Source: a virus
Lineage: Duplodnaviria > Heunggongvirae > Uroviricota > Caudoviricetes
DNA: 64,000 bases
Direction: 5' to 3' (one strand)
IMG/VR virus record: IMGVR_UViG_3300025072_002801
This document shows, in pieces, positions 1 through 64,000 of this stretch. The position numbers and the translations under genes are program-made. How positions within the stretch are numbered: position 1 is the first letter of the stretch; the number at the start of each line of letters is the position of its first letter. Below the pieces are notes generated by a model, which saw nothing but the letters and a program-made list of their open reading frames with translations, did no database searches and was not told the DNA's origin.

Positions 1-171
1 CCTAAGGAATTGTAAGATGTCTCCATACCCTTGTTCGCAGTAGATGATAAGGGTTTTGTTTTCAAGTGGTTCACCATTCCATATAGGGCTATTTTTATAT
101 GTTTCTCTGTAATATTCCATTGATGGGTGTTCTATTCGGTCCATTTATTTGTTCCTTACTATTTTATAATT

Positions 172-786
172 GTGATTAATCTAAAGAAAAGTATAGAAGA
201 CAAGCTTGAATCATCTCACATAGATAGTCGAGTATTGTTGGATCGTTTACGGATGATAAGTGAAAGTTCTCGTAGTACATTGGCGTATAACAATTCCAAA
301 TATGCTCCATTTTATTATTATCTAGGATGCGAGATAGAGCCTAAGTCCATGGTTGAATTTGGGTTTCGTTTAGGGTTATTGAGTAGTTGTTTTTTGATGG
401 GGTGCAAGACGGTAAAAGATTTTCTAGCTTTCCAAGAATCATCAGATGAACATTATTCTTCAAGGTTGGGATCTTCTAACATAAAAGACCATTACCGAGG
501 CAATTTGAAGACGTATGTTGGAAAAGTTTTTGATAAAGAATGGACTGACATGTTAGGTAGCAGGAAATGGGATATAATATTCATTAATGAAGAGATGGGA
601 TATGATTCGCATATGGCTCATTTGGACCTAGCTTGGTTGAATTTGAGTGAAGACGGTATGATTGTAATGGATTACGTTGATTCTCACGAGAATGCTAAAG
701 AGGCGTATTTTAATTTCTGTAAGGTTGTCAATCGTGAGCCAGTCACGATAAATACAAGATATGGCGTAGGATTGGTTCAGAAATGA
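172..786 (+). CDS. Class I SAM-dependent methyltransferase-like protein (Methyltransf_24-type)
   Basis: Motif I-like 'MVEFGFRLGLLS', then 'WDIIFINE' and 'GMIVMDY' strands of a Rossmann MTase fold. GTG at 172 is a more plausible start than 127. Confidence 0.55.
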   Translation: MINLKKSIEDKLESSHIDSRVLLDRLRMISESSRSTLAYNNSKYAPFYYYLGCEIEPKSMVEFGFRLGLLSSCFLMGCKTVKDFLAFQESSDEHYSSRLGSSNIKDHYRGNLKTYVGKVFDKEWTDMLGSRKWDIIFINEEMGYDSHMAHLDLAWLNLSEDGMIVMDYVDSHENAKEAYFNFCKVVNREPVTINTRYGVGLVQK

Positions 787-968
787 AGTTGAAGAACAAA
801 TGGTTGGAAAAAGGTTTATGTCTTCTTTGTGGAGGCAAAAAAAAGAGAGCTAAGTGCGATTGTTGGACGTGTGGCAAGTGTGGAAGGGTGTATACATGTG
901 CAAAATGCATGAATTTAAATTTCCATAAGTTCAAAAAAGGTCCTTTTAAGAAGTTTTCAAGAAAATAG
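783..968 (+). CDS. Small basic Cys-rich (zinc-finger-like) protein
   Basis: CLLC, CDCWTCGKC and CAKC clusters; overlaps the upstream stop codon. Confidence 0.5.
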   Translation: MKLKNKWLEKGLCLLCGGKKKRAKCDCWTCGKCGRVYTCAKCMNLNFHKFKKGPFKKFSRK

Positions 969-977
969 GAAAATATA

Positions 978-1202
978 ATGAGTTACGTTACAGACTGGGG
1001 ATTTAGAGAAGTTGGAAAAATAAACGAGCCATCAGGGATGTTGCCAGGACTTGTGAAATCGGGAGACACAATAACTCTCGGTGGACAAAATTTAAACGAC
1101 CCACACAACTACATGGCGACGTTAAGAGCCAAGACCCCAGATATTTCTCCAGAAGAGAGCATTGAGTGGAATTCCATATGGAACAAATTGAAAGGAAAGT
1201 AA
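978..1202 (+). CDS. Hypothetical protein
   Basis: Operon-spaced ORF with an upstream AGGA. Confidence 0.6.
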   Translation: MSYVTDWGFREVGKINEPSGMLPGLVKSGDTITLGGQNLNDPHNYMATLRAKTPDISPEESIEWNSIWNKLKGK

Positions 1203-1254
1203 TTCTTTTAGCATAAATACTACTTTAGAAAGGTTAATTCAATTAGGAGACACA

Positions 1255-2013
1255 GTGGGATACGCAGTAAATTATAAGTATTATGAAAAAGGTGAGCGTG
1301 GATACGACACCGACGAAGAATTAGAGTTTGATTCTAAGGTAGGAGAGCCATTTGAGGACATTTCTTTAGAGCAATTGGCTGGTGCGATTATGGCACAGTT
1401 TGCTCGGCGCGATGTTATGGTATTCGACTGCACTATTCACGAACTTGCCAAAAAGAAAATTAGCTTTAAGGAGACTAAGGGCGGTATTATTTTAAAAAAT
1501 AAGAAATATCGCTTTGATCAAGGTGCAAAACTGCATTGTGAAGACGTGGTTCAGGTGGTTCCAGCACCGCCACTTCCAGCGGGGGTTATGCCTCATGAAG
1601 TTCCTGTCGCCGTTCCAGTGGCAGTGCAGACAACAGTAGCTCCTGTTCCTCAAGCTGTTCCTCAAGCTGTTCCTGCACCTCACCAGACTCAGGCTCAGCC
1701 TCAGAGTAAGATATTGAATGGAAAGCCTCCTATACGTTATGAGGTTTATAACCCAGAGAAGTATCTTGAAGATGAAGCAAAAAGACGAAAGTTGAATTTT
1801 TCGCATGGCACTAAGTATCCAATTTATGAAGAACGAAATGCTGGAAACAGTGCGGCTCACGGAATTGCTTACGTTACGGTTGATAATACTGGAGTTAAGC
1901 AAATCATGCATGCAAATCATTTTGTTCCAGAGGGAAGAGGTTTGGTTGGCGATTTTTCAGTAGATCAAGGCTATACGGGCGGAGATCCAGGTAGCATGGT
2001 AGCATTAAGGTAA
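1255..2013 (+). CDS. Hypothetical protein with a Pro/Ala/Val/Gln low-complexity linker
   Basis: AGGAG RBS; two globular-looking halves joined by 'VPVAVPVAVQTTVAPVPQAVPQAVPAP'. Confidence 0.7.
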   Translation: MGYAVNYKYYEKGERGYDTDEELEFDSKVGEPFEDISLEQLAGAIMAQFARRDVMVFDCTIHELAKKKISFKETKGGIILKNKKYRFDQGAKLHCEDVVQVVPAPPLPAGVMPHEVPVAVPVAVQTTVAPVPQAVPQAVPAPHQTQAQPQSKILNGKPPIRYEVYNPEKYLEDEAKRRKLNFSHGTKYPIYEERNAGNSAAHGIAYVTVDNTGVKQIMHANHFVPEGRGLVGDFSVDQGYTGGDPGSMVALR

Positions 2014-2017
2014 AATT

Positions 2018-2458
2018 ATGAACAAAGAGCAAAGAAAATTTAAAAAGAAGAAAGAAAAAGAACGCAATGCCAAGGCAAAGGTGCGTATCAAAAGAGCGGC
2101 TATCAGGAAGACAGAGAAGGAAAGGAAAAGGATTGAAGCCGCTTTAGATCTTGAGGCTAAACTGTTCGACAAACCAGACCCTCCATATCGCAGTCCAGAA
2201 AAACAGAAGATCAAAGATGAAAACGATAAGGAAAGAGAGAGAAAGGCGTTTGAGCAATTAGAACATAACTTGAAAATTCTTGAAGCCTTAGAAGAAGAAC
2301 ACATCAAAGAAGATCTTCAGCGAGAAGAGTTGAATGAGGAGCTTGAGGCGCAAGGTCTTAAGACAGTTGATGAAAAGGTTAATTATTTGAAAGAGAAAGC
2401 CAGGAAAGAGGCAGAGGAAGTTGAAAGGCATTTGGCGACTCAAAATAAAAAATCGTAA
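2018..2458 (+). CDS. Highly charged coiled-coil protein
   Basis: K/E/R-rich helical ORF in operon context. Confidence 0.65.
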   Translation: MNKEQRKFKKKKEKERNAKAKVRIKRAAIRKTEKERKRIEAALDLEAKLFDKPDPPYRSPEKQKIKDENDKERERKAFEQLEHNLKILEALEEEHIKEDLQREELNEELEAQGLKTVDEKVNYLKEKARKEAEEVERHLATQNKKS

Positions 2459-2474
2459 AATTAATTAAAGTCTA

Positions 2475-2503
2475 TTGATTGCTTCTCCGATACGGTTTAT
2501 AGT
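2475..2503 (+). promoter_or_regulatory. Sigma70-type promoter upstream of the SSB gene
   Basis: TTGATT-N17-TATAGT. Confidence 0.65.
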
Positions 2504-2528
2504 AATGAAAAGAATAAAGTCCTCTTAG

Positions 2529-2656
2529 AGGTTACGCACGGTCGGGACGACCGAGAAATACGTTAGAGCCTATTGCCTTGGTGTAAGACTCTTTTTAAGA
2601 GCAGTTGATTGGGTAGGAAGTTTCATTGCGACAGTCCACAGTAACGAACGTAACTT
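2529..2656 (+). ncRNA. Putative structured 5' leader of the SSB mRNA
   Basis: Closing stem AGGTTACG (2529-2536)/CGTAACTT (2649-2656); internal hairpins CGGTCG-GGA-CGACCG and CTCTT-TTT-AAGAG. Confidence 0.4.
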
Positions 2657-2689
2657 AAAAACTATTTTAACAACAACCGGAGAAGTACA

Positions 2690-3718
2690 ATGGCTTTAGA
2701 CCTTGACCAACTAAATGACTTACAAAGCGAAGGGGATAGACTTCAAAAGAAGGACAACCCTGGAAACCAAGATTACTTAAAGAATTTCGTAAAAATGCCT
2801 GATGGTGTTGGATGGGTGGACGTTCGAGTCCTTCCTCCAGATAAGACCAAGCCAATTATGGCTGGCGGATTGTGTCAACCGACACGTCTTGTCAAGCTAG
2901 GCGTCAATGGCGTTAATCCTCGATCATACCACTCTCGCAGAGTGTTGAAAGGCGGATACTGGGTAGCCCCAGAAGGCGAAGAAGATTGTCCCGCAAATCT
3001 TCATTATACTCATCTGTGGAAAGAGGCAGACCAACTTGACAAAGAAGGTCGTCATCCAGAAGCAGAAGCTAAAAAGAACGATGCCAGGAAGCTAAAGCCT
3101 ATTGCTCGTTTTTATTACAATGTTGTTGTGGTCGGAAGATCTGACAACGATGCTGTAGACAACGACAACAAGATTCTTTCTGTTGGCGTAACAGTGCATG
3201 AGACTATCATCAATTCCTTCACAGGAAATGAAGATAAGGGAATTCCAAAAATGGGTGATGTGACCGACTTAGATGAAGGTCGCACATTGAGGATCTACAA
3301 GGATCAAAAAGGTCAATTCCCAGACTACAGCAAGACTCGTTTTCTCGATCCATCTTCAATTGGAAGTCCAGAGGATCGTGCTAAGTGGGCAGAAAACTTG
3401 CATGACATTGCCGCTTTGAGAAGAGTTCTTCCTTTTGAAGAACTTAAGGAAAAGTTGCAGATCCATCTTGGCATCATCAAGCCAACAGGTGCAAGTACAT
3501 CTTCTTATAATCCGAAAGATTTTCAGATTAAAACTGAGACAAAAGTTGAGATGGAAGTGGTTAAAGTGGATGCTCCTGTAGATACTCCTGCCGCTAGTGT
3601 CGAAACTAAGTCTGAAGTAAAAGAAGAGGTGGCTGCTTCTACAGCTACAGAAGTCAAGCCTGATGGTGGTGAAACACTTATCGAAGATGATTTCTGGAAT
3701 GATATTCAAGGAATGTAA
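2690..3718 (+). CDS. T4 gp32-like single-stranded DNA-binding protein
   Basis: 'RFYYNVVVV', 'KILSVG', 'FPDYSKTRF' motifs, acidic/aromatic tail 'IEDDFWNDIQGM', and proximity to the recombinase gene. Confidence 0.8.
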   Translation: MALDLDQLNDLQSEGDRLQKKDNPGNQDYLKNFVKMPDGVGWVDVRVLPPDKTKPIMAGGLCQPTRLVKLGVNGVNPRSYHSRRVLKGGYWVAPEGEEDCPANLHYTHLWKEADQLDKEGRHPEAEAKKNDARKLKPIARFYYNVVVVGRSDNDAVDNDNKILSVGVTVHETIINSFTGNEDKGIPKMGDVTDLDEGRTLRIYKDQKGQFPDYSKTRFLDPSSIGSPEDRAKWAENLHDIAALRRVLPFEELKEKLQIHLGIIKPTGASTSSYNPKDFQIKTETKVEMEVVKVDAPVDTPAASVETKSEVKEEVAASTATEVKPDGGETLIEDDFWNDIQGM

Positions 3719-3729
3719 TTAGTTGGCTT

Positions 3730-3778
3730 TCGCCTACCGCATGCGACTGGATGGCGGTAGGCGAGGGTCGCTTTTTTT
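3730..3778 (+). terminator. Hairpin/terminator after the SSB gene
   Basis: TCGCCTACCGC/GCGGTAGGCGA 11-bp stem; T-run a few nt downstream. Confidence 0.55.
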
Positions 3779-3792
3779 AAATTAGGTGCGAA

Positions 3793-4383
3793 ATGTCCTA
3801 CAAATTAATTTTAGTAAATGCAAATAGTTGCGAGTGCTATGATCGTGGTTATGATGACAATTGTTGTTGTGAGCCTGATATGAGGGTGCAGGAAATCAAT
3901 TCCATGGATGACTTAATTGCCTTATCTAAAGGCAATTTTGATTTGAAGAGGGACATAAATTCCTTGGCAATAAAGACTCTTGAAGATAGTGATGAAAATT
4001 TAAATAAATCACTTAAAGAAAAGGGTTGGGTCAACTTGAAGGAAATAAAAGACAGAGAAGAAAAGTTGAAGGCGGAAAAGAGGTATTATTACTCTGACAC
4101 TCGTTATGCTAGGGACTTGCAGGAAGTTGATTTAGAAAACTTGACAGATCATGTGATTAGAGAATTGGCTAATGACAATGTTAAAATTGTGCAATCTATT
4201 GGCAAGACTTCGTTGAAGAAGACTTTTGATGCAAGACAAAAGAAGGTTTATACAGATGAACTAGCCAGCCTTAAGAGGGCGAAGGATAGAAAGTCTGCCG
4301 CCAAAAAGAAAAGGCAGGAAGACAAGCTTCGTAAGGAAGTTGAAAAGGCTAAAAGAATACTTGCCAATGCAGGCATAGAATAA
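3793..4383 (+). CDS. Hypothetical protein
   Basis: Long ORF with a charged C-terminal helix. Confidence 0.7.
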   Translation: MSYKLILVNANSCECYDRGYDDNCCCEPDMRVQEINSMDDLIALSKGNFDLKRDINSLAIKTLEDSDENLNKSLKEKGWVNLKEIKDREEKLKAEKRYYYSDTRYARDLQEVDLENLTDHVIRELANDNVKIVQSIGKTSLKKTFDARQKKVYTDELASLKRAKDRKSAAKKKRQEDKLRKEVEKAKRILANAGIE

Positions 4384-4404
4384 TTAACATATAAAGAGAT
4401 AAAA

Positions 4405-5610
4405 ATGGCGAAGAAGAAATCTAAGAAGAAAACCGATGATGATATTTTCAATGAGTTGGCATCAGAGTTTGGTGGAGAAGTAGTTGCTAACGCAGAGACA
4501 GTGACATATTATATTGATACTGGCAATTTGGCAATGAATTTTGTTTGCTCTGGAAGGTTTATTGGTGGTGGAATTCCAGGCGGAAGAATAACAGAATTTT
4601 ATGGACCATCAGCATCGGCTAAGTCTCTTTGGGGAATGACTATTTTGGGAGGCACGCAAAAGGCTGATGGTTATGCAATTCTTTTAGATACAGAAAATGC
4701 ATTAAACCCTGACTTTGCAGAGCGTGCTGGACATATTGATCTAAACAGGCTTATTAGATATACGCCAGAGACGCTAGAGAGGGCGTTTGCAAAAATAACA
4801 AATGTAATAAGGAAGATCAGAGAAGTTAAAGGACCAGATGTTCCTATCTGTGTGGTGTACGATTCGATTACAGTATCTCCATGTGAAAGAGAGCTTAGAG
4901 AAACCGATCTTGGGGAAGAGTATAACGATGCCGAATGGAAGCGAGTCGTTGGAGCAAAGGAACAGCCAGGAGAAAGGGCGAAGATTATTGGCAAAGAGTT
5001 AAGAAAATTAACGCCCATACTTCAAAAAGAAAATGCTACATTGTTTATCATTAATCAAACACGTATGCAAATTGGAGTTATGTACGGAAATCCAGAAATA
5101 ACACCGGGAGGGAAGTCTTTGGAGTTTTATGCATCTTGCAGAGTTAGAACTTCTGCACATAAGAAGATTGAAGACAAGGAGTTGAAGAAGCCGTTGGGCG
5201 TTAATATTAAAGTTGCCAACAAAAAGAACAGGTCCAATACTCCGTTTCTTGAAATTCCAACATCTACAAATGAAGGTGGGATTCCATTATATTTTGATCG
5301 TGGAATTGATCCTACTGGCGGTTTATTGACGGCATTGATTCAATCCGAAAGAATAACGCCAGGAACAGGTGGAAATTATGAAGTTAAGCCTGAATACGCT
5401 GGCAGCGAAAATGTAAAATTTAAATCCGCCCTTTCAAGAAATACGATTCCTATGGAGTTGTTATTTGAACATCCAAAATTGGTTGATGCAGACGATGCTG
5501 ACCAAGTTCGTAAATATTTTTCGGATTTTGAAGAAGCAATTGCTCTTACTAATAGTGACAAAACTGTTGAAGTGGCTGTCGTTGATCAAAACGAGGATTT
5601 AATGAAGTAG
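4405..5610 (+). CDS. uvsX: RecA/UvsX recombinase
   Basis: 'GRITEFYGPSASAKS' P-loop, 'LDTENAL', 'VVYDSI', 'IINQTR', 'TPGGKSLEFYASCRV'. Confidence 0.93.
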   Translation: MAKKKSKKKTDDDIFNELASEFGGEVVANAETVTYYIDTGNLAMNFVCSGRFIGGGIPGGRITEFYGPSASAKSLWGMTILGGTQKADGYAILLDTENALNPDFAERAGHIDLNRLIRYTPETLERAFAKITNVIRKIREVKGPDVPICVVYDSITVSPCERELRETDLGEEYNDAEWKRVVGAKEQPGERAKIIGKELRKLTPILQKENATLFIINQTRMQIGVMYGNPEITPGGKSLEFYASCRVRTSAHKKIEDKELKKPLGVNIKVANKKNRSNTPFLEIPTSTNEGGIPLYFDRGIDPTGGLLTALIQSERITPGTGGNYEVKPEYAGSENVKFKSALSRNTIPMELLFEHPKLVDADDADQVRKYFSDFEEAIALTNSDKTVEVAVVDQNEDLMK

Positions 5611-5620
5611 GAAGTGTTGA

Positions 5621-6679
5621 ATGCAAATTGAACAAGATGTAAAGCTTGACTTTTCTGATGTTTTAATTAGACCTAAAAGGTCCGACAATTCTAGTCGTTC
5701 AGACGTAGACTTGTTTAGAGAATATACTTTTCTTAATTCAAAAAATACCTTTAGAGGTGTCCCTGTAGTAGCGGCCAATATGAGTTGTATTGGAACATTT
5801 GCCATGTCGAAAGCTATGTCAAATGAAGGATCTTTGACTGCACTTCACAAGCACTATTCTGTCGATCAATTGTCTGAGTTTTTCTCAACTGATGGCAAGT
5901 ATGATGTGTTTTACACAATGGGAATATCTGATAGCGATTTTAAAAAGATAGATAAGGTCGCAGAAAGGGCTGAGTCTATTCCTTGTATATGCATTGATGT
6001 TGCTAATGGGTACATGAATGTCTTTGAGAAGAAGGTGTTAGAAGTGCGTGAAAAGTTTCCCCAATCTACAATTATGGCTGGAAATGTATGCACTAGAGAA
6101 ATGGTAGAAAGTCTGTTGCTATCTGGTGGGGCAGATATTATAAAATGCGGAATTGGGAGCGGAAGTACATGCCTCACAAGAACGGTAACGGCTATAGGAT
6201 TTCCCCAACTTTCTAGCATCATAGAGTGCTCAGACGCAGCACATGGATTAGGCGGTCACATTTGTAGCGATGGAGGAATCAGACAACCAGGAGACGTGGC
6301 AAAAGCTTTTGGTGCTGGCGCTGATTTTGTAATGCTTGGAGGATTCCTTGCTGGGCATGATGAATGTGAGGGAAGGTGGAATTTCAAGGAGGTAGAGGGC
6401 TATGACGGGCATTCCGATTTGGAAAAAGAATCGCTAGAGTTTTATGGAATGTCCTCCAAAGAGGCTCAGGACAAGTATAACGGCGGTTTGAGAGGTCATA
6501 GGGCATCTGAAGGCAAATGTGTCACAGTGCCTTATAAGGGACCTGTGGCGGGTACGTTGCAGCAAATTACGGGAGGACTGCGTAGTACATGTTCATATGT
6601 AGGAGCTAAATGTTTGAAAGACTTGAGTAAGAAAACTACGTTCATTAGAGTTAATCGAACACACGATAATTATGCCTAA
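5621..6679 (+). CDS. guaC: GMP reductase
   Basis: 'KLDFSDVLIRPKRS', 'CIDVANGY', 'KCGIGSGSTCLTR' (catalytic Cys), 'FYGMSS', 'RASEGK'. Confidence 0.93.
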   Translation: MQIEQDVKLDFSDVLIRPKRSDNSSRSDVDLFREYTFLNSKNTFRGVPVVAANMSCIGTFAMSKAMSNEGSLTALHKHYSVDQLSEFFSTDGKYDVFYTMGISDSDFKKIDKVAERAESIPCICIDVANGYMNVFEKKVLEVREKFPQSTIMAGNVCTREMVESLLLSGGADIIKCGIGSGSTCLTRTVTAIGFPQLSSIIECSDAAHGLGGHICSDGGIRQPGDVAKAFGAGADFVMLGGFLAGHDECEGRWNFKEVEGYDGHSDLEKESLEFYGMSSKEAQDKYNGGLRGHRASEGKCVTVPYKGPVAGTLQQITGGLRSTCSYVGAKCLKDLSKKTTFIRVNRTHDNYA

Positions 6680-7280
6680 AATTTACACAAAAACTGGTGA
6701 TTTTGGAGAAACCTTTTCACCTTTGCTTTCATGTAGAGTAAATAAAAGCGATGAATTCATTGAATTAGGCGGGGCTTTAGATGAGCTTTGTTCATATCTT
6801 GGAGTTGTGATGAGTTCATTTTATGATTTTGATGCCCATGCTTTGTTGATTGATGTTCAAAGAGATATTTTTGAGTTTGGATTTAATATTTCTAGCGGAA
6901 ATAGAGATGATGATTTTTGGTCAAAAAGAATATCATCTATTGAAGAGAGTATTGATCATTATGAAAGCAAGAGTGAACCGTTAGAAAATTTTATATTGCC
7001 CCATGGGTCAAAGGGGTCGGTTCACTTGCATCACGCTCGCACAATTTGTAGGCGAGTAGAGACAAAGGTTGTTGGTTGCTTTTTAAATGCTCTTGCTCAA
7101 AAAATTGACTTATCAGAAATGGCTTTTTTTGGACCGTTTCCAACTCATAGTGATAGCGACAAACTTCTTTTGACCTACATAAATCGCTTAAGTGATTTGC
7201 TGTTTGTGATGGCAAGGCATCACAATGATCGTGATGAGATCAAATGGGAATCTAGTCAAGAATTACACGATAAGTCTTAG
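6672..7280 (+). CDS. pduO: ATP:cob(I)alamin adenosyltransferase, PduO type
   Basis: 'IYTKTGDFGET', 'FILPHG', 'HHARTICRRVE', 'YINRLSDLLFVMAR'. Confidence 0.88.
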   Translation: MPKIYTKTGDFGETFSPLLSCRVNKSDEFIELGGALDELCSYLGVVMSSFYDFDAHALLIDVQRDIFEFGFNISSGNRDDDFWSKRISSIEESIDHYESKSEPLENFILPHGSKGSVHLHHARTICRRVETKVVGCFLNALAQKIDLSEMAFFGPFPTHSDSDKLLLTYINRLSDLLFVMARHHNDRDEIKWESSQELHDKS

Positions 7281-7734
7281 GCATGGTTTCTTGGATGTTG
7301 TATCCACGATCTGACAATGATTTTTTAATACTTTGAAGATGATCAGACAAAGATTCATCGTTTATGTTGTAGTTTTTAAATTTGCTTTTTAAATTCTTAA
7401 AGCAAACCTCATTTCCAACTAGGAACTCAGCTTCGATGAATGATGTTACCCGCCCAGTTCGGTCAAGGGCTTTGGCTTCCCCAGACAGCTTTTTAGGTCT
7501 TCCAGCGCGTGGTATTTTGGTTTGTATGACTTCATAGCCTCTTTCGTCTTTAGATGGCTCTGGACTGCATAGCTTTGACGCTAATTCACTCATGTCGCAT
7601 AATTCGCCTCCTTCAAACTCAACAAGCGAGACTTCTGCTCCTAAAGCTCTTGAGAACTCAATTAAACTGGGGTAATTTTCTTCGGATGTAAATAATTTGT
7701 GATCGGGGGTGTCGATCATTAGACATTTGTTCAT
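7252..7734 (-). CDS. Hypothetical protein
   Basis: GGAG RBS on the minus strand; convergent with pduO; contains a basic 'RAGRPKK' motif. Confidence 0.6.
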   Translation of the reverse strand: MNKCLMIDTPDHKLFTSEENYPSLIEFSRALGAEVSLVEFEGGELCDMSELASKLCSPEPSKDERGYEVIQTKIPRAGRPKKLSGEAKALDRTGRVTSFIEAEFLVGNEVCFKNLKSKFKNYNINDESLSDHLQSIKKSLSDRGYNIQETMPKTYRVILD

Positions 7735-7881
7735 GGTAAACTCCTATTGCGATAATTATAGAAAATAATGAGAACGTTCGCAAGTATAAAATTTAAAAAA
7801 AATGGGCGAGGCAATTATATATGCTATTTTTTTTAAATTACATAATTACTAAGTTAAATTTTGGATTGAATATATAATATT

Positions 7882-8334
7882 ATGGACATTGATGAAAGTT
7901 TAAGAAATTTGAAGGCTTTGGGAGAACGCTTAGTTCCATACAACTACCCTATGTCTCCTCCTCATGTTGAAGATGAGGTTAATTTATTTAAATCCATAGA
8001 AGCTTATGTAGATGGGTATAAATTGCAGATTCACTACAATAAAGCCGATTATGGAACTTATAAACTTGTCACTTTTCAAATAATGGGAGCAAACGCACCA
8101 TTTCTTCCCTTTAATGTTGTTTTTAAGGTAGCTCGCAAAGCACTTGGAACAGATAATCTATCATTAATAGAAATCTATAAAGATAAACGGAAAATATACT
8201 GTTGGACTTTAATGGAAGATAACGAAGGAGAGTTAAAGCCTTATCCCTATCAAGAGGAGGAAGAGGTAGAACATTTGGAGTATGAAGGCTACGAATACAC
8301 GTATATGAACCCTAATCAAGTTCGATATTATTAA
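7882..8334 (+). CDS. Hypothetical protein
   Basis: ORF; TATATA box 5 nt before the ATG. Confidence 0.7.
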   Translation: MDIDESLRNLKALGERLVPYNYPMSPPHVEDEVNLFKSIEAYVDGYKLQIHYNKADYGTYKLVTFQIMGANAPFLPFNVVFKVARKALGTDNLSLIEIYKDKRKIYCWTLMEDNEGELKPYPYQEEEEVEHLEYEGYEYTYMNPNQVRYY

Positions 8335-8405
8335 TTGATTTTCAAGTATTATCAAATCCTATATAAAACAAGATAACCTTACCTTGTTTTGTAGAGGATC
8401 GAACC

Positions 8406-8714
8406 ATGAATAGAGTAAACAAGATTCAGCACCTTTTGATTACACAGCTTAAAGAAAAAGGATCAGTTGAAATTATTTTACCAGATGGAATCAAGCTAAG
8501 TATTGGAATTACCCAAGAAGATCATCGAGGAAACATTATAATTAATGAAGATGATGATTACTGTTGGGTAATGGCAGAGAAAACTGACAAGGCTATTTTG
8601 TTGGATTCTTTTAATTTAGGCTTGAGTTTTAAAGACGATCCTAGTACAATAATATTTGAAGATACTAAAATGGATGATGAAGGCGATATGATTAGATTGC
8701 TGGAAGTTGTTTAA
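8406..8714 (+). CDS. Hypothetical protein
   Basis: GAGG RBS, acidic ORF. Confidence 0.65.
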   Translation: MNRVNKIQHLLITQLKEKGSVEIILPDGIKLSIGITQEDHRGNIIINEDDDYCWVMAEKTDKAILLDSFNLGLSFKDDPSTIIFEDTKMDDEGDMIRLLEVV

Positions 8715-9039
8715 CAAAACGATTGCCGACAATATTTTTTAATCGCAAAGATCCGGTGTTGGATAGAAATGCTTCAATTGTGCCAACAGTTATTTCGTTT
8801 TCTGAAGGTACAGTAAAATCTATCCACAAATTAAATCCAAATTCAACTAATTGAAATTGTGATAACAATATTTGTACGTTCTTATTGGGGAGGTCAGACT
8901 CCTCGATAAGTTCAAATTTTTCTTTATTGTCTCGTACACAATTTAACGTGTAAGCCATGACTGTTTTTTGATCTAAAAAATCAGCCCAACGAGCAATAAG
9001 TAGTTTTTCTAGTTTGCTTATATTTATAAGTTTATTCAT
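8692..9039 (-). CDS. Hypothetical protein
   Basis: ORF fills an otherwise empty interval. Confidence 0.6.
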   Translation of the reverse strand: MNKLINISKLEKLLIARWADFLDQKTVMAYTLNCVRDNKEKFELIEESDLPNKNVQILLSQFQLVEFGFNLWIDFTVPSENEITVGTIEAFLSNTGSLRLKNIVGNRFVKQLPAI

Positions 9040-9055
9040 GAGGGTTTATAAAAAG

Positions 9056-9319
9056 ATGAAAAATCCCGATACAGTTTTAAGAGAGTATGTAAGTCGAGTT
9101 TCCGAAGAGGAACTGAGATTTTTAAATTCCAGGTTCGCACAACGCTTGCAAGGCGATGTGGCAGAAATTATGGATGTTTTTAGTAGATCAAATGAGCTTG
9201 ACCGACTGTTAAAGGATCAGTCAAATAGCGAAGATTTTAATGACTTGATTGACGCCTTGGAAGATCAGGTTAAAAAAGAGTCAGAGAAACGCTCTGACAG
9301 AAAACGGCAGGCAAGATAA
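9056..9319 (+). CDS. Hypothetical helical protein
   Basis: GAGGG RBS before ATG 9056; followed by a terminator. Confidence 0.6.
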   Translation: MKNPDTVLREYVSRVSEEELRFLNSRFAQRLQGDVAEIMDVFSRSNELDRLLKDQSNSEDFNDLIDALEDQVKKESEKRSDRKRQAR

Positions 9320-9326
9320 GAAAAAT

Positions 9327-9350
9327 GCCCGCTTCGGCGGGCTTTTTTTT
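9327..9350 (+). terminator. Intrinsic terminator
   Basis: GCCCGC-TTCG-GCGGGC followed by T8. Confidence 0.85.
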
Positions 9351-9371
9351 TACAACAACAAAAGAGGTTTA

Positions 9372-9776
9372 ATGAATATTAAAATAAAAAACGCCCCACA
9401 TTATGAGGCAAGATTGTATATTGGATCAAGAGAGAATTATGATGGACCTGCGTTTGATGTTGATAGATTGCATGAAGTGATTAAAGACTTCCAAAATGAG
9501 CATTTGGTAGATGATGTATTGATCCCAGTTAGAGTTACTGCGACAACTTACAGAGCAGGAGATTATTCTGAGGACGGTTGGGAGGTAGCTGTAATAAACT
9601 ATCCTCGCAAACCAAGAGATAGAATAATTTTAGAAAGTTTTATGTTTGAGTTGGCACAGCACTTGTTGGATGTTTTGAAACAAAATAGAATAAGTGTTGT
9701 GACCCCAGAGAAAATAGTTATGTTTGAATCTGATGTTGCTGTAGAAAAAGCCAGTTGTCATTGCGAGAAAGAATAA
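9372..9776 (+). CDS. Hypothetical protein
   Basis: AGAGG RBS before ATG 9372; abuts the helicase start. Confidence 0.65.
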   Translation: MNIKIKNAPHYEARLYIGSRENYDGPAFDVDRLHEVIKDFQNEHLVDDVLIPVRVTATTYRAGDYSEDGWEVAVINYPRKPRDRIILESFMFELAQHLLDVLKQNRISVVTPEKIVMFESDVAVEKASCHCEKE

Positions 9777-12700
9777 ATGCCACCAGTAAAAAGATACGTA
9801 GATCAAAACGAATTAAGAAAGACAGCAGATTATCCCCATGCGGAATGGCCGTTTGAGGAATTCAATCCACTTCAAAGCAGAGTGATGGAAACGTATGATC
9901 ACGATGCTAGTTGTTTAATCGCAGCAGCAACTTCTGCTGGAAAGACTGTTTGTGCAGAAGCGTACTTGGCACATGAGATACGTGTGCGTGGAGGGAAGGG
10001 AATGTACCTTGGTCCTCTTAAAGCTTTGACTCAAGAGAAGATTGATGATTGGACAAATGAAAATCATCATTTTAAAGATTTGAAGATTTCAATATGCACA
10101 GGAGATTATCGTCTTACTGCGAGCCGAAAAAAAGAACTGGCAAATGCCGATTTGATAATCATGACGACAGAAATGTTGAATTGTCGTTGTCGTAATTATA
10201 AATCTGAGAACAATGATTGGTTGAAAGAAGTCAAAACAATTGTTGTTGACGAGTCCCACCTTTTAACCGTCCCAGGAAGAGGAGATCATCTTGAAGCTGG
10301 TTTGATGAAGTTTAGTGAGATTAGTCCTAACTCTCGTATTGTCATGCTTTCCGCAACAATGCCTAATGTAAAGCAAATTGCGGAATGGGTATCTTATTCA
10401 TTGACTAAAAATGATACAGACATGATTGAGTCTACGTTTAGACCATGTAAGTTAAATGTTCATTATGAAAGATATTGGGACGGGGCAAGAAGTTACCAAG
10501 ATAACGAATTATCAAAAGTTGGATCTGCCGTACAGATTGTGAACGATTACCCAGACGATAAATTCTTAGTGTTTGTTCATACGAAGAATACAGGAGAGAT
10601 GGTTAAGCGCGCCCTTAAAAGAGATGGCATAGAAGCAGAGTTTCATAACGCAGATCTAACCAAAGAGAAAAGAATAGACCTACAGAATAGGTTTAAGGAT
10701 AAAGGGGATTTGCGATGCATAATAGCGACATCTACTCTGGCTTGGGGATGTCACAAGCATGGTGATAGAGTGTTAATGGGGAATGGAAGTCTTAAGGACG
10801 TGTCTTTGGTAAAAGAAGGAGACACGCTTCTATCTCAGGTTGATGGAAAATATTTGCCTAAAAAGGTGTTAGGATCGAGGACTTTTAATGAAGATAGTGG
10901 ATGGTTTTTAAAGTTGGAAAGTGGCGAGAAGATGACGGTATCTGAAGATCATTTATTTTATAGTGCCATTGGTCGCAATTCTCCTTGCTGGAACAAAGTG
11001 TCTGATATTAAAAAGGGAGATTTTGTTGCAGTTCCAAAAAATTTAAATATTTGGAGCAAAAGTTCTTTTAGTGATTTTTGGTATTTAATAGGATTTTCAT
11101 TTGGAGATGGATCATTGTGTTTTGCTGGAAACCATGCAGATGGTGAAGATAAAATTTCACTGAACTTATGTATGGGAGAAAAAACTGATCATATACCATT
11201 TGTAAAAGGTGTTTTTTTTAAGGAGTTTGGAGTTAATTTAAGTTTGAGTTGCAATAAAGATGATGTTAATTATTTTCAAACAAAGAAAAGAAGTGTTGTT
11301 GATAAGTTTTCAAAAATACTTCCAATTGGAAGAAGGGATGGAAGTCATGACATTCCTAAAGAAGTTTATGAAAACAGCGAAAGAGTTTCGTGTTTTTTGT
11401 CAGGTTGGTTTGATGCTGATGGAGGGATGGAAGATCATGGGAATGGAAATCTTTCTGTAGGTCTGTCTTGCATTAGTGAAAAAGCTATTGAATCTTGCAA
11501 GTCTTTGCTTCTTGGATATGGAATTAGATCATCTTGTGGGAAGAAAAAAAATAAAGATAGAATTATAAATGGAAGGAAACAAAAGGCTAAAAGAGAATGG
11601 ATTTATCGTTTGAGAATTTATGGATATGAAAATGTTGTTGCTTTTAATGAATTTATAGGGTTCAAACATCCCGATAAAGACGAAAGATTGAAAGAGTACA
11701 TAAAAAGCATTGATGAAAACAAATTTTCTAAAGACTTGATCCCAGCAAGAGATCTTTTGTTAGATCACATTAAAGAAAATGATATGAAGCCAAAAGATTT
11801 TAGAGAAATCTCTGGAACTGATTTGTGGAACGCTGTTAACAAATCAGACTGCAATAGAAAAACTGTTGATAAGTTTCTGAAAAACACCGAAAAACGTTCT
11901 TCACTAAACGATTTATTTGATTCTCCAATTGGCTGGTCAAGGGTTGAAGAAGTTTGTTTGTGTGAAGGAGGAGATTTCAGAGAAATTGAAGTTGAATCTC
12001 CTCATAATTATGTTGGATGTGGAGCCATTTCTCACAATTGCAACCTTCCTGCTCGTCGTGTTATCGTCACAGGGGTTCATAGGGGGCTTTCTGAGGTCGC
12101 AAATTATGATGTCCTTCAAATGATTGGTCGTGCTGGAAGAGTTGGGCTAGATCCAATGGGGGACGCTTATATTTTGCTTCCAGAGAGTAAATTTGATGAA
12201 TGGTCAGAACGACTTCAAGTTCCAGAAGATATTCAATCCCAAATGCTGGACAAAGCCCCAGGAGGGCATCATAAGGTTTTGGCGTTCCATATCGTTAGCG
12301 AGATCCATCATGGAGGAATTCAAACGATGGAAGGAGTTCATGATTGGTATGAAAGGAGTTTGGCTCATTTTCAAAATAAAGAACTTGATGAAGAGGTTGT
12401 TGATAATGTAATGAATTTGTTGTCTATGTGTGGCGCGATAAAAGTTGAGGATAATAAATTCAAATGTACTTCTGTTGGAAAGATAGCAAGTATGTTTTAC
12501 TATTCCCCATTTGACATAGCGGATCTAAGAAAGTCTCTTACTGGAGTATTCAATAGCGGCAATGAGATTAATGACCTGTGGGTTTCAATGGCATTGGGGA
12601 ATATAGACTCTCATAAAATGGGAATAGTTAGCAAAGCTGAGAGGGAGGAAATGAGCCAATATGCTGGTTTGATTGGACGCATTTTTGGACCAAAAGTAAT

Positions 12701-13097
12701 GGAGCCAGCGATAAAGGCTGGGTTCGCTTATTTTAATTTATTGAATGGACGTTCTAGCAAATCTTTTGCCGCTCTACAAAGAAGTATACAGCAGGATTAT
12801 CCTCGCATGTCAGAGGTTTTGATGGCGCTCGACACAATGAGTTGTCGATGGGGCAAAAAAGACTTTTTTAAAAAAATAAGAACTAGAATGGTTTATGGAA
12901 TAGAAGAACATTTGGTTGGTCTTTGCGGAATCCCAAATGTTGGAAAGGTTCGTGCCACAAAACTTTACAAGGCTGGACTGACAAGCCCAGAAATGATTGT
13001 GGCAAATCCAGAGATAGTCAAAAAATCATTAAACATGAAGGATGATGCAATTAAGAAGATTGTTGCGGACGCTTCCAAAGCAATTGCTTCTGGGTAA
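9777..13097 (+). CDS. Ski2/Hel308-like SF2 DExH helicase (intein-containing)
   Basis: Q motif 'FNPLQ', 'AATSAGKT', 'VVDESH', 'SAT'. Motif V 'TLAWG|CNLPA' is restored after intein removal. 'QMIGRAGR'; C-terminal HhH 'IPNVGKVRA'. Confidence 0.92.
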   Translation: MPPVKRYVDQNELRKTADYPHAEWPFEEFNPLQSRVMETYDHDASCLIAAATSAGKTVCAEAYLAHEIRVRGGKGMYLGPLKALTQEKIDDWTNENHHFKDLKISICTGDYRLTASRKKELANADLIIMTTEMLNCRCRNYKSENNDWLKEVKTIVVDESHLLTVPGRGDHLEAGLMKFSEISPNSRIVMLSATMPNVKQIAEWVSYSLTKNDTDMIESTFRPCKLNVHYERYWDGARSYQDNELSKVGSAVQIVNDYPDDKFLVFVHTKNTGEMVKRALKRDGIEAEFHNADLTKEKRIDLQNRFKDKGDLRCIIATSTLAWGCHKHGDRVLMGNGSLKDVSLVKEGDTLLSQVDGKYLPKKVLGSRTFNEDSGWFLKLESGEKMTVSEDHLFYSAIGRNSPCWNKVSDIKKGDFVAVPKNLNIWSKSSFSDFWYLIGFSFGDGSLCFAGNHADGEDKISLNLCMGEKTDHIPFVKGVFFKEFGVNLSLSCNKDDVNYFQTKKRSVVDKFSKILPIGRRDGSHDIPKEVYENSERVSCFLSGWFDADGGMEDHGNGNLSVGLSCISEKAIESCKSLLLGYGIRSSCGKKKNKDRIINGRKQKAKREWIYRLRIYGYENVVAFNEFIGFKHPDKDERLKEYIKSIDENKFSKDLIPARDLLLDHIKENDMKPKDFREISGTDLWNAVNKSDCNRKTVDKFLKNTEKRSSLNDLFDSPIGWSRVEEVCLCEGGDFREIEVESPHNYVGCGAISHNCNLPARRVIVTGVHRGLSEVANYDVLQMIGRAGRVGLDPMGDAYILLPESKFDEWSERLQVPEDIQSQMLDKAPGGHHKVLAFHIVSEIHHGGIQTMEGVHDWYERSLAHFQNKELDEEVVDNVMNLLSMCGAIKVEDNKFKCTSVGKIASMFYYSPFDIADLRKSLTGVFNSGNEINDLWVSMALGNIDSHKMGIVSKAEREEMSQYAGLIGRIFGPKVMEPAIKAGFAYFNLLNGRSSKSFAALQRSIQQDYPRMSEVLMALDTMSCRWGKKDFFKKIRTRMVYGIEEHLVGLCGIPNVGKVRATKLYKAGLTSPEMIVANPEIVKKSLNMKDDAIKKIVADASKAIASG
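10749..12038 (+). mobile_element. Intein (430 aa) with a LAGLIDADG homing endonuclease
   Basis: Starts at Cys (CHKHGDRV), ends '...ISHN' followed by Cys+1; 'LIGFSFGDGS' and 'LSGWFDADGG' motifs. Confidence 0.92.
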
Positions 13098-13401
13098 ACA
13101 TTTCATGCATTGCCATGACAACAGCAGTGTTGGCATCCATGCCAGGGTTCTTCTTTAGAATTTGCATCATTCTAATTACGTGACGATTTTTCAATGCGTT
13201 TTGCCCTATGCTGTTAAGTCTTTTTGCAAGACGACGAAGTTCAGGGTCAGAATCCAAAACATGTTCACTGTCAGAATCATCTGGATCTAACTCACTAGTT
13301 TGCTTGCCACGAATTGATGCGGCAGCAGTTCCACTCTGAGCATTAGCAAGATGCGCAAGAGTGTCTTCTAGGTTTTCTAGGAATGTGGAAAATTTCTGCA
13401 T
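13051..13401 (-). CDS. Hypothetical protein with a capsid-targeting-like N-terminus
   Basis: Begins 'MQKFSTFLENLE'. Confidence 0.65.
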   Translation of the reverse strand: MQKFSTFLENLEDTLAHLANAQSGTAAASIRGKQTSELDPDDSDSEHVLDSDPELRRLAKRLNSIGQNALKNRHVIRMMQILKKNPGMDANTAVVMAMHEMFTQKQLLWKRPQQSS

Positions 13402-13416
13402 ATTTTATATATGCAA

Positions 13417-13740
13417 TCAATCCTCTTCTCCAAAAAAGCCTTCAGGATACTGCATTTTTACAATGCCATCACCTTTAGTCTTCTTCCCAGTTTTGGGATC
13501 TTCTACCCACCATTTGACCTCTTGAACATTAGGCGTCCAAGACTCTTCCTTTGCAGAACGAGGGTTGCCTTCTTTGTCGAATTTAGGTTCACTTGAAACA
13601 AATTCCCTTTCAAAAAAGCATTTATCATCTGGATAAACGGGCAAATTATATTTTTCCCCTTCTTGAAGAATGATTACTTGGCATTCCCCTTTGTTGCCAT
13701 CGTAGAGACGGCAATTTTTGCAATAAGGTTCTTTTGACAT
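13417..13740 (-). CDS. Hypothetical protein with an N-terminal CxxC
   Basis: GGAG RBS before ATG 13740; 'YCKNC...C...C'. Confidence 0.65.
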   Translation of the reverse strand: MSKEPYCKNCRLYDGNKGECQVIILQEGEKYNLPVYPDDKCFFEREFVSSEPKFDKEGNPRSAKEESWTPNVQEVKWWVEDPKTGKKTKGDGIVKMQYPEGFFGEED

Positions 13741-13811
13741 TTTATCTCCTTTCCTATTGATTTTAGTCATTATAACCGATTATAGTTATTAAGTACAAAG
13801 GAAATTTAAAT

Positions 13812-14579
13812 ATGGGCGTACAAAAATATGATCACGACAAAATAATTGCTCTATACGCTGATGGACTTTCCACAAGAGAAGTGGCAAGTGAAGTGGGATG
13901 CGGAAAGACTATTGTTTCCGAAGTGGTGTCAAAGTATGGAATATCTAGACCAAATCGTATTCGCACACATGTAATTCGTAAAAGGTCGCAGAAATGTGAT
14001 GAGTTCTCAGATGAGTTTTCTAAGTTTTTGGACGGTCTTTTAATTTCAGATGGTCATTTGACACGTCCGAGGGGAAGGGCTTTAGCCTCAGTTTACAGAC
14101 AGTCATGCGTCCACAAAGAGTGGCTTGAGAATTTGCTTGATGTATTTAAAGAAAATGGATTGAAATCAAGCGTGAAACCAGTTAAAAATAGATCAGATTT
14201 TGTGTTAGAAACATTGTCTTACGACAATTTTTACTCTGAGAGAAACAGGTGGTACATTGGCGAAGAAGGTGTCAAATTCGTTCCTAAGGACGTTGATTTA
14301 GGTTGCCGCAACCTTTTAAGGAATTGGATATGTGGTGATGGGACTAGAATTGATAAATGCACTTTGAGATTTTGTACGGATTCTTTTTCAGAAGATTGTA
14401 TTGATTTTATACAAAGTCGTTTATGGAATGGAAAATTTAAAAAAACATTTATGGGAATGAGTAAGAAGGGCTATCCAAAGTATCGCCTTTCATTGTGTAA
14501 AAGAGATGGTTTGCATGACTTTTTAGATTATGTTGGCAAACCAGAATTCAATTGTTTTGATTATAAGTGGATTAAATAA
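13812..14579 (+). CDS. Free-standing LAGLIDADG homing endonuclease with an N-terminal HTH
   Basis: 'FLDGLLISDGHL' and 'LRNWICGDGT'; HTH 'GLSTREVASEVGCGKTIV'. Confidence 0.8.
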   Translation: MGVQKYDHDKIIALYADGLSTREVASEVGCGKTIVSEVVSKYGISRPNRIRTHVIRKRSQKCDEFSDEFSKFLDGLLISDGHLTRPRGRALASVYRQSCVHKEWLENLLDVFKENGLKSSVKPVKNRSDFVLETLSYDNFYSERNRWYIGEEGVKFVPKDVDLGCRNLLRNWICGDGTRIDKCTLRFCTDSFSEDCIDFIQSRLWNGKFKKTFMGMSKKGYPKYRLSLCKRDGLHDFLDYVGKPEFNCFDYKWIK

Positions 14580-14580
14580 C

Positions 14581-15240
14581 ATGAAGATTATAAATTTTTG
14601 CGGACAACTTGCTTCTGGAAAAGACACATGCGCTGACTTTTTGGCAGGAGTGTTGAATTCTAAATGGTCAAATGAATGGCCTAGAACTCAAGAAAAGCCT
14701 TGGCAAAGAGTTGCATTCGCAAACGCTGTAAAAGATGTTTTTTGCCAAGCATTTAAAGAAGACAGAGCTTTTATTGAGGAATGGAAAAGGAAAGACGAAG
14801 TTCCAGAAGGCTTTCTTAAGCCAGTTCGTCAATCTTTGCAGTTTATTGGAGATGGATTTCGTGAAATAAGGTCAACTATATGGGTTGAATTGGCTTTAGA
14901 CACGGAAGATCCAATCATTCTATCTGACGGTCGTTACATTAATGAATTGAAAACAGTTACAGAGAAGGGAGGAATGAACGTCTTAGTTTGGCGTCCAGGC
15001 TTTGAGAACGATGACCCTAACGGCTCAGAGGCTCAGCTTCGCCCTCTAGTGGACTGGTGCAATGCAACTGACCAAGTTAGTGGCAAAATAGACTTAAGCC
15101 GCTCAGCACACAACTGTTGCGTTCCTGAAGGCATTCAGTACGTAGACATACTTCTAAAGAATGACTCAGATCTAGAGGATCTATATCGAAAAGTCAATGA
15201 TCATGTAGTGCCGTTTGTAGAAGACAAATTTGGCATTTAG
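14581..15240 (+). CDS. Deoxynucleoside monophosphate kinase (T4 gp1-like)
   Basis: 'IINFCGQLASGKDT', 'VAFANAVK', 'RQSLQFIGDGFR', 'SDGRYINE'. Confidence 0.8.
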   Translation: MKIINFCGQLASGKDTCADFLAGVLNSKWSNEWPRTQEKPWQRVAFANAVKDVFCQAFKEDRAFIEEWKRKDEVPEGFLKPVRQSLQFIGDGFREIRSTIWVELALDTEDPIILSDGRYINELKTVTEKGGMNVLVWRPGFENDDPNGSEAQLRPLVDWCNATDQVSGKIDLSRSAHNCCVPEGIQYVDILLKNDSDLEDLYRKVNDHVVPFVEDKFGI

Positions 15241-15288
15241 TGAGATGCAAGAGACGAAATAACTTTTACTATTCTTGGTTTTTTTAAA

Positions 15289-16134
15289 ATGGCATTATAT
15301 GAATATTTAACTATTCACGCCTACAATATACTCAAATCATTCATTGATGTGCAACTTGTTTTGCCGCCAGCAGGAAATGAAAGTAATATTGAAAATAGCG
15401 TGATATATGAAAAGACTTTGGCAGCAAATCATTCGAACTACATTGAACATGCTAGTCAAGATCGTGGCAAAGACAGTGTTAAGCAAGATTGTATTTATTC
15501 ATCGACAAATGAATGCTTGGAAATAAAAACCACTCAATCGACGTTTAACAAAGATGGTCGCATTTCTATAATCTGGGTTAAACAAAATGGAAAGAATACA
15601 TCTTCTGTTGAAAAATTGTTGAAATCCTGCCCAGACGGATTGTTGGTGTATATGAAGTTTAGCAAGCATAAGCGTAATGGAGCTTGTTTGGGATACGTCA
15701 ATAAAGATAGGCTGCTGGAAATAATTGCTGATGAAAGTAGAGGCAATAGAAATATTGACACTCCAACTATAACATTCTATGAACATGACTTTTGTTGGCT
15801 AAAAACAGAAAATAACATCCCAGAGTTTGATGCAAGTGCTGCTCATGAAGAAATGAAAGAACACATGAACAGGCAAGAGGAAGAGAGAAGGGTTGAAGTT
15901 GCAAACATTCTCAGTAGAAACAAAACGGGAAAGACGAAAAATTACAACCCAGGACCGTTTGATGACAACAAAGGAAAAGTATTAAGAGAAAAGAACAGAT
16001 CTGAGATTGAAAAATTAGTTGACGAAGGAAGAACAGATGATGAAATATTTGATCTAATGAATTCTCGTTGGGAGTTTATTGAAAAACATGCGGGAACACA
16101 TAGAGCCAAGTTGGTGAATCATGATATTAAATAA
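15289..16134 (+). CDS. Hypothetical protein, possible PD-(D/E)xK nuclease
   Basis: 'QDCIYSSTNECLEIKTT' resembles a D...ExK active site. Confidence 0.45.
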   Translation: MALYEYLTIHAYNILKSFIDVQLVLPPAGNESNIENSVIYEKTLAANHSNYIEHASQDRGKDSVKQDCIYSSTNECLEIKTTQSTFNKDGRISIIWVKQNGKNTSSVEKLLKSCPDGLLVYMKFSKHKRNGACLGYVNKDRLLEIIADESRGNRNIDTPTITFYEHDFCWLKTENNIPEFDASAAHEEMKEHMNRQEEERRVEVANILSRNKTGKTKNYNPGPFDDNKGKVLREKNRSEIEKLVDEGRTDDEIFDLMNSRWEFIEKHAGTHRAKLVNHDIK

Positions 16135-16516
16135 ATACGTGCCGAAGGGCTGGGGAAGCGAATTATGGATTGCCAATGGAAAAGAATACTGCGGCAAAAA
16201 ACTTTTCATGATAAGCGGACGTAAGTTCAGTGCGCATTTCCACAAAAGTAAGACGGAGACATTTTATATTTCAGCACCAGGAAGTGGAGAAATTTGGTAC
16301 GCTCAACTCCCAGAAGATATAAAAAATAACGCCCCAGACACAATGCGTGATTGGTGGGAAAAGAACAAAGTCGTCATGTACTTAAAGCAAGGCGACATAT
16401 TTCATGTCCCACGATACATGGTGCATCAGGTAATTGCTGAAACTGACTTGGAGTTTTTTGAATTCAGCACGCAACATTTCGATGAGGACTCATATAGAAT
16501 AATTAAAGGAAATTAA
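16121..16516 (+). CDS. Cupin-fold protein (sugar isomerase-like)
   Basis: 'PKGWGSELWIAN', 'SAHFHKSKTETF', 'FHVPRYMVHQ', 'EFST'. Confidence 0.75.
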   Translation: MILNKYVPKGWGSELWIANGKEYCGKKLFMISGRKFSAHFHKSKTETFYISAPGSGEIWYAQLPEDIKNNAPDTMRDWWEKNKVVMYLKQGDIFHVPRYMVHQVIAETDLEFFEFSTQHFDEDSYRIIKGN

Positions 16517-16530
16517 TTAAGGAAAAAAAG

Positions 16531-17019
16531 ATGTCAGTGTATGTTATCAAAATTCATCCATTTTTGCCAAACAGAGTTAAACTAGGACACTCTGTTGATG
16601 TTGAGGCAAGGTTGAGAAATTATAAAACAATATCCCCAGAGGTGTCTGTAATTAGGGAATATCAAGGGGGTCAAAATTATGAAGATTTGCTGCTTCGTGG
16701 CGTGCGTGAAAATGTGGCAGGGAGATATGTTTCTAATGAAGTATTTGAGGCAAATAACATTCAAGAATTGCTGGATTACGCAGACTCATTGTTTAAATCG
16801 CTGCCAACCCCAAAAGGGGAAGTTAAAAAGAAATTAAACAAGATAAAAAAGAGAGATAAAAAGGTGGGATTTTTGCAGCAAGCAATTGCAGAATCCGAAA
16901 GATTTTTTTCAGAAAAAGAAAGGCTTGAAAAGTTTTGTGAAATGATTGGCAAAAAAGTGTCTCGTGCAACATACTATCGTGCAAAACAAAGATTTGGATT
17001 AAGGGAAATTAAATTATGA
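16531..17019 (+). CDS. T5orf172/GIY-YIG-like domain protein with a C-terminal HTH
   Basis: 'VYVIK...VKLGHSVDVEARLRNY', 'SNEVF'; tail 'VSRATYYRAK'. Confidence 0.65.
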   Translation: MSVYVIKIHPFLPNRVKLGHSVDVEARLRNYKTISPEVSVIREYQGGQNYEDLLLRGVRENVAGRYVSNEVFEANNIQELLDYADSLFKSLPTPKGEVKKKLNKIKKRDKKVGFLQQAIAESERFFSEKERLEKFCEMIGKKVSRATYYRAKQRFGLREIKL

Positions 17020-17198
17020 AAACTAAAGCAGAGATTGCAAACGAAATTGAAAGTATGATTGAAAAGTTTGAAGATTTAACTAAAAATGACCACTATCAGT
17101 ACGAAATGTCCTATGGACGGGCTACTGGTGTGTTGAAGGATATTGGCGAACTGGTGATGTCTAACAGCGATATTGTTTTAGATTCTCTAAAGGATTGA
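17016..17198 (+). CDS. Hypothetical protein
   Basis: Overlapping start/stop within the operon. Confidence 0.55.
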   Translation: MKTKAEIANEIESMIEKFEDLTKNDHYQYEMSYGRATGVLKDIGELVMSNSDIVLDSLKD

Positions 17199-17215
17199 TT
17201 GTTTGGAGCCAAAGC

Positions 17216-17704
17216 ATGAAAACAGAAATCCTCATAGGAAACATAGCCAGCGGAAAAAGTACATACTGTCGCAAGCGTGCTAATGAAGGTGCTTTAATTA
17301 TAAATGATGATTCAATAGTCAATGCAGTTCATTGTGACATTTACACACTGTACGATGAAAATTTAAAACCACTTTATAAAGCTGTGGAAAATCAAATACT
17401 GACCTTGGGTTTGGCTCTCGGACGTGATATAATAATTGACAGAGGACTAAATTTAACGCCCAACAGTAGAAGACGATGGATTGGCATGTCAGATAGTTTT
17501 GATGCAGTGTGTCATGCTGTTGTTTTTGAATTCGAAGAACCAAGCATCCATGCTGAGAGGCGTCAAGGCGACAACATGCGTGGGCATGATTACGAATATT
17601 GGCTAGGTGTAGCAGATAAATTTTTCCATAAATATAAAAAGCCCACGTTTGAAGAAGGGTTCGATGAAATAGTTCATTATCAATGGCAAAAAAAGAACCA
17701 ATAG
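17216..17704 (+). CDS. P-loop kinase (polynucleotide-kinase/AAA_33-like)
   Basis: 'ILIGNIASGKSTY', 'IIIDRGLNLT..SRRRW'; GGAG RBS before ATG 17216. Confidence 0.75.
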   Translation: MKTEILIGNIASGKSTYCRKRANEGALIINDDSIVNAVHCDIYTLYDENLKPLYKAVENQILTLGLALGRDIIIDRGLNLTPNSRRRWIGMSDSFDAVCHAVVFEFEEPSIHAERRQGDNMRGHDYEYWLGVADKFFHKYKKPTFEEGFDEIVHYQWQKKNQ

Positions 17705-17955
17705 ACTGGAAGCGAGCCAAGCGTGACGAGACGCAATTGTCAAAACGTCGCATTTGGGAGAGCCGATGTAAAAGGTATCATGTCATTGAAGCTGTTGGCA
17801 AGTTTTCAGAAATGGGAACAGTTTTTTATGCGATATTCTTGCCCAACAAGATAATATCTCGACACAGGAAGAAATCGCCAGCACAGCGTGCGTGTGAAAA
17901 GCACTTAAACCCGCCGAAGAAGCGAAAGAGTAAAAAAAAGAAACGACGTAGATAG
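17683..17955 (+). CDS. Basic hypothetical protein
   Basis: ORF in operon; K/R-rich. Confidence 0.55.
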   Translation: MAKKEPIDWKRAKRDETQLSKRRIWESRCKRYHVIEAVGKFSEMGTVFYAIFLPNKIISRHRKKSPAQRACEKHLNPPKKRKSKKKKRRR

Positions 17956-17966
17956 GAGGCAAAATA

Positions 17967-18413
17967 ATGCCATACGTAGTAAATGATAGACGTGAAGATT
18001 TTGATCCTGAAATTGATCGTGTAGTTAATCAGATGCAAAAAGCAGAAATGGATGACCGTGAAGGCGATGCCAATTATGTAGTAAGCAGAATTCTAGCACA
18101 GACATTTGATCTTGAAGATGGAACTATACGTTACAAGCACATAAATCGTGCTATAGGCGTGCTAGAGTGCGTAAAGCAAGAATTGTATAGACGGATTGCC
18201 GCACCTTATGAAAATCAGGCGATAGAAAAGAATGGCGACATAAAAGAGTATAAAGATATGCCTATTACGACTCATGCAATTTTCAAAGAGTCTACGACTA
18301 TGGGTTATAATGATGAAGAGATTAAACAATTAAAAGAATCACTAAGAGACGTAGTGAAAGATGTTGAAAAAGGCGTTTCTAACATAGCAAAGCAAGTTAT
18401 GAAAAAGAGTTAA
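17967..18413 (+). CDS. Conserved-type phage hypothetical protein
   Basis: GGAGG RBS; 'MPYV...GVLECVKQELYRRIAAPYE..AIEKNGD'. Confidence 0.7.
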   Translation: MPYVVNDRREDFDPEIDRVVNQMQKAEMDDREGDANYVVSRILAQTFDLEDGTIRYKHINRAIGVLECVKQELYRRIAAPYENQAIEKNGDIKEYKDMPITTHAIFKESTTMGYNDEEIKQLKESLRDVVKDVEKGVSNIAKQVMKKS

Positions 18414-18417
18414 TACT

Positions 18418-18663
18418 ATGAAAAACAATGATGACGATTATGGCGACGATTTTGATTATGGCAAAGTGTTGACTGACAATTGTGTTAAGAGAATTTGCAA
18501 AAAATATGGACTTGCTTCTGAGTCAAACACAAGGGTTATTGTTGAGTGGATGAGAAATGAGCTTCTAATGGACCCACACAGCATAGAAAGTCTGTGGGAA
18601 GGTCTTGAGAACGGTGATGGCGAAGGATATAAAGAGTTTGCATCCTTATTCTTCGGACGTTAA
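18418..18663 (+). CDS. Acidic hypothetical protein
   Basis: ORF in operon. Confidence 0.55.
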   Translation: MKNNDDDYGDDFDYGKVLTDNCVKRICKKYGLASESNTRVIVEWMRNELLMDPHSIESLWEGLENGDGEGYKEFASLFFGR

Positions 18664-19559
18664 AGAGTGGGAAGTGGAATGTGATTTTCTGGCAACTTCT
18701 CTCCATTCCTGTCTATGATGGGGAGAGAGTTTGCTAGATCAAACCATCCAAAGATTGCCTCTTGTTCGTCTTTTACGAACAAAATAACTCTTGGGGCGTA
18801 TTTTTTTAAATACTGTCTCAACTCCCCTCCAGATACAATGTCATTTTGATCTTGGTCTAATTCTTTGCTTTGATTGGCAATTGCTAAGAACACCTTTTTC
18901 ATAGGCTCTGTTTGATCATGCCAATAGCTGCTGCGAGTTTTGTCTGAGCTTGCGATCATGGAGAACAAAGATTGCTGTTTGTTGTTTAGTGTTGATATTT
19001 TAGGAAGTCCTGCCTCTGCAAAGCAACTGGATTGCCACCATAAAGTCTCTTGATTGTTTTCCTCTGCTGCCTCTGCGAAGATTCTTGCAATAGCGTCCCT
19101 TCTTCCTAGTATTTGCACGCTTCCGTTTTTGTTGCCATGTCCAGTAGTGTAGATGACAAGGGTGTCGCCGTTTTTGGCACTTACTTTCATTTGTTCATTT
19201 ATAAAATCTTTAAGTCCATTTAAAGTTAATTTTTCGCCCCAAGCCACCTTTAATTCTCCGTCTCTGTCAACATGGTGTTGTCCAAGGTCGGTTATTTTAA
19301 GTCCTTTTGTTGCAGCGAAGTTTGCTGCTTGTAGAACGCCAGTGCTTTCGCTATCAGCTACTCTTTCACGACAGTGTTTAAGAACTATTATTCTTATGGA
19401 CGTATGGTTGCTTAGAGATACTGTTCCAACATAATGTTCTGTGGAATTGTCTGGTGTTTCAATCTCAAGGGTCGTTTTATTTTTGATTAACAACATTAAC
19501 ATTGAAGCTACAAGAGTTATCGTCAACGTAATCAACAGTGTTTTTTTAAATAGATTCAT
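18660..19559 (-). CDS. Exported or membrane-anchored caspase-fold (C13/C14-like) peptidase
   Basis: Hydrophobic N-terminus; 'TLVIYTTGHG' (His-Gly) and 'WQSSCFA' (Cys); EF-hand-like 'DQDQNDIVSGGEL'. Confidence 0.6.
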   Translation of the reverse strand: MNLFKKTLLITLTITLVASMLMLLIKNKTTLEIETPDNSTEHYVGTVSLSNHTSIRIIVLKHCRERVADSESTGVLQAANFAATKGLKITDLGQHHVDRDGELKVAWGEKLTLNGLKDFINEQMKVSAKNGDTLVIYTTGHGNKNGSVQILGRRDAIARIFAEAAEENNQETLWWQSSCFAEAGLPKISTLNNKQQSLFSMIASSDKTRSSYWHDQTEPMKKVFLAIANQSKELDQDQNDIVSGGELRQYLKKYAPRVILFVKDEQEAIFGWFDLANSLPIIDRNGEKLPENHIPLPTL

Positions 19560-20190
19560 TTACGAGCATCCTTAATTTGTTAAGACCCTTTTCTGTAATG
19601 ACGATAAACTCCCAATCTCTCATATGGCAGTATTCTTTTGCTGAATGCCACTTAGCTTTATTTTGTTTTAGGTTTGTTTGATTTGCTGGTTTGATTTCCC
19701 AAACTTCCCTACGCCCGTCTGCATAATCTATAACAATGTCTGGCTTATAGGTTCTTTCTTCTCCCATCCAAAGGTATGGTATCCTTATAGGCTCTCCTGC
19801 GTAAGCAACTACTTTGTCCCATTCTTCTAGAAGTTCATAGCATTTGCATTCCCAACCAGAGCGATAATGAATGAGTTTTCCTCCATTTTTTGCTGATACG
19901 AAATCTCCGCTCCTAAAGCTGGGTTTCTTTTTCCTTTTTCTTCCTCCGGTATCTTTCCATACCAGCGCCTTTAGCAGTCCTGGTTGGACAGGCGATCCTT
20001 TGTGTTTTGCTTTGAAGTGCATCTTGACATCACGAACAGGAGCGGCACATATTTTGCAAACTATATATTCTCTCCCTTCTTCATGATCTCCTATAATATG
20101 TTCTCTGTATTCGCCGTATTCTTCGAATTCTTCTTCGCATACAAAGCAGCGATATTTTCTTTGATTAGAGTTTTGAAAAGGTAATGTCAT
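19546..20190 (-). CDS. T4 gp4-like head-completion nuclease (TnsA N-terminal fold) with N-terminal C2H2 fingers
   Basis: 'YRSGWE', 'EPIRIPY', 'YKPDIVI', 'VWEIKP', 'NKAKW..A..YC'; two CxxC...H...H repeats. Confidence 0.78.
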   Translation of the reverse strand: MTLPFQNSNQRKYRCFVCEEEFEEYGEYREHIIGDHEEGREYIVCKICAAPVRDVKMHFKAKHKGSPVQPGLLKALVWKDTGGRKRKKKPSFRSGDFVSAKNGGKLIHYRSGWECKCYELLEEWDKVVAYAGEPIRIPYLWMGEERTYKPDIVIDYADGRREVWEIKPANQTNLKQNKAKWHSAKEYCHMRDWEFIVITEKGLNKLRMLVNESI

Positions 20191-20591
20191 TCTTCCCCTA
20201 ATGAGGCTAAGACTTTTTTGATCCCAGATATTGGATCGTCAGCCTTTTTTGCTATTTTCCCTAGAAGCTTGCAGATAATGTCTTTGTCTGGCATAACTTC
20301 AAGACCTTTCATATCGCCCATTCCAAAGAGACTTTGCATTTTCTCGCCACCCAATGCTCTAGCCAAGTCCATTCCCATAAAACTTGCTTCTTTTTTCCAA
20401 ATATCATCTTCATCATCGGATTTCATTTTAGCAAACACAATTCTGCTTTCTTCCGGCGCAGCAAAGATGTCATTGCCTCGCTTTAGAAAAAGAACAAATC
20501 CTGGGTGTCCCACCATTGATTTGATGGCATCTGTACATTCTTCTGATAGGACATCATCCCAATCGTCCATTAAGTCTCTAAATGATTTCAT
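20187..20591 (-). CDS. Hypothetical protein
   Basis: Begins 'MKSFRDLMDD'; translationally coupled to the gp4-like gene. Confidence 0.65.
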   Translation of the reverse strand: MKSFRDLMDDWDDVLSEECTDAIKSMVGHPGFVLFLKRGNDIFAAPEESRIVFAKMKSDDEDDIWKKEASFMGMDLARALGGEKMQSLFGMGDMKGLEVMPDKDIICKLLGKIAKKADDPISGIKKVLASLGEE

Positions 20592-20664
20592 ATTTAAACC
20601 TTTGCAAAAACGTTCATATATTATATAGTGTCTAATTTTCTGGATCTAAATACTATTATATTGA

Positions 20665-21378
20665 GTGAAAAACCTATATCCTTTCTTTTGTTATTATGGC
20701 GGCAAATGGCGTGTTGGCAAACGATACCCTGCGCCAACCAAAAAAACTATAATCGAGCCTTTTGCTGGCGCGGCTGGATATTCTATTCGACATCACAATC
20801 TAGATGTAAAGCTGTATGATGTTGATGAAACGATATGTGGATTGTGGGATTATTTGATCAAATCCTCAGAAACCGAAATTCGAAATTTGCCAACTGAGGT
20901 AAAGCACGTTGATGACCACAAGATTCCACAAGAAGCAAAATGGCTAATTGGTTTTTGGTTAAACAAGGGAACCACAAGGCCAAATCCTACGCCATCTTCA
21001 TGGATGCGGTCGGGATTGCGACCTAACTCCTTTTGGGGGGAAGCCATCAAAGAAAGGATTGCCACTCAGGTTAAGGAGATAAAACATTGGGAAATTCACA
21101 ATAGTAGTTATGAAAATTGCCCCGATGTTGACGCCACTTGGTTCGTAGACCCACCTTATATGGGTGATTGCGGTAGATATTACCGACACAGACTTGATGA
21201 ATACGAAAAATTGGCAAAATGGTGTCAAAGTAGGCAAGGGCAGACTATCGTTTGTGAACGAAAAGGTGCCGATTGGCTTCCGTTTAAGCCATTTGCCAAG
21301 ATTAAATCCACGCCTGGGAGTAGGGGAAAGTCCTATTCCAGTGAAGTTATTTGGGAAAATCCTAAAAAATCTGATTGA
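20665..21378 (+). CDS. DNA N6-adenine methyltransferase (Dam/D12 class)
   Basis: 'YYGGKWR', 'IEPFAGAAG', catalytic 'FVDPPY'. Confidence 0.88.
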   Translation: MKNLYPFFCYYGGKWRVGKRYPAPTKKTIIEPFAGAAGYSIRHHNLDVKLYDVDETICGLWDYLIKSSETEIRNLPTEVKHVDDHKIPQEAKWLIGFWLNKGTTRPNPTPSSWMRSGLRPNSFWGEAIKERIATQVKEIKHWEIHNSSYENCPDVDATWFVDPPYMGDCGRYYRHRLDEYEKLAKWCQSRQGQTIVCERKGADWLPFKPFAKIKSTPGSRGKSYSSEVIWENPKKSD

Positions 21379-21476
21379 CTGTTTGGAATCTTCTTACCAA
21401 TTGTCCATATTTGAAGTAGAATAGTGGAGTTACGCAATTTCGCGTTTGGAAGTGATTTTATCATTACCTATTGTAA

Positions 21477-23864
21477 ATGGATGTCCACAAAATGTCGAAA
21501 AAAATTTCTCACTACTACCAACAGATGTCGAAAAAGACCCCCACTGGCTATGGACCTTCTTCTCTTCCTATTAAAGGGGACGCTAATTTCCCGCAAAACA
21601 TTGCGATTGTCGCCAGAGAATGTGCGGCAAATGCTATTGCATATGGAGCAACCAAAGCTCATCAATTGGTTACGACAGTGAATGGGGAACGTGTTTGTAT
21701 TTTCATGCACAATACGGATCAGCCGTTCAAAAATACCACTGATGTCAAAGAAAATGGACTCACACCTAATCAAAGCGGTGGCAAAGGATGGGCTTTTCAA
21801 GGTAGCGGAATTTCATTTACTGGTTCTTATCTTTGTCACGATCCAAAGGTTTACATTGCCAGCAATACAAAAGAAGAGGGTTGGAAAGCTGCTTCTGCAC
21901 GTCCAGACTTCAATAATAATGATTGGGTAATTGAGGATGAATTGACTTTTGTTGCTGACTTGCGACCAATCGTTGGAGCAATGTTAGAAGAGTTTACGGT
22001 CGTTTATGCCTTTAAGATCCCCGAAACTAAACAGAGCGCTAATGTCACCCATATGAATATGATTCAGTGGTTGTCTCCAGGCATATCGAATAACCATATG
22101 ACTTTTACTTTTACGGAGGGAATTTACGATCCAATCAAGAAAGGTCCGCTGGATGAGTATATCAAAGGAAATCGTGACGATGTTGGAAATCGTGGCGCTG
22201 CCAAACGGCGTGTAACTTCCCTAAAAGAATATAATGAACGATACTGTGAAGCAGTTTTTCCATTTGAAGTTAAACAAATCGACATCAAGATTGATGGACA
22301 AATTTTTGATGTTTCGGCAACAGTCGAAGTGTACGCATTCCCTTCGCCTAAGAACCAAAACAGTGGTCATTGGATGATTAATATTCGTGATAGTGAAGGC
22401 AAGACTCCAAATGGCAAACCATTATTTAAGAAAGATGGTGGCTCTGGGTCAGGATTAAGACCTGTTAACACGAATTACCTAGTCTGCTCTGCTTTAGGCA
22501 ATAAACATGAAGGCGATTCCAAAGGCGACGATGAAGAACGATTTTTGAGATTTGATGATAACGCTGTTAGTTTCGGGCACAACGGACAAACGGCAAACCT
22601 ACTTAGAAACATGGGGTTTCGCTACGAAAATGGTGGAACTGGTGATGGAAATTCTTTCGTGATATTAATGGTAAAAATAACTGATGTTCGTAGCTATCGG
22701 TTGCCTAAAGATAAAGATGGTAAAATCCATCAAATCACACCGTTCTACTTCAGCAATGTACTCAATCGTCGCGCAGACTTTCTTTTTGATCGTGAAAAGA
22801 GTAACAAGATAATGAATGCTGTGACGGAAGCTGCTGCTCCTTTGGTGGGGACCACTCCTGCGGGATCTGCCATGAAGAAATGGTTTGACGAACACTTTCC
22901 AGCCAGTAGAAATAAGCGTGTTCCTATTTTGTTTGATTCCCTTGATGGAAAGGTAAAAAACGACAAGGATGTTGTCGTGTACGATGTTGTAGCCGGAAAT
23001 AAGTCCAACCAAAAATTTGAAGCTGACAAGAATTATACGATTGCCATTTGGCACAACATCAAGGGGTGTTTTGTGTCGAAATTGAAGTTGGCGCACCACA
23101 GTCGTGGATTTGAGATCAGACCAATGGATGGCAACGCCATGGCACGTATGGGCAGTGACGAATTCAAAAAGGGATATAACAAACTGCGAAAGAGCCTTGT
23201 TAAACAAGGGAAGCTAAAGGAGGATGAAAGTTTTCCTCTATTCAACATTAAAGTTTCTCCGTTGCTAAAGCTTGAAGACGATAAATGGGTGCATTGTGAA
23301 AAGGAAGAATATAATCGCTGCCACAATTTCGTGCCCACTAGGGGATTACATTGTCAGGCTGATAATCAAAGTACATATCTCATTGGAAAGGTTGTTGATG
23401 TGCCTGCCAAGCCCAAGGGAAATAAAGAGGTGAAAAGAAAAAATAAAGAGGTGAAAAAAGCGACAGGAGGAAATCTTGATGTCGATCCGTATGAAGATCG
23501 TCATCCAGAAATTGCGGTGACTTGGCATAATGTAAATGGTCAAATCTGGTTGAATTTAAAAAACGATAAATTGTTAGTTTACGATTACCCAGATGAGGTT
23601 GGAAGCAAAACACAAAAATTGTTGATGGAATTGTATCAAAGCATGGAAAGTATTGCCAAAGGGGTGATTGATTTTATCGGAAAAGACGCCGCGAGGCTTG
23701 AGGGGTGGGAGGAAGTCACCTCTGAGGATTTAGACGAAGATGACAACACGATTTATCGTGATGCCATAGACTGGGGCATAAATAAGGCAATTACATCGTG
23801 GCTAAATTCAATTCAAGCTGTTAATTTGATTGAGAAAGTAAAATCTATTCGTAGAGAAGAATAG
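21477..23864 (+). CDS. Large hypothetical protein with a degenerate GHKL-ATPase-like N-terminus
   Basis: 'VARECAANAIAYGA' (N-box-like) and 'FQGSGISF' (G2-like); remainder unrecognised. Confidence 0.5.
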   Translation: MDVHKMSKKISHYYQQMSKKTPTGYGPSSLPIKGDANFPQNIAIVARECAANAIAYGATKAHQLVTTVNGERVCIFMHNTDQPFKNTTDVKENGLTPNQSGGKGWAFQGSGISFTGSYLCHDPKVYIASNTKEEGWKAASARPDFNNNDWVIEDELTFVADLRPIVGAMLEEFTVVYAFKIPETKQSANVTHMNMIQWLSPGISNNHMTFTFTEGIYDPIKKGPLDEYIKGNRDDVGNRGAAKRRVTSLKEYNERYCEAVFPFEVKQIDIKIDGQIFDVSATVEVYAFPSPKNQNSGHWMINIRDSEGKTPNGKPLFKKDGGSGSGLRPVNTNYLVCSALGNKHEGDSKGDDEERFLRFDDNAVSFGHNGQTANLLRNMGFRYENGGTGDGNSFVILMVKITDVRSYRLPKDKDGKIHQITPFYFSNVLNRRADFLFDREKSNKIMNAVTEAAAPLVGTTPAGSAMKKWFDEHFPASRNKRVPILFDSLDGKVKNDKDVVVYDVVAGNKSNQKFEADKNYTIAIWHNIKGCFVSKLKLAHHSRGFEIRPMDGNAMARMGSDEFKKGYNKLRKSLVKQGKLKEDESFPLFNIKVSPLLKLEDDKWVHCEKEEYNRCHNFVPTRGLHCQADNQSTYLIGKVVDVPAKPKGNKEVKRKNKEVKKATGGNLDVDPYEDRHPEIAVTWHNVNGQIWLNLKNDKLLVYDYPDEVGSKTQKLLMELYQSMESIAKGVIDFIGKDAARLEGWEEVTSEDLDEDDNTIYRDAIDWGINKAITSWLNSIQAVNLIEKVKSIRREE

Positions 23865-23884
23865 AAGAATAAAAGTTCCAACGT

Positions 23885-23916
23885 AAAAAAGCCCGCTCGA
23901 TGAGCGGGCTTTTTTT
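23885..23916. terminator. Bidirectional intrinsic terminator
   Basis: A6-GCCCGCTC-GAT-GAGCGGGC-T7. Confidence 0.85.
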
Positions 23917-23942
23917 ATATAAGCTTAGTCTATATAAGTTAT

Positions 23943-24410
23943 ATGAGTGATTTATCAGGATTTAGTATATTCGTTGAAAAGGCGGAAACTCCCACTGTGG
24001 CAGGAACTATGGGAGATGAATTGGGTATCAGTGGCGATGATTTATCCCAATTTTACTCTCGCGAGCCAATTATGATAGCTGATATAAAACTTCCTGATGG
24101 AACTTATCATAGTCTGTTGCCAGTGAAGATCGTTCCTGGCAGCATAACGGACAAGACCGTTACTGTTGTTATTGATGACACTTTCAGCCCAAACCTTAAT
24201 GATAAGGTTTTGAGAAAGGCTGGAAAAGATAAAATGAAAACAGTGCCAGGATGGGAGCGAGAAGAAAAAAGAATGGTTTTGCCATTAGACTCTAAGACCA
24301 AAAGCGGAGCATCACTGCAAGATATTCTAAGTCAAGGCTGGTCTGCGGCTGCTGCTGGTGCTGGTGGCGGTGGTGATATGGGTGGCATGGGCGGCGGATT
24401 GCCTTTCTAA
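23943..24410 (+). CDS. Hypothetical protein with a Gly/Met-rich tail
   Basis: Begins 'MSDLSGFSIFVEK'; ends 'GAGGGGDMGGMGGGLPF'. Confidence 0.65.
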   Translation: MSDLSGFSIFVEKAETPTVAGTMGDELGISGDDLSQFYSREPIMIADIKLPDGTYHSLLPVKIVPGSITDKTVTVVIDDTFSPNLNDKVLRKAGKDKMKTVPGWEREEKRMVLPLDSKTKSGASLQDILSQGWSAAAAGAGGGGDMGGMGGGLPF

Positions 24411-24421
24411 GGAAATTAATT

Positions 24422-24763
24422 ATGATCAAAAACTTTAAAGAATGGTTGGCAGAAGAAGAGAACAGCCAGAATGAAGTGTCTACAAGCACAAGTTGCGTAG
24501 CAGGATTCGCCAGAAAGACTCTCCCAATGGTCACTAGACAGTGGTTGGGTCCATGGGGCGAAGAAGATCCATTCTTTAAAAAGAAGAAGGGCAAAAAGAA
24601 GAACGAATCTACAAGCACTGCATCTGTTGCATCTGTGCCAGTCCCACCTCAAGCACGGTCTAGAAATATTTGTCCAAAGTGCAAAGGCAAAACTTCATCA
24701 AAAGAATTGTCGATAAATTCAATGTGTAGCAAATGCGCACAATCTTTCGCAACTTCGGGTTGA
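24422..24763 (+). CDS. Protein with a capsid-targeting-like N-terminus and a C-terminal zinc ribbon
   Basis: 'MIKNFKEWLAEEE'; CPKC...CSKC. Confidence 0.65.
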   Translation: MIKNFKEWLAEEENSQNEVSTSTSCVAGFARKTLPMVTRQWLGPWGEEDPFFKKKKGKKKNESTSTASVASVPVPPQARSRNICPKCKGKTSSKELSINSMCSKCAQSFATSG

Positions 24764-24788
24764 TTCCAGCATTCTATCGGATTATAAT
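24760..24788 (+). promoter_or_regulatory. Sigma70-type promoter for the thyA/folA operon
   Basis: TTGATT-N17-TATAAT. Confidence 0.75.
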
Positions 24789-24799
24789 GTAGCCTAGTT

Positions 24800-24832
24800 A
24801 TCGCGCAATTATTGCGCGATTCATTGCGCGAT
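24800..24832. repeat. Triple 10-bp motif (inverted plus direct), operator-like
   Basis: ATCGCGCAAT-T-ATTGCGCGAT-TC-ATTGCGCGAT. Confidence 0.7.
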
Positions 24833-24845
24833 AGGAATAAAAAGC

Positions 24846-24959
24846 ATGGTAGCGTGGGTTTATTGTCCAGTATGTGATTCTCCGGTAGATGAATTTGAAA
24901 TCAAATGTTCTAACTGCGGAAGTTTTGAAGCAGTTGAAAAGATAAAAGAAGGCGATTAG
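24846..24959 (+). CDS. 37-aa zinc-ribbon peptide (below the ORF-track cutoff)
   Basis: MVAWVYCPVCDSPVDEFEIKCSNCGSFEAVEKIKEGD; AGGA upstream. Confidence 0.6.
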   Translation: MVAWVYCPVCDSPVDEFEIKCSNCGSFEAVEKIKEGD

Positions 24960-24961
24960 AG

Positions 24962-25201
24962 ATGCATGAGAAAGAAGAGTTAAGGGAATCAATTAAATTC
25001 ATTCTTGAAAATGAATTTATTGTTGACGAAGGATATTACAGCCTGTATTGGGCTAATGGACCAATGGGCTACAAGGAGGGAGATCCTACTCCATATGTGA
25101 TTTGTTGTTCTTCTGACGCAGATGAAGGCGATGGAACATACGAAGAGTACGAAAACTGCGATGAAGCAATAGATAAATTTTTAGAAATGTCTGGAAGATA
25201 A
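24962..25201 (+). CDS. Acidic hypothetical protein
   Basis: ORF in operon. Confidence 0.6.
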   Translation: MHEKEELRESIKFILENEFIVDEGYYSLYWANGPMGYKEGDPTPYVICCSSDADEGDGTYEEYENCDEAIDKFLEMSGR

Positions 25202-26074
25202 ATGTGTTACATAATGCAGCCATACGATGATGGCTTGAGATACATTCTTGAAAACGGAGTTAGAAAAGAGAATAGAACTGGCGTGGATACGTTGGCTGTC
25301 TTTGGAATGCAGTCCCGTTATAGAATAGATGAGAAGTTCCCTCTAATTACAGGTCGCAAGGTTTGGCCTAAATCAATATTTGCTGAACTTCTTTGGCTTA
25401 TATCAGGAAGCACGAATAATAAAAAGTTGCAAGAGCTTGGTTCAAATATTTGGACGCCTTGGGTCGATAAAGAGTTTGAAGATAAGTATCATTTCGAAGA
25501 AGGTAGTTTAGGTCCAATCTACGGGTTTCAATTACGCCATTTTGGTGGAAACTACAATAAGGGAATAGAAGATGAGTCTCAAGTAGGGGCTTATGGATAT
25601 GGCGGATTTGATCAACTAGAGTATATGCTTGATTTATTAAAAAACGACCCCAACTCAAGAAGAATTTTGTTTTCTTTATGGAATCCATTGCAGTTAAGTG
25701 AGATGAAGCTTGCCCCTTGTCATTACACTTTTCAGTTCTTTGTTCATGAAAATAAATTGAGTGGAATGCTGTCACAGAGAAGCGCAGATTTTCCTATTGG
25801 GACACCTGCAAACGTGCAATTTTACAGTGCGTTCATATACATGATGGCTCAACAGGTAGGATTAGAGCCATATGAATTCATTCACTCTACGGCAGATAGT
25901 CATATTTATGTGAACCAAATAGACGCCGTAGAAGAGTATTTGTCACGCTCTAAGCCAGATTCTCCATCCTTGGAACTTGAAAAAGCTAACGATATAGACT
26001 CTTATAGTTTAGATCATTTTAAGATCAAGGACTATGAACCACAGGAGAAAATTAAAATCCCGGTAGCAGTATGA
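25202..26074 (+). CDS. thyA: Thymidylate synthase
   Basis: 'NRTGVDT', 'ELLWLISG', 'LGPIYGFQLR', 'LAPCHY', 'QRSADF', 'DSHIYVNQ'. Confidence 0.97.
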   Translation: MCYIMQPYDDGLRYILENGVRKENRTGVDTLAVFGMQSRYRIDEKFPLITGRKVWPKSIFAELLWLISGSTNNKKLQELGSNIWTPWVDKEFEDKYHFEEGSLGPIYGFQLRHFGGNYNKGIEDESQVGAYGYGGFDQLEYMLDLLKNDPNSRRILFSLWNPLQLSEMKLAPCHYTFQFFVHENKLSGMLSQRSADFPIGTPANVQFYSAFIYMMAQQVGLEPYEFIHSTADSHIYVNQIDAVEEYLSRSKPDSPSLELEKANDIDSYSLDHFKIKDYEPQEKIKIPVAV

Positions 26075-26214
26075 AAAACAGATGGCTTAATAAGCGTGAA
26101 GAAAAAGACAAGAAAAACACACAGAAGGATGAATTAGAAGTAAGGTTTCAAAAGGCTTTGAAACATTGGGGAGGAAATAGTCCCTGGAAACGTGCTAAAA
26201 TAAAGAAAAGGTGA
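26071..26214 (+). CDS. Small basic hypothetical protein (47 aa)
   Basis: Start overlaps the thyA stop and the ORF fills the gap to folA. Confidence 0.45.
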   Translation: MKNRWLNKREEKDKKNTQKDELEVRFQKALKHWGGNSPWKRAKIKKR

Positions 26215-26217
26215 TAT

Positions 26218-26694
26218 GTGATAACAATTATTGTTGCGTATGATGAAGGAAGGGTCATTGGAAATAATGGCTCAATTCCTTGGCGTCTCCCAGAAGATTT
26301 CAAGCTTTTTAAAAAAAGAACGACCAATCAAGTTGTAATAATGGGGAAAAAGACGTACCTATCGCTCCCAGACAAATTTCGCCCTTTGCCAAATCGACAA
26401 AATATTGTATTGAGTCGTCGGGCGAAAACCAAGAAGAGGGATGGTTGGTTCTCTGAACTAGAAGATTCAATTGATTGGGCGAAAAGCCATGTGCCAGACA
26501 AAGAGATATTCATTATTGGTGGCGAACAAATATATCGTCTTGCTCTTGAAAAGAATGTCGTTGATAAGATAATAGTTTCTAAGGTGCATGGAAATCATGA
26601 AGGAGATACTTTCTTTCCAGAATTGGAAGAGTGTTGGAAAGAAACTTCAATAGAAAAATATGAAGGATTTGATGTGGTGTGTTATGAACGATGA
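26218..26694 (+). CDS. folA: Dihydrofolate reductase
   Basis: 'VIGNNGSIPWRLPEDF', 'IMGKKTY', 'PLPNRQNIVLS', 'IIGGEQIY', 'GDTFFP'. Confidence 0.96.
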   Translation: MITIIVAYDEGRVIGNNGSIPWRLPEDFKLFKKRTTNQVVIMGKKTYLSLPDKFRPLPNRQNIVLSRRAKTKKRDGWFSELEDSIDWAKSHVPDKEIFIIGGEQIYRLALEKNVVDKIIVSKVHGNHEGDTFFPELEECWKETSIEKYEGFDVVCYER

Positions 26695-26842
26695 CCAAAG
26701 AGAAAAATTGTTAAAAGCATTATCCAAAGTTTCAGAACTTGTTGAGAATAAACCTTGGTGGCAAAAGGGAATGCTCGATGAGTACGATAAGTCTACTTGC
26801 AAAGTTCCAAGACCTGTTACATTTAATGACGAGTTATATTGA
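26684..26842 (+). CDS. Small hypothetical protein
   Basis: ATG overlaps the end of folA. Confidence 0.45.
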   Translation: MNDDQREKLLKALSKVSELVENKPWWQKGMLDEYDKSTCKVPRPVTFNDELY

Positions 26843-26843
26843 A

Positions 26844-27053
26844 ATGAACGATAAAATAAAAAAATTTATAGAAAAGTGTGGAAACTACAAACAAGACTAC
26901 TCTCTTATAAATGACGGAGACGTTCTTTTGGTTCGCAACTTAGCAGCCGAAAGTGGCGTTGAAATGACACCTGATGAAGTTAGATTGTATGCCGAATTAA
27001 TTGCCACGGCACAGAAAATCGCTAAATCGGGAGATGACTGGAAAATCTCTTGA
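26844..27053 (+). CDS. Small hypothetical protein
   Basis: ATG 1 nt after the previous stop. Confidence 0.5.
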   Translation: MNDKIKKFIEKCGNYKQDYSLINDGDVLLVRNLAAESGVEMTPDEVRLYAELIATAQKIAKSGDDWKIS

Positions 27054-27100
27054 TTTTATGGAATCAGACGGTCGTTTCGTACCGTTGCTGTTCTCCCTGT

Positions 27101-27145
27101 AATACGCTTAAACTGATGTGTTGTCGGTTTAAGCGTATTTTTTTT
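27101..27145 (+). terminator. Intrinsic terminator between convergent genes
   Basis: AATACGCTTAAACTGA/TCGGTTTAAGCGTATT stem followed by a T-run. Confidence 0.75.
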
Positions 27146-27156
27146 AACAGGAGAAA

Positions 27157-27801
27157 TTAGGTTATCTCAATTTCCATTGGTTCGTAAACCATCTCGTACT
27201 GTTCGTTGACGACAGTTACATTAGCTAAGATGGTTCCATTGAAATCCCATTGTCCACGACCAGGATGAATGTGACCAAAGACAGAGAGTTTTGGTTTAAT
27301 GTCATTGATTTTATCTAAAAGAGCAAATGAACCAACTGCTTCACCTCGCAAGGTGGCATCTCCAAAACCTTTTGGCGGACTGTGAGAAATTAAGATGTCA
27401 GTGTCATCAGGAATTAATGCCCATTTCTCAGGAAGTTCTTCCTCTTTCAAGTTGAAAGCCCAATCATAGAACTCTCTTTGCCAGGGTGTTCCCCATATTT
27501 TAAGACCTTCGAATTCAGCCCCAGAATCTTCTAGATAAGTCCAGGGCAGATCCATTTCTTGAACCTCTTTCTTTAGGTTTGGATATTCAAGTCCATAGAA
27601 TGGCCAATCATGGTTTCCAGCACAAGCAAAAACAGGAGATTCAATCTTTTTAAGCCATGTTTTTAAAACTGTGCGAAGCCAATGAGTTTGAAGTTTTGCA
27701 GGCATTCCTGGGCAAATATCGCCAGCAATTAAAACTAGATCAGCGTCTTTGGGTATTTTCGGTAAATGTCCATGCATGTCGGACAAGGCTACAACTTTCA
27801 T
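27157..27801 (-). CDS. Calcineurin-like metallophosphoesterase
   Basis: 'SDMHG', 'AGD', 'GNHD', 'SHSPP', 'GHIH'. Confidence 0.92.
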   Translation of the reverse strand: MKVVALSDMHGHLPKIPKDADLVLIAGDICPGMPAKLQTHWLRTVLKTWLKKIESPVFACAGNHDWPFYGLEYPNLKKEVQEMDLPWTYLEDSGAEFEGLKIWGTPWQREFYDWAFNLKEEELPEKWALIPDDTDILISHSPPKGFGDATLRGEAVGSFALLDKINDIKPKLSVFGHIHPGRGQWDFNGTILANVTVVNEQYEMVYEPMEIEIT

Positions 27802-27841
27802 GTTTTCTCCAATATATGTCGAATTGTACTCTTATATACGC

Positions 27842-29287
27842 ATGGAGTTATTTTCAAAATTTGTAGAAAACAATAAAAAAATCCGTGTCGCTGTGGTTGG
27901 CGATTGCGTTATAGATCAGTATTATAGTGTATCAGTCGAACGAATATCACCCGAATTCCCAATTCCAGTGGTAAAAGCAGAAGATTCTAGTCCGACCTCT
28001 GTAAAACCAGGGGGAGCGGCAAATGTAGCATATCAGATGAGACATGCCAATGTGGATGTGGATCTTTTTTGCTTCGCAGATGAAGAGGCTATATCGACTC
28101 TAAGTGAATTTGATAATTTTAAAGTTCACTCAGCTTGCCTCAAAGATTCAGCTATTCCTCGTAAAAAACGATTTTATGACGGACATTTCCCAGTTTTTAG
28201 ATATGATGTCGAAGTGCCAGACTGTGGATCTGATGAACTGAGAGATGAACTTTATGAGAAATTCAAAAAGGAAGTAAAATTAAACCGCCCCGATGTGGTC
28301 ATTTTGAGCGATTACAATAAGGGCGTTTTTAATTATAATGGACCTTACTTTGCCAGACGTATTATTTGTCATTGTCGTGACAAAGGGATTCCAGTCATAG
28401 TTGATCCAAAAACAGGTCCAATCGAGCAATGGAAGGGATGCACGGTATTTAAGCCTAATTCTAAGGAAGCCAAAGATTTCTCTGGTCTGGATTGTTGGCA
28501 GGAGCAATTGACGTTTCTTCACAATGCGTTGATTGATGGAACTCGCGACCATCAGGTAATTGTAACTCGTGGCGAAGATGGTGTTTCTGGATATAACGAG
28601 AAAAACTTTACCAAAGAGCCGTTTTGGACATATAGATCAGGTGCCTATAATCAATTGCCAAGCGTCATTGGTGCTGGTGATTGTTTTGTAGCATATCTCG
28701 CTATGGCGTTCGCAAAAGGTCATGATGTGTATGAATCTTCCCAAATCGCAGACAGAGCGGGAGGAATTTATGTCAGAGAGCGTAGAAACCACCCTGTACG
28801 CCCCTCACAGCTTCTCAGAGGGCGTGAAGCGAAAGTTGTGACTCCAGACGACTTAAAAGGAAGAGGCTTCACATTAGCCTGTACGAACGGTTGCTGGGAT
28901 TTGATTCATGTGGGCTATTTGAAGACATTTAAGTTTGCAAAGACTAAAGCCGATAAATTGGTTGTATTGGTAAACTCAGATGCCAGTGTGAAACGCCTCA
29001 AAGGGGAAAGTCGTCCAATCAATTGCTTGGAAGATCGTATGGAAGTATTGGCATCAATAGAGGATGTTGATTATATTATTCCCTTTGAAGAAGATAGTCC
29101 TTATGACTTGATAAAAGAAATCAGCCCAGATTGTTTGATTAAAGGTGGCGATTATACGAAAGATCAGATAAGATCTTCGGAACTGGTCAAAGAGACTTTC
29201 ATAGTTCCTTTGGTTGAGGGTGTGTCTACTACCGAAATGATTAAAAGGACTTTCAAATCATTAGAAGAAATTGACAAGAAGGACTAG
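27842..29287 (+). CDS. hldE: Bifunctional heptose kinase/nucleotidyltransferase (HldE/RfaE-like)
   Basis: PfkB domain 'RISPEFPIPV', 'PGGAANVA', 'LSDYNKG', 'IGAGD'; C-terminal 'NGCWDLIHVGY', 'NSDASVKRLKGESRP', 'KGGDY'. Confidence 0.9.
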   Translation: MELFSKFVENNKKIRVAVVGDCVIDQYYSVSVERISPEFPIPVVKAEDSSPTSVKPGGAANVAYQMRHANVDVDLFCFADEEAISTLSEFDNFKVHSACLKDSAIPRKKRFYDGHFPVFRYDVEVPDCGSDELRDELYEKFKKEVKLNRPDVVILSDYNKGVFNYNGPYFARRIICHCRDKGIPVIVDPKTGPIEQWKGCTVFKPNSKEAKDFSGLDCWQEQLTFLHNALIDGTRDHQVIVTRGEDGVSGYNEKNFTKEPFWTYRSGAYNQLPSVIGAGDCFVAYLAMAFAKGHDVYESSQIADRAGGIYVRERRNHPVRPSQLLRGREAKVVTPDDLKGRGFTLACTNGCWDLIHVGYLKTFKFAKTKADKLVVLVNSDASVKRLKGESRPINCLEDRMEVLASIEDVDYIIPFEEDSPYDLIKEISPDCLIKGGDYTKDQIRSSELVKETFIVPLVEGVSTTEMIKRTFKSLEEIDKKD

Positions 29288-29313
29288 ACATGGGCGTTTT
29301 AATTTTATACAAT
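29285..29313 (+). promoter_or_regulatory. Sigma70-type promoter
   Basis: TAGACA-N17-TACAAT. Confidence 0.6.
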
Positions 29314-29343
29314 TTAGAAAAATGATTGCATAGGATATAAAAC

Positions 29344-30342
29344 ATGGCACTACCAAATCCACTATACGCATTGGTGATTGATGCAAAGCATCGTCCCACC
29401 AAAACTCAGGGCAGATTCTTTCTGCAATTGACCTTGCGAACAATGCAGGGCGACATTAAAGGAATGATGTGGGATGCTCCACCTCAAGGCTGCGAGGAAA
29501 ACCTTGCATTTCCGCAACTGGCAGACATAATTGCCATACACGACTTCAAAGATGAATTGGCTCAATATGGAAGTATAAAGATAACGGCAGGAGGGTTTGT
29601 TCGCACAAGTCTTGAAGATTTGCCAGATGATGTAAAGCAAATAGCAGAGCCGCCCAAGGCTACAGAAGAGGAGCTTGCTGAGGCAAAAGGCATTTTGTTT
29701 GATGAAGATCTTTGGGAAGACCCAGTTCATTTTGAATTCATAAAAAATTGTCTGGTAAAGCTAGATCGTGAAAAGTTGATGCAATCCCCTGCTGCGACTA
29801 ATGTTCATCATGCATATCAAGGCGGTCTTTTGGTTCACACATCAGAGGTTTTAGATCTTTGTAAGGTGATAGCGGCTCATAGTAAAAAAAGGTATGGGTT
29901 TGTCAACACTGATGTTTTGTATGCATCTGCCATTCTTCATGATATTGGCAAGGTTGACACGTACCGCATTAATGAGCTAGGATTGGCTGCTTCTGTTCAT
30001 CAAGAGAAAAGCATTGGTCATATGTTTTATGGAATGCATCTTGTGAAATCAGTTGGCGAAGAAATGGAAGGGATTTCTGAGAAGTTCATAGATGAAATTT
30101 TGCATTGCATTGCTTCTCATCATGGTTTGTTAGAGTGGGGAAGTTATAAGACAGTTCAATCAATTGAGGCTGGGATTCTTAGTAGAGCGGATTACATTTC
30201 TTCTCGCAATGGAATGATGGAAAAGAAGTTAGGCGAATACATTGACAATCATCAAGCTGTCGAAGATGAGTTTAAGATCTATGGCGATCTTTACTTCGGA
30301 AGTTTAGGGCTTAGCAAGTACGTACAAGATAGGTTAAATTGA
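29344..30342 (+). CDS. yhaM: OB-fold plus HD-domain 3'-5' exoribonuclease (YhaM/Cbf1-like)
   Basis: 'LQLTLRTMQGDIKGMMW' OB strand; 'HHAYQGGLLVHT', 'ILHDIGK', 'HCIASHHG', 'SRADYIS'. Confidence 0.85.
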   Translation: MALPNPLYALVIDAKHRPTKTQGRFFLQLTLRTMQGDIKGMMWDAPPQGCEENLAFPQLADIIAIHDFKDELAQYGSIKITAGGFVRTSLEDLPDDVKQIAEPPKATEEELAEAKGILFDEDLWEDPVHFEFIKNCLVKLDREKLMQSPAATNVHHAYQGGLLVHTSEVLDLCKVIAAHSKKRYGFVNTDVLYASAILHDIGKVDTYRINELGLAASVHQEKSIGHMFYGMHLVKSVGEEMEGISEKFIDEILHCIASHHGLLEWGSYKTVQSIEAGILSRADYISSRNGMMEKKLGEYIDNHQAVEDEFKIYGDLYFGSLGLSKYVQDRLN

Positions 30343-31382
30343 TTATGAGAATGCTTTCTGACGACGACATTGAGTTGCAAGAATTTTTAGAGGATGACAG
30401 TTTCGATAGCAGTTCCCCGCCTGAGCCTCGTTACGCTCAGGATGTGATAGCGGTAGATCCAGATCACGCCACAGAGGATGCAAAGCCAGGAGCATCTACG
30501 CAATGGACCTCCCCAGACGGGAAGCAATTTTTCCCTTCGGGAAAAACTGCTAACTCTCTTCCTTGTGGAGTTTACGATGTTCAGATTTCTCCTCAAAGAG
30601 GTCTTTATTTTGAGAAGGTTCCAATCAATGTTGATGGTTTGTTGCGATTCCCTCAAACCAACTCTGAAAAGGTCATCAATGAGATCCAAAACTTTTGGGA
30701 AAAAGAAGAACGTTTTAAGGAGTATAATTTAGCTCACAAAAGAGGGATTATGTTGTGGGGGCCTCCTGGCAGCGGAAAGAGTTGCACTATTCAGATCATA
30801 ATTAAAGATGTGATTGACAGAGATGGAATAGTAATTAAGTTTGGACACCCAGGCATATTTACTCAAGGCATTCGGGCTATCAGAGAGATACAGCCAGAGA
30901 CTCCTATCGTAGTTTTGATGGAAGACATTGATGCTACTTTACAGATATATAGTGAGTCAGAAGTTCTTAATGTATTGGATGGCGTAGAGAGAATTGAGAA
31001 AGTTGTATTTTTGGCTACTACTAATTATCCAGATCGTCTTGGTGCTAGAATAATTAATCGTCCCAGTCGTTTTGATAAAAGATTTAAAATAGGACATCCA
31101 GACGCAAACTCCAGAGAAATGTACTTTAAGCACATTATTGGTGGAGACGATAAGATCAAAGAGTTGGAAGTCGATGTTGATAGATGGGTTGAAGACACAG
31201 AAGGGTTTTCAATCGCACATCTCAAAGAGTTGTTTGTGGCAGTTTGCATCTTAGGCGATGATTATGAAGATGCTGTAGAGACATTGAGTTCTATGAGAGA
31301 GGCTGTCAAAGGTGGCGAAGAGTTTGAAACTAAAAAAGTTGGTTTTACAACTATTGGCAACGTTTCACAACGCTCTAGTTAG
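30339..31382 (+). CDS. Single-ring AAA+ ATPase
   Basis: 'WGPPGSGKS', 'LMEDID', 'LNVLDG', 'ATTNYP', 'RPSRFD'. Confidence 0.9.
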   Translation: MIMRMLSDDDIELQEFLEDDSFDSSSPPEPRYAQDVIAVDPDHATEDAKPGASTQWTSPDGKQFFPSGKTANSLPCGVYDVQISPQRGLYFEKVPINVDGLLRFPQTNSEKVINEIQNFWEKEERFKEYNLAHKRGIMLWGPPGSGKSCTIQIIIKDVIDRDGIVIKFGHPGIFTQGIRAIREIQPETPIVVLMEDIDATLQIYSESEVLNVLDGVERIEKVVFLATTNYPDRLGARIINRPSRFDKRFKIGHPDANSREMYFKHIIGGDDKIKELEVDVDRWVEDTEGFSIAHLKELFVAVCILGDDYEDAVETLSSMREAVKGGEEFETKKVGFTTIGNVSQRSS

Positions 31383-31390
31383 AAATTTAT

Positions 31391-32032
31391 ATGTCTATTG
31401 ATCCTGAAGAGTTGACGATTTATGTGGTGGCTTGTGGGTCACTTCCGTATTTTGAAATTACATTGCCAATAATAGAAGAGTATGCGAAAACGCATGGTTA
31501 TAAATTTGGATTGATAACAGAACATCCAAAAGACCGTCGCTCCCCTCACTGGCAAAAAATAATGGCAACTAGAGTTTGCAAAACGGAAGTTGCATTAGTG
31601 ATAGACGCTGATATTATGCCTTTCCCATGGGCTCAGCCAGTCCATGATTTTCTGTCAAAGGATGCTATTTCTCTTTGTAGGGATAATGGGATTTTCGATG
31701 GATGGAATACCGGGGTTTGGGCAATGCCAAGATGTTGGTGGGATGAATTGAATTTGTTTTATGAAAATAAATTTGATCCAAATAAAGCAATTTTTTATTA
31801 TGAGCAAGGTCCATTTAATTCTCATATTGAAGAAAACGAAATTCCAATAAATTCACTCCCAGACTCATTTAATTTAATATATGGCGGAATTTATGGGACT
31901 AGATACCGTAAAATGGAGGCGAATAAAGATAAGTGCAATTTCTTGCACTTCGCTGGACCTAAGCGTGCGTTGTCAATGAATGTGGCAGAAAAACGATGGT
32001 ATAAAGAAAGAAGATTAGAGCGATTAAAGTAA
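31391..32032 (+). CDS. GT-A glycosyltransferase (GT8/GT34-like)
   Basis: DxD motif 'VIDADI', 'NTGV', 'YEQGPFN', 'LHFAG'. Confidence 0.75.
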   Translation: MSIDPEELTIYVVACGSLPYFEITLPIIEEYAKTHGYKFGLITEHPKDRRSPHWQKIMATRVCKTEVALVIDADIMPFPWAQPVHDFLSKDAISLCRDNGIFDGWNTGVWAMPRCWWDELNLFYENKFDPNKAIFYYEQGPFNSHIEENEIPINSLPDSFNLIYGGIYGTRYRKMEANKDKCNFLHFAGPKRALSMNVAEKRWYKERRLERLK

Positions 32033-32059
32033 TTTGAAATCAAGCATCTAAATATACTC

Positions 32060-32731
32060 ATGGATTTCAAAAAATGGCTTTTAGCTGAAAGATATGGGCA
32101 ATATAATGCCAACAACACTATCGTGGTTGATATTCAGCCGGAATATGATAACGGCATTGGTTTCGATGTAGGTGATTTCGCCAGTTTTCTCACCCAAATG
32201 ATTTCTAAAGGTAAAAAAGTCTTATACTTTTTCAATGGCGAAAGCGTTGGATCAAAGGACAATGAGGAGTCAATTAAGGCTTGGTTAGCCACAGCGATGA
32301 CGGGAGAGGAGGCGGAATACTATGACCCTTATGATTCTTATGGTGATGAAGAATCCCATGAATCTATGTCAGAGGTTTTTCGTCTTTTGAACAACATCAC
32401 ATTCTATGATAAAGGGTACGCCTTTTTCAGAGGTTGGATGGATAACGGAGTAGAAGAAAGTAAGATTATTCAGACAATACGTGCAATGATTACAAACCGT
32501 GTTTATGATTCTAGGGAACTTCCAGAAGATTTACTGGAAGAAATATTTGGCGATGAGGAGGTTCCTTTGCATGATTCAATCAATCTTCCTCATATTGATT
32601 TATTGCAATTAAGAAGATTTAACAATGGGTATCTCTGTGGTGGTGGTAGAGATGAATGCTTTAGAGAGGTCCAGCTTTTGATGAATGCCTTAAACATTAA
32701 ATATCGAATAATGTCTAAATTCGTGTTTTAA
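32060..32731 (+). CDS. Isochorismatase/cysteine-hydrolase-like protein with a capsid-targeting-like N-terminus
   Basis: 'MDFKKWLLAE'; 'IVVDIQPEY', 'DKGYAFF', 'LCGGGRDEC' (candidate D-K-C triad). Confidence 0.5.
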   Translation: MDFKKWLLAERYGQYNANNTIVVDIQPEYDNGIGFDVGDFASFLTQMISKGKKVLYFFNGESVGSKDNEESIKAWLATAMTGEEAEYYDPYDSYGDEESHESMSEVFRLLNNITFYDKGYAFFRGWMDNGVEESKIIQTIRAMITNRVYDSRELPEDLLEEIFGDEEVPLHDSINLPHIDLLQLRRFNNGYLCGGGRDECFREVQLLMNALNIKYRIMSKFVF

Positions 32732-34992
32732 GTTTCATATTTTTTGTCCTCTAGGTCTTTGTAGTAATCAGCGACTTGAGGTATCATGCCTTGAACGTTT
32801 CTGAATTTTCTTCCAGGTCCCCGTATTGTGTCATATGGACGAGATGGGTAATTCCCGTAACCTTTTGGTGGTCCTTGAACGTCTTTTTCATGCCAGTTAG
32901 GATCTATAGAGTTTTTGAATTCTGTCATAACTTTCATGAATTCTATGGACGCAACATTTTTTATTTTAGGAATGATTTTGTCCATTGCCATCATGTTTTT
33001 GTATGTTGCTTTTGCTTGGTTTTTGTTTTTATTGACATCCCAAGAAAATTCAATTTTTAATCTGTTCCAACTTTTGTCCATCCATGTGCTTTTTTTGCTA
33101 GGCGTTATTTCTAGAGAATATTTAGGACCGCCCTCATCTCTTAAGACGAAATTTTTGAACTTCATCCCAGGCAGAGTTTTTTGAATTTCTTTTGGGTTGA
33201 CTAGATCCTCTATTGCTTTTGGTATTTTGTTGAATGGAGGTTTTGTTAGGTCGATAATAAACTGCTCGCCTTGGTATCCATACGCATTTTGTTTTTTAAC
33301 TAATGGAAATTTATCCTTGAATCTGACCATGTACCCATGCTCAGGCATTTCCAAAGTGTATGTCGCTGTGGTTTTTCCATACCCAGCATCCTCTATTCGG
33401 AAGTATTTGATTTTATTCTTCTCATCGTCTTCTACAGCTTTATTGACCCAATTAGATGACCCTGTTGGCTTTAGGACTTCTTGCTCTGACAGTTCGTGTC
33501 TAATTCCCTCTTCTAATTTGTTATAGATTTTATCTACAGATAGAAGATGATCCAAAAATTCTCCATATGGATCTGGACCCAAAGAATCTTCTTCCCAACT
33601 GTCTACTTTTTCTTTCGCGAAGCTCAATGTGATGCTTAGGGTGCTGCCCGACACAGAAGTGCTGATGGACTGATAGTTGTCGTCAACTGCATCTTCTAAC
33701 ACCTCTTTTAATTGATTTACGTCTATTCTTCTCGACGCTGTTTTTGGATCTCCATTTATCAATTTATCAGGGAAATAAAATGATACTTCTCCAGAGTATT
33801 TTACTTCAAATTCCTCATTTTCCTCGCCATAACCATAGCCTCCAATTGCATCTACGCTGTGGTGTGCGGATATTTTAGATCTACTTCCACTTCTTTTTTT
33901 GTCGCTTGTTAATTTTTTAACAAAATCGGCATACATTTGGTCTGCCTCTTCAGTCCAAATTTGTTCTCTGTTGCCCTGTTGGTAACGGTCGTCATTTTTT
34001 TCGAATTCGCTACCGTATTCAGCATCGCCATGTATTTTGTCTTTGCCTTTTAATTCAAAAAATGAATTCCACAAACTTCCATCATTGTGATCTCTGTAAT
34101 ATCCGCCCCTCAATACATAATCGTCCATCTTGGGCGTTTTTTTTAATGCATCTTTTTGTTCATTCCTAGCCCAACTCATTACTTGTGGTCCAAAGCCAAC
34201 AGCCTTTGCGTTTACGGTATCTCCATAAGTGGCTTTATCTGGAATCAATAAATCCCTTTTCCCAGACTTTAATTCATGGCTATCTGCGTCTTTTGGAGAA
34301 TATCTTCTTAGTCGCATTCTTGCTAATGGGCTTGGACCTTCTACGCCTCTATCCTCATCATGGAAAAAGTCTGGACTTTGTAAGTCTTCTTCGTCTAGAC
34401 CTTCTAAGTTTGATTTTTTCACTAAGTAAGAAACTGGTCCTCCGTGAATTGCCTCTAATATTGCACAAGGAAAATACGAATCGTCAGGCGAGTGACAAGA
34501 GGTTATGTTGGTGTGGTCGCTCATGCGAATAATGTCAAGTGGGTGACGAGATATTATTGTTGCAAAAGAATCGGATTGCTTGGCTTTCCTCATTGCTGGC
34601 TCGACTCCATACTTCCAAAAATCTTCTCCATGAGATTTTTTAGAATGCATTAGAAAGTTAGACAACCATGCAGCTAGGGATGGATTTAACTTGTTTAATA
34701 CTTTTGTGACCTTGACCTGCATGGTCTTTGGTCCTCGATTAGTTTCTTTTTCGTAGCCAGCCAATCCGGTAGACCAATCTGGAAAATATCCTTTTGAATT
34801 CAGCAGTTTGTCAATTTTTAAAAGATCGTTATCTTTATTCTGGTCTAATATTATTCTGTATTTGTTTCCGAACATATGACCAAATGATAAATCACTAGGA
34901 TTTATCTCCCCTTCATTTTCATCCCACCAATGTAGGGCGTCTTGAAGGTCGTTGTCTTTTATCTCTAAGAATGTACTGAATCTCATAGCCAT
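32728..34992 (-). CDS. 754-aa hypothetical protein with a capsid-targeting-like N-terminus
   Basis: 'MAMRFSTFLEIK'; conserved-looking 'ISRHPLDIIRMSD..SCHSP'. Confidence 0.75.
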   Translation of the reverse strand: MAMRFSTFLEIKDNDLQDALHWWDENEGEINPSDLSFGHMFGNKYRIILDQNKDNDLLKIDKLLNSKGYFPDWSTGLAGYEKETNRGPKTMQVKVTKVLNKLNPSLAAWLSNFLMHSKKSHGEDFWKYGVEPAMRKAKQSDSFATIISRHPLDIIRMSDHTNITSCHSPDDSYFPCAILEAIHGGPVSYLVKKSNLEGLDEEDLQSPDFFHDEDRGVEGPSPLARMRLRRYSPKDADSHELKSGKRDLLIPDKATYGDTVNAKAVGFGPQVMSWARNEQKDALKKTPKMDDYVLRGGYYRDHNDGSLWNSFFELKGKDKIHGDAEYGSEFEKNDDRYQQGNREQIWTEEADQMYADFVKKLTSDKKRSGSRSKISAHHSVDAIGGYGYGEENEEFEVKYSGEVSFYFPDKLINGDPKTASRRIDVNQLKEVLEDAVDDNYQSISTSVSGSTLSITLSFAKEKVDSWEEDSLGPDPYGEFLDHLLSVDKIYNKLEEGIRHELSEQEVLKPTGSSNWVNKAVEDDEKNKIKYFRIEDAGYGKTTATYTLEMPEHGYMVRFKDKFPLVKKQNAYGYQGEQFIIDLTKPPFNKIPKAIEDLVNPKEIQKTLPGMKFKNFVLRDEGGPKYSLEITPSKKSTWMDKSWNRLKIEFSWDVNKNKNQAKATYKNMMAMDKIIPKIKNVASIEFMKVMTEFKNSIDPNWHEKDVQGPPKGYGNYPSRPYDTIRGPGRKFRNVQGMIPQVADYYKDLEDKKYET

Positions 34993-35028
34993 ACAAGTAT
35001 TTAACCATTTACAGTGTATTTAAAAAGT

Positions 35029-35061
35029 AAAAAGCCCCCGTTCTTTGAACGGGGGCTTTTT
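35029..35061. terminator. Bidirectional intrinsic terminator
   Basis: A5-GCCCCCGTTC-TTT-GAACGGGGGC-T5. Confidence 0.85.
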
Positions 35062-35115
35062 CGCCTGCCCGAAGGCTTCTAAAGTAGCGAACTTTAGTGA
35101 ATTTTTAAAAACGCC

Positions 35116-35355
35116 CTAACTTGCTGATGCATCCTTCCATCGTTGCCTTGATGCGTTTTTTCCCGCCTCTTTGCTTTTTGGACTTTCTTGCCCTGACGTT
35201 CCATTGCAACATTTGCAGCTTTTGCAGCAAGATCCGTTTCCAGTTTTGAAGTCTTTCCACTTGCTGTGAAATGATTTGGTGCAGCATCCATCTTTGCAAC
35301 ATGAGCAGCTACAGCCACAATTTTTCCCTTCTACAAACGTTTTCCAAGTTTTCAT
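35116..35355 (-). CDS. Metallothionein-like Cys-rich peptide with a capsid-targeting-like N-terminus
   Basis: MKTWKTFVEGKNCGCSCSCCKDGCC...CCKSCKCC; GGAG RBS. Confidence 0.6.
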   Translation of the reverse strand: MKTWKTFVEGKNCGCSCSCCKDGCCTKSFHSKWKDFKTGNGSCCKSCKCCNGTSGQESPKSKEAGKNASRQRWKDASAS

Positions 35356-35561
35356 CTCAATCTCCCGACTTTAATTCCTAGTTGCTGCGTGACTTAAAGC
35401 AATGGTCGGAACAATAATTTTTGCCACCGACCTCCAGGGCTTCCCCATCTTTGATCTTATTGTTGCAATACCAGCAATTAGTCTTCTTAGTGGTCGGCTT
35501 TTTCAAGTCGTCACCATTTTTTTCTTCTAGAAACGTTTTCCAAGTCTTCATCTCAATCTCC
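35335..35561 (-). repeat. 31-nt direct repeat carrying an RBS and the 'MKTWKTF' leader (copies 35335-35365 and 35531-35561)
   Basis: AAACGTTTTCCAAGTYTTCATCTCAATCTCC, one mismatch between copies. Confidence 0.85.
35378..35551 (-). CDS. 57-aa zinc-finger peptide with a capsid-targeting-like N-terminus
   Basis: True start at 35551 (MKTWKTFLEE, GGAG RBS); CWYC...CSDHC. Confidence 0.65.
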   Translation of the reverse strand: MKTWKTFLEEKNGDDLKKPTTKKTNCWYCNNKIKDGEALEVGGKNYCSDHCFKSRSN

Positions 35562-35564
35562 TGA

Positions 35565-35711
35565 TTATTTAGCTTCGCAGCCACAGTCGTCACAGTCGCA
35601 CACTTCGCAAGCTCCATCACAATCAGTTGTGAATACGCTTGAGCAGTCGCTACATCCGACTAAGGCGATACAAAGCGCTAATCCTGCGAATACAGTTATT
35701 AAAGTTTTCAT
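35565..35711 (-). CDS. 48-aa Cys-rich lipoprotein (not in the ORF track)
   Basis: MKTLITVFAGLALCIALVG-CSDCSSVFTTDCDGACEVCDCDDCGCEAK; AAGGAG RBS; lipobox LVGC. Confidence 0.7.
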   Translation of the reverse strand: MKTLITVFAGLALCIALVGCSDCSSVFTTDCDGACEVCDCDDCGCEAK

Positions 35712-35762
35712 ATCATACTCCTTTATGTTTGTATGTGTTTATTTAGCCAGGATGGTATAAAA

Positions 35763-36026
35763 ATGGGAAAAAAACAGGAATGGAAAAGGCAACAGAAAAA
35801 ATGCTTTTTTTGCGAAGAGATGGATTTGGATCTTTTGGACGTTCACAGGATAGTTCCTGGTGCAGAAGGAGGAAAGTATACACACTACAATTCTCTTGTT
35901 TGCTGCTGTAAATGCCACAGAAAGATACATTCTGGCAAAATTGAGGTTGTTGGAAAGTTTATGTCTACGGCGGGCAGAGTTTTGATTTATCGAGAGAATG
36001 GTGAAGAAAAGGTTGAAAAAATCTAA
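35763..36026 (+). CDS. Small HNH endonuclease
   Basis: 'CFFC', 'DVHRIVPG..GGKY', 'NSLVCCCKCHRKIH'. Confidence 0.8.
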   Translation: MGKKQEWKRQQKKCFFCEEMDLDLLDVHRIVPGAEGGKYTHYNSLVCCCKCHRKIHSGKIEVVGKFMSTAGRVLIYRENGEEKVEKI

Positions 36027-36034
36027 ATACTTAC

Positions 36035-36307
36035 ATGGCTATTTTAAAATTTACAGATTGGTTGAATATTCGTGAAAACGAACAAATGAATAACGCTAAT
36101 TTCCAAAAAGACTTTCAGCAAAACATTGATCAGAAGTTGGGTGCCAACAAGATGGCTGGAGCAGCTAAGGTTGATCCAAAAGCGGTTATTAACAATGCTA
36201 CATTGCAGGCTGCTAAGGATAATCCTCAGGCTGCTAATTCTGCCGTTAATCCAAAGGACGCAACTGGGAGCCCTTCTTATCAAAAGAAAAAGCAGAAGAA
36301 GAAATGA
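36035..36307 (+). CDS. Small N/Q/A-rich protein with a capsid-targeting-like N-terminus
   Basis: 'MAILKFTDWLNIRE'; TAAATA 5 nt before the ATG. Confidence 0.65.
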   Translation: MAILKFTDWLNIRENEQMNNANFQKDFQQNIDQKLGANKMAGAAKVDPKAVINNATLQAAKDNPQAANSAVNPKDATGSPSYQKKKQKKK

Positions 36308-36531
36308 TAACTTTTCACGAATTTTTAAATGAAAAGAACTTGCTTGAAGTTGGCAACGGAAAACATGGTGGCAATAGAGTTGGCATAAATCCTTCTATGA
36401 TTGGAAGCGTGCGTGCGGTAAACCCTGCCAGGGACGTAATCCCTTTCCCTCCAGGTCCAATGAAGGTGAAGGGGTCATCAGCAAGCGCAGGGAAAATGAA
36501 AAAACCTCGTTCAGGCGTTATTGGTAAATGA
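36304..36531 (+). CDS. Small protein with a capsid-targeting-like N-terminus
   Basis: 'MITFHEFLNEK'. Confidence 0.65.
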   Translation: MITFHEFLNEKNLLEVGNGKHGGNRVGINPSMIGSVRAVNPARDVIPFPPGPMKVKGSSASAGKMKKPRSGVIGK

Positions 36532-36734
36532 AAAAAGCTTACATTCTTTATAATAAAATGTTTAAGCGAAAGCTTAATCACCCACGATATGGCTTATGGT
36601 GTTCTGAGGATTTGAAAGAAGCTCAGGAGATGTTGAAATCTTGCCATGAGTATCTTAATGCTATAGGTGCAGAAGAGTATCACGATCAATTTGTGATTAT
36701 GGACGCAGAAACAGATGAAATAATTGCCATTTAA
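36528..36734 (+). CDS. Hypothetical protein
   Basis: Coupled start/stop. Confidence 0.55.
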   Translation: MKKAYILYNKMFKRKLNHPRYGLWCSEDLKEAQEMLKSCHEYLNAIGAEEYHDQFVIMDAETDEIIAI

Positions 36735-36787
36735 CTCCTTTATGTTGTATAGATACAATCATCACAACTATAACACCTGAAGGCAAA

Positions 36788-37108
36788 ATGCGAAGATATT
36801 TTTTTGACGAAGAAGGCGAAGAGTTTCAAGATGAGGCAGATTATATGTTCGAGTTTGAAGATGATGAGCCATACATAAAAAATGACATATTGGGCGTATT
36901 GCAGCTAGATGCGATTGAACAAGATTTAAATATAAGATTGCTTTCTGTAGCAATAAAACTAGCCGAAAAGACTTTTGGCTGGAGATTTATGCCTTTGAAG
37001 CGTAAAATTCGCATTATCAAAGAGGCATATAGTGAACTTAATGAAATAGTTATTATAAAAGAAGATGAAAGTCTTCTGAAAGGCAAAGAAGATGATCCAA
37101 CCGTTTGA
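36788..37108 (+). CDS. Hypothetical protein
   Basis: AAGG RBS; ORF. Confidence 0.6.
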   Translation: MRRYFFDEEGEEFQDEADYMFEFEDDEPYIKNDILGVLQLDAIEQDLNIRLLSVAIKLAEKTFGWRFMPLKRKIRIIKEAYSELNEIVIIKEDESLLKGKEDDPTV

Positions 37109-37451
37109 ATGTAAGAAGTGTGAAAATCAATGGGAAGAATTGATTAGAAAGGCATATGGGGAAGAACGCACATTAGAAGAAATCAGGGAAGATGCAGAAT
37201 GCCCAGAGTGTGGGTCGAAAGACAAGAATAAGATAGTGGGATCGTTAGCTTTTACGTTCTCAAACCCTGTAGGCACCGATAGATACAACAATTCTCACGA
37301 TTATCGGTACAGACATAAAACAAAAACTGCCGAAGCGGACAGGGCTCATGCTCTCTCCAAAGAAAAGGATGGCGAAGATCCTTATAAGTATGACCCAACT
37401 AATAATGACAAAGATGTTCAAGGTGGAAAATACTTTGGCAAAGTTAAATAA
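37092..37451 (+). CDS. FmdB-like zinc-ribbon protein
   Basis: 'FECKKCENQWEE...CPECGSK'. Confidence 0.65.
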   Translation: MIQPFECKKCENQWEELIRKAYGEERTLEEIREDAECPECGSKDKNKIVGSLAFTFSNPVGTDRYNNSHDYRYRHKTKTAEADRAHALSKEKDGEDPYKYDPTNNDKDVQGGKYFGKVK

Positions 37452-37466
37452 AATTTAATTTAGCTA

Positions 37467-37495
37467 TTGATACGGCTGTCATTATCTCTTAAATT
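37467..37495 (+). promoter_or_regulatory. Sigma70-type promoter for the prkA operon
   Basis: TTGATA-N17-TAAATT. Confidence 0.55.
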
Positions 37496-37537
37496 AGAAG
37501 CATCTTAAGTTTGTTTCTATTTCACAGGATAATGATT

Positions 37538-39604
37538 ATGGAAAACCGTTTGCAGAGAATCGCTGGGCGATTTAACACCGAAAAATTTAAAAATCTAAAT
37601 GAAGAACTTTCTTTCTCGGAATATTTAGACGCAGCATATGAGCGACCTGCCCTAGTTCGCACAGCTTTTCAAAAGTTGTATGATATGATCATGGCTGACG
37701 GGACTCATGAATTTGAGAGATATAGAAAGAAGCTCGTTCATTATAATTTCTTTGATAATCCCAAAATTCCAATTTTTGGTTTGGAGCAAACTCTTGATGA
37801 ATTGATGAAATTCATTAGAGGTGCTGCTGGAGGATTTGGAACAGAGAAGAGAGTTCTTCTTTTGCATGGACCAGTTGGATCTTCCAAGTCAACGATTTGC
37901 CGCCTGATGAAAAGGGGATTGGAGAATTACTCTAACACTGATGATGGCGCTTGGTACAGTTATAAGTGGGTCAACCTTCCTGTTGGACAAAACGGAATTT
38001 ACACCAAAGAAGAATGCATGAGTCCAATGCATGAAGATCCTTTGAAGTTGCTCCCTCAAGAACTTAGAGAAGAAGTTCTTAAAGAGTTGAACGATATTAT
38101 TGTTGAACAAAATGACGGTGACGCTCCATACACATTAAAGTGTGAGGGAGAGTTGAATCCAAGATGCAAACTTTTCATGGAGCTTTTGCTTAAGAGGTAT
38201 GATGGAGACTTGGAAAAAGTTTTGGCAGAACACATCAGTGTGGTTAGAATGGTTTATTCCGAAGCCGATAGAGTTGGGATTGCTACATTCCAACCAAAAG
38301 ATGAGAAGAATCAAGATGCCACAGAATTGACTGGCGATATTGACTATTCTCAAATTGCTCATTGGGGATCTGACAGTGATCCTCGTGCGTTTAATTTTGA
38401 TGGAGAATTCTGCGTAGGAAACAGGGGCGTAGTTGAATTTATTGAAATGCTCAAATTGCAACAGGAGTTTTTGTACGATCTGTTGGAAGCAACTCAGGAT
38501 CATTCGATTAAGCCAAAGAAGTTTGCCAAGGTGACAATTGATGAAGTTTTGATTGGTCATACAAACCAGCCAGAATTTGAAAAGTTGAAGTCTAATCCTC
38601 ACATGGAAGCTTTGAGAGATAGAACTATTAAAATTGATGTTCCTTATCTTTTGACTATATCAGACGAATTAAAAGTGTTGCAGCAGGATTATAGTCCTGA
38701 CAACATCAAGCAGCACGTAGCTCCTCACACCTTAGAGATGGCTGCTTTGTGGGCTGTTTTGACTAGACTTGAAGATGGTGGCGACAATGAGTTGAAAGAC
38801 TTGGTGGAGAAAGCCAAGCTTTATGATGGTCAATACCTTCCTGGTTGGACCGAAGATAAAGTCAAAGAGTTGAAAGACAAGTATTTAGATGAAGGAATGA
38901 ACAAGGGCGTAAGTGCCAGATATGTTCAGGATAAAATCTCTAATTGCTTGAGTGACAATCATGCTTACATAAACCCATTCATGGTTTTGAATGAGATCAG
39001 AGAAGGGCTTGGACAATCATCATTGATAGACAATGAAGAGGACCGTGCAAAGTATGAGACAGCAGTTGAGCTTACCATCAAAGAGTATGACGAAGTTGTG
39101 AAGTCAGAAGTTCAGAAAGCTTTGGTTGCAGATGAAAATGCCATCATTCGTCTTTGCACTCAATACATTGATAATGTTATGGCTCACAATCGTGGATCAA
39201 AGATTAGAAATAAGTTTACTGGTCGAGATCAAGAGCCTGACGAAAGATTGATGCGTTCGATTGAAGAGAAGATTGGAATTGCTTCCATCAAGGCAGATGA
39301 TTATAGACGATCTGTTTCAGAGTTTATTGGAGATTATTCCCACGAAGGCAAAGAGTTTAAGTGGGACTCAAATACTCAGCTTAAGAAGGCTTTGGAAATG
39401 AAGCTTTTCGAAGACACAAAGGATCAGGTCAAGTTGTCCGCATTGAGCGATGCAGCTAATGTTGTTGATCCTGACACCCAGAAAAAGATTGACCTTTTGA
39501 AAACTCGTTTGATTGAACAGTTCGGTTATAATGACGAATCTGCTCGTGACGTTTTGGAGCATGTTGGTGGAATCTTTGCGAGAGGCGACATTGACGACGA
39601 GTAA
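37538..39604 (+). CDS. prkA: PrkA/YeaG family AAA+ serine protein kinase
   Basis: 'LLLHGPVGSSKS', 'PMHEDPL', 'NQDATELTG', 'DPRAFNFDG', 'NRGVVEFIEMLK', 'EALRDR'. Confidence 0.95.
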   Translation: MENRLQRIAGRFNTEKFKNLNEELSFSEYLDAAYERPALVRTAFQKLYDMIMADGTHEFERYRKKLVHYNFFDNPKIPIFGLEQTLDELMKFIRGAAGGFGTEKRVLLLHGPVGSSKSTICRLMKRGLENYSNTDDGAWYSYKWVNLPVGQNGIYTKEECMSPMHEDPLKLLPQELREEVLKELNDIIVEQNDGDAPYTLKCEGELNPRCKLFMELLLKRYDGDLEKVLAEHISVVRMVYSEADRVGIATFQPKDEKNQDATELTGDIDYSQIAHWGSDSDPRAFNFDGEFCVGNRGVVEFIEMLKLQQEFLYDLLEATQDHSIKPKKFAKVTIDEVLIGHTNQPEFEKLKSNPHMEALRDRTIKIDVPYLLTISDELKVLQQDYSPDNIKQHVAPHTLEMAALWAVLTRLEDGGDNELKDLVEKAKLYDGQYLPGWTEDKVKELKDKYLDEGMNKGVSARYVQDKISNCLSDNHAYINPFMVLNEIREGLGQSSLIDNEEDRAKYETAVELTIKEYDEVVKSEVQKALVADENAIIRLCTQYIDNVMAHNRGSKIRNKFTGRDQEPDERLMRSIEEKIGIASIKADDYRRSVSEFIGDYSHEGKEFKWDSNTQLKKALEMKLFEDTKDQVKLSALSDAANVVDPDTQKKIDLLKTRLIEQFGYNDESARDVLEHVGGIFARGDIDDE

Positions 39605-39637
39605 TCGTCTCATTGTTCAAATCTATTATCCTGTGTG

Positions 39638-39668
39638 AGGCTCGCTCGTCCTGTGGGCGGGCGAGCCT
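39638..39668. other. GC-rich intercistronic hairpin
   Basis: AGGCTCGCTCGTCC-TGT-GGGCGGGCGAGCCT (includes G-U pairs); no long U-tract. Confidence 0.6.
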
Positions 39669-39693
39669 TATCTTTTATAGTTGGAGTATTAAA

Positions 39694-40887
39694 GTGCCAA
39701 GAAGAATAGAACAAGATCATAAACAATTTCGTGATGTGGTGTCTGGAAGAATTCGCAAAGCCTTGAAGAAGCATGTGAAGACAGGTCAGATATTTCCAAG
39801 AAGAAGTAAGAACGGAAAAATATCAATTGCAATTCCAGAGCTTGACATTCCTCATCTTGTTTTTGGAGATTCTGGTGGTGGAGGAATTGCCAGAGGACCA
39901 GGGAAGAAGGGGCAAGTAATTGGCAAGGACGATGATGGTCAAGGTAAGGGGAATGAAGCTGGTGAAGGCGAAGGCGAAGGCATTGAAATTCAATTAGACT
40001 TGGAAGAAGTCTTGAAATTCATGGCTGGAGAACTTGAACTTCCTCCGATGAAACCAAAAGACAATGATACTGTCGAAGAAACTTTTTTGAGATACAACAG
40101 TCTTTCTCTTCAAGGTCCTAATTCATTAAGGCATGGAAGAAAAACTCTTCAACAAGCATTGAAGAGAACAGCCGCTTCTGGAGATTGGGATAATCTTCAC
40201 ACGTTGCCAGGATTTCCTGATCCAATGAGAATGATCACTCCGCAAAAGAGTGACTTCAGGTATCGTCAATATACAGAGCATCATAAACCTGCAAGTAATG
40301 CAGTTATATTTTTCGCTCGTGATGGATCTGGTTCCATGGACGAAAAGAAGTGCGAAATTGTAAGTGATATGAGTTGGTGGATTGATGTTTGGATTAGACA
40401 GTTTTATAAAAAGGTTGAGCGAGTCTATGTCTGGCACGATTGGGCTGCACAAGAAGTTGACGAAGACAAGTTTTACAACTATCGTTATGGTGGAGGAACA
40501 ATGTGTTCGTCTGCTATGAATTTGATTGCCAAGAACTTAGAGGACAGATTCAATCCCAAGAAGTGGAATGTGTATGTGTTCTATTTTACTGATGGCGATA
40601 ACATTCGTGGCGACAATGACGTGTTTGCTGGTACTATAAATAAGTTTCTTGGTCCACAAAACGTTAATTTCATTGGACTCACACAAGTTTATAGCTACAA
40701 TTACGATAACAGCTTGAAGAGATTTGTTGATGATTCTCTTGAAAACGGAATATTAAACCCAGGACATATTAAAACGACAGCAATTGGTGATGGTGCTGGA
40801 TGGAAGGGTTTGACAACTGAGGATCGTGATGAAGCTGTCACAAAGGCGATTAAAGACTTACTAGGCAAAAACCAAATTACAGCATAA
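39694..40887 (+). CDS. yeaH: YeaH/YhbH (DUF444, vWA-like) protein
   Basis: GGAG RBS before GTG 39694; 'IEQDHKQFR', 'DFRYR', 'ARDGSGSM', 'GGTMCSSA', 'FTDGDN'. Confidence 0.92.
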   Translation: MPRRIEQDHKQFRDVVSGRIRKALKKHVKTGQIFPRRSKNGKISIAIPELDIPHLVFGDSGGGGIARGPGKKGQVIGKDDDGQGKGNEAGEGEGEGIEIQLDLEEVLKFMAGELELPPMKPKDNDTVEETFLRYNSLSLQGPNSLRHGRKTLQQALKRTAASGDWDNLHTLPGFPDPMRMITPQKSDFRYRQYTEHHKPASNAVIFFARDGSGSMDEKKCEIVSDMSWWIDVWIRQFYKKVERVYVWHDWAAQEVDEDKFYNYRYGGGTMCSSAMNLIAKNLEDRFNPKKWNVYVFYFTDGDNIRGDNDVFAGTINKFLGPQNVNFIGLTQVYSYNYDNSLKRFVDDSLENGILNPGHIKTTAIGDGAGWKGLTTEDRDEAVTKAIKDLLGKNQITA

Positions 40888-40898
40888 GAGAGATAGCA

Positions 40899-42512
40899 AT
40901 GGCAAAGAGTTTGATGAGAGGTAACGCACTGTTGGTTGGTAGCAATACTATCCCAGGCGTAAAGCCACCAGAAGAGATGAAGAGATTGATCCCAGAGATT
41001 TTGCAAGCATGCAGAGATTTTGGTTTAGATTTTTGGCCTACTGTCGTGCAATGGTTGGATTATTCTGAGATCAGTGAAGTGGCTGCATATGGAGGCTTCC
41101 CAGTTCGATACCCACATTGGAAGTGGGGAATGGAGTATGAGAAGTTGTCTGTAGGGTTTGAGCATGGAATGCATCGTATTTATGAAATGGTCATCAATAC
41201 AAATCCTTGTTATATATATTTCTTGAATTCAAATACATTAGTTGATAACGTGACTGTTTTGGCTCACGCAACTGGTCATAATGATTTCTTTAAAAACAAT
41301 GTTCGTTTTGCGCCAACTCAATCTGAAACTCACAACATGATGAACACGTTGGCTAATCATGGAACCCGTATACGCAGATATATGTCAAGGTGGGGAAATG
41401 AGAGAGTTACAGAGTTCATTGATCACGTTATGAGACTAGACACTCTTGTAGACCCAGCACAAGCTTGGCAGAGAAGGGAAAGTAAAGACCTTAATCTTAA
41501 AGACAAGAGAGAGTATCACCATGCTCGACATATAGACGTGCCAGAAGGTCATGATTATATGGAAGACTGGATGAATCCTCAGTCTTGGAAAGATAAAGAG
41601 AATCAGAGGATCAAAAAGATAGAAGCTGCCGAGGAGATAGAGTTATTTAAAAAACCGACCCGAAATATATTAGGGTACTTGAGAGATAACGCGCCTCTTA
41701 AACCATGGCAGGCAGACATTGTAGACATGCTTTATGATGAGGCTTTGTATTTTTCTCCTCAAAGAATTACAAAAACTCTCAATGAAGGATGGGCTAGTTA
41801 TGTTGATTATAATATTATGGCTCGACAAGGATATGCCACTCTAGATGGAGAAAAGTCTGGATCTGGGATTATTGAGTACGCAGACCATAAAGCAGGAGTT
41901 CTTGGTGGCAAGTATTCCATGAATCCATACAAGCTTGGCTTTGAACTGTTTCTTGACATTGAGGAACGTTGGAATAAAGGTCGTTTCGGTCCTGAATTTG
42001 ATGCCTGCACTAACATGCAAGAGAGAAAAGATTGGGATTTGGAATTAGGTCTTGGGAAAGAAAAGGTTTTTGAAGTTCGAAAGTGTCATGATGATTATAC
42101 AGCCATTCATGAGTTTTTCACTCCAGAGTTCTGTGTAGAGAAAGAGTTCTTTGAATGGGAGAAAAGACCTAATGGAGAGTATGTTATAGCAAACAAAGAT
42201 TTTAAAACCATAAAGCAAAAGCTGATGCAAAACCATTTGAACGGCGGACTGCCAGATATTCGTCTTGTTGATCCCAATTATCGTGGCAAGGGAGTGTTTT
42301 TGTTGGAGCATTTCGATGACGACGGAAGACCGCTTTATGATCCTTATGTCAAAGAGTCATTGTCGTCTATTTATAGATTGTGGAAGAATCCAGTAGCATT
42401 GTCCACCAGAAACAAAGAAGGTGAAGAGTTTGTTTGTGTCGCTACAGGTGAGGATGCAGATAAAGACGTTGCATGGTTTACAAGAGAGGAATTTGAAGGT
42501 GAAGATATATAG
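40899..42512 (+). CDS. spoVR: SpoVR/YcgB family protein
   Basis: 'GFPVRYPHWKWG', 'IYEMVINTNPC', 'AHATGHNDFFKNN', 'TKTLNEGWASY', 'NPYKLG'. Confidence 0.95.
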   Translation: MAKSLMRGNALLVGSNTIPGVKPPEEMKRLIPEILQACRDFGLDFWPTVVQWLDYSEISEVAAYGGFPVRYPHWKWGMEYEKLSVGFEHGMHRIYEMVINTNPCYIYFLNSNTLVDNVTVLAHATGHNDFFKNNVRFAPTQSETHNMMNTLANHGTRIRRYMSRWGNERVTEFIDHVMRLDTLVDPAQAWQRRESKDLNLKDKREYHHARHIDVPEGHDYMEDWMNPQSWKDKENQRIKKIEAAEEIELFKKPTRNILGYLRDNAPLKPWQADIVDMLYDEALYFSPQRITKTLNEGWASYVDYNIMARQGYATLDGEKSGSGIIEYADHKAGVLGGKYSMNPYKLGFELFLDIEERWNKGRFGPEFDACTNMQERKDWDLELGLGKEKVFEVRKCHDDYTAIHEFFTPEFCVEKEFFEWEKRPNGEYVIANKDFKTIKQKLMQNHLNGGLPDIRLVDPNYRGKGVFLLEHFDDDGRPLYDPYVKESLSSIYRLWKNPVALSTRNKEGEEFVCVATGEDADKDVAWFTREEFEGEDI

Positions 42513-42609
42513 CGTAAGTTGTGTGCTGTAAACGACTTACGTGATTTTTGATTTTATTAATTCACCTTTTTAAATATCCTACTATAACTATATGTAGGAG
42601 GTGAATTAT

Positions 42610-43302
42610 ATGGCTAACGGTCGTGATAAAAAGAAGTTGTTCCAACAACGGGAAGATTTATTGCATGATATTCATACTGTGAATGTTAATGTCCCTTCAA
42701 GGGAGGTATACTTGCATGGGTATTACCAGGAAAGCGAAGAACCTGGAGTTGAATATAGAATGGCAACAACTTTTATAAAAAATTTGCACCATTTGGAAAG
42801 GCAGAGTAATGATCCGATTGTAATTCACATGCACACAATTGGGGGAGAGTGGAACGATGGAATAGCTATTTACGATGCCATAAAAGTTTCGCCATGCCCA
42901 ATAGCCTTGATAGCTTATGCTCATGCGCAATCTATGAGTAGTGTGATACCACAAGCGGCTGATAAGCGAGTCATAATGCCAACAGCAGATTTTATGATCC
43001 ATTATGGAAGCATTTCCGTGGACGAAATTTCTACATCGGCTAAATCTACTATTGATTGGAATGAAAGAGCGAACAAGAAGATGCTGCAAATTTATCTGGA
43101 AAGATGCAAGGAAACTGATTACTTCTCAGAAATGTCTGACAGGCAAATACTTAACTTCCTAGATAAGAAAATGAGATACTTCACAGATTGGTGGATCACT
43201 GCCGATGAATCTGTTGAATATGGTTTTATGGATGGGATTATGGGAGAGAAAGGATTCGAAACAATTGAAAAAATTAAAAAATCTGTTAAGAAGCGAAAAT
43301 AA
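42610..43302 (+). CDS. clpP: ClpP-like serine protease
   Basis: 'MHTIGGEWNDGIAIYD', 'AQSMSS' (catalytic Ser), 'FMIHY', 'WWITADESVEYG'. Confidence 0.82.
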   Translation: MANGRDKKKLFQQREDLLHDIHTVNVNVPSREVYLHGYYQESEEPGVEYRMATTFIKNLHHLERQSNDPIVIHMHTIGGEWNDGIAIYDAIKVSPCPIALIAYAHAQSMSSVIPQAADKRVIMPTADFMIHYGSISVDEISTSAKSTIDWNERANKKMLQIYLERCKETDYFSEMSDRQILNFLDKKMRYFTDWWITADESVEYGFMDGIMGEKGFETIEKIKKSVKKRK

Positions 43303-43304
43303 TT

Positions 43305-43550
43305 ATGGATGATGTATTAGCGATGATAAACATAGATGATGTCTTGAGCGATGAGTTCGTTTTGTTCTCTAAAAATATTTCTGCAATTCACGAAGAAATG
43401 AAAGTTCTGTCAGAAGAATTTAAAGTTAAGTATGATGAATATGCCGCTAAGAAAAAAGAATTGTATGATAGAGCGGAAAAAGAAAAGATTATGTTTGATG
43501 AAAGTCAAAAGCCAATAGTTTTTGATGGGAAAATGCAAGAAGGAACCTAA
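43305..43550 (+). CDS. Small coiled-coil protein
   Basis: ORF in operon. Confidence 0.55.
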   Translation: MDDVLAMINIDDVLSDEFVLFSKNISAIHEEMKVLSEEFKVKYDEYAAKKKELYDRAEKEKIMFDESQKPIVFDGKMQEGT

Positions 43551-43557
43551 GCCTTGA

Positions 43558-43761
43558 ATGAAAAACAACTGGTTGATAACCCGAAATAAAAGAAATTTTG
43601 CCGAACAGGTAAGAAATATGATAATGCTGCGATATGGAATATCTAATATTTCTGAGTTGAGCAAAAGACAGTGGGAAGAAATCGCACCAGAAATAAGAAT
43701 AATTCATAAGAACTGTGATCGACCAAGATTCAAAAAAATATCTGACTTAGATGGAATGTAA
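43558..43761 (+). CDS. Small hypothetical protein
   Basis: ORF in operon. Confidence 0.5.
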   Translation: MKNNWLITRNKRNFAEQVRNMIMLRYGISNISELSKRQWEEIAPEIRIIHKNCDRPRFKKISDLDGM

Positions 43762-43792
43762 GACTTGTTGAAAAAAGTCTTGTCGCAAAAAG

Positions 43793-43863
43793 TGTCGTAA
43801 AAATAAAATTAAAACTTGTCGTAAAAATAAAATTAAAACTTGTCGTAAAAATAAAATTAAAAC
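43793..43863 (+). repeat. Three tandem 24-nt repeats
   Basis: TGTCGTAAAAATAAAATTAAAACT at 43793 and 43817, and at 43841 with the last base missing. Confidence 0.9.
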
Positions 43864-43897
43864 GCCCCTAGCATTAGGGGCGTTTTTTGTTTATAAT
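43859..43897 (+). promoter_or_regulatory. Inverted repeat overlapping a sigma70-type promoter for dnaE-N
   Basis: AAAACGCCCCTA-GCAT-TAGGGGCGTTTT; TAGCAT-N17-TATAAT. Confidence 0.55.
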
Positions 43898-43970
43898 GTA
43901 TGAATGATGTACAGTGGCAAATATGATGAAAGAGAATTTGAAATTTATTTAAATAGTAAAGGAATTGTTT

Positions 43971-46052
43971 ATGAGACATGAAATATGTGGCTTTGAAAAT
44001 CTCCACTTACACACCGATTAACTGAGGTCGCTTAGTTTGCGAAAGCTGCTAAGAAAACTGGATGAATTCAGGGAACCCCTAACGTAAAGTCGAGGGCAAT
44101 CCTGAGCGAAGCCTAAAGTACACTTTAGGAACGTGCAGAGACTACCTGAGAGGTTAAGCCCTCTTAATTACAGGCAAGAGCGTCCAGCGCCTAAGACTTA
44201 ATGTTATGGCGAAGAGATAGTCCACCCCCATTAGAAAATTTTGGGAAAATTTTTTGTGTTCAGTTTACTTGACGGATATGGAACGGCAGAAGAATATGCG
44301 CTTCGAGCGACAAAGATCAATCAAAGATTTTTGACTGTCTCAGATCATGGAATGATGGCTGCTATTCCAAGACAGGTAAAAGCTTGTGACGATAATGGCA
44401 TTAAGCCAATTTTTGCTTGCGAGCTTTACCTTAGCCCATACCAAACAGCAAAAATGGATTGGGATGAAAGGAAGAAAGAATTTAGTGCCAAAGGCGAATC
44501 CGATAAATTAAGAAAGTCTTATCATCTTTTGGCAATTGCTTATACTAATCAAGGATATAAAAACCTTGTTCGTCTTACATCATGGGGCTGGACTGAAGGG
44601 TTTTATTATAAGCCAAGAGTTAATCATGAGCAAATAATGGCACACAAAGAAGGGATCATGTTCACCTCGTGCTGTTATTTGAGCGAGATTGGACAAGCCT
44701 TTGACAAATTTGGCGAAGAAGCTGCCTTCAGGATGGTAGAAAAATATCATCGTATGTTTGGTGAAAATTTTCGCCTAGAACTTATGTTGTTGGATTTTAA
44801 AAAGCAAAAGCCATACGATGCATTTATTCTTAAAGCGCACGACAAGTATGGAATTCCTTTAATCATCACAAACGACTGCCATTACTGCAACCCAGAGGAT
44901 TCTCACTACCAGAGGCTTTCGTTGATGGTAAATCAAAAAAGCACAATTCAGGAAGTTGAGAGGAAGGTCGCAGCAGGAGAAGCGGAAGATCTGTTCGAAT
45001 TGCAGGACCAGAATCTTTGGATGAAATCGGAAGATGAGCTAAATCAGAAATGGGAATCCGATTACTCAGACATAATTGACTATGATCTTTTCAAACAAGC
45101 TAAGGCGAATACAGTCAAGGTTTGCGAAATGGTTGATGTTAATCTTGATAGAACTCTCAAGCTGCCAGACATTGATGACGCTAATGAAAAACTTAAGGAT
45201 GTTGTAATGGAAGGCTTTAAATTCCGTGGACTTCCTAAAACTAAAAAATATCAAATGAGAATTAAAGAAGAGTATAGTTTGATATGCAGAAAGGGATTTT
45301 CTTCTTACTTTTTGATACAGAAGGCAATGACCGATGAAGCCCGTCGTGCTTCTCCGCAGATCCTTGGATGGGGTGACGGAAGCGAAGCTGTTGGTCCAGG
45401 CAGAGGATGCTTGTCTCCAGATACATTCATCTACATAGAAAGCATTAAAAACTACAAGAAGATTAAGTTTGTAGAAATTGGGGATACAGTCATTAATCGT
45501 AAAGGAGAAGTCGTAAAAGTTGTTGATGTATTGAAATATCCGAACAAGGAAGAGATGATTAAGCTGAAATGCTTTTATGGAGATGTTATTGGTGCTACTT
45601 TTACCAAAGATCACAAAGTTCTTTCTACCAAAAGTTCAGACAAAGAGTTGGAATGGAAAGAGGCAAATGATATAGAGGAAGGAGATTGGGTCTTCTGCCC
45701 TGAGTCAAAGCATTTGGTTGACATATTGAAAAATGAAATTAATGAGGAGTATGCTCAACCACTTGAAAGTGGGGGGTACTTGCTAAGAATTAAGAAGAAA
45801 AAGACAATTCCGCCTGTAATTCCATCGGTTTATGACCTAACCGTTGAGGGAGATGAGCATAATTATCTAACTTCAACCTGTCTAGTGCATAATTCAGCCG
45901 TAGGCGCTCTCACATGCTACTGTTTGGGCATTACTGACATCGACCCAATCAAACATGACCTTTTGTTTAGTCGCTTCCTGAGCGAAGCCAGGGGCGGTAA
46001 ATCAATCAAATTAAGATATAAAAATATCGACCCAGTAGGGTGCGAAAAATGA
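43971..46052 (+). CDS. dnaE: DNA polymerase III alpha, N-terminal half (PHP domain plus part of the palm). Exon 1 is 43971-44018 and exon 2 is 44259-46052.
   Basis: The spliced junction gives 'HLHTD|FSLLDG'. Also 'TVSDHG', 'FACELY', 'TNDCHY', 'GFSSYFL', 'GPGRG|SAVG', 'IDPIKHDLLFSRFL'. The stop comes before the PDIDID motif. Confidence 0.92.
44019..44258 (+). mobile_element. Group I intron (240 nt, no ORF, IA-like)
   Basis: The 5' exon ends in U and the intron ends in G. P1: CGAU/GUCG. P10: AACUGA/UCAGUU. P/Q: AATTCAGGGA/AATCCTGAGC. P3: CTGGAT/GTCCAG. P7: GACTA/TAGTC, within 'GCAGAGACTAC' and 'AAGAGATAGTCC'. Confidence 0.93.
45408..45893 (+). mobile_element. Mini-intein (162 aa, no endonuclease) in dnaE-N
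   Basis: CLSPDT...VYDLTV...HNY...LVHN followed by Ser+1; removal restores GPGRGSAVG. Confidence 0.92.
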
Positions 46053-46414
46053 CAGATTACGAGGACAGGTTACAAATTCCAATTAAAGGATGCTCTTGGA
46101 GGTTTTACACCAAAGGCGGAACTCATGTAGCCACAGGGTGTAATAGGGTGGTATGTGGAGGTCGTGGCCCTTACATTGAATTTGATGAAGGTCAAATTGT
46201 GAAGAGTAGTTTTCACATGCCAGAAGATCAAAAGTATAGAAAAGATGATAAACGAGTTTATTACATGGAGCTACGCAGCAATGACGAGTGCAATGTTAAA
46301 CTGTATATACAAAAGAAAACAGTCGCCTACGCTGATTACAGAGTAGGCGACTGTTACATATCGCCGTTTGACTTACGTGTAAGTTGTATTGAGCCTCTTA
46401 AAGACCCTTCATAA
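46049..46414 (+). CDS. Hypothetical protein
   Basis: Coupled to the dnaE-N stop; 'RVVCGGRGPYIEF'. Confidence 0.7.
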   Translation: MTDYEDRLQIPIKGCSWRFYTKGGTHVATGCNRVVCGGRGPYIEFDEGQIVKSSFHMPEDQKYRKDDKRVYYMELRSNDECNVKLYIQKKTVAYADYRVGDCYISPFDLRVSCIEPLKDPS

Positions 46415-47336
46415 ACTTCTTTAGTTTTGTCATTGTTTCGTCGTCAATGGGTGGACCACCTTCTCCTCCATCCAATGTTTCATCTGGTGATGGTTCAGGA
46501 CCGTCAAGATCAAGATCGCCATCATCCTCATCTTCGCCATCCATGTCAAGGTCGTCATCATCGTCTTCATCTTCGTCATCATGTTCGTGATCTAAATCAT
46601 GATCATCTTCTGGTCCGTTTCCCATGGTGTCATCATCGCCATGGACATCTCCCATTCCATCATCTTCATCTTCTTTGTCTTTATGTAAAGGTGGTCCAAC
46701 GGCTTCAAGCATTTTTACTTCAAGAGCCTCAACAAAATTAGCTTTCAATAGTTCGTTTTCAGCCAAAGCTTTGACTAGAGCGGAGTGTGCGTCTGGCACA
46801 GAAAGCATTGCTTCTGCAACGATTCCCAAGCTCCCGGCTCTTTTAGCTTCTCTAATTAGGTCTTTAAGTGCAATTGGATTGGATGCAACATATTTAACAG
46901 CCTCGAATTCTATTCCGCCACGAGTGGTTCTTTCCGCCATGAAAGTGGTGAATTCCTGAGTTGACATGTCTTTGGTAGCATCAATGAACTGCTCAGTTTG
47001 AGTTTTAGGCCAACTTGACTTCTTGCTTCCGCCTTCTTTGTCAGTTACGGCTTCTGTGCCAGGAGTGTAAATAAGCTTTTTGTCTCCTTCGTCTCCAAAC
47101 CCTTTTTCGGCTTTTGCCAAACCGGGATCTGTTCCAGGTCCAGAATATGGGCTTGGCGAGCCCGCAGGCTTCTTTTTGCCCTTACTGTCGGCTGATTCTG
47201 GCCATGCACCACTTTTTTGTGGGCTGTTTGGTTTTGGACCTTTATAATCAGCAACCTTTTCTACAGGTGCTTTTTCCAATGTTTTTCCAGTCGAACTCAT
47301 ATATTCGTTAAAGGATGGGAATTTTTCTTCTGACAT
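46398..47336 (-). CDS. Acidic scaffold/core-like protein
   Basis: GGAG RBS; 'KFPSFNEYMS' N-terminus; long D/E/H-rich C-terminal tract. Confidence 0.65.
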   Translation of the reverse strand: MSEEKFPSFNEYMSSTGKTLEKAPVEKVADYKGPKPNSPQKSGAWPESADSKGKKKPAGSPSPYSGPGTDPGLAKAEKGFGDEGDKKLIYTPGTEAVTDKEGGSKKSSWPKTQTEQFIDATKDMSTQEFTTFMAERTTRGGIEFEAVKYVASNPIALKDLIREAKRAGSLGIVAEAMLSVPDAHSALVKALAENELLKANFVEALEVKMLEAVGPPLHKDKEDEDDGMGDVHGDDDTMGNGPEDDHDLDHEHDDEDEDDDDDLDMDGEDEDDGDLDLDGPEPSPDETLDGGEGGPPIDDETMTKLKKFMKGL

Positions 47337-47410
47337 TTGTTTTCTCCTGCTTCGACCTTATTTGGATTGAAGATGATTTATTGTATATAATCTAGTAATT
47401 TTATTATTTT

Positions 47411-47581
47411 CTACTCTGCTGGAATTATTACCCACATTAGTAAATAAAGCAATGGCCCAACTCCTGCAAACAAAAATGCAGCCAAAAACGCTATTCGTAC
47501 CAATGATGTATCAATTTTGAAGTGATTTGCAATACCAGAGCAAACTCCACCTAATATGCTGTTTGATGTATCTCGTTTCAT
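47411..47581 (-). CDS. pspC: PspC-domain membrane protein (56 aa, not in the ORF track)
   Basis: MKRDTSNSILGGVCSGIANHFKIDTSLVRIAFLAAFLFAGVGPLLYLLMWVIIPAE; AGGAG RBS. Confidence 0.88.
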   Translation of the reverse strand: MKRDTSNSILGGVCSGIANHFKIDTSLVRIAFLAAFLFAGVGPLLYLLMWVIIPAE

Positions 47582-47626
47582 ATTAAAACTCCTTTATTTT
47601 ATATATTATAGTAAATAAATATCTGT

Positions 47627-48874
47627 ATGACTAAAATTCCTATTCGTAAATTGATGGCTCGTAAAATCCTCATGAGAAAGAGGCAACAAGAGTTGTCTAG
47701 GCTCAAAGCATTTTATAGACTTCAGAATAAGCATGGTTTGTTTAATTTGACAGGAGACACATCTTGCTTTGATTGTTGTGGGTGTTGCGATACTGTATGT
47801 GATTGTGCGGAAATTACAGATTCATTCACAGATTCAAACGGAACTGCACTTACGGCTCATACAACTGATTCAGGTCATGATTGGATTGCTGTTCAGGATG
47901 ATGCAACTACTATTGAAAGTAATAAGGCAGAGTCAGACTCAGCATTTCCTGGTTTGGACGATAATGGATATTGGATTGATATTGGATGCGTTGATCATGA
48001 TGTGTCGGCAACAATATCTAATTCGTCTACATGCCCATCTGGAATTATTGTTAGAGGGACTGGAACTGGCCCAGATTTCATAGCAGTTATTGTAACTAAT
48101 GAATGTTCGGGAAGTGATTGGGAGGTTCAGGTTGCTTCTGTTGCTGACGGAATGTTTGGATACGAATACACATCAATTTATTCTGCGTCAACGTCAAATC
48201 TTTCAAGTTCAACTTTTGATCTAAGATGCAGAATTTATGATGGAACAATAAAAGTGTGGCTTGATGGGAGTTTAGAAATAGATGAAGTTACAACAGGGGC
48301 TATGTTTCCAACTACGGGAACTTATGTTGGGATTGTGTCACTATACCCTTCCGCGACTTCTATTACGTGGGATGATTTTAGTGCTAAAGTTTCCATCTGT
48401 GATCAAGAGGTTTGTGGATCTCCATCCTGCGAATGGCCAATCACATTTGATGTAGAGGGTCGTAATTTTACAAATGGAAGCTGCTCTGTTTGCACTACTT
48501 ATCTCAATGCAAGGTACGAAGTTACATATCAAGGGGCTTTTGATTGTAGTGGAACAGATTACGAAATATGGAGTTCTGTAGACGATGTGTTTGGTTCGCC
48601 TGGAGGATGCAGCAATGCATTGGACGATAGAAAGTACCATGTGCTTGTTGATGTTTCGGGGTGTACGCTTGAGGTCTTGTTGATCAACAACACAGATGAT
48701 CCCTGTAGCGGGTGCTGTAGTCCTTCGGACCCGATACGTGGAGCTTCTGGAAATTTTGCATCTGTTACTTGCACAGGTGAAATCCAAGCAGATCCATTTG
48801 GAATATCTTCTTGGTATGATTTTGGAATTTGTCCATCAGATGGTGATTGGTATGTCCATCCTAATGGGACTTAA
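47627..48874 (+). CDS. Cys/Ser/Thr/Gly-rich putative virion protein
   Basis: TAAATA 5 nt before the ATG; 'CFDCCGCCDTVCDC', a beta-rich middle and many further Cys. Confidence 0.65.
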   Translation: MTKIPIRKLMARKILMRKRQQELSRLKAFYRLQNKHGLFNLTGDTSCFDCCGCCDTVCDCAEITDSFTDSNGTALTAHTTDSGHDWIAVQDDATTIESNKAESDSAFPGLDDNGYWIDIGCVDHDVSATISNSSTCPSGIIVRGTGTGPDFIAVIVTNECSGSDWEVQVASVADGMFGYEYTSIYSASTSNLSSSTFDLRCRIYDGTIKVWLDGSLEIDEVTTGAMFPTTGTYVGIVSLYPSATSITWDDFSAKVSICDQEVCGSPSCEWPITFDVEGRNFTNGSCSVCTTYLNARYEVTYQGAFDCSGTDYEIWSSVDDVFGSPGGCSNALDDRKYHVLVDVSGCTLEVLLINNTDDPCSGCCSPSDPIRGASGNFASVTCTGEIQADPFGISSWYDFGICPSDGDWYVHPNGT

Positions 48875-49023
48875 ATTTTTTTTGCAACGTAAATAATTGT
48901 TAGTGTTGCCACTAGAATTATTGCAAACATTGGAATTGCCCATTCGTCAATTCCTAGATCGTGTAATGTGCTGTAGTAGAGGTATTTCATTTTGTTCATT
49001 TAATTTTCCTTAATCGTCAATTG

Positions 49024-49254
49024 TTAATTGTCGCCTTTATCATAATCGTCAAAATCTTCTGCATTCAAAAAAGGAAAGCCTGGATGAGGGGGGTGTTCTG
49101 GCGGAGGTGGAGGAGTGGGTGTGAAACCTAAACGAAAAATCCACACCATCGCAAACATTATTATGAATGGCATTATGTCCTTCTTCAAAATCGTAAGGAT
49201 ACATAAGCTTATTGCTCCAGCAATCAAAAGAGTCATAAGTACAATGTCAATCAT
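49024..49254 (-). CDS. Two-TM membrane protein with a Pro-rich tail
   Basis: Hydrophobic segments followed by 'PTPPPPPEHPPHP'. Confidence 0.6.
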   Translation of the reverse strand: MIDIVLMTLLIAGAISLCILTILKKDIMPFIIMFAMVWIFRLGFTPTPPPPPEHPPHPGFPFLNAEDFDDYDKGDN

Positions 49255-49519
49255 TTCCCTTTTTATCCTTAATCTCTATGTCTTCCTCCCCCAAGTAAGC
49301 ATAGTCAGAAAGTTTGCTTAACTCGTCCATCAGCCAACCTTCATCACCGATATGCTGATTGTTGAGTTCCGCTAATTTATCGGCGTAAGCCAATACGAAT
49401 TCATACTTATTCACTTTCTTCTCCTTGACTATTGACCGAGAATCACTTATCTGACATAAATCTTCTGACAATTCCCATTTTATGAAGTATAATGGAGTAT
49501 GACCACAGGAAAACGCCAA
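49247..49519 (-). CDS. Hypothetical protein (start uncertain)
   Basis: ORF coupled to the downstream membrane gene. Confidence 0.4.
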   Translation of the reverse strand: MAFSCGHTPLYFIKWELSEDLCQISDSRSIVKEKKVNKYEFVLAYADKLAELNNQHIGDEGWLMDELSKLSDYAYLGEEDIEIKDKKGND

Positions 49520-49924
49520 TTTTATGGACCATTAGAAGCAAAAGACCTAACCTGTTATGGTGGCGTAAGTGCTTTGGCAGACAGCCTTTCGCTCAAAACG
49601 GGGCTGATTAAGCCGTTGGTTAAGGGCGATCCTTCCAGATTCGAATATTTTGTGTGCGTTTACAAAGAAAATGTTGTCGGATGGCTTGTTAGGTCTAAAG
49701 ATTACTACGGATTTCCAATGATCTTTGTCACCACACTGTACAGAGAACAGGGAATAGGCAAAAAATTGGTCGAGTTGTATCGAACAAAATATCTTAAAAA
49801 AAACGACCATGGACGGGGCTGGGACAGAAGATCAAAGAGTTTTTGGAGCAAAGTTGATGGGAAATACCTCGATAATGACAATCAGAGCATTATTCAGGTT
49901 GACAAGTTTGCCAAATCTTACTAG
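49499..49924 (+). CDS. GNAT-family acetyltransferase
   Basis: Motif A 'IFVTTLYREQGIGKKLV'. Confidence 0.72.
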   Translation: MTTGKRQFYGPLEAKDLTCYGGVSALADSLSLKTGLIKPLVKGDPSRFEYFVCVYKENVVGWLVRSKDYYGFPMIFVTTLYREQGIGKKLVELYRTKYLKKNDHGRGWDRRSKSFWSKVDGKYLDNDNQSIIQVDKFAKSY

Positions 49925-49927
49925 AGT
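49899..49927 (+). promoter_or_regulatory. Sigma70-type promoter
   Basis: TTGACA-N17-TAGAGT. Confidence 0.65.
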
Positions 49928-49932
49928 TTGAT

Positions 49933-50035
49933 AGATGAAACAAAAAAAGAGACAGTGAGCATACCCGCCCCCCCAATGCTCGCCAGTCTCGGTGACGACC
50001 GCAAGACCTCCTTCCTAGCGGTCGTCACTTCCTAC
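49933..50035 (+). ncRNA. Putative structured RNA or leader with two C-rich loops
   Basis: GAGAC..GAGCAT-[ACCCGCCCCCCCA]-ATGCTC..GTCTC; GTGACGACCGC-[AAGACCTCCTTCCTA]-GCGGTCGTCAC. Confidence 0.5.
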
Positions 50036-50054
50036 AAACAAATGAGAGAGTTTT

Positions 50055-50345
50055 GTGATGAAAAGAATTTTTGCTATCGTTATGTTAACTTTGTGTGTGT
50101 GTGGTTGTAGACCAGCAGAGGTTACTGAGCCAGAAGTCATTACCCCAGTTTCTAGTCAGATTGTGCCAGATGATTTTGTTGCACATGGTCCAATTCCTCC
50201 TGCCCCAGAAATTCCAGAATCTAGAATGCTTACTCAAGAAGAAATGGATGCATCTATTAAAAGTTTTACAGATGCATTGCACGCAGAGGTTCAAGAAGCT
50301 AAAAAGACAATGGAACTTCTTCCAAAAGAAACAGATAGGAAATAA
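50055..50345 (+). CDS. Putative lipoprotein
   Basis: Signal 'MMKRIFAIVMLTLCVCG-C'. Confidence 0.65.
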   Translation: MMKRIFAIVMLTLCVCGCRPAEVTEPEVITPVSSQIVPDDFVAHGPIPPAPEIPESRMLTQEEMDASIKSFTDALHAEVQEAKKTMELLPKETDRK

Positions 50346-50346
50346 A

Positions 50347-50544
50347 ATGAAATTGGTAGGACTGCTGTTAATTTTGTTTGGCTTTCTCTATGGTATTTGG
50401 TTGTACTTTATATGTCCAGTGCCAGTAACAGAGCCAACATCTATGTTTTGGTGTGAGATGTATCATCTTTGGTACAACCTTTATCATCACATAGGGGTTG
50501 TGGCGTGCATGATTGTAGGGCAGGTGCTTGTGGCTTCAAAGTAA
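50347..50544 (+). CDS. Small membrane protein
   Basis: Two hydrophobic segments; AGGA RBS. Confidence 0.55.
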   Translation: MKLVGLLLILFGFLYGIWLYFICPVPVTEPTSMFWCEMYHLWYNLYHHIGVVACMIVGQVLVASK

Positions 50545-50652
50545 GAATGGGTTAGGTGCAATGCCTAGCTTGCTCGCATGCTCACCGCAAGCGAGAATCG
50601 GCACCAACTCCTGGTTCCAGGGGTTGGTGCAATTTTATAGGAGGAACCAACA

Positions 50653-50886
50653 ATGAGTGATGAAACTGATGGTGGCGGTTGTGGATGCATAATTTTTATC
50701 ATCTTGTTTTTGTGCATTTGGAGAGGTTGCGATATGGCTCAAGAAAATGAAAACAAGATTGAAGATCTAGAGCAAAAAATAGAACAGATGGAGCAGACAG
50801 AGCGGGTGTGGAGTAATCCTACGTGCCAGCCAGTGGAGCAGACAGAGCCAACAGAGCAGGTGGGGCAGGGTGGATGGACAAATTAG
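50653..50886 (+). CDS. Membrane-anchored coiled-coil protein
   Basis: GGAGG RBS; TM segment followed by an E/Q-rich helix. Confidence 0.6.
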   Translation: MSDETDGGGCGCIIFIILFLCIWRGCDMAQENENKIEDLEQKIEQMEQTERVWSNPTCQPVEQTEPTEQVGQGGWTN

Positions 50887-51059
50887 CGAGTTACGTAACA
50901 TCAATATTTTTGACTATTGTAGGGTCATGCATGGCATGGTCTGCTGTTAGTATAGGCATTTCTGGAGACATTCCATTTGCAATACTTGGTTCTACTCTTG
51001 GGTTATTTATGGCGTTTTTTGGAGTAAGGTTACTTTACGAACTTTTTCGTGGCGATTAA
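50874..51059 (+). CDS. Small two-TM membrane protein
   Basis: Hydrophobic ORF with a coupled start. Confidence 0.55.
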   Translation: MDKLASYVTSIFLTIVGSCMAWSAVSIGISGDIPFAILGSTLGLFMAFFGVRLLYELFRGD

Positions 51060-51065
51060 ATATTA

Positions 51066-51094
51066 TTGACAAATTAGCGACTGTGGAGTATACT
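51066..51094 (+). promoter_or_regulatory. Near-consensus sigma70 promoter
   Basis: TTGACA-N17-TATACT, 6 nt before ATG 51101. Confidence 0.85.
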
Positions 51095-51100
51095 TAATAT

Positions 51101-51289
51101 ATGAGCAGAACTAATAAGGGAAGCAAAGGACCAGGATATGATTACTGGAGTCGTCGTTACGGCAATGGCTCTGGAATGAATTGTCCTAGTACAAAACAAG
51201 GAAAACATAATTCAGAGAATACCAAGAGAATTACCAATAGGGCTGAACGTCGTATTGCAAAGAATTCAATTGATCGTTCGATGGATTAG
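51101..51289 (+). CDS. Small basic protein
   Basis: Leaderless start; 'MSRTNKGSKGPGYDYWSRR'. Confidence 0.6.
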   Translation: MSRTNKGSKGPGYDYWSRRYGNGSGMNCPSTKQGKHNSENTKRITNRAERRIAKNSIDRSMD

Positions 51290-51342
51290 CTCACCTGCCA
51301 TGTGTAGGATGAGTAACGAAACCGTTTCGGCGGTTTCAGCAA

Positions 51343-51702
51343 GGGGATGAATTGGTTTCGACTTGCTATTTAACCCACAAATTGCGTGCAGTGGTTGGCC
51401 AGATGGCCACTTAAAAATCTGGCTTACATTTTTATTTGTTACAAATGAAAATTTTTCAATGGCTGCTTAGAAATAAGTAACCCAGGACAATGAACCCTTA
51501 GTTAATGGGGTCTGAAGTCTTGTCGCAAAAATTGACTACTCTCAAAGTCTTGTGAATACGCTTTGAGTAAGATTAGATTTTACTGGCCTTAAAACAGCTT
51601 TGTTCTTGTGCTGTGACTAGGTAAGATTGAACAAGAAATACGCACGTAGACATTTGTGAAGTTTGTAGTTAAGGACGAGGATTTCGATGTCCTCCATCTC
51701 CA
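51343..51702 (+). ncRNA. ssrA: tmRNA
   Basis: 5' GGGGATGAATTGGTTTCGAC; 3' T-arm GAGGA-TTTCGATG-TCCTC and CATCTCCA; G3-U70 alanine identity pair; tag ORF 51438-51470 (VTNENFSMAA*); 360 nt. Confidence 0.93.
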
Positions 51703-51706
51703 CTAT

Positions 51707-51743
51707 AAACGCCGACCATCTTTGTAGATGGTCGGCGTTTTTT
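51707..51743 (+). terminator. Intrinsic terminator after tmRNA
   Basis: AAACGCCGACCATCT-TTGT-AGATGGTCGGCGTTT followed by a T-run. Confidence 0.88.
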
Positions 51744-51765
51744 ATTTTAAATACTAATTTAGATT

Positions 51766-52752
51766 ATGAAAATAGCCTTCATTCAAAATGACCTTGCCAA
51801 TTCTGGTGGCACAAGAGGGATCAACAAAAACATATCAATCCTCAAAGAGTGTGGTCACGAAGTGGATGTGTTCGCGTCCTGCGAATCAAACTGCGAAGAA
51901 TGGGAACATCCTTTAATTCATTTTAAAAATAGAGTCCTAAAGCAAGACAAGACAGACTTGTCTGAAAGAGACTTTTCTGAATACGACCTGATTGTAAGTG
52001 CTGGGTTATCGTCTCTTTTTGAGGTGGAGTTAATTAAGCATGACAATACAGTTCACTTCTGTCAGATGTATGACAAACTCATACAGCCTCAGTTCAATGA
52101 GATAATAGACAGGCTTTATGACAAGACAAGGTTTATTGTGCATAATGAGCCATTGAAGAAGATTCTTAAGGCTAAGCATGATTGTGAAGTGGTTAAGATT
52201 CCATATGGAATTGATTTCGACAAGTTCAACCAACATAGCGATTTAAATAAAAATTTTAAACGCCCCACATTAGTGTTTTTGGCTTCGTATTTCAACATTC
52301 TTAAAGACATTCCATTGATGCAGGAAGTGTTCAAGAGGATGAAGGGATGGAACACTAGATTGGTAGCTGCTCAGAAGAATGATGATTTAATTTGCGATGA
52401 GTTTTTCTTTGATCCACCATTTGCCGAAAAGTGCGAATTAATCGCTTCATCTACGATAATGCTACACACAAGCAAGTTTGAGACATGGTGCCGTGTTATA
52501 GCGGAGAGCATGTGTCTAGGAACGCCAGTTGTGGGCGTCAACTCTCGTGGTCCTAAAGAATACGCCACAGATGACAATTGTGTTCTGCTGGACGAAAGAG
52601 ATCCTGATTTGATTGTTAAAAATATAAACGCCCTATACGAAGATAAGGTGAGGTATTACAATATGATCCAAAATGGCTTTGATACAATGAGAGATTTGGA
52701 TTGGGGTGTTATCTCTGACGACATTGAGGCTGTATATAAAGGATTAAGTTGA
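51766..52752 (+). CDS. GT-B glycosyltransferase (GT4/group 1)
   Basis: 'NSGGTRG', 'IPYGID', 'FETWCRVIAESMCLGTPVV'. Confidence 0.85.
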   Translation: MKIAFIQNDLANSGGTRGINKNISILKECGHEVDVFASCESNCEEWEHPLIHFKNRVLKQDKTDLSERDFSEYDLIVSAGLSSLFEVELIKHDNTVHFCQMYDKLIQPQFNEIIDRLYDKTRFIVHNEPLKKILKAKHDCEVVKIPYGIDFDKFNQHSDLNKNFKRPTLVFLASYFNILKDIPLMQEVFKRMKGWNTRLVAAQKNDDLICDEFFFDPPFAEKCELIASSTIMLHTSKFETWCRVIAESMCLGTPVVGVNSRGPKEYATDDNCVLLDERDPDLIVKNINALYEDKVRYYNMIQNGFDTMRDLDWGVISDDIEAVYKGLS

Positions 52753-53040
52753 GAATATGAATTCAAACCCATGGGTTTGAATGAAGTAGGCTGGGCTCCT
52801 TTCCCACACACTTTTGAAGAAAGCGTGATCTTTATTTCCTGATAGCCAGCCATCTAATGTTTCGTCTTCATCTAATAAAGGAGACACATCGCAGGCAGAT
52901 TCGAATTCTTCTTTTGTGACAGGCTGTTTTTTAGCCATCATTTCCTGCCAATTATCCTCTCCACCACATTTTCTCAATCGGTCACATTGTCCGATGTATC
53001 GAAATTTTGATGTATTTTCTAGCCACAGTTTGAATTTCAT
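52744..53040 (-). CDS. Small protein with a capsid-targeting-like N-terminus
   Basis: 'MKFKLWLENT'; TAAATA 5 nt before the ATG. Confidence 0.68.
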   Translation of the reverse strand: MKFKLWLENTSKFRYIGQCDRLRKCGGEDNWQEMMAKKQPVTKEEFESACDVSPLLDEDETLDGWLSGNKDHAFFKSVWERSPAYFIQTHGFEFIFST

Positions 53041-53072
53041 GTATTTATTTAGTCAATAGGCTAGATATGTGT

Positions 53073-53381
53073 ATGAAAAGTTTCCAACAACATATCGTAG
53101 AATTAGACTCCACAGGGCAAAATCCAAGTAATGCTGGGGCTGCACCTGCTGGTGCTCAAGCTGCTCCACCAGAAAACGACATGCGTTACGCAAACAAAAG
53201 CGTAGGAGCCATGGGAGCTAAAGAAGATTACTTCTTATCACAATTGCAGGCAAAGGCATCAACTCTCGATCCAAATCAGAGATTTAAGATTTTGGGAGAT
53301 GTAATTATGACTTTGTATCCAGACGCAGGCGAAAGAATGAGATACGTAAATCTTCTTAGGCAGCAAACCCAAGCAGGATAA
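53073..53381 (+). CDS. Small protein with a capsid-targeting-like N-terminus
   Basis: 'MKSFQQHIVELD'; TAGATA 5 nt before ATG 53073. Confidence 0.65.
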   Translation: MKSFQQHIVELDSTGQNPSNAGAAPAGAQAAPPENDMRYANKSVGAMGAKEDYFLSQLQAKASTLDPNQRFKILGDVIMTLYPDAGERMRYVNLLRQQTQAG

Positions 53382-53389
53382 TTTTAAAG

Positions 53390-53770
53390 ATGAAATTCAA
53401 AGAGTGGCTGTTCAGTGAATCAGTGAGGCATAAGTCTGTGGGCTTCTTGCGATTCAAGAAGCCCCCTGTTGTCGTTGTCGAGGTAGACAAGGATATAGTT
53501 GAATATTATGTTAAGCTTATCCCTAAGAACGTTTCTTACACCATTCCAACCGCTCCTCCTCATATAGTCGTTTCTGACTCCGAGAAAATACAGGGCAATT
53601 GGGGTAATCTAGAGGGAAAGAAGACTTCCTTTGAATATGAAAATTATGTACATTCAGACAAAGATCACTTTTGGCTAAATGCATATTCTGATACAATAGG
53701 TGAGATTAGAGATATGTTGGGATTGCCTAATGTGTCGAGCTACAAAATCATCATTGCTAATAAGGGCTAG
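53390..53770 (+). CDS. Protein with a capsid-targeting-like N-terminus; possible degenerate 2H phosphoesterase
   Basis: 'MKFKEWLFSE'; one 'PPHIVV' motif, with the second His motif not evident. Confidence 0.5.
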   Translation: MKFKEWLFSESVRHKSVGFLRFKKPPVVVVEVDKDIVEYYVKLIPKNVSYTIPTAPPHIVVSDSEKIQGNWGNLEGKKTSFEYENYVHSDKDHFWLNAYSDTIGEIRDMLGLPNVSSYKIIIANKG

Positions 53771-53774
53771 TATT

Positions 53775-54119
53775 ATGGGCATCGGTCCATTTAGAAGATC
53801 TTCTTCCGGCGTTTCTGCGCCCGCTCCAAACCCCAATCCTGATAAGTACGAAATCATTACAGTAAAAGAGGAAGGTAATGTCGTAATGATTGAGCTTAAG
53901 TACGAAGATTGTACGACATACGAGGGGCGTAAATTATTAGTTTATTATGGCGTTACTGTAGCTGATTTATGGAAGCAAGGATCTTTAGATCCGCATTTCA
54001 CAGACAGAGCAGATGTCATTTCCCCCGTTGCCAGATTGCGACCAAATGCTTTGGGGTGGATATTGGCTGAGTCATTGGCAGATGATCTTAATGGAATGAT
54101 GAGTGATGACAACAAGTAG
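53775..54119 (+). CDS. Hypothetical protein
   Basis: 'KYEDCTTYEGRKLLVY', 'LDPHF', 'PVARLRP'. Confidence 0.65.
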   Translation: MGIGPFRRSSSGVSAPAPNPNPDKYEIITVKEEGNVVMIELKYEDCTTYEGRKLLVYYGVTVADLWKQGSLDPHFTDRADVISPVARLRPNALGWILAESLADDLNGMMSDDNK

Positions 54120-54270
54120 AGCAATGTATTCTTGGTGCATATTTAGCAAGAATGATTGTCTTTTATTTTCTCATGCTATGCGAGCAAGTCGGACTTCCTG
54201 GTCGCTGAATAATTCGTGGTGCAAGTATGTTGGTGAGGAAAATCATTTTTTATGGTGGGCGGAACAGTGA
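54106..54270 (+). CDS. WxxY-array member (54 aa, not in the ORF track)
   Basis: MTTSRAMYSWCIF...TSWSLNNSWCKYVGEE; aligns with ORF 54863. Confidence 0.6.
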   Translation: MTTSRAMYSWCIFSKNDCLLFSHAMRASRTSWSLNNSWCKYVGEENHFLWWAEQ

Positions 54271-54333
54271 GTGACATGATAATGAAAGGCATCCCAACAA
54301 TCTAACAAAAGAAATTATGGACGATTGGGAAAA

Positions 54334-54671
54334 TTATATAGATGGTTAATTCAACTCGTAGAAGAAGAAAGAAGCGGGAGGCTCGTCGTGTAGAGCAATT
54401 GCATAATGAACATAAAAAAACGAATCGCGAAACTAAAGAGCATGCAGCTTTGATGATTTTTGAATGCGATGACTATGGTTATCGTTATAGCAGTCTTCTT
54501 TCTCAATCCAGACGCAGTATACTTTGTCAAATTAACGGATGGGAAAGATATTCCATTAATGAAAGACCGAATCCGTTATGGCGACCGCATTTTTCAATGA
54601 AAGAGCTTCTGAGAGATTGGGGAACTTATATAGATGGTTAATTCAACTCGTAGAAGAAGAAAGAAGCGGGA
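54334..54671 (+). repeat. 46-nt exact direct repeat spanning gene junctions (54334-54379 and 54626-54671)
   Basis: TTATATAGATGGTTAATTCAACTCGTAGAAGAAGAAAGAAGCGGGA. Confidence 0.9.
54342..54641 (+). CDS. WxxY-array member
   Basis: MVNSTRRRRKKREAR...NGWERYSINE...RDWGTYIDG. Confidence 0.7.
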   Translation: MVNSTRRRRKKREARRVEQLHNEHKKTNRETKEHAALMIFECDDYGYRYSSLLSQSRRSILCQINGWERYSINERPNPLWRPHFSMKELLRDWGTYIDG

Positions 54672-54870
54672 AGCGAGAGCGGCGAGAGATGTGGCGAGAT
54701 ATTGGTGGGGAGTTCCACGTAGCCGGTTGCCACTCGCCTCTATAAATGAATCTGTTCATGCATGGGGAACACTTATTTGTGATCCCATTTTTTGCACCTA
54801 TACGTTGCCAAAGAATGTTTTTATTATAGACAATTGGGAAAGTTATATGGAGGGAAAATTAAATGATTAA
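54634..54870 (+). CDS. WxxY-array member
   Basis: Same N-terminus as 54342; 'DNWESYMEG'. Confidence 0.7.
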   Translation: MVNSTRRRRKKREARAARDVARYWWGVPRSRLPLASINESVHAWGTLICDPIFCTYTLPKNVFIIDNWESYMEGKLND

Positions 54871-55093
54871 TCCCTGCTATGAAATATTTCTTGGAGAGTG
54901 GAGCACATGTGTGTTGGAGTTTAAGTCCTCCTCCATAACGAGTGCGATGTATGCTTGGAGTAGATTTGAGGAATGCGACAAAGCACAAAAAACTGCGAGC
55001 CATACCAGTTCATCATGGTCGATTAGAGGTTCTTGGTGCGATTTTATAGATCAAGATTATTATGAAATCATAGAATTGTTATACCCAGAATGA
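54863..55093 (+). CDS. WxxY-array member
   Basis: 'YAWSRFEE', 'GSWCDFIDQD'. Confidence 0.68.
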   Translation: MINPCYEIFLGEWSTCVLEFKSSSITSAMYAWSRFEECDKAQKTASHTSSSWSIRGSWCDFIDQDYYEIIELLYPE

Positions 55094-55189
55094 GTTATGA
55101 ATTATGGAATATTTAGAATTATCATATTTGGTGCATTGGCATTACATTGCCTTTAATGCGTAGAGTTTATCCACAACTGATACTCAATC

Positions 55190-55495
55190 ATGAGTGAAAT
55201 AAATAAATACAACAGTCCAATCGTAATAAATGTAATTTCTGATTGGTCTAATTTTGAAAAAGAAGAAAAGTCACTCCCGCCCTTTGGCAGCAAAAGGAGT
55301 TTGATCAAAGACTCTTGGTGTAATTATATAAATGAGGATAGTTTAGAAGAAGAATACGGAATTGGATGTTTTGATAGAATTTCCATTCCTGTTCGCAGAG
55401 CCTATCCGCAACTTATTGCGAACAAGATTGTTGATGTTCAGCCGTTAAAAAATGCTGCATCTATTTTTTATTTAAAATACAGGTATGTTCAATAA
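55190..55495 (+). CDS. WxxY-array member fused to a gp23 major-capsid (Gol-region) fragment
   Basis: 'DSWCNYINED'; C-terminal 'PVRRAYPQLIANKIVDVQPL...IFYLKYRY'. Confidence 0.75.
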   Translation: MSEINKYNSPIVINVISDWSNFEKEEKSLPPFGSKRSLIKDSWCNYINEDSLEEEYGIGCFDRISIPVRRAYPQLIANKIVDVQPLKNAASIFYLKYRYVQ

Positions 55496-55779
55496 TGTTC
55501 ATAGTAGATTCAATTTCAGATGTTGACGTGTTTCCATATCCATATCCATATCCGCTTGAAGAAATTGGAAAGTTGACAATTGCTTGGAAGAGGTATGAAG
55601 ATGGCGAAGTTGCTTCTCATCCTTTTGGTATAATCAGCAGAGCAGATGCTTCAGTCAGGACATGCAAGCAATCTTGGTGCAATTACATAGACGAATCATA
55701 TGAAAACATATTTGATCCACAATATCTTTCTTGGAAGGATTATGTGGAGAATATGATTCGTATAATGAAAGGGATATAA
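55495..55779 (+). CDS. WxxY-array member
   Basis: 'IAWKRYEDG', 'QSWCNYIDES', 'SWKDYVEN'. Confidence 0.7.
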   Translation: MFIVDSISDVDVFPYPYPYPLEEIGKLTIAWKRYEDGEVASHPFGIISRADASVRTCKQSWCNYIDESYENIFDPQYLSWKDYVENMIRIMKGI

Positions 55780-55791
55780 AGGTGGAATATT

Positions 55792-56151
55792 ATGATTACA
55801 AATGAAGAAATCTTAAATGCTTTGGATGGTCTTGAGAAACCAGTTTATGATGTTCATGAACTTGCAGATGCATGGTACTCTTCAGGAGCAATGCTAAGAG
55901 CTTTAGGCAAAGACACTGGCGAATACACAAAGGTTATTAGAGTTCGCGTGAAAGGCGATGAGAACTCGCCACGACCTTATAGCCGTGGAATTATTGAATT
56001 ACATCCAACGGAAGACGACAAGGTTCGAATTAGTTGTTATTGTTGTTTTGTGAAAGATGAAGATGTAGAAAAGGGTGAATTCGCCTTAGAAGATCTAAAA
56101 GAAGCTGTCATGTCATTAAAAGATCACAATTGTCCTCCATGGCCAGGGTAA
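55792..56151 (+). CDS. Hypothetical protein embedded in the array
   Basis: GGTGG RBS; only a weak motif ('DAWYSS'). Confidence 0.65.
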   Translation: MITNEEILNALDGLEKPVYDVHELADAWYSSGAMLRALGKDTGEYTKVIRVRVKGDENSPRPYSRGIIELHPTEDDKVRISCYCCFVKDEDVEKGEFALEDLKEAVMSLKDHNCPPWPG

Positions 56152-56154
56152 AAC

Positions 56155-56391
56155 ATGTTAGTTAGATTAGACAATGTTGCAGTAGAAACAGGCAACATAA
56201 CATATGTGATAGATCGCTGGGATGATCCTGGCGTAGACTATAATGGAGAAGCCGTTAGGCCACATACAAGGGTTCATTTCGGTATTAAAGATTACCTGCG
56301 TGTTTATACTCCATACTTGGACGTATTAGATCAATTAAAACGCCCTCACACTATGTTGGATGATTGGGAGAGTTATGCAAGAAATCAGTGA
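56155..56391 (+). CDS. Array member ending in 'DDWESYARNQ'
   Basis: Motif at the C-terminus; the 21-nt repeat TGGGAGAGTTATGCAAGAAAT (56365-56385) is also at 56555-56575. Confidence 0.62.
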   Translation: MLVRLDNVAVETGNITYVIDRWDDPGVDYNGEAVRPHTRVHFGIKDYLRVYTPYLDVLDQLKRPHTMLDDWESYARNQ

Positions 56392-56584
56392 AATATTGGC
56401 GGGACATTCTGGGGAGATGTCTAGGTTGGCAGATGCCTGGAGAAGATATATGGGAGAAGAATTTTCACCTTCTAGAACAATGTTTGGAGTTGTTTGGATG
56501 TTAGCTCCCGCACCAGATGAAGTGGTTAACGCAGTATGGTATTTGAAGGGATCATGGGAGAGTTATGCAAGAAATTCGAGGTGA
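56375..56584 (+). CDS. WxxY-array member
   Basis: MQEI start; 'DAWRRYMGEE', 'GSWESYARN'. Confidence 0.65.
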   Translation: MQEISEILAGHSGEMSRLADAWRRYMGEEFSPSRTMFGVVWMLAPAPDEVVNAVWYLKGSWESYARNSR

Positions 56585-56807
56585 TATTGAAAATTTGAAC
56601 AATGAATTGACTTTGGATTATCCTTATGGAGAGATGCCTGTCTTGCTAGAGTCTTGGAGAAGATATGTTGGAGAAGAGTCTGTTCTCCTTCGACACAGAA
56701 TTTCGAGAGAAGATTTGGCATGGAGAGCAGTATGGTCAGCCGAGGCGTCATGGTGCGATTATATAAATGAAGATCACTTAGAGATTATGAAGGCTTGTTG
56801 TTTATGA
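56565..56807 (+). CDS. WxxY-array member
   Basis: MQEI start; 'ESWRRYVGEE', 'ASWCDYINED'. Confidence 0.68.
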   Translation: MQEIRGDIENLNNELTLDYPYGEMPVLLESWRRYVGEESVLLRHRISREDLAWRAVWSAEASWCDYINEDHLEIMKACCL

Positions 56808-57094
56808 TTACCAACATTTTATATTCTTTCCAAACAGAGGTTCTCAATGTTGATAATTGGGCGGGCGTAGGATATGATTTTAATTACGGAGGAACAAGAG
56901 GAAATTTGATTGATGGCTGGTCGTCTTATGAAGGGTTGGATTTGCCAGAAGAACACTACTTTCCAGAGATACAACTCTTCATAGAGTCAGAAGAAATAGT
57001 CGCAACTACGAGAAAATTAAAAATGGAGTGGACTTATGAACTAGAAGAAGATTATAAGTCTGTGAAGTCTTTAGGGGATTTTGAAATTGATTAA
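56795..57094 (+). CDS. WxxY-array member fused to a short gp23 capsid fragment
   Basis: 'DGWSSYEG'; 'IESEEIVATTRKLKMEWTYELEEDYKSV'. Confidence 0.7.
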   Translation: MLFMITNILYSFQTEVLNVDNWAGVGYDFNYGGTRGNLIDGWSSYEGLDLPEEHYFPEIQLFIESEEIVATTRKLKMEWTYELEEDYKSVKSLGDFEID

Positions 57095-57563
57095 CAAAAT
57101 TTTACGTTCATTTGCAGAACACGTAGATTGTCCTATGTGTGACGTATATCATGGAACGGTGTTGGGCGTTTCTCGTTATTCGGAGATGCCAACATACCCA
57201 GAAAAAGAAGTTAAAATTCCTTTTGACAATCCTGCTTTTGAAGTGAGCAAAAATCTTCTTCAAGGATGGACAGGTTACTGCGAAGAAGGAGGATTAGCTT
57301 TTTCATCAAGCGTTTACGATTCTGAGGTTCGAGTACATAGTTTTTATCACAATCCATATCTAGACGTAGTTCCTGTAGCCCCACAAAGCCGAAAGCTAAA
57401 AGCTGTTTGGTCACGAGAAGCACAGGAAGATCTTAGAGCGGTTCATAATATTGATGCAGCAGCCAAATTATCTGAAGTCCTTGCTAGAGAGATAGTAGCG
57501 GAAATAGATGCAGAAGTAATTGAAGATATTTCAAACAATGTAGATCCATATTATATGGATTAA
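57081..57563 (+). CDS. Array member fused to a gp23 capsid backbone-helix fragment
   Basis: 'QGWTGYCEE'; 'SRKLKAVWSREAQEDLRAVHNIDAAAKLSEVLAREIVAEIDAEVI'. Confidence 0.8.
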   Translation: MKLINKILRSFAEHVDCPMCDVYHGTVLGVSRYSEMPTYPEKEVKIPFDNPAFEVSKNLLQGWTGYCEEGGLAFSSSVYDSEVRVHSFYHNPYLDVVPVAPQSRKLKAVWSREAQEDLRAVHNIDAAAKLSEVLAREIVAEIDAEVIEDISNNVDPYYMD

Positions 57564-57596
57564 CAAATCTTTACTATTATTTGCAGAAAGACAGTT

Positions 57597-57809
57597 ATGG
57601 GCAAAATAAGATGGGCATCTTTATGGGCGACATCATTCTATGAAGCACATACTGCTCCTGCAATCACCTCTTTGAAAAATGATTGGGCTCGATACATGGA
57701 AGACGAAAATCCAGGGGATTCTAGAGTTCCATGTAGAATAAAGCGGAGCATCATGACATCGTGGAGCAAGCATATTTCGTTGTCGAATGGATGGCTGGGC
57801 AATCTTTAA
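57597..57809 (+). CDS. WxxY-array member
   Basis: 'NDWARYMEDE', 'TSWSKHIS'. Confidence 0.62.
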   Translation: MGKIRWASLWATSFYEAHTAPAITSLKNDWARYMEDENPGDSRVPCRIKRSIMTSWSKHISLSNGWLGNL

Positions 57810-59791
57810 AAATAATCCGCCCATATCTGCATTGCTCGTCCTAACTTAGAGAAATATTCATCAGTGGATTCCTCTAATCCTTTCCCTATCTCTATGATAC
57901 ATTTCTTTGGTCCTGTCCGAAATCCTTCGCCAGTCAATTGAATGGAATCTATAAGTTCCCAGAAGTTTTCGTTCGCAGCAATCCCAGGAGCTTCTTTGAC
58001 CAAGTTCACAAGAGGGGTGCTGGCTCTTGTGTGATTTATAAATGGTCGTCCCACTGAGATTGAAAGATCAAGATGGTCGCATATTTTTTTAAATATTATG
58101 CCAAACCATATGTCATCAAATCGCCTGTAAGGGCTGTCCTGCCCCATTAGAGGAAAGAAGGATGTAACAGCCATAAATCCTCTGAAAGCCAAATTCATGC
58201 CACAATTTTTAACAACACAATTGTTTATGGTGTATGTGTGATTGTCTTTGACGTTTAAGTTGTAAACATATCCACTGTGATTGAAATTTGATGTTTTTTC
58301 TACTTTAAAATAAATGTAGGAATCATTTTTTCTCCACTTTGATGGAGTGCTTTCATTCTTTTTTTTCCATTTTCCTTTTACTTCCAATACATTGTTGATG
58401 AATTCGCTTGCTTGATCTCCGTATAAAGATATTTGATAAGCTCTTTTTTTGTTTTTTGATTTTGGCTGATATTCATTTAAAGAACAGTAAAATCCCAAAC
58501 TAGAAATTAAATATTTAATTTGATTTGCCAAGTCCCAACTTATTGTTTTTAAGTTGCAATATGGTCTATTTCTGTTTGTTCCAACATGCCCATCTCCAGC
58601 AAAATAGCCAGACATTAGTTTTTTAATGTTTTTACATCTTATCAAATCACAATTTATTTTTTTTGAATAAGAGTATTGCCCGCACCAATTGAAAAACCAA
58701 AAAGCTATATGCTTTCCATAGCATTCAATTCGAAGTTTGTTGTTTGAAATGTTAATTTTAGATTCTTTGTTGAATCTTGTTTTTAAGAAATTTATAATAA
58801 ATTTGCCAAGTGTGTCAATTTCTTTTGCGTGAAGAGAAAATGCAACACCACTGAAATTGTGAATGTTTTTCATTTTTTTTGATTTTGTGAAATTGCCTTC
58901 CGCCAAAAATAGTCCGATTGCATACATTTCATCGTCAGATAGTATGTTTTTTTTGAAATTTTTTAAAATGGGAGAAGCTAAGAAGTCTCCCTTTTTTATG
59001 TTTTTGGCCTTTTTGTATCCATTTAATGTCAATATCTCATGATCATCGGTGGTTTTTATGGACTGTCTCCTGCCAGCTATTTTTATTTCTTGACATTTTT
59101 TATTATTTACATGACTTCTTATAACTGCATTAATTGGATGTATTTCGTTTGAGTTTGTTATAATTTCATTGTCTGGAATTAGTTTTTCAATACGAATTAC
59201 AGTTCCATCACTTTTGGTAACTAATTGTTTTTCTAAAAAACACAGAGGGAAATACTGCCCTTTAGGGATGATGTAGTTATCTTTGGGCAGATGTATATCT
59301 GGAATACTGCCTGAAATCTGTTGTATCGAGTCCCAATCTGGTATTCCTTCCCATAATCCCATATTTGCGACCACATTATCTAAAGTTCCAAGATTGTAAT
59401 ATGGCAATCCCCTTGTTCTTGTGCCTGGAATAGAAGGTCGCCATTTTGGAGCTTTTGTGATTGAATCAATGTGTTCTTCGCAAAAAAGCTCAGATGTCCC
59501 TGGCAAACAGTCATCATCTAGGGTAAAAATAAATTGCGCCCCCATTTGGTGTGCTTTAAGGAATCCGTAACTTCTTATTGCACTGTCCCTTTTGGAGATT
59601 ATCCAGGCATTATCTTGTAAATCTTCATGAATTTCATTCCAAGAGTAATGATATTTGCAGTTGATGTCGAATGTTTTAGTAGGGTTGTCTTCTACTATTA
59701 TGATTTCATCCCAGTCTTTCCTTGATTCCCAGGAGTTGAGGAATTCTAAAATGCAATTTTCACGTATGGTTGGGACAACTAGAACTTTCAT
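57806..59791 (-). CDS. Reversibly-glycosylated-polypeptide / UDP-sugar mutase-like (GT75) protein, intein-containing
   Basis: 'VVPTIR', 'DSAIRSYG', 'TLDDDC', 'RGLPY', 'GLWEGIPDWD'; 'FPL|CGMNLAF' restored after splicing; 'RFDDIW', 'G.P.I.H.RAS'. Confidence 0.8.
   Translation of the reverse strand: MKVLVVPTIRENCILEFLNSWESRKDWDEIIIVEDNPTKTFDINCKYHYSWNEIHEDLQDNAWIISKRDSAIRSYGFLKAHQMGAQFIFTLDDDCLPGTSELFCEEHIDSITKAPKWRPSIPGTRTRGLPYYNLGTLDNVVANMGLWEGIPDWDSIQQISGSIPDIHLPKDNYIIPKGQYFPLCFLEKQLVTKSDGTVIRIEKLIPDNEIITNSNEIHPINAVIRSHVNNKKCQEIKIAGRRQSIKTTDDHEILTLNGYKKAKNIKKGDFLASPILKNFKKNILSDDEMYAIGLFLAEGNFTKSKKMKNIHNFSGVAFSLHAKEIDTLGKFIINFLKTRFNKESKINISNNKLRIECYGKHIAFWFFNWCGQYSYSKKINCDLIRCKNIKKLMSGYFAGDGHVGTNRNRPYCNLKTISWDLANQIKYLISSLGFYCSLNEYQPKSKNKKRAYQISLYGDQASEFINNVLEVKGKWKKKNESTPSKWRKNDSYIYFKVEKTSNFNHSGYVYNLNVKDNHTYTINNCVVKNCGMNLAFRGFMAVTSFFPLMGQDSPYRRFDDIWFGIIFKKICDHLDLSISVGRPFINHTRASTPLVNLVKEAPGIAANENFWELIDSIQLTGEGFRTGPKKCIIEIGKGLEESTDEYFSKLGRAMQIWADYF
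58205..59242 (-). mobile_element. Intein (346 aa) with a LAGLIDADG homing endonuclease
   Basis: CFLEKQLV...VYNLNV...HTY...VVKN followed by Cys+1; 'IGLFLAEGN' and 'SGYFAGDGH'. Confidence 0.88.
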
Positions 59792-59856
59792 TGAGCCTCT
59801 GTATGTGGTATGGTTTATATTAAAAGAGCTATAGGTGAAGAAAAAGGAGAAGAAGA

Positions 59857-62421
59857 TTGAGTAAGCAACGTTTTTTAGATATATGCAAAGAAAAGATGCG
59901 TGCTAAAGATATGCTGGATGATAAGCACAAGAAGCGAATGAAGGAGGAATTGTGGGAAGTCGAAGCCAAGGGCGAATATGACTACTTTCTTGATCTCTAC
60001 GACAAAGGCGCAAAGTATCCAGCCAACGAAAACAATCTTATGATCGTTGAATTGCTCGATCTTGATGAAAGTCATTCTTTCAATGTAGATGAAGAACCTG
60101 AAACAGAAATGGGAGACTTCCCAGACATTGACATTGATTACCTAAGACCAGTTAGGGATTATCTTAAAAACGATTGGGCACCAAAACACTTCGGAAAAGA
60201 AAACGTTTGTAATATTGCAAGTTATAATACGTTTGGAATCAAAAGTTCATTGATTGACATGGCTAAGGTTCATGGCTTAGATCGAAATGAAGTTTTGAAT
60301 ATCACCAAAAGCATTAAGCTAAAAGACGATGAAGGCGACCTAATGACATGGGAAACTGCACTTCAAGTCTATAAACCTCTAAAACAGTATTGTGAAGACC
60401 ATCCAGATGTGGCAGAGGCAGCACGTAGGCTTATCGACAGAAACAGAAGTAGAGGAAAGCATGCTGGTGGTTTAATTATTGCTAATCAGAGATTAGATGA
60501 ATTGATCCCATTAGTAATCGACAGTGGAGGAAATGTCACATCTTCTTGGGTAGAAGGATTGCATGCTCAAGATTTAGGACCAATGGGACTAATTAAGTTT
60601 GACTTGTTGGTTATTTCGAATATCGACAAAGTTGCAAAAATAACGGAAAGTATCAAAGAGCGTTATGGAATGGAATCTTTTTGTGCCTTGCCAGGACAAG
60701 AAGACTGGACGGATAAGAAATATTTAAACGACCCTAAAGCAATGGCTTTGGGAAGTGCTGGAAGAATGAAAGGAATATTTCAATTTGACTCAGACGGGAT
60801 TCGTTCACTGGCTTCTTTTGGGGGCGTTAAAAGTTTTGATGACATAGTTGCTTACACGGCATTATACCGGCCAGGACCATTAGAGAATTTAATGCATACA
60901 AAATATTGCAACAGAGCTAGTGGTCGTGAAAAGTATGAAATTCACCCTGTCCTAGAAAAAATTCTTGGATCAACATATGGAACGCTTGTATATCAAGAGC
61001 AGTGTATGCAAATTGCAAATGCAGTTGGTTTAATTCCTTTGCGAGATGGTTATGCATTAATTAAAGCAATTTCTAAAAAGAAAGTATCGGTTTTCAAAAA
61101 GTATCGTGATATGTTTATTGAAAACGGACAAAAAACTTTAGGATGGACAGAAGAAGCTGTAACAGAGTTGTGGGATCAAGTGGAATCCTTCGCCGGATAT
61201 GCCTTCAACAAATCCCACGCCGTTGCTTATTCTGACGTTACCGCCAGACTTCTTTATCTAAAGGCGAATTACCACCTAGAATTTTTCAATGGTATTTTGC
61301 AATGCGAAGCAAATGAAGATAAAATACAGAATTATAAAAATGATGCAATCTCATTCGGAATCAGTGTTGTGGGAGCAGACCTAAACAAATCAAGTGACGT
61401 GTCTGCAATAGTAAAGGACGAAGACAAGGATAGAATATACCAGGGAATATCAACAATAAAAGGAATTGGAGAAGTACCTGCATCTAAGATTGTAATGGAG
61501 AGAGATGTAAATGGACTTTACACTTCCTTGCAAGATTTTATGGATAGAGTTGGAACAGAATTGAATCTATTGAAGCCATTGATCTGTCTTAGAATGTTTG
61601 GAGACACTAACCCAATAACTCTTTACAAGTTTTATGAATATTATAAGACAGAACTAAAGAAAAGAGATGACAGAAGGAAGAGATTCGAAAAGACGCAGCA
61701 AAAGTGCAAATTAGATATTGCAGACTTTGAAAGGATTGGAGATGATCATGAAAAAGAAAAAGTAATAAAGAAGATGAATAAATCCAAAATGCAACTCGAA
61801 AACAAGATTGAAAAAGAAAGGCTTAATCCAATCAGAATCGAAGACTTCAATCCTGATGAACATGATATTTATATTGAAGATCAAATAATGGAATATTTGA
61901 CAAATATAGAAAAAGCGGAAAAGGCTTTTTATGGATTTCGTTGGATTCCTCTTGTTACATTAAGTCCTAATTACAAGCCAGGAAATACTTTCGAAAAATT
62001 AAATCATGAGGCAGAGATTCTTGGAAGACAGGCGGTAGGTCCAGTAGAGGCAGAAGTCATTAGCTTCCAAAGGGTTGATTTCAGAAGCGGAAAAGGGTTC
62101 CGTTGGGTGGCAGAAATGGAAGATGCAAATCAAGAAAAAGAAAAAGTCACAATATGGAATGATGATTATGAAAATTGGAAAGATGAATTTGTGACTGGAA
62201 AGTTGCTTAGAGTTAGGGTCACATCGCCTCAACAAGGATTTAAGGGATACACATTAGAGTCATACGGAAAGAATGCATACGGAAAAAGCAAGAAAGTGGA
62301 CAAAAGCGGTGATTTCAGGGTTGTGGTAATGCAGCCTGGAGTGCATAAACATGAAAAAATTGAACCGCCACCAACTGATGATGAATTTTTGACTATGATA
62401 GGAGAGGATCAGAAGGGATGA
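59857..62421 (+). CDS. dnaE: DNA polymerase III alpha, C-terminal half (catalytic palm, fingers, HhH, OB)
   Basis: 'FPDIDIDY', 'GKHAGG', 'LIKFDLL', 'GIFQF', 'ALYRPGP', 'VYQEQ', 'YAFNKSHAVAY'; TTG start after AAGGAG. Confidence 0.93.
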   Translation: MSKQRFLDICKEKMRAKDMLDDKHKKRMKEELWEVEAKGEYDYFLDLYDKGAKYPANENNLMIVELLDLDESHSFNVDEEPETEMGDFPDIDIDYLRPVRDYLKNDWAPKHFGKENVCNIASYNTFGIKSSLIDMAKVHGLDRNEVLNITKSIKLKDDEGDLMTWETALQVYKPLKQYCEDHPDVAEAARRLIDRNRSRGKHAGGLIIANQRLDELIPLVIDSGGNVTSSWVEGLHAQDLGPMGLIKFDLLVISNIDKVAKITESIKERYGMESFCALPGQEDWTDKKYLNDPKAMALGSAGRMKGIFQFDSDGIRSLASFGGVKSFDDIVAYTALYRPGPLENLMHTKYCNRASGREKYEIHPVLEKILGSTYGTLVYQEQCMQIANAVGLIPLRDGYALIKAISKKKVSVFKKYRDMFIENGQKTLGWTEEAVTELWDQVESFAGYAFNKSHAVAYSDVTARLLYLKANYHLEFFNGILQCEANEDKIQNYKNDAISFGISVVGADLNKSSDVSAIVKDEDKDRIYQGISTIKGIGEVPASKIVMERDVNGLYTSLQDFMDRVGTELNLLKPLICLRMFGDTNPITLYKFYEYYKTELKKRDDRRKRFEKTQQKCKLDIADFERIGDDHEKEKVIKKMNKSKMQLENKIEKERLNPIRIEDFNPDEHDIYIEDQIMEYLTNIEKAEKAFYGFRWIPLVTLSPNYKPGNTFEKLNHEAEILGRQAVGPVEAEVISFQRVDFRSGKGFRWVAEMEDANQEKEKVTIWNDDYENWKDEFVTGKLLRVRVTSPQQGFKGYTLESYGKNAYGKSKKVDKSGDFRVVVMQPGVHKHEKIEPPPTDDEFLTMIGEDQKG

Positions 62422-62462
62422 TATTTAAACGTAAATTTAAATAAAACGCCCCTTATTTATTG

Positions 62463-62495
62463 AAACCGTCAAAAATAATTCAAAACCGTCAAAAA
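62463..62495 (+). repeat. 13-bp direct repeat (20-bp period) upstream of an HTH gene
   Basis: AAACCGTCAAAAA twice, followed by TATAAT at 62499. Confidence 0.65.
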
Positions 62496-62542
62496 AAATA
62501 TAATGTGCAGCATAGATACTTGAAACCTAATTTGGAGGCACT

Positions 62543-63220
62543 ATGCTTTTACGCCCCGCAGAAGTTAAGCAGTATTATAAATTGTCGCACACCACTTTGT
62601 TTGAGTTGGAGAACCAAGGCATTCTTAAGCCTGTGAAGACCGCAGGCGGGCATAGACGCTACCGCAAGGATGAGATAGAGGAGTTGCTGAAGATGAATCC
62701 AGAAGACAGCATTGGTTATCACATGCAAATTTACTTCGACAACTTTCAGACAATGCCTCGCACAATCGAGATCGTTGGACATACGAAACCGGAGCCTGAT
62801 TTTGATAGGGTTTGGTGGGGAACAGATGGTCCGCCTCCAGAATATGATGAAGATAAAATGCCAATGCTGGACTTGGGGAAATATTATCGTGTGGATCACG
62901 AACGAACCGATACAGGCTGGAATATTAAAGGGCATCCTCGCATTCGCACAATGGTAGCTTCACGTCCTCCAAGGAAAGTTGTCCTACAAGGAGAGGAAGA
63001 CACTGGCATAAGGATGAGTGAAAAGAAGTTGTGCAAATTTTTTCGAAAAGATGACAACTCTATTCAACTCACCATGTTCGATCTCATGGAGTATCTTGGT
63101 CTTGATGAAAAAAAATGGTCGGATGAATTGCCATGTTTCTTTACTTCTATGGATGCTAAACGCCAGTCAGATGTGATAGATATGCAGCCAGTTTTGTATG
63201 AATTGATGGAGGCACGTTGA
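62543..63220 (+). CDS. MerR/excisionase-type HTH DNA-binding protein with an unknown C-terminal domain
   Basis: GGAGG RBS; 'LRPAEV...GILKPVKTAGGHRRY'. Confidence 0.72.
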   Translation: MLLRPAEVKQYYKLSHTTLFELENQGILKPVKTAGGHRRYRKDEIEELLKMNPEDSIGYHMQIYFDNFQTMPRTIEIVGHTKPEPDFDRVWWGTDGPPPEYDEDKMPMLDLGKYYRVDHERTDTGWNIKGHPRIRTMVASRPPRKVVLQGEEDTGIRMSEKKLCKFFRKDDNSIQLTMFDLMEYLGLDEKKWSDELPCFFTSMDAKRQSDVIDMQPVLYELMEAR

Positions 63221-63321
63221 ATGATGGAAGAACTTGTAGTTACGCCGAAGAAAACTTTTTTGTATGAATTGATGGAGGTACGTTAAATGACAGAAGAACT
63301 TATAATTACCGAAGAAAACTT
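63192..63321 (+). repeat. Diverged tandem duplication (period about 66 nt) of a gene junction
   Basis: TTTTGTATGAATTGATGGAGGYACGTTRAATGA..GAAGAACTT...GAAGAAAACTTT twice; creates the 21-aa mini-ORF 63221-63286. Confidence 0.8.
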
Positions 63322-63820
63322 TGAAGAGTATTTCTTTGATGTAAGAAGAAATAAAATAAAGCCTGGACAGGTCATGGCATCATATAAAGCTAAAGCCTCT
63401 TTCGTTAACACCCACATGAAATGGGATATTATCGACCTTTTGAAGAAAGACAAGGCGGTTGCCGCATGTAGCGTAATGAAAAACTTCCACGGTGCCGTAT
63501 TTCTGGATTCAGTTCGTGTGCCTAAAGAGATGGTGAAAGATTTAATTTCTGGCATGAGCGAGTCAGAAGTTGCTGATAAGGATTACGAGATGACGGTTGA
63601 ATATTTCTATTACACAGACAGAGAGAACATACCAGATGATCCACATTGGTCCTGTATTAGTGTAAGAAATTTAAATGAATTTGTTACAACAATGGATGAC
63701 GGAAGTATGATTAAGTCAAAAATCGTTATCCCAGAAGGCTTTGAATGGCCAGAAGATGAGGAATTTGATGAAGGTCTTAAAAAGATCGTGACTCAAGAGG
63801 ACTGTGAGGATAGAGATTAA
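63287..63820 (+). CDS. Acidic hypothetical protein
   Basis: GGAGG RBS; ORF. Confidence 0.7.
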   Translation: MTEELIITEENFEEYFFDVRRNKIKPGQVMASYKAKASFVNTHMKWDIIDLLKKDKAVAACSVMKNFHGAVFLDSVRVPKEMVKDLISGMSESEVADKDYEMTVEYFYYTDRENIPDDPHWSCISVRNLNEFVTTMDDGSMIKSKIVIPEGFEWPEDEEFDEGLKKIVTQEDCEDRD

Positions 63821-64000
63821 AAACACAGTAAAAGACTCGCCTATAGCTAAGCAATGGCATCCACAAAAAAATGGAAAATTAAAGCCAATAGATTTTACTT
63901 GCGGAAGCAATAAGAAAGTGTGGTGGAAATGCAATGTTAGAGATGACCATGAATGGGAGGCTTCTATTTTCAATCGAATTAATGGCAGTGGTTGTCCTTG
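63804..64000 (+). CDS. Zinc-ribbon/treble-clef repeat protein (DUF4379-like), truncated by the window end
   Basis: GTG start; 'IAKQWHPQKNGKLKPIDFTCGSNKKVWWKC...HEWEASIFNRINGSGCP'. Confidence 0.75.
   Translation, partial: MRIEIKNTVKDSPIAKQWHPQKNGKLKPIDFTCGSNKKVWWKCNVRDDHEWEASIFNRINGSGCP

Follow-up and report, generated by a model that had tools for sequence, protein, structure and literature searches.

The internal proteins of phage T4 are diverse except for their capsid-targeting sequence, MKTYQEFIAE. The protease gp21 cuts after L/I-x-E, and C-terminal propeptides also exist (PMC8442874, PMC9026906, PMC3012670). The T-even internal-protein loci are the closest known analogue, though a partial one, of a locus found here in a marine megaphage: a dense row of very small genes, about a dozen, based on a common two-tryptophan "handle". 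An earlier reading of this DNA, made from the sequence alone (the sequence-only reading), had named no described equivalent. No published description of the design, in which a handle is joined to a fragment of a core protein, was found, but the T-even loci qualify the claim.

The mini-gene row and its handle

The row occupies 54.1-57.8 kb of the window (the whole stretch of DNA analyzed, 64,000 nucleotides) and comprises 12 called small genes as well as two degenerate copies; all are encoded on the + strand, and most overlap (Table 1). A six-frame scan for the motif W-x-x-[YF]-[ILMV]-x-[ED] gave 25 matches in the 64 kb, 14 of which lie within the 3.7-kb array, all on the + strand. The number expected from within-ORF shuffles is 0.25, and none of 20,000 shuffles reached 14. 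The tandem array proposed in the sequence-only reading was thus located, and its motif similarity survives a shuffling control. Tryptophan makes up 3.9% of residues in the array. In 16/16 ORFs, codon usage is better in the annotated frame than in any of the other five, and it is of the coding type throughout. Five SWC-type copies of the motif differ synonymously (TGT/TGC, TAT/TAC, GAG/GAA and TCT/TCA/TCG), indicating that constraint acts on the protein; the internal SWCxYIxE copies lie away from gene junctions and are also synonymously variable. Because the array is letter-identical across eight independent assemblies, it is not a misassembly, an artefact that had been considered earlier; it is also identical in contigs of four further marine runs.

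Table 1. Features of the mini-gene row and the genes preceding it (window coordinates)
Feature	Position	Strand	Description
g01	53067..53381	+	Opens the co-directional block; N-terminus MKSFQQHIVE, capsid-targeting-like pattern; not a double-Trp member
g02	53390..53770	+	PHROG 12204, function unknown; capsid-targeting-like pattern at N-terminus (MKFKEWLFSE)
g03	53775..54119	+	PHROG 13501, function unknown; context gene outside the double-Trp family
g04	54103..54270	+	Double-Trp member, leave-one-out HMM E 4e-4; looks degenerate
Stranded remnant	54275..54349	+	Ends DDWENYIDG; truncated copy of g06 tail plus junction repeat J1
g06	54342..54641	+	Arg-rich N-terminus in common with g07; internal WERY, C-terminal DWGTYIDG; marginal member
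g07	54634..54870	+	First 15 residues identical to g06; NWESYMEG near C-terminus; membership by motif only
g08	54863..55093	+	Solid double-Trp member, leave-one-out E 3e-9; N-terminal ribonucleotide reductase (RNR)-like block
g09	55190..55495	+	Double-Trp handle (W19, W43) fused to capsid N-arm/first E-loop-strand block
g10	55495..55779	+	Solid double-Trp member, leave-one-out E 7e-8; third W motif SWKDYVEN
g11	55792..56151	+	Embedded gene outside the family; probably a compact E2/UBC-like protein (HPT..ISCYCC)
g12	56155..56391	+	Unrelated body with C-terminal DDWESYARNQ tag
g13	56375..56584	+	Double-Trp member (AWRRYMGEE ... SWESYARN), leave-one-out E 5e-4
g14	56565..56807	+	Solid double-Trp member (SWRRYVGEE ... 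SWCDYINED), leave-one-out E 6.5e-9
g15	56804..57094	+	Overlaps g14 by ATGA; single W motif, DGWSSYEG, then capsid E-loop-return/spine-helix block
g16	57081..57563	+	One W motif, QGWTGYCEEG, then second independent copy of capsid spine-helix block
g17	57597..57809	+	Final gene of row; NDWARYMEDE; double-Trp membership marginal (leave-one-out rank 1, E 0.055)
Junction repeat J1	54308..54674	+	Two copies, 54308-54382 and 54600-54674; 75 nt, 88% identical, including about 46 exact nt
Junction repeat J2	56365..56575	+	Two exact 21-nt copies, 56365-56385 and 56555-56575
Junction repeat J3	57086..57588	+	57086-57119 and 57555-57588, 82% identical; weaker copy at 56803

The handle is a unit of approximately 50 aa with two near-invariant tryptophans: [AS]-W-x-R-[YF] is followed about 25 residues on by [SD]-W-[CE]-x-Y-[IVM]-x-E. 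Leave-one-out HMMs identify six statistically solid members, each the top match among 14,361 ORFs (E 3e-9 to 5e-4), and two marginal ones, g06 (E 0.2) and g17, both at rank 1. Most motif copies are internal or C-terminal. The second motif also occurs singly as a tag at the C-terminal ends of other members, and such detached W motifs are found in g12, g07 and the stranded remnant. The handle is predicted to be a two-helix unit with the first motif in the first helix; the AF2 model of g14 is a helix-loop-helix with both tryptophans on helices (pLDDT 69; helices 23-42, 48-67 and 71-79). The sequence evidence supports a real, selected mini-gene array, and the row is demonstrably a lineage-specific expansion of a real gene family.

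The repeats that had been reported across gene junctions were recovered together with a third (J3), and the stranded remnant was likewise recognized. Each copy of J1 straddles a gene boundary, taking in the end of one gene and the beginning of the following one. Each copy of J2 encodes WESYARN and holds the GGGAGAG and ATG of the following gene, the WESY codons giving GGGAGAG and then ATG; similarly, the codons of the g12 tag contain the g13 ribosome-binding site and start codon. As C-terminal motif copies overlap these signals of the next gene, their conservation may be partly at the DNA level. Two features, g04 (which has a GTG start and the lowest coding score) and the degenerate-looking remnant, were missed by gene finders. 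The repeats and the remnant attest to duplication, but the view that it is ongoing finds only partial support: paralogues are saturated at synonymous sites (raw pN/pS of pairs 0.5-0.8), and no copy-number or sequence variants were present in the eight assemblies and four further marine runs.

Capsid blocks and other cargo

Three members, g09, g15 and g16, contain genuine blocks of a T4-type major capsid protein (MCP), as had been suggested, with E-values of 1e-11 to 6e-20 against a clade MCP HMM and further matches to PHROG 138 and PF07068. The g09 block corresponds to positions 47-100 of the clade HMM (E 1e-14) and 12-44 of PF07068, that of g15 to positions 240-282 (E 9e-12; also matching PF07068) and that of g16 to positions 256-312 (E 6e-20; PF07068 E 3e-14). 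Judged by sequence, the g09 block is a homologue of the gp23 N-terminal region containing the T4 Gol peptide. Of the aligned positions within the blocks, 84%-89% do not vary among 81 capsid proteins, and the blocks retain approximately 60-65% of those invariant residues; the analysis supports the blocks being the most conserved stretches of the capsid protein. The alignment of g09 to the capsid profile begins at N48-E49, equivalent to N47-E48 of the capsid 'LFNE', and W19 of g09 is equivalent to capsid W18. The g09 motif coincides with the presumed propeptide cleavage site of the capsid protein. This equivalence is positional only, as the handle and the capsid N-terminus gave no significant match when their profiles were compared.

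An orthologue of g09 (P0006, 59% identity) is encoded by L096, a syntenic distant relative, upstream of the same glycosyltransferase and DnaE genes; in it, the 'SLIK-SW' motif and the capsid block are both retained. Comparison of the two genes (pN 0.32, pS 0.74, dN/dS about 0.12) indicates purifying selection, which excludes g09 being a decayed capsid gene. The L096 gene at the position equivalent to g01 begins MKTFQEF, but its similarity to g01 is not significant. When 1.84 billion representative proteins were searched with phmmer, almost exclusively short proteins with the same capsid block were returned. They form about 30 further clusters, in each of which the block is joined to a lineage-specific Trp tag; tags such as a C-terminal ..NWKKEGF or RWKVQDRW are unlike a protease site. 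On one contig (L108), such a mini-gene is found alongside a full capsid gene. The notion of a candidate capsid-mimic array built on one type of motif is supported in part, but it was too narrow in that other lineages carry quite different tags.

The cargo probably extends beyond the capsid protein. The N-terminal 18 residues of g08, NPCYEIFLGEWSTCVLE, match the active-site Cys/Glu loop of RNR (PHROG 367 positions 382-402, E 0.01; E 3.9e-4 in a second search, in which g08 was the sole match in the contig), and g08 probably carries this block. The earlier restriction of cargo to capsid fragments, correct for three members, was therefore too narrow. Identifiable cargo is present in just 3 or 4 of about 12 members. 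The gene g11 is embedded in the row but excluded from the family, and its product is probably E2-like: its AF2 model (pTM 0.66) has weak matches (E 0.08-0.45) to E2 enzymes, which make up all of the top 50 PDB matches. A g11 homologue found elsewhere (P0046) is 63% identical, and one in L110 has no comparable neighbours.

Candidate explanations

Ten or more further genes of the window encode the pattern aromatic-x-x-aromatic-aliphatic-x-E at the N-terminus, in agreement with the sequence-only reading; within long ORFs it occurs internally 1.4 times per 1000 aa. The repeated motif also fits the T4 capsid-targeting sequence and the gp21 rule (PMC8442874, PMC9026906). The explanation that we favour, and hold tentatively, is that the members act as fragment mimics addressed by their handle, with the prohead as the probable destination, and that the locus is internal-protein-like. 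Each mini-protein would be a fragment mimic whose block binds the normal binders of that block, while the common handle would connect all members to one shared partner. This partner would most likely be the prohead core and its gp21-type protease, because the handle resembles the T4 targeting sequence and cleavage site, because at least 10 other proteins of this phage show the pattern N-terminally, and because g09 and its orthologue place the motif at the capsid propeptide cleavage position. Array products would then enter proheads and be cut after the Glu of each motif, giving small peptides. Several observations argue against a prohead destination. The T4 targeting sequence is N-terminal, whereas the array motif is mostly internal or C-terminal, and most members are acidic (predicted pI 4.1-6.3, with g04, g06, g07 and g17 at 7.9-9.9), whereas T4 internal proteins are basic. 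In addition, an RNR block has no obvious role in a prohead, the tags of other lineages do not resemble protease sites, the 69-kb contig lacks the genes for the phage's capsid protein, scaffold and protease, and the handle/capsid N-terminus profile comparison was not significant.

Alternatively, in a generalized form of the idea put forward in the sequence-only reading, the mini-proteins may stay in the cell, where they would compete for the binders of the full-length capsid protein (and RNR), such as host sensors of short capsid motifs (Lit/Gol or CapRel type), EF-Tu or the subunits of competing T4-like phages. The handle would recruit a partner outside the head, for example the phage's own ubiquitin-like machinery, and the E2-like g11 lies inside the row. 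We regard this as unlikely, although it would account for the choice of the most conserved stretches of core proteins, including the Gol-region homologue in g09, and both Lit and CapRel sense the capsid protein via short motifs (bioRxiv 10.64898/2026.01.04.697583). Lineage-variable handles on a constant block also fit a fast-evolving partner better than conserved head machinery, and a probable RNR block suits a core-proteome mimic better than a head component. However, a free copy of a trigger peptide ought to switch a sensor on rather than block it. The active-site loop of RNR does not serve as an assembly interface, the locus yielded no identified defence or counter-defence family, and the L110 homologue of g11 lacks such neighbours.

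It is improbable that the double-Trp unit is no more than a small structural domain, with two tryptophans packing its helices, that is unrelated to heads or mimicry and has tolerated accidental fusions in a hyperplastic region. The g14 model, the scarcity of identifiable cargo and the lack of significant similarity to the capsid N-terminus are compatible with such a domain, but about 30 independent protein clusters combine the same capsid block with Trp tags, purifying selection has kept the g09 fusion in a distant relative, g15 and g16 gained the same capsid region independently, and single W motifs occur as detached tags. Non-functional debris, in which recombination scars and decaying duplicates would keep the motif through its overlap with junction ribosome-binding sites and starts, is very improbable and largely refuted. 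The junction repeats, the remnant, degenerate-looking g04, the raw pN/pS values and the WESY codons speak for it; against it stand the internal SWCxYIxE copies, the coding-type codon usage, the dN/dS of the g09 orthologue, and the intact, tightly coupled ORFs with identical sequence in many samples. The idea that the row is a capsid gene in decay or in pieces, or a product of misassembly, is refuted. The order of the three capsid pieces is N-to-C, but g15 and g16 span the same region and so cannot be pieces of one gene. Moreover, the pieces cover just profile positions 47-100 and 240-312 of approximately 490 residues, every piece forms an in-frame fusion with a W motif, the eight assemblies agree, and L108 has both a mini-gene and a full capsid gene.

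Comparison with known systems

The mini-proteins share significant local profile matches and most invariant residues with gp23/gp24-type capsid and vertex proteins (PF07068, PHROG 138, HK97 fold), but each represents 37-57 of about 490 positions and, lacking the A domain and the P-domain sheet, is unable to form a capsid subunit. The Gol peptide of T4 gp23 (Lit/EF-Tu exclusion) and CapRel sensing provide a precedent for a free capsid block, in that a short capsid peptide is active alone; Gol, however, is part of the full capsid protein and triggers host defence, whereas the g09 block belongs to a separate conserved gene fused to a handle. In eukaryotic microProteins and dominant-negative inhibitory fragments, a short copy of an interaction block acts by competition. 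The array may embody the same concept, but there is no homology and these proteins have no counterpart of the shared handle.

The T-even internal-protein loci (IPI, IPII, IPIII and Alt, with MKTYQEFIAE and gp21 processing) differ in that their proteins are basic and have independent folds such as IPI*, whereas the array encodes mostly acidic proteins with copied core-protein blocks as cargo and a motif that is mostly internal or C-terminal, often in two or three copies per protein. Like the array, these loci consist of small, fast-diverging, non-core genes sharing one short motif, and in both the motif is aromatic-x-x-aromatic-aliphatic-x-E, ending in the L/I-x-E cleavage rule (PMC8442874, PMC9026906, PMC3012670). 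The likeness extends to the phage itself, which has a T4-type capsid protein (PF07068) and many proteins with the N-terminal pattern encoded in the same genome.

Organization of the array and its double-tryptophan module

The 64-kb window belongs to a 69-kb IMG/VR contig whose CheckV completeness of 14% implies a phage genome of roughly 0.5 Mb. It codes for PrkA, DUF444 and SpoVR, for several intein-bearing genes and for a split DnaE; the first three of these, PrkA - DUF444 (YeaH) - SpoVR (YcgB), form a complete phage-encoded operon. Neither a full capsid gene nor a prohead protease gene of the phage was found on the 69-kb contig, and matches to the T4-type capsid family on it are confined to three short pieces inside the array region. 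The array consists of 12 small ORFs called by gene finders (69-160 aa), the weak ORF g04 and one stranded remnant. Neighbouring ORFs mostly overlap (ATGA, TAATG or 8-20 nt), and with a codon model trained on the window's long genes the annotated frame was the best of six for every array ORF, g04 being the weakest. Eight contigs assembled independently from different samples carry the array stretch without a single letter of difference, and four further marine runs gave contigs with no SNP, indel or joint in it. This identity excludes misassembly and also leaves no population variation to analyse. No DNA-level relatives of the region were detected by blastn against 50,697 GenBank phages, and no related loci were found in IMG/VR with g16 and g03 as queries. 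Matches to the T4 late-promoter consensus TATAAATA in the window (4, with 3.8 expected) were uninformative, and scans for sigma-70 promoters and terminators gave counts under shuffle expectation. The row is closed by an intein-split RGP-type glycosyltransferase gene, whose 317-aa orthologue in the distantly related contig L096 has no intein.

Positions of the features discussed (the contig name precedes the position for features outside the window)
Feature	Position	Strand	Description
Gene starts with a targeting-like N-terminus	13401, 24422, 32060, 34992, 35355, 35551, 36304, 53040, 53073, 53390
PrkA operon	37511-42512	+
Array	54103-57809	+	g04-g17
Remnant	54275-54349		truncated copy of the g06 tail
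Junction repeat J1	54308/54600		at the g06 and g07 starts
Shared g06/g07 N-terminus	54342-54386, 54634-54678	+	MVNSTRRRRKKREAR
g11	55792-56151	+	119 aa, mid-row; HPTEDDKVRISCYCC
Glycosyltransferase	57806-59791	-	intein with LAGLIDADG endonuclease
Sole motif-scan match	L088:3-329		protein ending GYSWCDYIDEE
Capsid-block mini-gene	L108:5001-5231		76 aa, C-terminal tag VDWKKEGF
Full capsid gene	L108:9242-10231		483 aa
Capsid-block mini-gene	L114:1319-1693		FDDWQD, YTEWRD, YSEWKT

The sequence-only reading had described these ORFs as a tandem array of motif-bearing mini-genes, and this description was borne out by a shuffling control. In a six-frame scan of the 64 kb, W-x-x-[YF]-[ILMVAC]-x-[EDGN] was matched 25 times, with 14 of the matches in the array, all on the plus strand; shuffling residues within ORFs gave an expectation of 0.25, and none of 20,000 shuffles reached 14. 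Tryptophan makes up 3.9% of array residues. The five SWC-type copies of the motif vary at synonymous positions, which places the constraint at the protein level. The C-terminal copies (WESYARN, W-G/E-x-YIDG), but not the internal ones, are under an additional DNA-level constraint, since they overlap the following gene's Shine-Dalgarno sequence and ATG. Most copies are internal or C-terminal, and those in g13 and g14 would be N-terminal only if internal ATGs were used.

Alignment of the members revealed a unit of about 50 aa with two near-invariant tryptophans, here called the handle. In leave-one-out HMM searches, g08, g14, g10, g09, g04 and g13 each ranked top among 14,361 ORFs (E-values 3e-9 to 5e-4); g17 and g06 were marginal, and g07, g12, g15, g16 and the remnant have single motif copies only. 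An AlphaFold2 prediction using the paralogues as alignment gave a helix-loop-helix with one Trp motif per helix, at modest confidence (pLDDT 69, pTM 0.33). On inspection, the motif does not fit a LIR/AIM (Atg8-binding) motif, as position +3 is Tyr rather than Leu, Ile or Val. A degenerate DNA scan of IMG/VR for SWC[ND]YI[ND]E gave one match, about chance level (about two chance hits expected), in an unrelated 173-kb viral contig. The protein encoded there was the best non-member of the module HMM yet not significant (E about 0.3), and it was not accepted into the family. An atlas search with g10 returned unnamed clusters only.

The exact repeats previously noticed at gene junctions are real, and a third was found besides. 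They had been taken as a sign of ongoing duplication, which holds only in part: synonymous sites are saturated between paralogues, so most duplications are old, and the junction repeats alone look recent or homogenised. Repeat J1 encodes an identical 15-residue N-terminus in g06 and g07, which looks like an arginine-rich nucleic-acid-binding peptide.

The mid-row gene g11 is unrelated to the double-Trp family. Its product is probably a compact E2/UBC-like protein, as judged from a structural model whose best 50 Foldseek matches in the PDB were all E2 enzymes, though weak ones (E-values 0.08-0.45, TM-scores 0.41-0.50). A homologue with 63% identity is carried by another phage, on the high-GC contig L110; the gene downstream of it shows no similarity to g12.

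Core-protein blocks in the array and in other phages

Three members had been described as fusions to major-capsid segments, and each matched a profile built on 81 capsid proteins of the LR756511-like huge-phage clade: g09 at positions 47-100 (E-value 1e-14), g15 at 240-282 (9e-12) and g16 at 256-312 (6e-20). Pfam PF07068 agrees for g16 (3.4e-14) and g15 (3.4e-6), with g09 scoring 23.9 bits, slightly below the cut-off of 24.4, and PHROGs (PHROG 138) agree as well. The g09 block corresponds to the N-arm and first E-loop strand, and those of g15 and g16 to the E-loop return and spine helix. Residues 68-99 of g09 align with PF07068 positions 12-44 and are homologous to the N-terminal segment of T4 gp23 that holds Gol. 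Gol is the gp23 segment that binds EF-Tu and activates the Lit protease. Of the aligned block positions, 84%-89% are invariant among the 81 capsid proteins, and about 60-65% of the invariant residues are kept in the fragments. A gp23-type capsid protein of about 450-520 aa has the complete HK97 fold (N-arm, E-loop, spine helix, P-domain sheet and A domain). The matches here cover only the three stretches named, out of about 490 profile positions, in proteins of 96-160 aa. To judge from these alignments, g09, g15 and g16 are capsid fragments lacking the complete HK97 fold and not functional members of the family. A predicted complex of the g16 and g09 capsid blocks scored 0.02, a value that is uninformative about binding.

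On the weaker evidence of g08, the cargo probably extends beyond capsid. Its N-terminal 18 residues match the active-site Cys/Glu loop of ribonucleotide reductase (RNR; PHROG 367, E-value 0.01), and it is the only PHROG 367 match on the contig (E-value 3.9e-4). Protein searches of LR756511 gave no g08 homologue, and Pfam and PHROG searches with relaxed thresholds detected no cargo in the other members.

Contig L096, a distant relative with conserved synteny, has the same RGP-type glycosyltransferase and DnaE, upstream of which lie a gene starting MKTFQEF, the 81-aa protein P0006 and a 166-aa protein. P0006 and g09 align over 59 codons with 59% identity, including both the handle motif (SLIK-SW..I.E) and the capsid block. 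The two genes occupy syntenic positions and have pN 0.32 and pS 0.74 (dN/dS about 0.12), which shows that motif and block were fused long ago and that selection has maintained the fusion. As only one W-motif gene is recognisable with confidence in L096, the dozen copies here represent a lineage-specific expansion. The 166-aa protein was rejected as a double-Trp member (no BLASTP or module-HMM support), and the similarity of g01 to an L096 gene was not significant for orthology. Ten other loci around homologues of the glycosyltransferase had no capsid fragment and no W-motif array.

Capsid-block mini-proteins also occur elsewhere. Searched with phmmer, a set of 1.84 billion representative proteins yielded 40 matches to g09 besides g09 itself, nearly all short (68-250 aa). 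About six, capsid-like at the N-terminus, may represent truncated capsid calls. In about 30 clusters, this capsid block is joined to unrelated ends bearing lineage-specific Trp tags, such as C-terminal [VI][ND]W[KL]KEGF, RWKVQxRW, DEWEV, MKTY.EW and SWANCIGE. On the 50.7-kb contig L108, one such mini-gene and a full capsid gene are 4 kb apart, with ClpP-like and C92 peptidase genes nearby. The 91-aa metagenomic protein P0039, in which a spine-helix block is directly joined to a Gol-region block before the ending IDWKTHGF, is by alignment two capsid blocks telescoped into one mini-protein. The mini-protein on contig L114 repeats its lineage's tag, [FY]-x-[DE]-W-x-[DT], three times, mirroring the multi-copy motif of the array. 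As judged from these matches, capsid-block mini-proteins are a large and conserved class, and the broader class that combines a handle with a core-protein block has a substantial chance of being new.

Possible roles of the handle and the blocks

Debris and a decayed capsid gene are effectively excluded as explanations of the array, as is misassembly. As the blocks of g15 and g16 correspond to one capsid region with only distant similarity between them, they are independent fusions rather than parts of one broken gene; the selection on the g09 fusion also argues against decay.

We favour a reading in which the handle would address the mini-proteins to the prohead and its protease, while the blocks would mimic the corresponding parts of the full proteins. 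In T4, internal proteins attach to the scaffolding core through the capsid targeting sequence MKTYQEFIAE, which is cleaved off by gp21, a protease cutting after L/I-x-E (PMC8442874, PMC9026906). The array motif shares the pattern of this sequence (aromatic-x-x-aromatic-aliphatic-x-E). The earlier observation that this pattern recurs at the N-termini of other window genes was confirmed: M-x(0-6)-[FWY]-x-x-[FWY]-[LIVM]-x(0-2)-[ED] starts at least 10 unrelated window proteins, including g01 and g02, while inside long ORFs the pattern occurs 1.4 times per 1000 aa. Among these proteins are two tiny Cys-rich ones (MKTWKTFVEG.., MKTWKTFLEE..) and one of 754 aa. In the alignment, each position of the second g09 motif has its counterpart in the capsid 'LFNE', which precedes the ISIP block by 16-19 residues and lies where, by analogy, a T4-type propeptide cleavage would be expected; W19 of g09 likewise pairs with W18 of the capsid N-terminus. 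It is the shared pattern together with these two alignments that favours the prohead address. Against it, comparison of the handle with the capsid N-terminal profile was not significant (hhalign probability 0.1), most members are acidic, an RNR block is ill-suited to a head component, and the tags of other lineages are unlike protease sites.

The main rival is that the mimics act in the cytoplasm through a different handle partner and would be directed against competing phages or against host sensors that recognise short capsid motifs (Lit, CapRel). Bacterial immunity does read such conserved phage peptides (Lit/Gol, CapRel and the Avs families). The sequence-only reading had proposed decoys of this kind or poisons of head assembly in competitors, and it is partly supported: the capsid blocks and the Gol-region homology agree with it, while the probable RNR block of g08 does not fit an exclusively capsid cargo. 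We put forward tentatively, as possible but somewhat unlikely, a wider reading in which huge T4-related phages generally carry addressed fragment mimics, that is, conserved core-proteome blocks (capsid, RNR, others) on a lineage-specific Trp handle. These would compete against short-motif host sensors or co-infecting relatives, with the handle leading to one common machine (prohead, protease or ubiquitin-like system), and the array would represent an expanded case within a so far undescribed class of phage counter-measure.

If the handle is a prohead address, this megaphage would load its capsid with a diversifying set of peptides, and the T4 internal-protein paradigm would extend to internal and C-terminal signals. 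If the blocks are mimics, the phage's own most conserved peptides would serve as competitors, a new principle of counter-defence or inter-phage competition and a natural source of inhibitory protein fragments.

Relation to T-even internal proteins

The array had been thought to have no described equivalent. This stands for the capsid-fragment mini-genes, for which a full-text literature search found no description, but the array as a whole does have a nearest counterpart. T4-type internal proteins are basic when mature, are packaged inside the head and leave it together with the DNA on ejection. Unlike these, nine of the 13 array members are acidic, with a pI of 4.1-6.3. The T4 targeting propeptide is short and N-terminal; the pattern takes that position in g01, g02 and at least eight other window genes, but most of its 14 array copies lie elsewhere. 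With these differences, and judging from the shared motif pattern, the T-even internal-protein loci appear to be the closest known system to the array.

What the first reader, a model, noticed from the sequence alone, without database searches (positions are those of the whole stretch)
55391..55486. Isolated copy of the Gol-peptide region of gp23
Seen: the 101-aa ORF ends in VRRAYPQLIANKIVDVQPLKNAASIFYLKYRY. Known (recalled; verify): the T4 gp23 Gol peptide, AVMGMVRRAIPNLIAFDICGVQPMNSPTG, binds EF-Tu and activates the Lit abortive-infection protease. About 12 of the 18 core positions (VRRA.P.LIA..I..VQP) are identical. Only this immune-trigger segment is retained here. Inference: a decoy or antagonist of Lit-like or other capsid sensors, or a deliberate EF-Tu binder that modulates translation.
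Basis: partly seen in the sequence, partly recalled or inferred. Interest (0 to 1): 0.8.

Follow-up and report, generated by a model that had tools for sequence, protein, structure and literature searches.

The report
Capsid-fragment mini-gene in huge phage
A 101-codon gene of a very large uncultured phage really does end in a copy of the most conserved stretch of the T4-type capsid protein, but it is one of three capsid-fragment genes in a row of shuffled mini-genes and belongs to a widespread class of such genes that I could not find in print and whose function is untested.

Summary
ORF 55190-55495 ends in a segment homologous to T4 gp23 residues 99-131, which contain the Gol core (12 of 18 core positions identical). 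It is much closer (66% identity) to residues 56-99 of ~480-aa gp23-type capsid proteins of uncultured huge phages.

It is not isolated. Two ORFs 1.3-1.6 kb downstream carry the capsid strand-plus-spine-helix segment. All three lie in a translationally coupled array of about 14 mini-genes between the two halves of a split DnaE. The N-terminal half of ORF101 is a 'double-W' module shared with seven array paralogs.

Stand-alone 'capsid fragment plus tag' mini-proteins with the same fragment boundaries are widespread in huge-phage metagenomes. In one complete 533-kb phage, such a copy is 88% identical in protein to its own capsid protein but heavily diverged at synonymous sites, so it is kept by selection. 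ORF101 is a divergent member: it keeps 19 of 25 near-invariant positions and lacks the Lys-rich/YRSIDDPW tag.

Mimicry of the capsid segment is the leading reading but is untested. The Lit/EF-Tu idea is neither supported nor excluded. The scan has found capsid-fragment mini-genes before on other DNA. No description in print was found.

The parts
55190..55495 (+). ORF101, a 101-aa chimeric mini-gene (double-W module plus capsid N-arm fragment)
   Evidence: ORF list and sequence. In-frame codon-usage log-likelihood is +0.18 against -0.54 and -0.72 out of frame, like real genes of the window. The sequence is identical on four other metagenome contigs.
55217..55354 (+). Double-W module of ORF101 (residues 10-55; W19 and W43 in W-x-x-[YF] motifs)
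   Evidence: phmmer against all window ORFs hits array paralogs at E 1e-5 to 1e-3. An HMM of 8 paralogs gives 1e-17 to 1e-23 for members (circular: each was used to build the model) and 0.14 for the best non-member. Alignment A4. The AF2 model shows two helices at low confidence.
55361..55486 (+). Capsid-derived segment (residues 58-99), homologous to residues 56-99 of ~480-aa gp23-type capsid proteins and to T4 gp23 ~89-131
   Evidence: Same boundaries as the N-arm mini-protein family. Keeps 19 of 25 near-invariant positions.
55391..55486 (+).
55493..55497 (+). TAATG stop/start overlap with the next array gene (55495-55779)
   Evidence: Sequence. The same kind of overlap (ATGA) joins tagged mini-genes in the 533-kb phage G001.
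56795..57094 (+). ORF99: W-motif N-terminus plus degenerate capsid strand/spine-helix start (Gp23 profile positions 105-167)
   Evidence: Pfam E 3.4e-6. hmmsearch with a capsid mid-region profile gives E 1e-11.
57081..57563 (+). ORF160: W-motif N-terminus plus capsid strand and spine helix (Gp23 profile 141-195; T4 gp23 256-311)
   Evidence: Pfam E 3.4e-14. phmmer to PDB 6uzc/5vf3 gives E 1e-8. In the segment tree it is sister to the stand-alone mini-protein P0004.
54103..57809 (+). Array of about 14 tightly packed small + strand ORFs; 8 carry the double-W module, 3 carry capsid fragments

Best explanation
ORF101 is a real, chimeric mini-gene. Its first half is a small, probably helical 'double-W' module shared with seven neighbouring paralogs. 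Its last 42 residues are a copy of the conserved N-arm and first beta-strand segment of a T4-type major capsid protein, the segment that contains the Gol region in T4. It is a divergent member of a widespread class of huge-phage mini-proteins that I could not find in print. Each of these displays one conserved piece of a head protein outside any capsid fold. Shown: the homology, the chimeric build, the array context, and the existence of the wider class with selection on it. Inferred: the protein acts in trans as a mimic of that capsid segment, occupying whatever normally binds the segment on unassembled capsid protein. I judge the most likely partner to be a host factor that reads this invariant segment (a capsid-sensing defence, or EF-Tu as in T4). 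A head-assembly partner (scaffold, portal, neighbouring subunit) is the next option.
For: Homology and boundaries. The conserved motif sits at residue ~70 in 80 of 80 retrieved loci, 73 of them with ORFs of at least 450 aa and the shorter ones on short or cut loci; in ORF101 it sits at residue 72.

Class: 97 small proteins match the N-arm fragment, and 36 of them end in a Lys/Arg-rich stretch plus a YRSIDDPW-like tag. 87 of the 150 best library matches to ORF160's capsid segment are 170 aa or shorter.

Selection in the class: in the complete 533-kb phage G001, the N-arm mini-protein is 42/48 identical to its own capsid protein, but only 18 of the 42 identical residues use the same codon. The tag is encoded with many synonymous codons in 19 copies. 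G001 has one full capsid gene plus at least four scattered fragment genes.

ORF160 groups with the stand-alone mini-proteins, not with full capsid proteins.

The genes look coding and are translationally coupled.

The genes lie outside head modules, beside replication genes: between the DnaE halves here, beside a helicase and a DEDD exonuclease for P0004, and beside RNase T for P0016. This fits expression apart from the late head operon.

In T4 this segment is flexible in the prohead, faces the scaffold and later touches the portal whisker (PMC9546572). As a free peptide it binds EF-Tu (PMC3014915). So a free copy could plausibly bind something.
Against: ORF101 keeps only 19 of 25 positions that are 90% or more conserved in capsid proteins and mini-proteins; 17 of the 19 mini-proteins compared keep 23-25, one 22 and one outlier 16. 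It has lost the G-P-T-G turn and has two one-residue deletions.

It lacks the Lys-rich/YRSIDDPW tag, and a tag HMM finds nothing significant in the window.

Its module order is reversed (carrier first, fragment last) relative to the tagged family.

No diverged ortholog exists, so selection on ORF101 itself could not be measured: all five contigs are 100% identical.

The phage's own capsid gene is not in the 69-kb record, so mimicry of 'self' cannot be checked.

Structure models are of low confidence (ESM pLDDT 0.38; AF2 pLDDT 62).

A free Gol peptide in T4 activates Lit rather than blocking it, so a decoy would have to bind without triggering.

An earlier check within this scan priced the mimicry reading of a sister family at only 13/100.
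Confidence: 0.4

Rival explanations
1. Evolutionary debris in a fast-recombining array. A 5' piece of a capsid gene, or of an older tagged mini-gene, was captured by illegitimate recombination next to a double-W cassette. The ORF is still open and translated as a passenger, but the capsid-like tail no longer does anything.
For: Junction repeats of 21-75 nt between array genes, and a stranded motif remnant upstream of 54342, show ongoing duplication and shuffling. ORF101 has lost 6 of 25 near-invariant positions and the tag. ORF99's capsid piece is even more degenerate. The family has no close relatives outside this phage: the word-based protein search with ORF101 returned only the protein itself, and the nearest DnaE relatives are 27% identical.
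Against: A 101-codon frame staying open in 38% GC DNA is unlikely without selection. Codon usage is gene-like. The whole 3.7 kb is packed with coupled same-strand ORFs. The fragment still ends at exactly the family's boundaries. Three different capsid pieces in one array argue for retention rather than accident. ORF160 is a well-preserved member of a selected lineage.
Confidence: 0.3
2. Head-assembly role. The N-arm segment docks on the scaffold, portal or neighbouring capsid subunits as the real N-arm does. The mini-protein is therefore carried into proheads as an internal or minor head protein, tunes the phage's own assembly, or poisons the assembly of co-infecting relatives. The W-x-x-Y-[ILMV]-x-E motifs would then act as T4-like targeting or prohead-protease sites.
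For: In T4 proheads the gp23 N-terminal region up to L106 is disordered and faces the scaffolding core; Met98 later contacts the portal whisker (PMC9546572). T4 internal proteins are targeted by a 10-residue propeptide and released by prohead-protease cleavage after Glu (PMC9026906). The array motifs end in [ILMV]-x-E. Other proteins of this phage start with T4 CTS-like peptides (first-reader note e1-5428231; not tested here). In G001 the same tag also sits on a prohead-protease-like fragment.
Against: The genes lie among replication genes, not in a head module. A fragment that stays nearly identical to the phage's own capsid protein would also compete with that protein. The motif resemblance to T4 sites is only a pattern match. 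W-module HMM and HMM-HMM comparisons with capsid proteins are not significant. No virion proteomics exist.
Confidence: 0.15
3. One reading: a Gol-peptide decoy or antagonist of a Lit-like protease, or a deliberate EF-Tu binder that modulates translation.
For: 12 of 18 Gol-core positions are identical to T4. The T4 Gol peptide binds EF-Tu domains II-III, and about 100 N-terminal residues bind more stably. The authors cited in that review suggested that gp23 of T4-like phages in general binds EF-Tu (PMC3014915).
Against: The Gol region is simply the most conserved part of gp23, so any N-terminal capsid fragment would contain it. Other, non-Gol capsid pieces are displayed in the same way in this array and in other phages, which a Lit/EF-Tu-specific role does not explain. 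The host and its defences are unknown. In T4, free Gol activates Lit rather than inhibiting it.
Confidence: 0.08

Closest known systems
Gol region of T4 gp23 (residues 93-121), activator of the e14 Lit protease through EF-Tu
   Same: It is the homologous stretch of the capsid protein: 15 of 33 residues identical over T4 99-131 and 12 of 18 in the core. In T4 the isolated peptide is biologically active on its own (PMC3014915).
   Different: In T4 it is part of the capsid gene, not a separate gene. ORF101 is fused to an unrelated double-W module, is far closer to huge-phage capsid proteins than to T4, and has lost the P-T-G turn that follows the core. EF-Tu and Lit activity are untested.
T4-type major capsid proteins gp23/gp24 (Pfam PF07068, HK97 fold; PDB 6uzc, 5vf3)
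   Same: This is the source of the last 42 residues. The motif lies at the same distance from the N-terminus as in ~480-aa capsid proteins.
   Different: Only profile positions 12-44 of 376 are present. There is no E-loop return strand, spine helix, P domain or A domain, so it cannot form a capsid subunit.
Tagged capsid-fragment mini-proteins of huge phages (not found in print; for example P0154-P0248 and the four fragment genes of the 533-kb IMG/VR phage G001)
   Same: Stand-alone gene of 66-124 codons; identical fragment boundaries (F-K-R-I-S-I-P to Y-L-R-x-R-Y); tandem, overlapping mini-gene arrays; location outside the head module.
   Different: ORF101 lacks the Lys/Arg-rich linker and the YRSIDDPW tag. 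It carries its partner module N-terminally and is more diverged (19/25 against 23-25 for 17 of the 19 compared). The array's D-[DNS]-W-E-S-Y motifs only resemble tag variants such as I-T-D-D-W-E-V-S. That link is not statistically supported.
T4 capsid-targeting sequence and internal proteins, cleaved by the gp21 prohead protease
   Same: Small proteins carrying a short motif of aromatic residues followed by an aliphatic residue, any residue and Glu. This phage is T4-like in its capsid type (PMC9026906).
   Different: The T4 CTS is at the extreme N-terminus. Here the motifs are internal or C-terminal. No cleavage, packaging or protease gene is documented in this record.
microProteins and dominant-negative protein fragments (general concept; from my own knowledge, not tested here)
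   Same: A small protein derived from one interaction segment of a larger protein could act by titrating that protein's partners.
   Different: That concept is described for eukaryotic regulators and engineered fragments. I found no described phage example built from capsid pieces.

Membership tests
T4-type major capsid protein (Pfam PF07068 Gp23) | Score at or above the Pfam gathering threshold | tested here: not met
   23.9 bits against a 24.4 cut-off, E 3.2e-5. The homology is nevertheless secure through closer relatives.
T4-type major capsid protein (Pfam PF07068 Gp23) | Complete HK97-type subunit (N-arm, E-loop, spine helix, P and A domains; about 400-520 aa) | tested here: not met
   Only profile positions 12-44 of 376 are matched, and the ORF stops after residue 101.
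Gol peptide (functional definition) | Sequence of the 18-20 residue Gol core | tested here: met
   12 of 18 identical to T4 gp23 99-116. The 13 residues found critical by mutagenesis could not be checked because the paper is not held.
Gol peptide (functional definition) | Binds EF-Tu domains II-III and activates Lit cleavage of EF-Tu | not testable with these tools
   This needs biochemistry. The one co-fold job returned no verdict and is listed under Tried and rejected.
Tagged N-arm capsid-fragment mini-proteins (P0154 family) | Stand-alone small gene whose capsid-like part runs from F-K-R-I-S-I-P to Y-L-R-x-R-Y | tested here: met
   Alignment A3 shows the same start and end of the fragment; the gene is 101 aa.
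Tagged N-arm capsid-fragment mini-proteins (P0154 family) | Near-complete retention of capsid-invariant residues | tested here: not met
   19 of 25. Of the 19 mini-proteins compared, 17 keep 23-25, one 22 and one 16; all 5 capsid proteins keep 25.
Tagged N-arm capsid-fragment mini-proteins (P0154 family) | C-terminal Lys/Arg-rich stretch followed by a [YW]-R-x-I-[DT]-[DE]-P-W tag | tested here: not met
   The tag HMM's best hit in the array is E 3.7, and a regex scan of all window ORFs is empty.
Double-W module paralog family of this array | About 50-residue module with two invariant Trp in W-x-x-[YFH] motifs | tested here: met
   ORF101 residues 10-55. Pairwise phmmer E 1e-5 to 1e-3 to other array members in a database of 652 window ORFs. 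The family HMM gives E 1e-17, but ORF101 was used to build it. Alignment A4.
T4 CTS-bearing internal proteins | N-terminal ~10-residue targeting propeptide ending in a prohead-protease site | tested here: inconclusive
   The ORF101 N-terminus does not resemble it. Internal W-C-N-Y-I-N-E fits an [ILMV]-x-E pattern only. No cleavage data exist.

The most novel reading that the evidence does not exclude
Huge T4-like phages carry a library of stand-alone genes. Each displays one invariant peptide of their own head proteins (capsid N-arm/Gol, spine helix, A-domain helix, C-terminal strands, prohead protease) on a common carrier or tag. ORF101 and its two neighbours are this phage's version. Made apart from the late head genes, these peptides would occupy host sensors that recognise those invariant epitopes without triggering them. 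This would be counter-defence by self-mimicry.
Probability: 0.15. Interest if true: 0.9.

Novelty: new variant of a known kind. Interest (0 to 1): 0.6.

Why it matters
Capsid, portal and protease proteins are now known triggers of several bacterial defences. A phage cannot easily mutate their most conserved segments. Selected stand-alone copies of exactly those segments would therefore be either a new counter-defence principle (self-mimicry) or a new class of assembly regulators or competitor poisons. Either way they mark which peptides of the T4-type capsid protein are 'read' by something in the infected cell. That makes the old question of what the Gol region does for the phage directly testable. 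For ORF101 itself the value is smaller. It shows that such fragments are shuffled onto different carrier modules and can drift.

Tried and rejected
- Alternative genetic code or one long read-through gene: rejected. The frame from 55190 to 57094 has many stops of all three kinds, and long ORFs end in TAA, TGA and TAG.
- Split capsid gene with introns or inteins: rejected. ORF99 and ORF160 overlap on the capsid profile, nothing beyond position 196 is present, and the pieces differ in frame.
- W motif derived from the capsid protein (N-terminal W...LLEG, LLENQRLxNE or KAVWSxEAQQDL): suggestive by eye and in MAFFT, but hhalign gives E 0.25-0.42 and hmmsearch finds nothing. Not supported.
- W motif equal to the YRSIDDPW tag: not supported statistically.
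- Link between the Lys-rich tag and the phage's ubiquitin-like system: rejected. The tag-rich phage G001 has no ThiF E1 and no MIB/HERC2 domain.
- Co-fold of E. coli EF-Tu with ORF101 residues 55-101: no verdict (score 0.00, controls not run). It counts neither for nor against binding.
- phmmer of ORF101 against PDB: only spurious internalin repeats.
- AF2 of ORF101 with the paralog alignment: pLDDT 62, pTM 0.35, all-helical and too weak for fold searches. The Atlas searches gave nothing usable.
- Close relatives of this phage: none in IMG/VR or in phage records. The four other contigs are 100% identical, so no dN/dS is possible.
- The phage's own capsid gene: absent from the 69-kb record. The 129-kb ENA contig could not be searched.
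- Promoter and terminator scans were uninformative.
- Cultured or annotated phage records hold only full capsid genes, one place per record, and no mini-genes.

Full report
WHAT IS THERE. The window is 64 kb of a 69-kb IMG/VR virus record. CheckV rates the record 14% complete, which implies a genome near 0.5 Mb. GC content is 35-41%, the genetic code is standard, and no tRNA genes are present. ORF 55190-55495 (+) encodes 101 residues, and residues 68-99 are encoded by exactly the reported coordinates. The ORF sits in a 3.7-kb run (54103-57809) of about 14 small same-strand ORFs with overlapping or abutting stops and starts. The run lies between the two halves of a split DnaE-type polymerase (44241-46052 and 59857-62421) and next to an intein-bearing glycosyltransferase on the other strand.

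CHECK OF THE OBSERVATION. T4 gp23, read from NC_000866, contains the recalled Gol sequence at residues 93-121. BLASTP aligns ORF101 residues 68-99 with T4 residues 99-131: 15 of 33 identical, pairwise E 2e-5, and 12 of 18 in the core. Pfam Gp23 matches profile positions 12-44 at E 3.2e-5, a hair under the gathering score. PHROG 138 (major head protein) gives 4e-5. The convincing evidence comes from closer relatives. tblastn finds the 491-aa capsid protein of the 595-kb uncultured phage LR756511 at E 5e-8. A pattern scan of IMG/VR found 385 related stretches. In all 80 loci that were kept, the match lies in an ORF with the motif at residue ~70, against residue 72 in ORF101. In 73 of those loci the ORF is at least 450 aa; the shorter ones sit on short or cut loci. 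Pairwise identity to one of them is 66% over residues 58-99, E 3e-15.

NOT ISOLATED. Pfam and a search of the whole record find two more gp23 pieces 1.3-1.6 kb downstream. ORF99 (56795-57094) covers profile positions 105-167. ORF160 (57081-57563) covers positions 141-195, and it matches T4 gp23 residues 256-311 in PDB entries at E 1e-8. These are the strand and spine helix of the HK97 fold. The two overlap on the profile and differ from each other, so they are not exons of one broken gene. No full capsid gene is present in the record.

ANATOMY OF ORF101. Residues 9-59 match other array members in pairwise phmmer searches (E 1e-5 to 1e-3 in a database of all 652 window ORFs). Eight ORFs share a ~50-residue module with two invariant tryptophans in W-x-x-[YFH] motifs. 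A family HMM separates them sharply from every other window ORF: members score 1e-17 to 1e-23 and the best non-member 0.14. The member scores are circular, because the model was built from those same sequences. ORF101 is therefore a chimera: double-W module (residues 10-55) plus capsid fragment (residues 58-99). I tested whether the W module itself derives from the capsid protein, as several alignments hinted. HMM and HMM-HMM comparisons were not significant. All array ORFs have gene-like codon usage in frame and not out of frame. DNA repeats of 21-75 nt at gene junctions show that the cassettes duplicate and recombine. The AF2 model, built from the 12-row paralog alignment, is all-helical but of low confidence (pLDDT 62). 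The ESM Atlas model is worse.

THE WIDER CLASS. A full HMMER search of 1.8 billion representatives with ORF160 gave an unexpected result. Of the 150 best matches, 87 are proteins of 170 aa or fewer, most with the capsid segment near their N-terminus and at higher identity than full capsid proteins. Their sequences show a common design: the capsid strand plus spine helix, a variable linker, a Lys/Arg-rich stretch, and a C-terminal tag resembling Y-R-S-I-D-D-P-W-E. They are complete genes with flanks on both sides.

Scanning IMG/VR for the tag's degenerate DNA pattern found it repeatedly within single huge-phage contigs. In one 533-kb contig (G001, CheckV 100%) eleven ORFs carry it. The carriers include fragments covering four different parts of the capsid protein and a prohead-protease-like fragment. 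One G001 mini-protein carries exactly the N-arm/Gol fragment. A search with it found 97 small relatives, and 36 of them end in the tag. Their fragment boundaries coincide with those of ORF101.

Selection on this class is clear in three ways. The tag is written with many synonymous codons across 19 copies. In G001 the N-arm mini-protein is 42/48 identical to the phage's own capsid protein, yet only 18 of those 42 residues share a codon, which excludes recent copying or gene conversion. In a tree of the spine segment, the mini-proteins including ORF160 fall on one side of a branch (support 77/80; 82% of bootstrap trees), and ORF160 is sister to the stand-alone P0004 (98/83). The segment is only 56 columns long, so the tree is coarse.

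Annotated phage records contain only full capsid genes. I found no paper describing such genes. The scan's own index lists the same phenomenon in at least 37 other genomes, fused to other carriers. I reached the class independently, before reading those notes.

WHERE ORF101 FITS. It shares the fragment boundaries, the small size, the array context and the non-structural neighbourhood with the class. It differs in three ways. It keeps 19 of the 25 positions that are 90% or more conserved in capsid proteins and mini-proteins; of the 19 mini-proteins compared, 17 keep 23-25, one 22 and one 16. It lacks the Lys-rich/YRSIDDPW tag. Its carrier module comes first. Array motifs such as D-D-W-E-S-Y look like tag variants seen elsewhere (I-T-D-D-W-E-V-S; D-D-P-W-E-S-Y-E), but this is not statistically supported. 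All other contigs carrying ORF101 are 100% identical, and the nearest polymerase relatives are 27% identical. Selection on ORF101 itself could therefore not be measured.

HOW IT MOST LIKELY WORKS. Shown: a translated-looking mini-gene displays a conserved capsid segment without any capsid fold, and it belongs to a class kept by selection to resemble the capsid protein. Inferred: it acts by mimicry, binding what this segment binds. In T4 the segment is disordered in the prohead and faces the scaffold. It later forms part of the N-arm and touches the portal whisker (PMC9546572). As a free peptide it binds EF-Tu and turns on Lit (PMC3014915). [quoted passage not shown] This explains why any N-terminal fragment looks like 'the immune trigger'.

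The class displays several different invariant pieces of head proteins and sits beside replication genes rather than in head modules. I therefore favour a host-directed decoy over an assembly role, but with low confidence. My estimates are: a functional mimic of some kind 0.4; debris 0.3; assembly or internal-protein role 0.15; the Lit/EF-Tu-specific version 0.08. The single co-fold job with E. coli EF-Tu gave no verdict.

NOVELTY AND VERDICT. The homology is real, but the label 'isolated' is wrong. The immune-decoy idea is one live reading among several. ORF101 is a divergent, differently packaged variant of a class of capsid-fragment mini-genes that I could not find in print. The class is interesting; ORF101 itself is a less clean example of it than ORF160 or the tagged family.

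Noticed in passing
IMG/VR contig IMGVR_UViG_3300049215_000771 (G001; loci L099, L102, L104-L106, L110, L112, L114-L119): In this complete 533-kb phage, eleven small ORFs carry a Lys-rich stretch plus a YRSIDDPW tag, in most of them at or near the C-terminus. The carriers include four different capsid fragments, a prohead-protease-like fragment and a Cys-rich protein, and several stand in ATGA-overlapping arrays. The partner of the tag is unknown.
   Followed up: partly
window 44241-46052 and 59857-62421: The DnaE-type polymerase is split into two genes 13.8 kb apart (PHROG 405 positions 53-406 and 441-1044). Pfam on the identical ENA contig lists PHP, DNA_pol3_alpha and an Intein_splicing hit on the N-terminal gene.
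   Followed up: no
window 57806-59791 (-): A 661-aa RGP-like glycosyltransferase is interrupted by an intein with a LAGLIDADG endonuclease domain (Pfam hits on the identical contig).
   Followed up: no
L095:10001-10312 (ENA ERZ650264 contig, 23.7 kb): The stand-alone 103-aa spine-helix mini-protein P0004 lies between a ResIII/DEAD helicase and a DEDD exonuclease. P0016 likewise sits two genes from an RNase T-like gene. This may be conserved synteny with an exonuclease.
   Followed up: partly
LR756511.1 588176-588298 and 196016-196357 (loci L010, L011): This 595-kb phage has one full capsid gene plus two weak Gp23-profile matches (E 0.004 and 0.008) in 100- and 171-aa open frames. They may be further fragment genes.
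   Followed up: no
window 55493-55560: ORF101's stop overlaps the start of the next gene (TAATG). That gene opens with a P-Y-P-Y-P-Y-P linker and then a W motif. Read through in the -1 frame, fragment, linker and W motif would have the order seen in the tagged family. No slippery site was looked for.
   Followed up: no
window 54308-54382 and 54600-54674: A 75-nt direct repeat (88% identical) spans a gene end (D-W-x-x-Y-I-D-G stop) and the next gene's start (M-V-N-S-T-R-R-R-R-K-K-R-E). The upstream copy follows a stranded motif remnant with no intact ORF in front of it.
   Followed up: partly
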